Positions 1-64,000 of a stretch of 64,000 nt of DNA are shown here, piece after piece (the stretch's first letter is position 1; each line of letters begins with the position of its first letter). The DNA comes from Macrostomum lignano (Eukaryota): contig NIVC01000416.1 of the NCBI GenBank assembly GCA_002269645.1, positions 186,001-250,000 on the forward strand, read 5' to 3'. The notes beneath the pieces were generated by a model, which was not told the DNA's origin, did no database searches, and saw nothing but the letters and a program-made list of their open reading frames with translations. A program made the translations under genes and the position numbers.

Positions 1-3000
1 CATCCGCGGTAGCGTTGTGCGACTGAGCGCCTTCATCAAGGCGTGATGCAGACGCAGAGCGCGATTTCAACTTTTTCGAAGCCTCAGACTGGTCGAGCTC
101 AGGAGAACGAAATTCGACCTCGGGCTCCTAGGAAGTTAGAGAATAAAAAGACAAGTCAACGTCGGAAGCTTAAATTCAAAACCGCTGCAGTGTATCCGTG
201 TGACCCTCAAACAGACTGAGAGAGCTGCTTCAGTTGTGTCTGTAGGTTAGGTGGACCACCTTCTCTACAGCACTACTAGGCGATAATCTGAGTCGGAATG
301 CCTAGAGACCATTCATTTACACAGTGCAGACATTCTGATCTCATGATGGACCAGCTCGCTTTCTAAGAATCTGTTCTGATTGCATTCCAAGAAACGGAAA
401 CATTCCCGCACTAAACTTTCAAGACAGCTCTGACAGCCAAGGCCCCAAACAGACTGAGAGAGCTGCTTCAGTTGTGTCTGTAGGTTAGGTGGACCACCTT
501 TTAAGAGCTTCTCTACAGCAATTGAGTTGCAGCTAGCTACTTTGAGATCATCAAGCGAAACTCACTTTTCTGGACTCGGTGTCGACGTATTTGCGAGTAG
601 ACCGACGATTTTCACCAGGCGATGCGGCCTTCTTCGAGGCTGGAGTAGCGCCTGCATCCGCGGTAGCGTTGTGCAACTGAGAGCCTTCATCAAGGCGTGA
701 TGCAGACGCAGAGCGCGATTTCAACTTTTTCGAAGCCTCAGACTGGTCGAGCTCAGGAGAACGAAATTCGACCTCGGGCTCCTAGGAAGTTAGAGAATAA
801 AAAGACAAGTCAACGTCGGAAGCTTAAATTCAAAACCGCTGCCGTGTATCCGTGTGACCCTCAAACAGACTGAGAGAGCTGCTTCAGTTGTGTCTGTAGG
901 TTAGGTGGACCACCTTCCAAGAGTCAAAGCCCCAAACAGACTGAGAGAGCTGCTTCAGTTGTGTCTGTAGGTTAGGTGGACCACCTTCCAAGAGTCAAAG
1001 CCCCAAACAGACTGAGAGAGCTGCTTTAGTTGTGTCTGTAGGTTAGGTGGACCACCTTTTAAGAGTCAAAGCCCCAAACAGACTGAGAGAGCTGCTTCAG
1101 TTGTGTCTGTAGGTTAGGTGGACCACCGTATAAAAGTCAAAGCCCCAAACAGACTGAGAAAGCTGCTTCAGTTGTGTCTGTAGGTTAGGTGGACCACCTT
1201 CCAAGAGTCAAAGCCCCAAACAGACTGAGAAAGCTGCTTCAGTTGTGTCTGTAGGTTAGGTGGACCACCTTATAAGAGTCAAAGCCCCAAACAGACTGAG
1301 AGAGCTGCTTCAGTTGTGTCTGTAGGTTAGGTGGACCACCTTTTAAGAGCTTCTCTACAGCAATTGAGTTGCAGCTAGCTACTTTGAGATCATCAAGCGA
1401 AACTCACTTTTCTGGACTCGGTGTCGACGTATTTGCGAGTAGACCGACGATTTTCACCAGGCGATGCGGCCTTCTTCGAGGCTGGAGTAGCGCCTGCATC
1501 CGCGGTAGCGTTGTGCAACTGAGAGCCTTCATCAAGGCGTGATGCAGACGCAGAGCGCGATTTCGACTTTTTCGAAGCGTCAGACTGGTCGAGCTCAGGA
1601 GAATGAAATTCGAACTCAGGCTCCTAGGATGTTAGAGAATAAAAAGACAAGTCAACGTCGGAAGCTTAAATTCAAAACCGCTGCCGTGTATCCGTGTGAC
1701 TAGGGATGTCGATTCCCCGGGGAATATTCTTATCGGGGACCCGGGGAATTTACTGTCATTCCCGGGGACCCCGGGGAAAATTAAAAATAAGTTAAAAACG
1801 GCGAATAACTTTGGCTTAGATCTTAAATGGCATTTTAAACTTTGATTTTAGCTTTAGACTACATGTTCAAGGCGCAAGGGTAAAAACTAAACAATCTCTA
1901 CCTATAAAAATGAAAACTCTGTCTGCGTGTGTGTCTGTGTACAAATTACTTTGCTATGGACTCCCAAGTCCCAAACCGCTCAACCAAATTACGATAACTT
2001 TTGCACCCGCCCTAAATTTACTACGGAGAATGTCTTAGGCTACCTTAAAATTTCCTAAACTCAAGTCTTCCTACCTAAAAGTGCAAAAACTGCTCAAAAT
2101 GCGCGATTTTTTACTAAATCCTCCATAGCGCCGCTCCACTTCTACCGATCCTTTCAACCGTGTAAAATTTCAAGTCTCAAAGTTAATCCTGAAAGGCGCT
2201 GTGCACTTTTAAAATTAACTGTTTTTTCAGCGAGGCAACCACCCCAACCTCCGCCCGCCTGCCTCTCTTTCCCGATCTGGGCAAAGGAGTGTAAATAGGT
2301 TTAAAATGACTAACTTTCGGCTGTCATAAGCTTGCTCCACGTGAAGCGATTGACTTCAAATTTGACGCAATTCTTTATTGACTCATTCTCTATCTAAATG
2401 TAAAGTCTCAACTCTGTATCTCAATCAGGACAGAAACTGTAAGCATGTGAAGTTTGTCTGCTTTTTCTGTTGTTTGTGCCGCTCACTCATTCCACCAGCC
2501 CAGACCCCCAGACGAAGGGTCAGGCGATTGGGCTTAATGTACATAGCGAATGTACAGTGTTTTGGAATAACTTTTTAATAGCCTTCTCTGTACCCCGCGA
2601 GTGGAGAGGCGCAGAGAGGAGAGACAGTTTAGCCAGAGATTCAAAACACTGTCCTCTGTATAGACAAGTCTTCAGGCTCAGTTATAACAGTAGATGGCAA
2701 ATCAAGAGTCAAGACAACGTGGGATGGTTTGTAAAAATAGCGAAAAATTAATGAATAACTGATTACAATGCAATCCTACTAAATTAGTTAGTTACAGCAT
2801 GAAGCTTTTAACATTAAAATTCGCATAAGATCACTTTAAAATTTAAATGGCTCCTAAGAAATGCCTATATCCCTTGGTTGTAGTAGGGATGTCGACCCCG
2901 GGGAGCTTGTGTTTATTTAAAACTGTATTTGACAACGTGGCATCATCAAATCGTGCGTGCACCTTTGTCAGAAGGAGTCCAGACTGTGGTGTGGAGGCGG

Positions 3001-4875
3001 AAAATGCATGCTCAGCAGCTACGCTCGTGGGAGGATAATTAATGAATGAGACCGTTTTTATAATCAAAATTTTTATTTCTAGCAGACATTGTCCTTGTCT
3101 AATAGGGAGCATTTTGTTATTGTATGACACCCCCATGCGTCCGCAGGACGCAGCGCTGTGCCTGCGTCAAATTCCGTCAAGCCGTCAACGCAGACCAACA
3201 CAGTAGTCAGTAAAGCTTCTTTTTCCTGACGGGTTTTTAGGTGAAATTTGCTTGATTGAAGGACTCGTAGTGAAAAAACATTCAAACGTGTGTTGCGTTT
3301 GAAATTTTACATTGAGATAAGCAGTTATGCGGTAAGAAAAGCATAGACAGAGTTTCAATCAGCTCTCTGTGAATTATTTTCTTATTTTAATGGCAAAAAT
3401 TAGGTTAAAAATGCATTTTTCTCCCCGGGGTCCCCGGTTCAATTCCCCGGGGAATATTCCCCGACAAGCTCCCCGGGGCCCCGGGGAGCACTCCCCGGGG
3501 TCGACATCCCTACGTGTGACCCTCAAACAGACTGAGAGAGCTGCTCCAGTTGTGTTTGTAGGTTAGGTGGACCACCTTCTCTACAGCACTACTAGGCGAT
3601 AATCTGAGTCGGAATGCCTAGAGACCATTCATTTACACAGTGCAGACATTCTGATCTCATGGTGGACCAGCTCGCTTTCTAAGAATCTGTTCTGATTGCA
3701 TTCCAAGAAACGGAAACATTCCCGCACTAAACTTTCAAGACAGCTCTGAGAGCCAAGGCCCCAAACAGACTGAGAAAGCTGCTTCAGTTGTGTCTGTAGG
3801 TTAGGTGGACCACCTTCCAAGATTCAAAGCCCCAAACAGACTGAGAGAGCTGCTTCAGTTGTGTCTGTAGGTTAGGTGGACCACCTTATAAAAGTCAAAG
3901 CCCCAAACAGACTGAGAAAGCTGCTTCAGTTGTGTCTGTAGGTTAGGTGGACCACCTTCCAAGATTCAAAGCCCCAAACAGACTGAGAGAGCTGCTTCAG
4001 TTGTGTCTGTAGGTTAGGTGGACCAGCTTCTCTACAGCAATTGAGTTGCAGCTAGCTACTTTGAGATCATCAAGCGAAACTCACTTTTCTGGACTCGGTG
4101 TCGACGGATTTGCCAGTAGACCGACGATTTTCACCAGGCGATGCGGCCTTCTTCGAGGCTGGAGTAGCGCCTGCATCCGCGGTAGCGTTGTGCGACTGAG
4201 CGCCTTCATCAAGGCGTGATGCAGAGCGCGAACGGCTTCGCGATTTCCGCCCTCTTTTTGAGGCACCAGTGCGTTCGATTTGGCGGGAACGAAATTCGAC
4301 CTCAGGCTCCTAGGAAGTTAGAGAATAAAAAGACAAGTCAAAGTCGGAAGCTTAAATTCAAAACCGCTGCAGTGTATCCGTGTGACCCTCAAACAGACTG
4401 AGAGAGCTGCTTCAGTTGTGTTTGTAGGTTAGGTGGACCACCTTCTCTACAGCACTACTAGGCGATAATCTGAGTCGGAATGCCTAGAGGCCATTCATTT
4501 ACACAGTGCAGACATTCTGATCTCATGGTGGACCAGCTCGCTTTCTAAGAATCTGTTCTGATTGCATTCCAAGAAACGTAAGCATTCCTGCACTAAACTT
4601 TCAAGACAGCTCTGTGAGCCAAAGCCCCAAACAGACTGAGAGAGCTGCTTCAGTTGTGTCTGTAGGTTAGATAGGCCTTGCAATTAGCTATTTTGAGATC
4701 ATCAAACGAAACTCACTTTTCTGGACTCGGTGTCGATGGTTTTGCGAGCAGACTGTCGGTTTTCACCAGGCGATGCGGCCTTCTTCGATTTTGCAGTGGC
4801 TTTTTGCGTCGCAGTTTTTTTAGGTTTTACCTTAGGCTTAGGCTTGGCGTCCTTTTTGTTTTTTTTTCGGGTCAT
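1..4875 (-). CDS. Spliced gene for a K/R/S/E-rich low-complexity repeat protein made of duplicated exons (3' end outside window)
   Basis: Exons read on the minus strand: 4875-4717 (ATG in ACAATG context, MTRKKNKKDAKPKPKVKPKK...SRK, 53 codons), 4309-4085 (75 codons), 1623-1408 (72), 781-566 (72), 127-<1. Every internal exon starts after a ...TTTTATTCTCTAAC(T/A)TCCTAG acceptor, every complete exon ends at AGAAAA|GTGAGT, all junctions are phase 0, and there are no stops. Not in the ORF track because it requires splicing. Confidence 0.72.
128..4716. repeat. Intronic 71-bp tandem unit (AAACAGACTGAGAGAGCTGCTTCAGTTGTGTCTGTAGGTTAGGTGGACCACC...) in variable copy number, plus a ~230-bp module, inside exon-intron macro-repeats
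   Basis: Period of 71 bp seen directly (TTAGGTGGAC at 901 and 972). About 7 copies in 782-1407, 4 copies in ~3764-4030, and isolated copies in the other introns. Confidence 0.9.
1701..3512. mobile_element. Non-autonomous hAT-superfamily DNA transposon (composite)
   Basis: TIRs TAGGGATGTCGA (1701-1712) and TCGACATCCCTA (3501-3512); perfect 8-bp TSD CGTGTGAC at 1693-1700 and 3513-3520; subterminal CCCCGGGG repeats; no transposase ORF. Confidence 0.9.
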
Positions 4876-5162
4876 TGTATCTTGCTTGGCACAATAAATT
4901 TATCTATAGATGAAACTTAGAGTATGGAAAATAATGTTAGACCTAATAAGTGTGAATAGAATCAGTTCTAATTTATAAAACTGTCTGTGTGTGGTCTAAC
5001 TACGCCATGGTTTACGGGGACCACCCGCTTAGACATTATATATCCCTCTCTCTACAGTCTTACCTTCAGAACCCTTGCGGGTTTCCTATTGGCTGAGGTC
5101 GGTCCCATCGTTGGGGTTGATCTTTCCTCCTAAGTGTTAACCAGCCAATTATAGAAAGGGAG

Positions 5163-6327
5163 GTCTGTCTGTCTGTCTGTTCTAACCCTATACTCCTGCA
5201 CATGTGTTTACGTGGACCAAACAGACAGTTAGTGTTAGGCCGACTGTTAATGCGTTCTTAGTTTTACTGGGACCGCAATCAAGTCGATCTTTTGCTAGAG
5301 ATTCAGAGACCCAATTTCTAGCTAAAAGGCCCTTCTTAATTGCGTCCTCTTGATTTTGCATGTACATGTATGAATGGCCCTTTTCAATTAGGTAAATTGC
5401 ATCTTCAACTTTGCACTTAAAAGGCTGCAGCTTAGGATCTTCTTCTTCAAGATATCCCATAGTGTTTGCGATAGAGTTGGCAAGCACTTAATTTATGAAG
5501 TTGCTATTAATTTTTTCTTGTGTAATGGTAGAGCCTCAGAAATTTTCATTTACACAGTGTGGCTATCAAGGACCACTGGGAGTTCTTGAGAAGTCATTGA
5601 AGAATATTGTTTAAGCTTCACTTAAATATCTTTCTTGTCTCGGAGTCTTTATCGCTTGATCTGGTTAGTAAATTGGATTTCTTTACATTGGTGTCTTACT
5701 CTGTGAGTCTCTGCTCAGAGTACGATACCGGAATTGCTGGAACTGAGCTAATTAAATGGAGTTTAAAGTTTACTATATAAAATTCATTTCGCATACGAGG
5801 TTGTCAGAATTTTAAATTAACCTGCGTACCTACTTGAATGTCAAAGAATTTTAACGCATATTGTTTTAAGGCCAGTGGCGGTCATAATATGATGTTAACA
5901 TAGCCATTTGTTCGTAAGGTAATGATATGTAAAAAAATTCAGTTTTGCATCGAATCTATGCTTAATAACTGCTATACACAAACAGACACAAACAGACACA
6001 AACAGACACAAACAGACGATTTTCGAAAAATTTTCTGAAATTTTTCGGTTTACGTGGACCAGACTCGCTCGGTTTAGGTAGACCAGGCTGGAGGTCCAGC
6101 TAAACTGAAATGCGAATAACTTTGGAAAAAACCATGCTAGACATTCCAAAATTGCTAGAGCCCTTCTTGACCCGCCTGACATTAATTTGAGATCCTCATC
6201 AACGTCTTAACCCCACCAGAGACAAAATTATTTGGTGGTCCACCTAAGTGGTCTACCTACACCGGGTGGTCCAGCTAACGAGGCTACTGAACTTCCAAAA
6301 AGTCCACGTAAACACACAGACAGTAGA

Positions 6328-6414
<87 letters not shown>

Positions 6415-6416
6415 GT
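5163..6416. mobile_element. Inverted pair of (GTCT)n / TGTTTACGTGGAC-containing element ends
   Basis: GTCTGTCTGTTCTA...TGTGTTTACGTGGAC (5163-5217) is inverted relative to GTCCACGTAAACACA...TAGAACAGACAGAC (6302-6416). Family assignment is uncertain. Confidence 0.4.
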
Positions 6417-7005
6417 CGGACTCGAGCTCTCGCTTTCACACAACACACAAGATTGTCCCGCTGCGACTTATGACGAGTGCAAATATCTCATTGAACTGTG
6501 CGCACTTTACTATGATGCTTCCAAGTATTTCCCTCCCCCGAGACCGACCGGCTACGAGCGATAGACAGAATCGAAGGAAGAAGAAGAGACGAGCCCCTCG
6601 GATGGGTTCTGCACGATCAATCCGATCGGTCGGCAAGCAAAAAGCAAAGCTGCCATCAGCAAATCTGGATGCCGTCAAGAAATGAATGAGAGAGAAGACG
6701 AGTGGTCCCCTCTCCAAACTTCTGCTAGGCACCGCTTCTCAATATTCGTCTTTCTTGACACTCCGAATAATAAATCGATGAGAACTCTGTCTTGTCTGAT
6801 CAAGAAATGGAAAAATGGGACCGAACGCGGATGACAGCCTGATAGCAATAAATTACCAGTGGCTAGTAAAGCTGACTCAGTGACTTTCATGACTTTCTAA
6901 ATTACCAGACCGAATCAGTAGGGGTAGCAAAGTGATTTTTCACGTATTTTTCATTCGGCTGCTCAAAATTTGGATTTGGCTCTATTAGGCTACCGAGTAT
7001 TTAGA

Positions 7006-7206
7006 TTAGGATTGAAGGGTTAGGATTGAAGGGTTAGGGTTGAAGGGTTAGTGTTGAAGGGTTAGGGTTGAAGGGTTAGGGTTGAAGGGTTAAGGTTGTA
7101 GAGTTGGGTTGAAAGGTTAGGGTTGAAGGGTTAGGGTTGAAGGGTTAAGGTTGTAGAGTTGGGTTGAAAGGTTAGGGTTGTAGGGTTAGGGTTGAAGGGT
7201 TAGGAT
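7006..7206 (+). repeat. 14-bp TTAGGGTTGAAGGG tandem repeat (telomere-like, G-rich)
   Basis: Direct reading; most units contain TTAGGG. Confidence 0.85.
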
Positions 7207-7458
7207 CTTAGAAATTCCCCCAGTAAGCCTTGACATCTGAGCAGTTAAACTCGAGCCTTGAGAGCTCAGCAATTCCCCCTAGCCTTGCTGACAATTACGA
7301 AGCTTAGTCGACTGAGACAAAACAGCAACGGTCACAGAGGGTATTGTCGAATATTTCTTTAAAATCTACTAAAGACTGCTTAGGGCAAAGCAAGTTCAAA
7401 AGAGAAGTTCACACAAATATCAACCGCTTGATGTAGCTTCAGCATCCGTTGGCCTCAC

Positions 7459-10400
7459 CTTAGACGTCGGCAGTATGATGTAAACGATGCAGATTAGCGG
7501 CAGCAGCGGTGCGGCGATGAGGGAGAGGCCGACTTTCTTGGCGAGCGTCCAGGACTGCAGGAAAGCGGTCTCGGAGCCGTACCAGATGCTGGTGAGGTAC
7601 TGCTGGCAGTTGGCGTGCGCCACGAACTGTGTGGCGAAGGAAGGAGGTTGGTTAGGCCAGTAGCAAACGTGTTAGAACAGAGATTGGCACGTCCGGTATG
7701 TCTTAATTTGCCTAAAGAAAGCTTCAAGCCTCAGATAGATCCTCAGCTTCCACAGCTTAATCATGTCTGGTGGGTTAGCATAATCTTACGGCTATATTAG
7801 GATAAATTGTAAAGTGTACAGCCAAGATAGACAAGAACTTTTGGAAGCTGCTCTGCAAATGTTCTGCCACGTCAACCTGGAGCTGAAATCCACGATAATG
7901 GAGTCCTCGTATTCTAATCTTGAAAGTACATTTTAAGGAAAAATTAGGCCTTCCAATTTTTTCGAGGAAAAGAAGCAGCATCCCATGCTTCTACTTGCCC
8001 CAGAGCATGACTTTTGTTGATTGAACTCAAGTTAGTAAGTAGCTAATCAAGTGGGTCAACTCAAATTTAGTGCAGCTTCTCTACAGTATATGCCTGCTAG
8101 TTCCCGGATGAAAAATTTAAATTGCTAACTCAAGTAATGAGGCAAGCTAAATTGAAGAATCTAATACCCTATGGGTTTTCAAGTAATGGAGTAGTCGTAG
8201 GCTATTAAATAAAAATGATTGCCCTATCGTGTCCGTTGCATTGACAACTGCGGTTGAAGGCCGCTGCAGGACATTCGGTTTTCTTAGAAATGGGCTGGAG
8301 GCCGGTAGGAAACGCGTGTTTGTTGTATCGCCAGTGCATTGGGGTATTGGGGTATGCTCTGGAGAACGGGAAGGGGAAGGGAAGGTTGGGTCGAAGGTGA
8401 AGGTGGAGGTGAAGGGGAACGTGAACGTGAATGTGAAGGTGTAGGGGAAGGTGATGTGAATTCACACACTGAACAAGTTAATAAAGTGTCACCTTCTTCT
8501 CCTGGTACCGAATCGCCATCCTAAGCCGACCCAGAGGATCCCGAACGTTCGCTCCGCAGACTTCAGTCTCCAAATTGTCGGAGATGACGGCTTCAACCTC
8601 CTGGGTGCCGCGGCAAAGGTCCATCATTTCGCAGGCAAAGTTCATGCACTGCTCGACTAAGGTCAGGTATTCGGTCTGGAAAAATACACGTCGAAGGAAT
8701 GCATAATTGTTGCGGAAACTTTTATCATCATCCCCTAATTTGATCGTTTAAAGTGCATTTTTTGTTTATAAACAAACGAACTTTAGGGAAATCGTTGAAA
8801 CAGATTCTATTAAAATTGCACTATAAAGCGTCGTTCTTATAATCCTTTGAAACTAATGTTGGCGTGAAAATAGAGGAAAAGAGTCGGAGGATAATTAGGC
8901 AGGAACATGAGAAGAAGTCAGAGAGCAAAGCGGCTGAGTAGTCAAGGCTTGGATTCTAAGGTTGGTAGCTTTTAAAAGTGTGCACACACTAGAAAAGAGC
9001 AGCAGCCAGAGGGCCTGGGACGACACGAGAGAAAGCCAAGGGTCAGTGTAATTTGCTTAGGCCACTCGGGCGTGCGGACCGAGCGAGGCGGCTAGCGGAA
9101 CAAGGAAAAGACGGAGGGACCGGCAGTTGTCAAGTATAGGGATTTAGCCCGGGTGGCTAAATTAGGTTACCACCGGCTGGGGCAGGGGAGACACTTGGGG
9201 AGGGGGGAGTCGCTCGGATGAAAAGCTCCTGACTGACGGAACCGAGAAGATCAAAGCTCAAAGTCCAGTCGCCGCCTGTTTGTAACTTATTATTATATAT
9301 CTACTAGGCCTAGCTTAATACTACTTCACTACGATCGCTTTTTTCAATAATAAACAATCTGGTTTGCACCCAGCCACCATGGAATATTCTCGAAACCAGA
9401 CGATGCACTTTAGTTTGTAATAAGGCGCTGAGGGCTTTTTGGACAGTACAGAAAGATATCAAAGAGGCAGTCAACCTGTCAGCCTAATTTGCAGGGCTGC
9501 GGACTCTCTGGCGCAATGCCTTCGGCGAAATTCTGTACATTCCACTGACTCCTGACATTCAGTACGGCCTATTTTGCGTGGGTACGCACTCATACACATG
9601 CTCTTTCTAATCGTCATCATCTCACGACAACCCACGACCAAATGAATTTGGTCGCTCACGGAATCGAACCTACTCACTTTGAATTCCTTCTCCACCTCAG
9701 CTAGCTTCATCATCTCCTGACGCAGCTCAAACGTGGTCATGATGGGGTCCGGGCTGCTCAGCGCCATGTAAGCCGGACTAGCGAGAGCTCTGTAGGCATT
9801 CAGCCGAGACCGGGACCGTTTCAGCGAGTCGTAGTTCTGCTTAATCTGGCAGTCCTCGCACAGGCAGGTGATCACGTGCGGTTTCTCGATAGTGTGGTTG
9901 CGCGCGAGGAACATCTGGATGATCTCGTGGTTGTTGTAGTGGGCGGACAGGATCAGCGGAGTGATGTCCGGCGAGAACTGCGATTTCTCTTCCGTGCTGT
10001 GTGGGAATATTGGAAAAATAATGCAGGGAAGTTTAAAATTCGTCCATAAATGATTGACTGCTTATTAAAGGATAAAATGGTTATACATTTACTGGTGTAG
10101 CAATTCTTCCCATTTCGCTGACTCCTGAGCATGCGACTACGCAGGCACACCACGCTCACGTGTCACGTGGATTAAGAATTAAGCATTGAAAGGGATTCGC
10201 TGTGAAAGATTTGGCATAAAATTTTATTAAGCACAGATTAAACTAGCTAATAAATAAATTTTAGAAGTTAAGCATTCGTACTTTAAAACTTCACTACCGT
10301 ATTCTCTTAAACTAATTTGTCCTTATGTATTGGAAAGAGAATTAGTTCGAGACTCTCCAAAATGCTTAGTCTCAACCGCTTCGTCTGTCTGTCTCCAATC

Positions 10401-39424: not shown

Positions 39425-39600
39425 GGAGGTTGTTGTTGTGGTTAGGTTGTTGATGTCAGAGCGTCCGGCTTACGACTGAAGGGTCGTGGGTTCGATTTGT
39501 GTCTTTGAGCAAGTCACCTAACTCTGCATTGCTTCAGTTAGCTGCGGCTGAGCTGTCGGTTGCACATCTGCCCATTCGGACAGGTTTAATAAATTATAAA
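39425..39600 (+). mobile_element. Internally deleted tRNA-derived SINE
   Basis: B-box-like GGTTCGATT. Shares TACGACTGAA, TAACTCTGCATTGCTTCAGTT and AGCTGCGGCTGA.CTGTCGGTTGCA with the copy at 58340-58631. Confidence 0.7.
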
Positions 39601-40118
39601 TTAATATTATTAATATTACACGGAAGCTAATAACTTTTAAACTCTGAACTTGTTAGCTTTTGCAATAATATGAACTAACAACTGCATAGGCAGAACTCAG
39701 AAGCTGTTACATAGAACTTTGACAACTGTTAACCACAGCGGTTTTTCATAGTCAAACAGCACATCATCAGGTATGCAGCTAATTACAATACACTATCTGC
39801 AGCCGTTTGCTTTGTGTTGCTTTTTTAGCCGCGTCTCTATGCAATTATCGATTTCTGACAGACAATTTCTATGTTAAGCTGCAACTCCCCTTCTTTCTGT
39901 CAATCATCAGCCAACTCCCAACAATCCTCTGGCGAGGGCTGAGACAATTTGGCATTGCAGCCACTCAACTTTCAGCTCTGCGATTCCCTCCTAATTGACT
40001 TTAGGCGGCCACACTGTGGCTAAATCCCAAGCCTTAACTACAGTGAAATCAAATGAAAATTTTATGTACTTTTCCTTGTTTTTAGATAGACACGTGTAGA
40101 TAATAGACAGAAAGATAG

Positions 40119-40755
<637 letters not shown>

Positions 40756-41543
40756 CTAGATGATCCATGCGATCACCTCTGTTGTCCTCAATCCCCTCCC
40801 AGTTTCTCCATACCCGTAGACGGTAGAAAGGTACAAGTACAAGATTCTGGAGGTGTGAAAGCGAATTGCTTTCTCCAACTACGACGATGACGCACGGGAG
40901 GCTGAACACAGCAGATAGGGGGTCAATAGTCAGTGGTAATTTTCCGCTCTATTATTACAAGCGCTTTTCATTCTGGCAGAGGGCAGGCCGTGAGGCTGCC
41001 TATTTTTACAGCGTGCGCACCTGCTTCCCAATCTGTCACTCTGTGGCCACCTCAAGCCGCGCTCCTCTCCCCTACTCTCTCCTCTCTAGCCCCGGTTGCG
41101 GACCTAGTTGGCCCTAGCAACCAAAACAGTTCTCCCCATACCTAGCCTCTGCGTTACCGTTGTTGGGTGAAGCAGGTTTGAGTAGCAAGCTTAGCTAGCC
41201 TATAGTGTATTTTTGCGGGCCCGGGGAGAACAGGGTGATTTGAGGTGGGGTTGCGGGGGCTGGGGTTAGAGGGAACGGGGATGAGAGAAGAGTACTCACA
41301 AATGCTGCCTCCCCCGGCTGCTGCTGTGACAGGGCAGGGGGGGGGGGTTCCGAAAACCGAGCGTCGCTCACCCAACCCCACCTGCAGAAGCTGCTCCCCT
41401 GCCCACCCCTTAGTTCACCTTGCCGACCAGCAAAAACATTCGAGCGGCTTTAACACCTGCATAACTCGCTGGCAGGCGATTTACTGCTGATTATTGCCTT
41501 CATATTCTCGTTTGATTCCGTTTCATCTGCCGCTCGGCTGCAG

Positions 41544-44500
41544 ACGCGAGAACGAAACGCCTGCTGCTGGCTTCCTCGACGACGAGAGTCAGCGGCGGTG
41601 GGGGAGGCGGCGTTGGCAGCGGCGTCAGTAACGAGGACGACGATGAGGACGATGCCACGCTGTCGCCCGCGTCGTCCTCGGCCGGTGCGGCGCTACCAAT
41701 CGACGGGATCGACTTGGGAGACGTCGTTGACGATGACGACGCAGCCACAAAGGTCGGCGGTCGCGTCGGTGGCGGCGTCGGTCGCGAGTTCGAGCTGCTG
41801 CAAGCGATGGAGACAGACCGAACAAGCGTCAGCTCGAGCGACGATTGGGGCGACTGCGTGAGCTGACTGTTTATTATCTAGGCTGTGTCATATCTAGACT
41901 CTTGCATTAACATCGCAAACCGCGTTGCATTCCGGAAAACAAAATCATTTCCAGGAATACGACATTCTGGCCGCTCAACGCGTCAACAGCCTATTTGAGC
42001 AGATCGATTGTCTCCTATACAGAGTCGACACGGCCGTCGTTCCGCCAAAGAAGACTCAGGAGGAGTGCTCGGAATGGGCAGCCGCCTTCCCTCACCTGCT
42101 GGTGCGCGGAAGCCGACTAACAACTGAGGAGTTCGAGGGGGGCGACGCCGGCGTGAGGTTCTTCCCGCCGCCCAGGGAGGCCACCCCGAGGGCGTCGGCT
42201 GCGGCGGCACCGGCTGCTTCGGCTGGTTCCACTGATGCCGCAACCGCAATTCCGCCTTCCCTTGGGATTGATAGGTATGTAAAGTGGATTGCTTTGTTGG
42301 TAACTTACTACAGTTGTGTCCGCAGATGATGCTGGAATTCTTGCTCAGTTGTGTCTATAGATGATGCTGGAATTCTTGCTCAGGTGTGTCTATAGATGAT
42401 GCTGGAATTCTTGCTCAGTTGTGTTTATAGATGATGCTGGAATTCTTGCTCAGCTGTGTTTATAGATGATGCTGGAATTCTTGCTCAGCTGTGTTTATAG
42501 ATGATGCTGGAATTCTTGCTCAGTTGTGTTTATAGATGATGCTGGAATTCTTGCTCAGCTGTGTTTATAGATGATGCTGGAATTCTTGCTCAGCTGTGTT
42601 TATAGATGATGCTGGAATTCTTGCTCAGCTGTGTTTATAGATGATGCTGGAATTCTTGCTCAGCTGTGTTTATAGATGATGCTGGAATTCTTGCTCAGCT
42701 GTGTTTATAGATGATGCTGGAATTCTTGCTCAGCTGTGTTTATAGATGATGCTGGAATTCTTGCTCAGCTGTGTCCACAGATGGTGCTGGAATTCTTGCT
42801 CAGCTGTGTCCACAGATGGTGCTGGAATTCTTGCTCAGTTGTGTCCACAGATGGTGCTGGAATTCTTGCTCAGTTGTGTCCGCAGATGGTGCTGGAATTC
42901 TTGCTCAGTTGTGTCCGCAGATGGTGCTGGAATTCTTGCTCAGTTGTGTCCACAGATGGTGCTGGAATTCTTGCTCAGTTGTGTCCACAGATGGTGCTGG
43001 AATTCTTGCTCAGTTGTGTCCACAGATGGTGCTGGAATTCTTGCTCAGTTGTGTCCACAGATGGTGCTGGAATTCTTCCATTTGTGGCCACATTCTAATG
43101 ACCAAATCTGGAATGATACTTATAGAGCTTTTCTAGAACCACGGGAACTTTCAGGGATTACCGCATTCAGTAGCGCACTCTGTGCACTTTCATTTTTAGG
43201 TAATCTGATTAACCTTACAAGGCCACTTGGCAGAGTTTATGACTACTATTTCATCAAGGGTCAAATCCCAATGGACTTAGAGGAGATGTTCATCTAGCTT
43301 TCTCTAATAAATTTTTCATCACTCAGCTGAGATATTTTTAGTATAGTAGAAGAAACAACAAACTATAGAAGGTGGTCAGAAGTTGCTCAGTTGAGAGAGC
43401 CCTGCACTTTGACTTGACATAGCTGTAGTGCCATGCAGTCAGACACGGTCGGACAACACTCCAGCGCATTCTTTGCGTCGCCATGGAAACAAGCAAGTGC
43501 TGAGCCAAGCCTGTACTTGCATTTATTTTAGGACTACACAGTAAACATGTTGAGTGCTCGCGTTCGAGTGAAGCGAGTGGTCATCTCCTCCATCGGGCCG
43601 TACACTTATCGTCTAACAAGAGCTACCAGTCAATGACTTTTAGTTAACTTATTAAGTGAAGCTTTAGTTAGTTAAATTCCGTTTGTTTAACTAACTGGAA
43701 TTCGAATACGCGCCAAAAGGGACATTGTTATGAAACAGTCATTTTAAAAGCCACGAGTAAATACCGGTAATAAGCGACTAACGTTAAGGAACATTTTTGA
43801 TACTCAGTGCAAAAGTCGTTATCATCCTACTGTCAATAATAAATGAAGTATCTTAAACTTGCAACTTCTATTGCAGCCTCTGTCTGGTGGGTCAATCAGC
43901 CAAAATCCTGCAGCCGCCCACCGATGCCAGCAGCTCCCAGATTGACGATAACAACGACGACGGCGCCGAAGACGACCCGCACATCGCTCTCGAGGAGATC
44001 CTAGCCGCTGACGGGCTGGTAGAAGAGGCCATCGCTCTCGACGATCGACACCTGCAGCCGGCCGTTGATCGATCATCCGACGCTATTCCAGCTGCAGCCG
44101 TAGTGGCCACGGCTGCCGACGAGGCCGCCTCTGCTGAGCGGCCCTCGCGTCGGAGCGGCCTCCCTCCGATGACGCCAAGTCTGGCGGTCCGCGACTCTTT
44201 GCAGGGCGCGGCATTCGACGCCCTGTGGCTGCGCGTGGCGGTCGCCTTTCGGCCGCTGTGCTGCGAGCGACTTCGCCGAAGTCGCCGACGACGCCAGCTC
44301 GAAGAACACGACGACGACGACGACGAAGACGTAGTGTTGGTAGACGATGATGACGAAGACGAGGATGTCGAGCTGGATGTGGGCGGGTCTACGCGAGCTC
44401 CAGTGGTTACGGCCGCGGCAAAATCCGCCGTCATTTCTGCGCCGGGCCAGCGTCCACCTCGGCAGGCGCCATCCTCGGCTGCTTCGTCCCGGGCGTCCTC

Positions 44501-45407
44501 TTCAACTGGTGGTGGAGGTGGCCGTCGACGACGTCAACATCTTGGCCCGTTGTCAACTGCCGGACTATCGGAGCTACCGCTGACCTCTGCCATCGCTGCT
44601 ACGGGCATCGGCGGCGGGGTTGGCGGCGAGGAGCTGTCGCACTTTCTCAACATCAAGTCAAAGACGTTGCAGCTGCGCACTGGACGGCGACCGAATTCGC
44701 CGCCTCTGCGTGATATTCCCGAGTCACCAGTGCCTCAGCTGTCACCACCAGCATTGACAGCTGCTCTTCTCCCGCCGTCTGCCGAGCATGCCCACCCACC
44801 TCTGACTGCTACGACGCAGTCCTCGCGTCGGATGTCCTCAGCCGCGTCGTCGCGTCCCCGATCGCGTTTGTCGACCATCCCGGGCGATTCGCCGTCCCCA
44901 GCGCCTGGAGCAACTTCAACATCCGCCATGATCTCTGCGGCTGCGCGCCGTTCGCGGACATCGTCTGTTGAAGACGCGCTCGGACTTCGCGTTGTGCCGT
45001 TGCGATCGGCACAGATACCGAATTCTGCTCAGCAAATTCCGCAGCCAGCGCTGACTCGTTCCGGCACGCTGCCTCCGTTGTTCGACCATCGGCGTCGGAG
45101 CGCGCAACGGCCTGGCAGCGGCGGCGTTCGTCAGGGAGCGCATTCCTCTTTGGACTTGCTGCCGTCGACCACATTCAGGGCATCATCTGGGGCGTCAGCA
45201 ACGTCGTCTAGTATGGGTCTGCGCAAGTCGGCCACTGGTGCCTTGACAACGACGCAGAAGCATGCCGCCGCGGCAGTGCACAGCGGTGGCCTAGACGTTC
45301 ACGGAAGAGCGCTGACTACCGCAGGGCACGAACTAATTGAAGCAGAACCGTCTGTTGGCCTTAGACGAGGTGCAAGTCCGCTGTGTAAGTTCATGCGTTT
45401 TTTGTAA
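41544..45407 (+). CDS. FAM149: FAM149-family protein (DUF3719)
   Basis: Exons 41544-41857 (..TSVSSSDDWGDC|), 41955-42274 (EYDILAAQRVNSLFEQIDCLLY...QEECSEWAAAFPHLLVRG) and 43877->45384/45407 (..EEILAADGLVEEAIALD.. followed by a long disordered tail), with consistent splice phases. The motifs match my recollection of DUF3719. The 5' and 3' ends are uncertain. Confidence 0.75.
42312..43077. repeat. 35-bp EcoRI-containing minisatellite (~22 copies) in a FAM149 intron
   Basis: Unit AGATG(A/G)TGCTGGAATTCTTGCTCAG(C/T)TGTGT(TTAT/CCAC); two variant blocks. Confidence 0.92.
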
Positions 45408-45584
45408 ATGTTATCATGTAGATTTTTGGTATTTCAACGTTGAATGTACCACAGTTGAATGAACCTTTAGTGAGCTAATTACAAAGTTCTTTTGGATACA
45501 TATCGGATTAGTTAAGTCTAGAAAATGTGATGGTAAAGTCTTGCTTTCACTAGTTAAATTTATTTTGTGTTCTGGATATTGATA

Positions 45585-46000
45585 CCGACTTGGTTAGTTA
45601 GGGAATGGGGTGGTGGTTGTCTGCGTGCCGACTTGGTTAGTTAGGGAATGGGGTGGTGGTTGTCTGCGTGCCGACTTGGTTAGTTAGGGAATGGGGTGGT
45701 GGTTGTCTGCGTACCGACTTGGTTAGTTAGGGAATGGGGTGGTGGTTGTCTGCGTGCCGACTTGGTTATTTAAGGAATGGGGTGGTGGTTTTCTGCGTGC
45801 CGACTTGGTTATTTAAGGAATGGGGTGGTGGTTTTCTGCGTGCCGACTTGGTCAGCTAGGGAATGGGTGGTGGTTTTCTGCGTGCCGACTTGGTTAGTTA
45901 AGGAATGGAGTGGTGGTTATATAGGCCGACTGGGTTATTTGGGAATGGGTTGATTGTTTGCATGCCGACTTAGACAACCACCACCCCATTCCCTAACTAA
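45585..46000. repeat. 43-bp tandem repeat with a terminal inverted partial copy
   Basis: CCGACTTGGTTAGTTAGGGAATGGGGTGGTGGTTGTCTGCGTG at 45585, 45628 and onward; reverse-complement copy at 45972-46000. Confidence 0.88.
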
Positions 46001-47140
46001 ACTGTGTGCCGACTTGGTTAGTTAATTAGTAGTGGAGTCGAGTGTTGCGCTACAGAACCTGTAAACATCAGCCATATAAAATCGGCGTGCAATTATATCG
46101 TACCATTGCAGATTTCGGTTCGACAAGTGCAAACTCCTATCAGCAGATCAGACGCAGCAAACAAGTAAACACTATCAGACGATAAACATTTTTATTTCAA
46201 TTTTGTGTATTTGTAAAACTCTCTGCCCCTGATATTGAATAAATATTGCTTAAAACATTGTGCTTGATAATAAAATTCAGGTCCATATTATCTGTTCAAC
46301 GGCAAGATCGTTATAGACATGTGATTGTATAATTTTTAGCTTCTGAATGGATATTTCAAAGCTGTATTATTTGCTCCGACAAGCCGCACGTTTTCATAGG
46401 CAATATAAAAATTTTTTATTCTATACTATCAGGCACTTCCGTTTCCTTTATGCACAAATTTGTACAGTACATGTGGCTTAATGAGTTTTGACACTCGCAG
46501 TAATAAAATATGGCTTTCCGATCGCTGAACGTGTAGTACATCTTAATCCAATGCATCCAGTTTTTGTGATTGCATGTTGCCCTCCTCTCGCAGATTTTAA
46601 AATCGATATTTTCTTGAGCTACATGTACATGTAATGTGTTTTTGTTGATTTATGATGATTTTGTTTTCAGCAGGGAAAATTCTGCTATAGATTCTTTACA
46701 TGTAACTCTGTTGCGCACGAGGCTTCTGCAAAAGCACCTCGATCGCATGCTTATACGAGTAACTTATTGACTTAGTCCTTAGCCATGTTTATTGAGAATC
46801 ATGTAAAATTCTATATTTATAAAGATTTTATTGATAAAGATTTACAAAATTCTATATTATTCATGTATGTCTCTGTAAAAATACATTCTACATTATTCGG
46901 AGCTAAAATCTCTTCAAGCTGTTGTTGACGAAATAAATTAAGCTTTAATTCTACTATTACTTGCACATATAGACGTGACTTTTTCCTACATTTTTAAACT
47001 CAAAATCGATCAATGTACATGTACATGTAGCTGCTAGATATAAATAAATTTTAAAGTACATGTATGATCGGAAATTTCTGCCACAGCTTAACCTCCCAAT
47101 AAACCAAACGCAAAAGCGACAGCGTATAGTATACTTATAC

Positions 47141-48309
47141 AACAACAACAACAACAAAGTACGCTGTCATGTGGAAAAAAGCAGCGTCACAGGGCACGCT
47201 TCAGAGCCTGGGCGCGAACAAAGGCCGCACCGCCGGCAGAGTCCGGGGCGCCAGCGTCGGCCAGCAGGCAGTCGACGAAACGCCGAGTTTGGGCCTGGCC
47301 GCGCCGGTAGGGTGCCTGCAGCGTTAGCAGCAGCACCTCCTGCACCGGCTGCGGGCAGTAGAACTCGGCGCGGATGATGTGGCCTGCCAGCTGGAGTCGC
47401 CGAAGTCGCAGCAGTTCACTTGGACGGGCCAGGCCGGCGCGGCGATAGAGTGCCGCGTTAGTGATCCGCTCGTCGCTGATCTTAAAGGCGGCGCGCAGCA
47501 GGCCAGCATGCGCCGCGTTGACTTGCTGTTCGAGCGAATCCGTCAGCGTCCAGGTCTCGGCGTTGTACAACTGGACGGTCTCGACCACCGCCTGGAATAG
47601 CGCCGCCCTCTGGCGGTCAGCCAGGGCCTCGGACTGCAGGACCGCCCTCACAGAGCAAAAGGCAGCCCAAGCGAGCCCGCGGCGACGCAGCAGATCTTCG
47701 TGGACGTCAGGTACCAGACCGCCGAGGTAGACGAACTGCTGACAGCGCGGAAGCTTCGTTACCTGCCCGCCAGCGGCTCGGCAGAAAATCGCGGCCTCGA
47801 TGTTGCCCGGCACGCAAAGCACAACGGTCTTCTTCGTGTTGACCACCAGGCCGACGCTCGCTGCAGCGCTAACCAGCTTGTCCAGCTGGCGCTGGGCGCC
47901 CTCTACGGTCGAGGACAGCAGCGCGAGGTCATCGGCGTAGCCAAGCACGCTGAGCGTTTCTCCGGTGGACGTCGACCCACGCGTCGCCGCATTAGGAAGC
48001 CGTCTTCGTCGGTAGGAAGAGCAGTTCGTATAGCACCCAGTCAAGCACCAGGACGAACAGGAACGGCGCTAGAGTGTCCCCCTGGAGCACCACGGAGGAT
48101 GTCTCGAAGGAGTCCGACAGGCCGTCCGGCGTCATCACAGCTGCTCTCGTAGCACAGTACAACGCCATTATGGCGGAGATCAGCTGTTCTGGTACATGAT
48201 ACGCATGGAGCACATGTGGGAGCGCAGCCCTCGCAACGAGTCGAATGCCTTCATGAAGTCAATGAAGACAACAATCAGGTCCAACTGGCGCGTGCGCGCC
48301 GCCTCGATG
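47141..48309 (-). mobile_element. 5'-truncated, frameshifted RTE-like non-LTR retrotransposon (RT C-terminal part)
   Basis: RT motifs FIDFMKAFDS, LQGDTLAPFLF, LGYADDLALL, VNTKKT, FVYLGG and LYNAETWTLT across several frames; (GTT)n 3' tail; imperfect TSD TAGTATACT(TA/AG)TAC at 47127-47140 and 48310-48323. Confidence 0.88.
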
Positions 48310-48689
48310 TAGTATACTAGTACAAAGTATACTTATGAAATGTCTACACTGTACGTACATTTATACAGCTGGAATGTATTACTACATGTACCAGCGCCAG
48401 GGAAACTTAAACCCAGAAGGAGCAGCAATTCATTTGTACCGACGTAAATTACTGACGTATTCAACGTCGGATTACTGTTTATGAGGAACTATACGTCTTT
48501 CGTCTTAAAGATCAGATACGTGTCGCATAAATACGCGCGACTATTGATCGAATTTGATCACTACATGCATGCAATTATAATGGCAGCTTTGAAAATTCAG
48601 AAAAGGCATGTAGTACACGCGCGGTATTGCACCAAAAACGAGCAGTTGAACAGCCTACAGTGTAGCTACAACTACAAGGACCACTAGAA

Positions 48690-49735
<1,046 letters not shown>

Positions 49736-50980
49736 GTATAAACTCAATTAGACATTTCTAATTGGTTTCCCTTCGCTTTAGATCAGAAAAATTTTTACGT
49801 CAACCGAATTTATTTATTTTATTTTGTGTTTTGAAATACTAACAATTTAATTACTTATACGCATGCAGTTGATTTTCGAAATTAAAGCAATTATTATATT
49901 TTGGTATACTGCACACAAATTTAAATAATTCTAACGTTAATTATTTTTTTAACGGGGCCCCTTTTTCCTGTTATCTGCTAGGCGAATGTAAAAGTATATA
50001 TATTCAATTTTAAACGATCGATCAATGAAAGAAAGTTATTGGAATGTGTAGTGAAGCGATGATATTTATAATTAGGCCTAAGTGCTCGAAAACTAATGTA
50101 GCTCTTCAAAGTTCTCAACTTCTAGTTCTATCTAAGTACACAGATTGTTTCTCTCTCTTTAAACTTAAGACTTCAATCTTTGCATGCATATTGTATAGTG
50201 TAAGTACTTGATCAGCTACTCATTGAGAATTGTTAGGTCTAGTCCAACTCCAAAGGCTTCATGTTAAGTAAAAAACTCATTACTCAACTCATTCAAGCTT
50301 AAATCAAGTAAGTAGGGCCTACTCTACTCATCCAGACTATATATACAATCTAACATATATCCCATCATTTAAATTAAAATGATTGATCAAGTAAAGTTAA
50401 ATGTTGAATTTGAAATTTGTTTCCAAAACATGGAACAAAAATTTACTTATTTAAATAGGGCCTACAAATTGTCACTAAAATATTAAATAATAGTAAAAAT
50501 GAATTGTCATTGTCATATCACTATAGTACAAAGGAATATCTATAGGGGGGGGGGTATGATTGAAATTAAAAGTAAATTTTAAACAGCCTAGGCTCTGCTA
50601 GTGAATGTCAATAACAATGATAACAGAGAGTCACTATAATGGGTACCAGTTATTTCATTTACTAACAGTTTTTCTATTAAGTAGACAAAAAATTCTCTTT
50701 TTAAAACTATTATCTATTAGGAAATGAGTGTAATAAGATAAGAATTAAAGATTATTAAGTATTTTAGAGAGAGGGGACATAGTGTGCAACAACTTGAGAT
50801 TTGAAATAGCACATGTCTTGCTGTTGATAATGTTTATAGGCCTATATAGAAAAATTCCAATAGTTTTGGTTCCATTACTTGGCATTAGTTTTTAATTAAG
50901 CTTATGATTTTTTTTCTATAAAAGTTTTATATATATTATGAAATAGTTTGTTCAACTGATAGAGCCCATAGCATTTTAAC

Positions 50981-51278
50981 AATATTAATACTATAGATAT
51001 ATTTTCAAGTAGTTTGCCACCTTATTCCCTATCTTATCCCACTTTTTTCTTCATTTTTATTTCTTAGTAGACAAACAGTTTTAAAGGAAAAAAGCTTTTT
51101 GTCTACTTAGCAAACAAACTGTCAATAGAAAATATTAATACTATAGATATATTTTCAAGTAGTTTGCTGCCTTATTCCCTATCTTATCCCACTTTTTCAT
51201 TTTTATTTCTTAGTAGACAAACAGTTTTAAAGGAAAAAGGCTTTTTGTCTACTTAGCAAACAAACTGTCAACAGAAAA
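50981..51278. repeat. ~150-bp direct tandem duplication
   Basis: AATATTAATACTATAGATATATTTTCAAGTAGTTTGC... at 50981 and 51131. Confidence 0.85.
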
Positions 51279-52373
51279 ATGAACTAAAACCATACAATGT
51301 TTAATCATACTTAGTACTTGCACTATATTAATATTAATAACATTATAAAATAGGCCTATACAAAAGCTTTATATATAGAATTAAGATAAGGTATACTTAA
51401 ATTTGTTTATATATTGTATTCTATAAAAAAAGATCATACAATATGGCAAAGTAAAAATAATTCCAAAAAATGCAAATTATATTATATCATTGCTATACTA
51501 GCTATCTGAAACTTGAATAATTATTATAATAAATATAGAATATTTTTAAAAAGCAATATAGCCTAACAAGAAAGTCTTGAGATATGGTGCTTTTTAAAAA
51601 TTATGAACTATAGGCTATCATTAGACTTGGCATTAGAATTGCTCAAATTGTTTTAACCAAGCATTTGTAGGCCTAGGCACTTATTATATTGGCCTAACAA
51701 TTAATAATTGTAAGACATTGCTATACTGGTATAACAATAGTTTCTTTTGCAATGACTATAAACATAACTTATATATGACAAGAAAGGCCAATGTAGAATA
51801 GAAATTTCCATCATATACCTTTTTTGGAAATTGAAGGCCTATTAGAAAACAAGTCCCTAAACAATTGCTATTTTTATGTCTAAAACTTTTTTGTAATCTA
51901 GTTAGATGAACTTGCAATTGTAAAGTAGATAATCATATATAAAAATGTACAAAAATCTATAAATAATACATATTTTTGTTTGTATTCTTAAAAATCTAAA
52001 AAATAAGTTTAGTTTTGAGCATGTTAAAAAAGATATACTTTTGTATGAGTTTACCTAATCCTCATATCAATGAAAGATAGCACTTTTAGGGCTAGGTTTT
52101 TGCTGGTTAACTTAATCTAGTGAAGACCCAATGCAGTCTATATCAGTGATGTCTGCATTGAGTTGTCACCTTTTTGATTGCTTACAAACATGCAAACTAA
52201 GCTAAGCTCTTGATTATTATAAGGCTCAACTGAAAAAAGAAAGAAACAAACAAACTATAAATTCTAAAGTCTTGATTTAAAGTGTTTTAAGAAAATCTTG
52301 TTGTTAGCCAGATGTTTTGTGTAAAACTACACTACACTCACTACTAAACCTTCAGCTCCATCAGTAGCCAGTC

Positions 52374-54504
52374 ATGGGTGTACGCGGCCTGAAGAAGCAC
52401 CTGAAGCGGGTGAACGCCCCCCGGCACTGGATGCTGGACAAAATGTCCGGCTGCTTCGCCCCCAAGCCGGCCGCTGGGCCGCACAAAATGCGCGAATGCC
52501 TGCCGCTGTGCCTGTTTCTGCGCAACCGGCTGAAGTACGCGCTCACTTACAAGGAGACCACCAAGATTCTGGCGCAGCGGTCTATTAAGGTGAGATGCTA
52601 GTCTGCATTTAAACTTTGAGTAATTTTGGTCTTTATACAGCATCAATAAAAATGCTCAATGAAAAAGTGGCGAGAGCAGATAAGCATGGAAGGAAAAGGT
52701 GCGGAAAAGAGAAGAGATGGATAGAATGAGGAAGTATAGGATAGAATGAGGAAGTATAGGATAGAATGGGGAAGTATAGGATAGAATGGGGAAGTAAGAA
52801 TAGAATGGGAAAGTAGAGGATAGAATGAGGAAGTATAGGGGATAGAATGGGGAAGTATAGGATAGAATGGGGAAGTATAGGATAGAATGGGGAAGTATAG
52901 GATAGAATGGGGAAGTATAGGATAGAATGGGGAAGTATAGGATAGAATGGGGAAGTATAGGATAGAATGAGGAAGTAAGAATAGAATGGGAAAGTATAGG
53001 ATAGAATGGGAAAGTATAGGATAGAATGGGGAAGTATAGGATAGAATGGGGAAGTATAGGATAGAATGGGGAAGTATAGGATAGAATGGGGAAGTATGGG
53101 ATAGAATGGAAGTAAGAATAGAATGGGGTAGTATAGGATAGAGTGGGGAAGTATAGGATAGAAATAAATGAAGTATAGGATAAAATGAGAAGTATTGGAT
53201 CGAATGATAATATCGAAGCCGGAGAAAAATGATTTAAAAGATATATGAAAAACATAATGATAGGATATGGAATAGAGAATAGAAAAAAGAAATGGGAAAA
53301 TAGATAGAGTAGAAGGCTGTGATTAAAGAAGACAGAATAAGACGGTAGAAAGATCAAAGGATGCGAGAAAAGACACAATAATGAAAGTGCTTTTCGAATT
53401 TCGAAAACCCCATTGAAATGCATTCATTCGGCAGTATTGCATCGTATCGCATCATCGCCTTTGCCCTGCTCAGGTGGACGCCCGCGTCCGCACGGACAAG
53501 CGATTCCCGGCTGGCTTCATGGACGTCATCAGCATCGAGCGGACTGGCGAGAACTACCGTCTGATCTACGATGTGAAGGGCCGCTTCGCCTTGCACGCGA
53601 TCACCCCGGAGGAGGCCAAGTATAAGCTGTGCCGCGTGCGCAGGTGAGTTATATCCGGGTCTTGATTTGTAGCTGCCGATATGTATCGAAGTCAGAAACA
53701 CCTGACATTAGTGTTAGCACTACTCTATCAGAGTTGATGGTAAAATAGGATTTGCATTGACCCCAATTGGAGTGCTTTAAGTGTAGTATTTTAACATTCG
53801 GTTGTTTGTGTTTAAGCTACCTATATGTAGCGTTTATAACTTAATTAAGCTGTGGACACCTGATTACTGGTTGGCTGTCAGGCTACCGATATGTAGCGCT
53901 TATAACTTAATTAAGCCATTAACAATGTTGGCTATTGACACTACCCAAATCAATCTTATAGTTTTAAGAGTGGCCAATTCGTCAGTTAGTTTAGTACTCA
54001 AGCTCCTAGTGGTAATTAAACTACCGACATGTATCGATAATAAGTTTACAAAGCCAGTAAATAGCAGCTATGCAACAGCGGTTCGCCCCGCCGTCTGTCC
54101 GCAGGGTGGCCACCGCCCATGGCAACGTGCCGCTGCTCAACACGCACGACGCCCGCACCATCCGGTACCCGGACCCAATGGTGAAGGTCAACGACACGAT
54201 CAGGGTGGACCTGGCCACCGGCAAGATCATCGACTTCGTGAAGTTCGAGCCCGGCAACCTGTGCATGATCACCGGCGGCGCCAACACCGGCCGAGTTGGC
54301 GTCATCACCCACAAGGAGCGTCACCCGGACTTTGACATTGTGCACGTGAAGGACTCGCTTGGCCACACCTTCGCCACTAGGGAGAGCAACGTCTTCGTCA
54401 TTGGCAAGGGCAACCAGCCCTGGGTGTCGCTGCCGCGCGGCAAAGGCGTCAAGCTGAGCATCGCCGAGGAGCGCGACCGCCGCCTGGCTGTCACCCGCAA
54501 GTGA
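52374..54504 (+). CDS. RPS4: 40S ribosomal protein S4 (eS4), 3 coding exons, 261 aa
   Basis: Exons 52374-52589, 53474-53643 and 54105-54504; motifs [52 protein letters not shown] and GGANTGRVG. Confidence 0.96.
52720..53170. repeat. 20-bp GATAGAATGGGGAAGTATAG minisatellite in RPS4 intron 1
   Basis: Direct reading. Confidence 0.9.
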
Positions 54505-54795
54505 GCGGCCGCTTTCAAGTTGGCCGTCTGGGATCCGGGAGTTTGAGCTGCCTGTCTGTGGTAGTGAACTACCGCTGAGAGACCTACACGAGGGGTGTTG
54601 CGTACTGGTTTAACGCAGATCTGGTGTCTGTTTCTAATTTGGAAGCAAATATAAACTATTCAACTTGGAAATGCTTCGAGTCTTTAAGCATATGCAGTTG
54701 TGCCAGCGAAAGCCATTGGATAAAAAATACTATGCTTCACTATTTGCTTTGGTTGTTTTTATTTTTATCACAAATTTTATCAAATTTTAAATCTA

Positions 54796-54971
54796 ATTGT
54801 AGGGAAAGTTTTAAAAAATACTTTTTAAAACATCTGAATTTAACTTTTTAGACCGACAGACAGACAGACAGACACATACATACAGAAGAACAGACAGACA
54901 GACAATTCCCGAGATTTGACTTTCCCTACAATCAGATATGAACCCTCGGGGCGAAGTGGGTCGTTTGTGTA
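54796..54971 (+). mobile_element. Short Helentron/DINE-like non-autonomous element (copy 1)
   Basis: Internal subterminal IR ATTGTAGGGAAAGT (54796) / ACTTTCCCTACAAT (54919) flanking (GACA)n, followed by the GC-rich end ACCCTCGGGGCGAAGTGGGT. Confidence 0.55.
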
Positions 54972-55956
54972 TTTGACTAATGTTTCTAATGTGTAATTGA
55001 TGTGTTGATGTGTCAAAATAGAATGAGTTCGCCCCGAGGTCGGTCTGTCTGTCCTGCTGTCTGTCTGTCTGGCTGTCTGACTGTCTGCCTCCTCACTCCC
55101 CTCTTCTCTGAGTCTCATCGATCTTCCCTCACCTCTTCTCTCAGAGATTTAGTATATGGATTGTAGGAGTTCACTGGCAACACACAGAAAACAGACAAAC
55201 ATCGCTAGAGTTTTATTTTAGTATATTGAAATAAAATTTAGTATATTTAGATTTAATATATTCGACGAATAGATTGGCGCCATTGAAATCGCCCTTGCTT
55301 AGAGTCCCTTCAGTTTATACTGAGCCCCAACTGGGCTACCCCATCCTGAAACCTCTGGACGCGTCCCTGTATAGGCTCCATAGGCCCACAGTTAGTTGGA
55401 GGCTGAAACCGAAAGTGTGAGTTTGGGCTGGGCCATAGCCATCCTCTTCTCTCTGCCACTGTTTCTAGGGCTCCCAAAACACATAAATTATTCTTGTACG
55501 CAAGCAATACATTGAACACAGACCTCTGGATCCGAGAGGTTCGCCCTGAGTAACTGAGTGACCTGCGAGACAACTAGGAAGAGTAGGCTACTAAAAGTAG
55601 TATGAGGGGAAAATGTGCACTATGGTTTCTAGACATACACTACCATAATGTTGTAAATGACGCAATTCTTCATTATAGTTTCTAGTTTATAGTTATAGTT
55701 ACTTTTCCAGATGGACTCGGCTCACTTATCGACAGGGGCGCCGCCGCCTCCGAAGCGACCGGCTGCGGCTGCTGTAAAAAAACGGCTTGTTATGGGCTGG
55801 GCTACGAAGGTCACTCAGAAAGTTCTTAGCCTGAATAAGAAAACAGCAACAAATGAACTAAAAAACTACTACAAATGCTTTAAGTACTCAAATGCTCAAA
55901 TTTCATGCTTCTACGTCTTGTGGATCCTACTCAGGCTAAAGACTTTCTGAGTGACC

Positions 55957-56673
55957 CTCGTACACAAACGACCCACTTCGCCCCGAGGGTTCATATCTGA
56001 TTGTAGGGAAAGTCAAATCTCGGGAATTGTCTGTCTGTCCGTTCTTCTGTATGTCTGTCTGTCTGTCCGTTCTTCTGTATGTATGTATGTGTCTGCCTGT
56101 CTGTCTGTCTGTCTGTCCGTTCTTCTGTATGTATGTATGTGTCTGCCTGTCTGTCTGTCTGTCTGTCCGTTCTTCTGTATGTATGTGTCTGCCTGTCTGT
56201 CTGTCTGTCTGTCCGTTCTTCTGTATGTATGTGTCTGCCTGTCTGTCTGTCTGTCTGTCCGTTCTTCTGTATGTATGTGTCTGCCTGTCTGTCTGTCTGT
56301 CTGTCCGTTCTTCTGTATGTATGTGTCTGCCTGTCTGTCTGTCTGTCTGTCCGTTCTTCTGTATGTATGTGTCTGCCTGTCTGTCTGTCTGTCTGTCCGT
56401 TCTTCTGTATGTATGTGTCTGCCTGTCTGTCTGTCCGTTCTTCTGTATGTATGTGTCTGCCTGTCTGTCTGTCTGTCTGTCCGTTCTTCTGTATGTATGT
56501 GTCTGCCTGTCTGTCTGTCTGTCTGTCCGTTCTTCTGTATGTATGTGTCTGCCTGTCTGTCTGTCTGTCTGTCCGTTCTTCTGTATGTATGTGTCTGCCT
56601 GTCTGTCTGTCTGTCTGTCCGTTCTTCTGTCTGTCTGTCTGTCTGTCCGTTCTTCTGTCTGTCTGTCTGTCCA

Positions 56674-56725
<52 letters not shown>

Positions 56726-56794
56726 AAAAGTTAAATTCAAATGTTTTAAAAAGTAAAAAAAAATTTTAAAACTTTTCCTACAATCAGGTACGAG
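55957..56794 (-). mobile_element. Helentron/DINE-like non-autonomous element with expanded (GTCT)n/GTTCTTCTGTAT array (copy 2, inverted)
   Basis: Reverse complement of copy 1 ends; IR CTGATTGTAGGGAAAGT (55997) / ACTTTTCCTACAATCAG (56771); terminal CTCGTAC/GTACGAG. Confidence 0.6.
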
Positions 56795-57484
56795 TGTACG
56801 GTTTATACGATTTTTATAGTAGAAAACTATAAAAAGTAGACTTGATTAGAGTGAGGAATGACATTGAAACTGTCGCCACTCGCCAAGAAACCCGGCCTTA
56901 AATATTTTCCAAGAAATGAAGTTTCCGTTTTTGATCCTTGTATATGATTTTAAGTTTTACATTTATTCAAGTAACGATCAGTTACCGTGGACAACATATG
57001 AAGTTGCGGACTACTAGGTTGGTAGTCGTGTGCCATGCATGTTGATAATTGTGGCAGCCAGCCGCTTTAGTTTCTTATTCATGCATACATTATTGTTTAT
57101 TGACAAACTCAAATATACTTGTAAAGGGCTGTGGCTGCGCCCACAGTCTCGCCAAGCGCGAATACTCCTAATACATGCAAACACAACAATAGTTACCACG
57201 TATTCATAGTCCCTATACGATATGTCGATCTTTTGAGTCGAGTCCAGGATGGACCTCATTCTGCAGTTAACGAAACAGAAGTCTGCATAAAGTTAGATGT
57301 GCCTGCCATGTGGCCTCGTAGCTAGCGAGGCTGCAATATTCTAAGACGGATTGGCAAACTCCGGCTTGCGAGCGAAGCCTCTATCCGGCTCTCGCGGGTC
57401 CTTAGAAACTTCACAATAGCAATTATTCGCCCGCTCTGGGTTTTTGTCTTCTCTCTTCTCAGTTCTCTCCTCTCTTCCCTCTTC

Positions 57485-57496
57485 TCTTCTCTTCTC

Positions 57497-57555
<59 letters not shown>
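57485..57555. repeat. (CT)n microsatellite
   Basis: Direct reading. Confidence 0.9.
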
Positions 57556-57559
<4 letters not shown>

Positions 57560-57602
57560 CATCACTCCCCTCCCCCTCTCTTCTTTAATCTCTCTCTAAG
57601 AT

Positions 57603-57817
57603 GGGGGGCATCAGAAACCCGAAAAATCACAACTCCGAAATTACTAGCAACGCACACCAAGAAGCCGAAATATCAACTCCGAAAACAAAAATAGCATTGT
57701 CCATCATAAACCTGAGATATCATAAACTCCGAATGTTCTAGCCATGTTCAACTATTTTGGTTTTCGGGGTTGTGATATTTCGGGTTTGCGATATTTCGGG
57801 TTTATGATGGCGACCCC
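57603..57817. mobile_element. MITE with imperfect TIRs and CCGAAA subterminal repeats
   Basis: GGGG.CATCAGAAACCCGAAA versus TTTCGGGTTTATGATGGCGACCCC, with repeated inward-facing CCGAAA/TTTCGG motifs. Confidence 0.55.
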
Positions 57818-58339
57818 TCTTAACTCTTTTCTTATCTTATCTCTCATCGCATCTCTTATCTCGGCTCTTAACTGTCATCTCTCATATTATCTATTCTCTT
57901 CTTTCTTCTATTCCTTCTTCCTCTATCATTTAGTCCGGCAGCAATGATCTACATGTTCGCTACTGATTCTTTACTGGCCTTGGAGGTGAAAAAGTTGACG
58001 ACCCCAGTTGTTCTATGCGCATTGGCAGACAATATTAAAACAACGGATTGATGGAGATGATTTACGATAAATTTCATGAAATAGAAGACTACTAGCTTGG
58101 CTTTACTACATGCAGTCTCATAAATGTGCCAACATCCTCGCCTTGCATCTTTGCAAGAAAGCAACATGCAAAATAAAAAACGAAATGGCTTGTTGAGTCT
58201 GGCCCAGGACAGCAGAGTCCCGTAATCTCTTAAGCTCCTATCGCGGAAAATTTTTTGATTTTTGTCATTTAAGGAATTAATATAAGTATAGTACCTCGTG
58301 TACATCACTTGTCAAAATGTCAAGCCAGCACTAAATATG

Positions 58340-58631
58340 TTTTATAAGACCTGTTCCAATTGACAGATTTGCAACCGACAGTCAGCCGCAGCTATTGCAC
58401 AGCGCATCTGAAGCTGCGTACGGCTGTTCAGTCCAAGGACTGGGAGGGGGGGGCTCAACACAACGTCACCACAGCTAATGCTGGCACCCACTTTACAGCT
58501 GGGTGAACTGAAGCAATGCAGAGTTACAGTGTAGGTGTCTTGCTTAATTTGTTTACTGTGGGTCGAGAATCGAACCCCCAACCTTTCAGTCGTGAGTCCC
58601 TCCGACGCTCCAACCACTAGGCTACAACCCC
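58340..58631 (-). mobile_element. Near full-length tRNA-derived SINE with CORE-like central domain
   Basis: A box TAGCCTAGTGG, B box GGTTCGATTC, then CTTCAGTTCACCCAGCTGTAAAGTGGG resembling the CORE/MIR motif; homologous to 39425-39600. Confidence 0.75.
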
Positions 58632-61071
58632 TACTGATTGATGATAAATAATAAATGAAGAAATTCAATTTTAAAATCCGATTGTTCTCATAAAATTGGT
58701 TAATCATATTAAGTATGCGTATTTTATTTAACGGAAAAAGAGAAGAGTGGATTAGCTTTTAAAAAGTCTGTTTCTTTTCACGATAAAACATCATTATAAG
58801 CGCAAATTTTTCCTCTAAAGAAAGATAGTAATATAATTATGACTGCTGTTTTTTTCATAACGATGAATTCACAAACAAATTAAGCTAATAATGGATATAT
58901 AAAGTGCTCTTCATCTCTACTAGTAGCACGGGACTTAACTATGGAGCCGTGCGAGTAAAACGGAGAATGTACACTGCCAGTGTACAGCAACAAAATGTAC
59001 ATTACAAGCAAAAAAATATCCTAGCCCATTTTTAACCCTCCGCTTTTCCTATTGGCTTAGAGTGCAGTCACGTGACAACGGTTTCATCCAATGGCGGAAT
59101 AGAAGAAACGGTCGGGTGATTCCCCAAGGTCGAAAGTGAATATCCAAAGTTGTCTTTATTATGAGCAATTATTTATTAACAACTCAAAATAAAATTAGCT
59201 CGTACTATGATATGAGGTACTATCTATAGATTATACAATCAATATAGATAAAAAGTGCATCAGCATTAAGATTTTTTAGTCCGGTTTCAAATTTCCATTA
59301 AGCGATGGCAAATATTGTTGATACTAATCAGTAAAACACGGTTTACAACGTCAATCAGAATAATTATTAGCAAATTAATGCCGGTCACAACATAGCAACT
59401 GAAAAATAACAGAACACGATCGAAGTGCATTATAGTTGGCATGCGGCACTTGTTTACAATGTCGCTGCTATGGTAACGGGTGGATGGGTCAACGCTTAAT
59501 TAATTGCCTTAAAAGTCTGGCTAAAAATACACAATTTTCAAATCGAGATGCTGGTTTGGTATGACAGGCAGATTGTGCTACACTAAGTGGATTATAGCAT
59601 GAACTGATTCAAATTTATTTATCATGTAAGTGATACTGGGGTATGCTTAAAAAAGATGATCAATATTGGATAGCTATGAAAGGTAGAGCCAAGGACTACT
59701 CAAGTAGAAGGACAGGGAACTGTGTTTTCTTAGAAAATGTTTAGGGCTAGTTTTTGCCGAAAAATATACTACGGAGATAGGAAGTTTTTCATTTTTTTCA
59801 GCACAGATTAGATTTCAGCACATAGATTTTATGAATCTATTTTATCATCTGTTACACAGTCAGCTAAGAATGGTAAAATAGACCCATAAAACCAATGAGC
59901 CGAGCCGTGCCATTTTAATGGTTTTTAGGCAATGTACAAAACTGAAAACCAGCCTCATAAACATTTTCTAAGAAACGTAGTCCTTGAGTGGAGCATTTAA
60001 AGATTTATTTAAAACAACTTTCTGAGAGACCAATTTGGGCAATAAAAATAAAGGGGACAGATATTGACGGACATTCCTAACTGACTACTAACTAACAAAC
60101 ATAGTAGCAAATAAAGGAAAAATAGCAAAAACACATCATTGACCTTAAACCAAAATTTGCAAATTGTACAATCAAAATAAAAATTAGCAACAGAAAACGA
60201 ACCGAATTGAAGCGATTATTCTTATTTTAAAAGCAACAAAAGGAAAATCAAATATAATTAACAATTTAGGAGGATCACAAATTGCAATCAACGGTCCGTC
60301 AGGATTTTTACGCACAGAATATATAATATATGTATTTATATAGGATACCACAGATGCTATAATAACCAGATGGGCCACTCAGCACATTTGCGTGTAAGCT
60401 ACTTTTACTTCAGTAGTAAGTTGTTAAACAGAAGCATTTTAATGTATTTTAAAGCCAAGGCTCATTTATTGGCTCTTACCAACCCCCCCTCCCAGCTTAA
60501 ACCCTCCCTCCAACCGCGCCTCTCCCACTACCCCCCATGTACATTTCAGTGGACTGGCTAATGTACATTAGCCAACCAATGCTCAACCAATTAGCAAGTT
60601 GTTTACGCCTGCAAGCTTGGGCTTTTAAACTTATCAAAGTCGTTTCAGCTGCCTTTATTTTTATAAAATAGCTTATGTATTCTTCTTTGCTACTGAACTG
60701 AAAGTAGAAAGCTGTTTTACTAAGTGTATACGCCTCAGTGGCCCATCTAGTCATTTAAGTATCTGTGTAAGGCTACAAGTCACCCGAAGCGCATTGCACG
60801 AATTTAAAAACTTTTGATGAAATTTTCTGCAAGTTGAAAATTTAAAGATTTCATCTTATATTTAAAAAAACACAACAATCAAATAAACAAACACAAAAAC
60901 TGGAATTTCTTAACTGGCACGATAATATATAGATATCAGTATACCTAATTTATGTATACAGTTTTGCGATGAGAGAAAAAAAAACGCCAAAAAGCGCGTA
61001 CACGCTACTATCAACTAGTAGATTATTATTGTTTATCCAGTTTATGTTGTTTCCTTAATAAAGCAGCAAAT

Positions 61072-62098
61072 TTAGCAACAACCCGAACTGGACGATTTGA
61101 CTGGCTGGGTGCCGCTGGGGCCAACTTTGATAGCCGGCTTGGCCTGCTGGCCCGCTGCCCCGGCTGCTGGGCCCATGCGAGATTTGATCTCGCTAGCCAT
61201 CGACATGAAGGCCTGCTCAACGTTCGTGGCATTCTTGGCGCTGGTCTCTAGGAATACTATGCCGAGCTTGTCGGCGTATTCCTGTTGCCATGGGCGGTGG
61301 CGTTAGTTAGTTTGCATTGTCTCTGCATGGCCTGAACTAATTATCTCTCCTATCTCATCTGTCTGATTCGTTTTATCTCCCCACCCATCCTATCTCTCCC
61401 ACACCTCCTTATGTCTCCCACACCTCCTTATGTCTCCACACCCCTCCTTATCTTTCCCTACCCCTCCTTATCTCCCCACATTTTCCTTATCTCTCCCAAC
61501 CCTCCTCATCTCCCCCCACCCGCTTTTTATCTCCCCCACTTTTTCTTTCCTTTCTACCCTCTCGACTCTCTCATATTGTCCTGTTCCTGTTTCATAGTTC
61601 CCGTAAATAATTACTAAATAAAATTGTACCTTAGCGGTGGCAAAGTCCACAACTTTCTTGCTAGTTAAATCGCACTTGTTGCCAACCAACAATTTGTTGA
61701 CATTCTCCGAAGCGTATTTGTCGATCTCTTGTAGCCAATTCTTAACGTTGTTGAACGACTCTTGGTCTGTGCAATCGTACACCACAATGATGCCATGGGC
61801 GCCTCGATAATAAGACGAGGTGATGGTGCGGAAACGCTCCTGGCCAGCAGTGTCCCAGATCTGCAATTAATTAATAGATAATTCAATGCCAAATTGTACA
61901 TACTGCTATGCACTGTTGAGTCAGTTACAAACCTGCAGCTTGATAGTTTTTCCATCCAGCTCAATGGTACGAATCTTGAAATCAACTCCAATGGTACTGA
62001 TGTAGCTCTCCGTGTAAGTGTCATCCGCAAAGCGCAACAATAGGCAGCTTTTGCCAACACCAGAGTCGCCAATCAGAAGCAACTTGAACAGATAGTCA
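61072..62098 (-). CDS. RAB1: Ras-related protein Rab1 (first exon not found in window)
   Basis: Exons 62098-61933 ([17 protein letters not shown]...TIKLQ), 61860-61630 ([21 protein letters not shown]...NKCD) and 61281-61072 (ETSAK...C-terminal GCC-stop prenylation motif). Confidence 0.97.
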
Positions 62099-62421
62099 CT
62101 GATAGGGGTGGAGGAGTAATGAAAAGTTGTCATTTTGATAAGTAAAATGCTTGTAAAATGAAAAACCCATTCATACATACATAATAATTGAACAGGATTT
62201 ACTATGCTTCCAGCTAAACATAGCCAAATATAGTATTAAAAATCAACTGCCAAGTATCATTATATTGCATACTTAAGCATACTATAGAATCCAATCAAAG
62301 TATTTAACTTGGCTAGAAACTTTATAGGATAATATTATTTAATAGTTGAGTATAGCTTATTTGACTGGTAAAAACTTTTAATTAGCATATAAAAAAGTAT
62401 CATTAACAAATAAATGGGTTG

Positions 62422-62993
62422 ATAAGATTTGCCTGCCAAGATTTTCTTGCAATTGTGCCAAGATTTGCCCACAGTGCATTTTGCCCACAAGTGAGTGGTC
62501 TACCATGTTTTTCCCACTGAGGTTTACCCACAATGCTTCTTCCTGCAGTGCATTTAGCCACAAGGCAGATCTTGTCTGCATTGCCCCCAATGCTTAGTAG
62601 TTGTCTTAATAAAGGATTTACCTTATGAAAACATTTTGATTATAACAGAACATCAAATGCCTATTTTTCTTAGGGTTATTTTATTTCTGTATACATGCAG
62701 GGGTACATTAGTAAGCTAATAATTCATGCATATGTAATGCTACATTGTTCCATATTTCTCTCTATTAATAAAGATTTAAAATTGGGGAAGAGGCATAGCA
62801 GACAAGATCTGCCATGTGGCTAAATGTGCTGCAATAAAAACATTGTAGGCCTAAACAAACCTTGGTGCAAAAAATCTTGGTGGGCAATTTGCTTATAGGC
62901 AAATCGCGTTGCAGGCAAATCTTGATAGGCAATTTGCTTATGAGCAAGCTGCATAATACACTGTAGGCAAATCTTGGCAGGCAAATATCTTAT
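62422..62993. mobile_element. Foldback/MITE-like element with long imperfect inverted arms in Rab1 intron 1
   Basis: ATAAGATTTGCCTGCCAAGATTT (62422) versus AAATCTTGGCAGGCAAAT..CTTAT (62969-62993); inner IR 62544-62579 / 62798-62833; GGCAAAT subrepeats. Confidence 0.6.
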
Positions 62994-63263
62994 AGGCAAA
63001 ACTCAACAGTCAATTCTTGTGCTCCATAAATAAATATATAGAATAAAAGCTCATACAAAACTTTAAACAACAAATTTCTAAGCAAAATCCTTTGCTTCAA
63101 AAATAATAATAAAAGGATACACTTTTATAGGCATATCCTTAGTATTTTTTTATAGTATATAATATAAAGTCATACAACCTTATACTAACCATATTTTAGA
63201 TAATAAATGCTAGGAAATTCTTATATATGAAAGCTCTAGCTAGTGCTATAGTATATAAGCAAG

Positions 63264-63541
63264 CAGTGGTAGATCTAGAGTTTCATTTGGGGGGGGGGTA
63301 GTCCAAGTTTGGGATGCCAACACAAGTAAAAGGGGCACCAATTTTTAAGCTAGGGGACACCAAAAATGCATGTATAGGGCAAAAAGTCAAGCTTAGGGAT
63401 GCAAAAAAGGCATTGGGAGGCAAAAAATCAAGTTTAGGGGGCATAAACTCAGGTTTTTGGGGGGTGCAATATGTTCTATCAAGCTATTTTAGGGGAGGCA
63501 GGCAGCCACCCCCCCCCCCCGGCCTCCTAAATCCACCCCTA
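63264..63541. mobile_element. hAT-type MITE
   Basis: Imperfect TIRs CAGTGGTAGATCTAG / CTAAATCCACCCCTA and a 7/8 TSD (TAAGCAAG versus TAAGCCAG). Confidence 0.65.
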
Positions 63542-64000
63542 TAAGCCAGGATCGAATTCTTGCTTCGGGGTAGGAAAACACACATGCACATTTTTGGAGC
63601 ATTGCGCAAATGCACGCGCCAGCTGTAAAAAAATTCATATGCAGATCATGGCCCATGAGCTAAAAAATGACATTTATAGTTTTTAAATTCTATGCTGGCA
63701 TAAATTAAAAAGTTGTACTTTAAGTGTAGAATAGCTTGAACTAGAGGTCAGACGAGCAGAAAATTTTGGTCGAGTGTGAAATTTCGTGAAATTTTCAAAG
63801 TTGGGCGTGATCGTGATCATGATCGTGAATTTATATTTGCATATACCTATTTTGAGCTTGTAAGTTACAAGTGTTGAAAATAACAAAACAAGAAAAGAAA
63901 TATTTATAAATTGATAATAGCTACTCGGTAATGCTGTCAAGTCAACAAATTAAAAATTTATTACTCTTTTACACATTTGTGTTCACATATTTTGGTAAAC

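What the first reader, a model, noticed from the sequence alone, without database searches (positions are those of the whole stretch)
1..4875. Hidden gene growing by tandem duplication of a whole exon+intron module
Seen: five minus-strand exons with identical splice contexts, all phase 0 and stop-free despite substitutions and a 9-nt indel (75 versus 72 codons). They give MTRKKNKKDAKPKPKVKPKKTATQKATAKSKKAASPGENRQSARKTIDTESRK followed by repeats such as EPEVEFRSPELDQSEASKKLKSRSASASRLDEGSQLHNATADAGATPASKKAASPGENRRSTRKYVDTESRK. The ORF track misses it and it looks like a satellite. Frame is preserved in all copies while the introns vary in copy number and carry a transposon, which suggests selection. 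Inference: a lineage-specific disordered protein with an H1-tail/SNBP-like basic N-terminus, alternating acidic and basic blocks, and repeated SP phosphosites. Symmetric exons would permit free exon skipping and length polymorphism.
Basis: partly seen in the sequence, partly recalled or inferred. Interest (0 to 1): 0.75.

Follow-up and report, generated by a model that had tools for sequence, protein, structure and literature searches.

The report
Tandemly duplicated exon–intron module, flatworm gene
The window's first 4.9 kb holds the start of a probable flatworm (Macrostomum lignano) gene whose 72–75-codon exon has been copied at least four times together with its intron; this is a real but ordinary case of tandem exon duplication, part of it is already in public gene models, and selection on the copies is not shown.

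Summary
On the minus strand there is an ATG exon (4875–4717) followed by exons 4309–4085 (225 nt), 1623–1408 and 781–566 (216 nt each) and 127–1 (cut by the window edge). All are phase 0, open only in frame 0 across all five, and bounded by YAG|GAGCC…AAAAG|GTGAGT. Introns carry a variable 71-bp minisatellite, and intron 2 carries a 1.8-kb TIR element with an 8-bp target-site duplication.

It is not wholly hidden. Three Macrostomum lignano UniProt models (A0A1I8FWK5, A0A1I8HXN8 and a third) splice an E1-like exon to an exon up to 100% identical to exon 2, downstream of a DBF4-type BRCT and zinc-finger gene. No DBF4 domain lies in the window, so this is a paralogous tail-only locus with its own ATG.

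The selection argument is weak. The five exons are copies of one module, so their shared splice sites are not independent evidence. The young copies (97–99% identical) show 6 nonsynonymous to 1 synonymous change. Exons are not better conserved than introns. The only sign of constraint is the older exon 2 versus exons 3–5 contrast: ω≈0.55 in frame 0 against 1.2–1.9 in the other frames, p≈0.07.

The H1/SNBP-like reading rests on composition only. I conclude a probable gene for a disordered nuclear repeat protein that grows by unequal crossing-over. Expression is untested.

The parts
4717..4875 (-). Exon 1 (E1). The ATG is at 4875. It encodes MTRKKNKKDAKPKPKVKPKKTATQKATAKSKKAASPGENRQSARKTIDTESRK. 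The last 72 nt are the first, partial unit of the repeat.
   Evidence: Searches give the open frame. One search shows the in-frame TAA 8 codons upstream. One search shows the last 72 nt are 90% identical to the 3' end of E2–E4. One search shows homology to residues ~258–305 of the M. lignano model A0A1I8HXN8.
4310..4716 (-). Intron 1 (407 nt, GT…AG). It holds partial 71-bp units and the ~280-nt 'U' segment.
4085..4309 (-). Exon 2 (E2, 'A-type', 225 nt, 75 codons): EPEVEFRSRQIERTGASKRGRKSRSRSRSAS…TESRK.
   Evidence: It is 100% identical in protein to the last 75 residues of A0A1I8FWK5 and 97% identical to A0A1I8HXN8.
1624..4084 (-). Intron 2 (2461 nt). In order it holds the 5' piece, about four 71-bp units (3754–4030), the U segment (3513–3786), the inserted element (1701–3512) and the 3' piece.
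1701..3512 (.). Non-autonomous TIR transposon, hAT-like by its 8-bp target-site duplication (GTCACACG). The TIRs read TAGGGATGTCGA(C/T)(C/T)CCCGGGG. There is an extra internal TIR at 2884, so a 629-bp sub-element at 2884–3512 has perfect 23-nt arms. It is present in this module only, so it inserted after the module was duplicated.
   Evidence: searches (inverted repeats; three TIR matches against 0 expected) and flanks read. One search found no transposase domain.
1408..1623 (-). Exon 3 (E3, 'B-type', 216 nt, 72 codons).
782..1407 (-). Intron 3 (626 nt). It holds about seven 71-bp units (862–1349) and no U segment.
566..781 (-). Exon 4 (E4, B-type, 216 nt). It has 5 differences from E3.
128..565 (-). 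Intron 4 (438 nt). It holds one 71-bp unit, the U segment and a partial unit.
1..127 (-). Exon 5 (E5), cut by the window edge. Its 5' part is B-type but its middle carries the E2-type markers (GAQSH), so it is a mosaic. The gene continues beyond the window and no stop codon is seen.
5036..5092 (-). Possible core promoter. A CCAAT box lies at 5092–5088 and TATATAA at 5042–5036, about 165 nt upstream of the ATG.
   Evidence: Read directly from the sequence. This is a motif match only and was not tested.

Best explanation
Window 1–4875 (minus strand) is the 5' part of a probable protein-coding gene of Macrostomum lignano or a very close relative. It encodes an intrinsically disordered, basic, Ser/Ala/Lys/Arg-rich protein: a lysine-rich, NLS-like N-terminus followed by at least four 72–75-residue repeats, each encoded by one phase-0 exon.

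The locus is a paralogue of the C-terminal 'tail' that public M. lignano gene models attach to a DBF4-type (BRCT plus zf-DBF) gene. Here the DBF4 part is absent and the tail has its own ATG.

The array grew by unequal crossing-over or replication slippage of a unit of about 0.65–0.85 kb. The unit runs from the last 72 nt of one exon, through the whole intron, to the first ~144 nt of the next exon. The array is kept nearly uniform by ongoing conversion or unequal exchange. The exception is an older ~100-nt patch that distinguishes the first repeat (A-type, RS-rich) from the later ones (B-type, acidic). An intronic 71-bp minisatellite and a later transposon insertion explain the different intron lengths.

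Shown: the anatomy, the homology to annotated exons, the module duplication, the mosaicism and the disorder prediction. Inferred: transcription, splicing and translation at this locus, nuclear localisation, and any function. The function I think most likely is a phosphorylation-regulated nuclear or chromatin-associated scaffold, by analogy with the tails of metazoan DBF4 and with Nopp140/treacle-like repeat proteins.
For: Anatomy:
- The ATG has an in-frame stop upstream.
- The four introns have GTGAGT donors, which match the M. lignano donor consensus GT[G/A]AG (PMC8629364).
- The acceptors have a pyrimidine tract, a CTAAC branch-like motif and TAG|G.
- All exon lengths are divisible by 3, and only frame 0 is open in all five exons.

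External support:
- A0A1I8HXN8 and A0A1I8FWK5 (M. lignano, 380 aa) contain …AASLGENRQSARKYVDTESKK|EPEVEF…TESRK. That is the same junction and an exon 97–100% identical to E2, read in frame 0.
- Their N-terminal parts are BRCT plus zf-DBF.
- tblastn finds no such domain in the window.

Frame-specific substitution pattern, E2 versus E3/E4:
- ω is 0.55 in frame 0, 1.7–1.85 in frame 1 and 1.15 in frame 2.
- 14 of 31 differences fall at third codon positions.
- The indel is 9 nt.

Module duplication and homogenisation:
- Intron pieces are 98–100% identical between modules.
- The unit boundary lies inside E1.
- Mosaic markers link I1–E2 with I4–E5.
- The transposon, with its target-site duplication, is present in one module only.

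Disorder:
- 8.5% hydrophobic residues, pI 10.3.
- AlphaFold2 mean pLDDT 50 with no secondary structure.
- No Pfam domain above threshold.

Genome context fits M. lignano. About 15% of that genome is simple or tandem repeats, 180 Mb lies in ≥95% identical duplicated blocks, and the average intron is 1.1–1.4 kb (PMC5730564).
Against: - No transcript evidence could be consulted.
- The only matching proteins are three predicted M. lignano models held in UniRef. One of them (A0A1I8J…, P0124) reads the same exons in frame +1, so the frame is not experimentally fixed.
- All three models stop at the end of the E2-like exon without a stop codon.
- No other protein among 5.8 billion clusters or 1.84 billion representatives contains the repeat.
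- Among the young copies the changes are 6 nonsynonymous to 1 synonymous, and exons are no better conserved than introns.
- The ω≈0.55 signal has p≈0.07 and depends on the alignment of a short, divergent patch.
- The 3' end and stop codon lie outside the window.
- The locus lies directly downstream, on the same strand, of a TRPC gene whose transmembrane exons are missing from the window. It could therefore sit in an intron or in rearranged, decaying DNA.
Confidence: 0.6

Rival explanations
1. This is a non-functional partial duplicate. A segmental duplication copied only the 3' tail of the DBF4-linked gene to a new place. The ATG and the TATA/CCAAT motifs are fortuitous. The module array expands and homogenises neutrally, like any minisatellite-bearing tandem repeat, and the open frame persists only because the copies are young.
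For: - The DBF4 domains are absent from the window.
- E1 upstream of 'ATQKATA' has no counterpart in the DBF4-linked models.
- Substitutions among E3, E4 and E5 look neutral, at 6 nonsynonymous to 1 synonymous.
- Exons are not more conserved than introns.
- An open frame survives 31 random substitutions 30% of the time.
- The M. lignano genome is rich in recent duplications and tandem repeats (PMC5730564).
- The neighbouring TRPC gene also looks incomplete.
Against: - The A-type/B-type patch has diverged to dS≈0.8, yet it keeps frame 0 open, has an in-frame 9-nt indel and shows an excess of third-position changes in frame 0 only.
- The E2 protein sequence is 100% conserved with a paralogous locus.
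- All eight splice sites are intact, and the ATG has a clean upstream stop.
Confidence: 0.27
2. The repeat exons are not a separate gene but part of a larger transcription unit. One version is that they are in-frame cassette exons in a long intron of the upstream TRPC gene. The other is that the locus is the downstream cistron of a polycistronic pre-mRNA that is resolved by SL trans-splicing.
For: - TRPC exons run on the same strand from 11853 to a phase-0 donor AAG|GTGAGG at 7459/7458.
- Its ion-transport exons are nowhere in the window, so the next TRPC exon may lie beyond position 1.
- E2–E5 have phase-0 acceptors.
- About 7% of M. lignano transcripts are polycistronic, and the SL ends in ATG (PMC5730564; PMC8629364).
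- The public models fuse the tail to an upstream DBF4 gene, as would happen with an operon-like pair.
Against: - E1 cannot be an in-frame internal exon. There is a TAA 8 codons upstream of the ATG, and the only nearby acceptor-like AG gives an early stop in phase 0 (reading).
- No [T/C]TNCAG trans-acceptor motif lies just upstream of the ATG.
- A disordered basic repeat inserted after TM1 of a TRPC channel is implausible.
Confidence: 0.08
3. This is a purely non-coding satellite whose unit happens to contain an open frame and splice-like motifs.
For: - The region is tandemly repeated and lies in a window full of minisatellites.
- Frame +1 is also open in two copies.
Against: - Independent public gene models splice exactly at these boundaries.
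- The array is absent from the remaining 59 kb of the window.
- The frame-0-specific substitution pattern argues against it.
- A unique ATG exon is joined to the array.
Confidence: 0.05

Closest known systems
C-terminal tail of Macrostomum lignano 'DBF4-type domain-containing protein' models (UniProt A0A1I8HXN8, A0A1I8FWK5; related model P0124, named 'NTP_transf_2 domain-containing protein')
   Same: These models have the same exon–exon junction (…DTES[KR]K|EPEVEF…). Their exon is 97–100% identical to E2. Their preceding exon is E1-like and shares ATQKATA and AAS[LP]GENRQSARK.
   Different: The models carry BRCT and zf-DBF domains upstream, and the window has none. E1 here begins with its own ATG and a Lys-rich segment. 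The models end after one repeat, whereas the window shows at least four. One model uses frame +1.
Tandem exon duplication, or exon-plus-intron module copy-number arrays (from my own knowledge: LPA kringle IV-2 repeats, TCOF1/treacle repeat exons, nebulin and titin PEVK exon blocks, NBPF Olduvai exon doublets; survey by Letunic, Copley & Bork 2002)
   Same: In both, adjacent homologous exons of the same phase have lengths divisible by three and were duplicated together with their introns. Copy number is prone to change by unequal crossing-over. The encoded repeats are mostly disordered or modular.
   Different: The module here is small (0.65–0.85 kb), very young and homogenised. It contains its own intronic 71-bp minisatellite. 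Population copy-number variation and alternative splicing were not tested.
Nopp140/treacle-type nuclear phosphoproteins, and disordered tails of metazoan DBF4/ASK (my own knowledge)
   Same: These proteins also have alternating acidic and basic Ser-rich blocks, many S/T-P, R-R-x-S/T and CK2-like sites, predicted disorder and basic NLS-like stretches.
   Different: There is no LisH or SRP40 C-terminal domain and no detectable sequence homology. The resemblance is in composition and pattern only.
Histone H1 C-terminal tails and sperm nuclear basic proteins
   Same: The N-terminal 33 residues are rich in K, P and A, with net charge +14 and pI 11.1.
   Different: There is no linker-histone winged-helix domain and no protamine-like arginine tracts. 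The bulk of the protein is only mildly basic (unit net charge +2) and includes acidic blocks.

Membership tests
DBF4/ASK family (Cdc7 activators) | Motif N (BRCT-like domain) | tested here: not met
   The BRCT match is found in P0001 residues 12–63. tblastn of P0001 against the whole window gives no hit to residues 1–280.
DBF4/ASK family (Cdc7 activators) | Motif C (zf-DBF CCHH zinc finger, PF07535) | tested here: not met
   zf-DBF is present in P0001 at 195–240 (E = 6.5e-16). It is absent from the spliced window protein and from the window DNA.
DBF4/ASK family (Cdc7 activators) | Homology to the post-zinc-finger tail of the M. lignano DBF4-type models | tested here: met
   BLASTP of E1+E2 against P0001 gives 76% identity over 129 residues, E = 6e-49. 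E2 is 100% identical to the P0003 C-terminus. This shows paralogy with the tail only, not membership of the DBF4 family.
Tandem exon (exon-plus-intron module) duplication | Adjacent exons are homologous to each other and the flanking introns are homologous too | tested here: met
   Exons are 84–98% identical. Intron 5' and 3' pieces and the U segment are 97–100% identical.
Tandem exon (exon-plus-intron module) duplication | Same intron phase and exon length divisible by 3, so each copy is frame-neutral | tested here: met
   Exon lengths are 225, 216 and 216 nt, all phase 0–0.
Tandem exon (exon-plus-intron module) duplication | The copies are included in mature mRNA | not testable with these tools
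   No transcript data were available. Only predicted protein models were found.
Linker histone H1 / SNBP | Winged-helix globular domain (PF00538), or protamine-like arginine-rich or H1-derived architecture | tested here: not met
   The Pfam scan of the spliced protein gives only two sub-threshold chance matches. The AlphaFold2 model has no folded domain. Only the Lys/Pro/Ala-rich composition of residues 1–33 is similar.
SR proteins | RRM domain plus an RS domain | tested here: not met
   There is an RS-like stretch (KSRSRSRSAS) in E2 only, and no RRM.
hAT-superfamily transposon (the insertion in intron 2) | 8-bp target-site duplication and short terminal inverted repeats | tested here: met
   The duplication GTCACACG flanks 1701–3512 (read). 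The TIRs are TAGGGATGTCGA…, with three matches against 0 expected.
hAT-superfamily transposon (the insertion in intron 2) | Transposase with a hAT C-terminal dimerisation domain | tested here: not met
   The internal ORFs 2843–3136 and 3079–3285 give no Pfam match. The element is at best a non-autonomous derivative, and its superfamily assignment rests on the target-site duplication length alone.

The most novel reading that the evidence does not exclude
A new gene was born when the disordered C-terminal tail of a DBF4-type (Cdc7-activator) gene was duplicated away from its catalytic-partner domains. The copy acquired its own promoter, ATG and lysine-rich nuclear-targeting exon. It is now lengthening through exon-plus-intron module duplication. 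Selection keeps a distinct RS-rich first repeat, which is 100% conserved between paralogous loci, while the later acidic repeats turn over. Such a tail-only protein could act as a decoy or scaffold for the kinases that act on the DBF4 tail. Because the M. lignano spliced leader ends in ATG and every repeat exon has a phase-0 acceptor, individual repeats could even be expressed from internal trans-splice sites.
Probability: 0.15. Interest if true: 0.5.

Novelty: new member of a known kind. Interest (0 to 1): 0.3.

Why it matters
If the locus is expressed, it is a clean, very young example of how a disordered repeat protein lengthens one exon-plus-intron module at a time. It would also show how a fragment of an essential cell-cycle regulator's tail can become an independent gene in a recently polyploid, repeat-rich flatworm genome.

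There is a practical point for annotation as well. In this genome, arrays that look like satellites can contain real exons. The existing M. lignano models of this family are truncated at the first repeat and disagree on the reading frame. Beyond this, the finding does not change current understanding, because tandem exon duplication is well known.

Tried and rejected
1. I looked for DBF4 domains in the window by tblastn with P0001 at E≤10 and found none. The locus is therefore not the DBF4 gene itself.
2. I tried to fetch the DNA of the DBF4-linked loci, but P0001 is not on record in the contig collection. Exon boundaries and array length at the paralogous loci could not be compared.
3. An exact-pattern scan of metagenome contigs for the conserved exon core gave 0 matches.
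4. Rfam found no RNA family anywhere in the window, so the 71-bp unit and the U segment are not known RNAs.
5. The mussel protein CAC5405269.1 (Mytilus coruscus, 64-residue repeats) scored E = 1.8e-14 in the representative search. The score comes from summing five repeats. One unit against one unit scores 54 raw, against 21.7±4.0 for shuffles. That is far too weak for a library of 1.8 billion proteins, so I treat it as unproven rather than as a homologue.
6. I attempted a species check through the neighbouring TRPC exon. The best hit is only 79% identical and comes from an unidentified ENA contig. The species assignment therefore rests on the 97–100% match of the 75-residue E2 exon to M. lignano models.
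7. A Pfam scan of ORFs inside the transposon found no hAT domain.
8. A literature search for M. lignano plus Dbf4 found nothing.
9. I considered and rejected E1 as an internal exon of an upstream gene, because of the in-frame stop and the lack of a usable acceptor.

Full report
**1. What is in the sequence**

| Exon | Window coordinates | Length | Notes |
|---|---|---|---|
| E1 | 4875–4717 | 159 nt | Starts with ATG; an in-frame TAA lies eight codons upstream |
| E2 | 4309–4085 | 225 nt, 75 codons | A-type |
| E3 | 1623–1408 | 216 nt, 72 codons | B-type |
| E4 | 781–566 | 216 nt, 72 codons | B-type |
| E5 | 127–1 | cut by the window edge | Mosaic of B-type and A-type markers |

- Each intron begins GTGAGTTTCG. 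Each ends with a pyrimidine tract, CTAAC and TAG, followed by GAGCC.
- Frame 0 is the only frame without stops in all five exons. Frame +1 is open in E2 and E3 but not in E1, E4 or E5.

**2. The unit of repetition**

- BLASTN of the parts against the whole window shows that the array is confined to 1–4875.
- The last 72 nt of E1 are 90% identical to the last 72 nt of E2–E4.
- The repeated unit is therefore not 'exon plus intron' in register. It runs from the last third of one exon, through the intron, to the first two thirds of the next exon. That is what unequal crossing-over produces.
- The introns share a 60-nt 5' piece and an ~80-nt 3' piece. Between these lie a variable number of 71-bp units: about 7 in intron 3, about 4 in intron 2, about 1 in intron 4 and only partial units in intron 1. 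An ~280-nt segment 'U' is present in introns 1, 2 and 4 but not in intron 3.
- Intron 2 also carries an insertion at 1701–3512. Its terminal inverted repeats read TAGGGATGTCGA…CCCCGGGG and it has a third, internal TIR at 2884. It is flanked by the 8-bp duplication GTCACACG (flanks read).
- No other module has this insertion, so it arrived after the duplication. Its ORFs have no Pfam domain. It is a non-autonomous element, hAT-like only by the length of its target-site duplication.

**3. Is there evidence of selection?**

The numbers do not bear this out for the young copies.

- E3, E4 and E5 differ by 2–7 substitutions (97.7–98.4% identity over the compared length). The non-minisatellite intron pieces of the same modules differ by 0/60 and 1/84.
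- The differences among the B-type exons are 6 nonsynonymous to 1 synonymous, giving ω≥1.3.
- With so few changes, stops or frameshifts are not expected, so their absence says nothing.
- E2 differs from E3/E4 at 31 of 216 sites plus a 9-nt indel. Nearly all of this lies in the first ~100 nt. The introns on both sides of these exons are 97–100% identical. The exon is therefore far more divergent than its introns.
- This pattern indicates a homogenised array that retains an old patch (dS≈0.8). The patch distinguishes an RS-rich 'A-type' first repeat (SRQIERTGASKRGRKSRSRSRSAS) from acidic 'B-type' repeats (SPELDQSEASKKLKSRSASAS).
- Within that old patch there is a modest coding signature.

| Measure (E2 versus E3/E4) | Frame 0 | Frame +1 | Frame +2 |
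|---|---|---|---|
| ω | 0.55 | 1.7–1.85 | 1.15 |

- In addition, 14 of the 31 differences fall at third codon positions, and the indel is a multiple of three. The binomial p for the synonymous excess is about 0.07.
- Thirty-one random substitutions leave frame 0 open in 30% of simulations.
- E5 combines a B-type 5' part with the E2-type markers GCGCTCAGTCG. Intron 4 shares the 'ACACTGCAG' variant with intron 1. This mosaicism is expected from gene conversion or unequal exchange.
- Overall there is weak, frame-specific evidence that frame 0 has been a coding frame. There is no evidence of purifying selection on the recent copies.

**4. External evidence**

- A search of 5.8 billion protein clusters with the spliced product found one cluster. 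Its members are UniProt A0A1I8HXN8 (P0001) and A0A1I8FWK5 (P0003), both from Macrostomum lignano and both named 'DBF4-type domain-containing protein'.
- Both are 380-residue fragments with a BRCT-like region and a zf-DBF zinc finger (PF07535, E = 6.5e-16).
- Downstream of the zinc finger they read …ATQKATAPMTHHDTKKPDSKALPNIFQQNDGDRRQAASLGENRQSARKYVDTESKK, followed by a 75-residue block. That block is 97% (P0001) or 100% (P0003) identical to E2.
- A third model (P0124) joins the DBF4 N-terminal part to the same two exons at the same junction but reads them in frame +1. Its last 74 residues equal my +1 translation of E2.
- All three models end at the last codon of the E2-like exon without a stop. 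This is what a contig break or a collapsed tandem array would cause.
- An exhaustive HMMER scan of 1.84 billion representative proteins added only a Mytilus coruscus repeat protein. Its score is inflated by repetition, and I regard it as unproven.
- The window contains no BRCT or zf-DBF sequence.
- Three conclusions follow. The window almost certainly comes from M. lignano or a sibling species. The repeat exon is not unknown to public annotation. The window locus is a paralogue of only the tail of the DBF4-linked unit, with a different first exon that has its own ATG and a Lys-rich segment.
- M. lignano is a recent polyploid with 180 Mb of ≥95% identical duplicated blocks and ~15% tandem or simple repeats. 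About 7% of its assembled transcripts are polycistronic precursors (PMC5730564). The DBF4–tail fusion in the older models could therefore be a true fusion or two neighbouring cistrons merged by the predictor. I could not decide this, because the DNA of those loci is not retrievable here.

**5. The protein**

- The 272 residues visible before the truncated E5 have pI 10.3 and 8.5% hydrophobic residues. They contain 15% Ser, 14% Ala, 13% Lys and 11% Arg.
- Residues 1–33 carry a net charge of +14.
- Each repeat alternates an acidic block (EPEVEFRSPELD, −4) with basic blocks. Each repeat contains three S/T-P sites, one RRST site and CK2-like sites.
- AlphaFold2 on the single sequence gives a mean pLDDT of 50 and essentially no secondary structure. 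Pfam gives nothing above threshold.
- The 'H1/SNBP-like' label is thus a description of the N-terminal composition, not a family assignment. A bipartite NLS-like nuclear targeting segment is an equally good reading.
- By analogy with the disordered, phosphorylated tails of metazoan DBF4 and with Nopp140/treacle-type proteins (my own knowledge), the most likely role is a phospho-regulated nuclear scaffold. This is inference.

**6. Surroundings**

- Upstream of the ATG there is a CCAAT box (5092–5088) and TATATAA (5042–5036), spaced as in a classical core promoter (read). This is suggestive only.
- Further upstream on the same strand lie the 5' exons of a TRPC channel gene. The ankyrin exon is at 11853–11245. 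The TRP_2 exon is at about 9914–9672 (PF08344, E = 1.3e-27). Further exons lie near 8660–8490 and 7671–7459. The last ends in a phase-0 donor AAG|GTGAGG.
- No ion-transport exons exist anywhere in the window. Either the repeat gene sits in a long TRPC intron or this TRPC copy is truncated.
- E1 cannot be an in-frame internal exon. Splicing from TRPC into E2–E5 would be in frame, so I keep that as a low-probability rival.

**7. Verdict**

- The 'exon-plus-intron module duplication' reading is right.
- 'Hidden' is only partly right, because the family is annotated, though truncated and with inconsistent frames.
- 'Selection' is not demonstrated.
- 'H1/SNBP-like' is unsupported beyond composition.
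- The most likely explanation (about 0.6) is a real, lineage-specific gene for a disordered nuclear repeat protein. It would be derived from the DBF4-linked tail and be growing by unequal crossing-over.
- The main rival (about 0.27) is a decaying partial duplicate.
- This is a new member of a well-known kind of gene architecture and of modest interest. RNA-seq mapping would settle it quickly.

Noticed in passing
window 7459–11853 (minus strand): These are the 5' exons of a TRPC-type channel gene (ankyrin repeats, TRP_2 domain, 'AHANCQQYL' and the TM1 region), ending at a phase-0 donor at 7459/7458. The ion-transport exons are absent from the whole window, so the gene either has a very long intron enclosing the repeat locus or is a truncated copy.
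   Followed up: partly
public proteins P0001/P0003/P0124 (M. lignano UniProt models): Three models share the same N-terminal truncation and all end exactly at the end of the E2-like exon with no stop. One of them reads the repeat exons in frame +1 and is named 'NTP_transf_2 domain-containing'. The public annotation of this family is truncated and disagrees on the frame, probably because of assembly breaks at the tandem array.
   Followed up: partly
window 12600–34000: About 20 kb consists almost entirely of back-to-back minisatellites with periods of 11, 17, 20/39, 12, 29, 10, 18, 34, 14/21 and 21 bp. Purine/pyrimidine strand asymmetry is extreme (GC skew up to ±0.7) and switches sign between blocks. 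All the long 'ORFs' here are repeat artefacts.
   Followed up: no
window 7006–7204: An interstitial telomere-like array has the unit TTAGGGTTGAAGGG (14.4 copies) and lies inside the apparent TRPC intron region.
   Followed up: no
window 43887–45407 (+) and 47187–48044 (−): A 506-codon GC-rich open frame (58% GC locally) encodes a low-complexity Ala/Ser/Pro/Arg-rich product with no Pfam match. Nearby is a LINE-type reverse-transcriptase fragment (RVT_1, E = 6e-6, below the gathering score).
   Followed up: partly
Mytilus coruscus CAC5405269.1 (P0002): This mussel protein is built of 64-residue tandem repeats. It aligns unit-for-unit with the flatworm repeat (ADAGxxPxS…PGxx…TRx…TE; 28% identity; unit-level z≈8 against shuffles). 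The library E-value of 1.8e-14 is inflated by repetition, so homology is unproven.
   Followed up: partly
window 862–1349, 3754–4030 and 42311–43077: The 71-bp intronic minisatellite contains a near-palindrome (GGTGGTCCACC). It shares an 11-nt core (CAGTTGTGTCT, followed by a 1-nt mismatch and TAG) with an unrelated 35-bp minisatellite 38 kb away. This may be chance or a shared slippage-prone motif.
   Followed up: no
literature (PMC8629364), in relation to the acceptors at 4310, 1624, 782 and 128: The M. lignano spliced leader ends in …TTGCATG. Because every repeat exon starts in phase 0 directly after its acceptor, an SL trans-spliced onto any of them would supply an in-frame ATG (M-E-P-E-V-E-F…). 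This is purely a sequence-logic observation.
   Followed up: no
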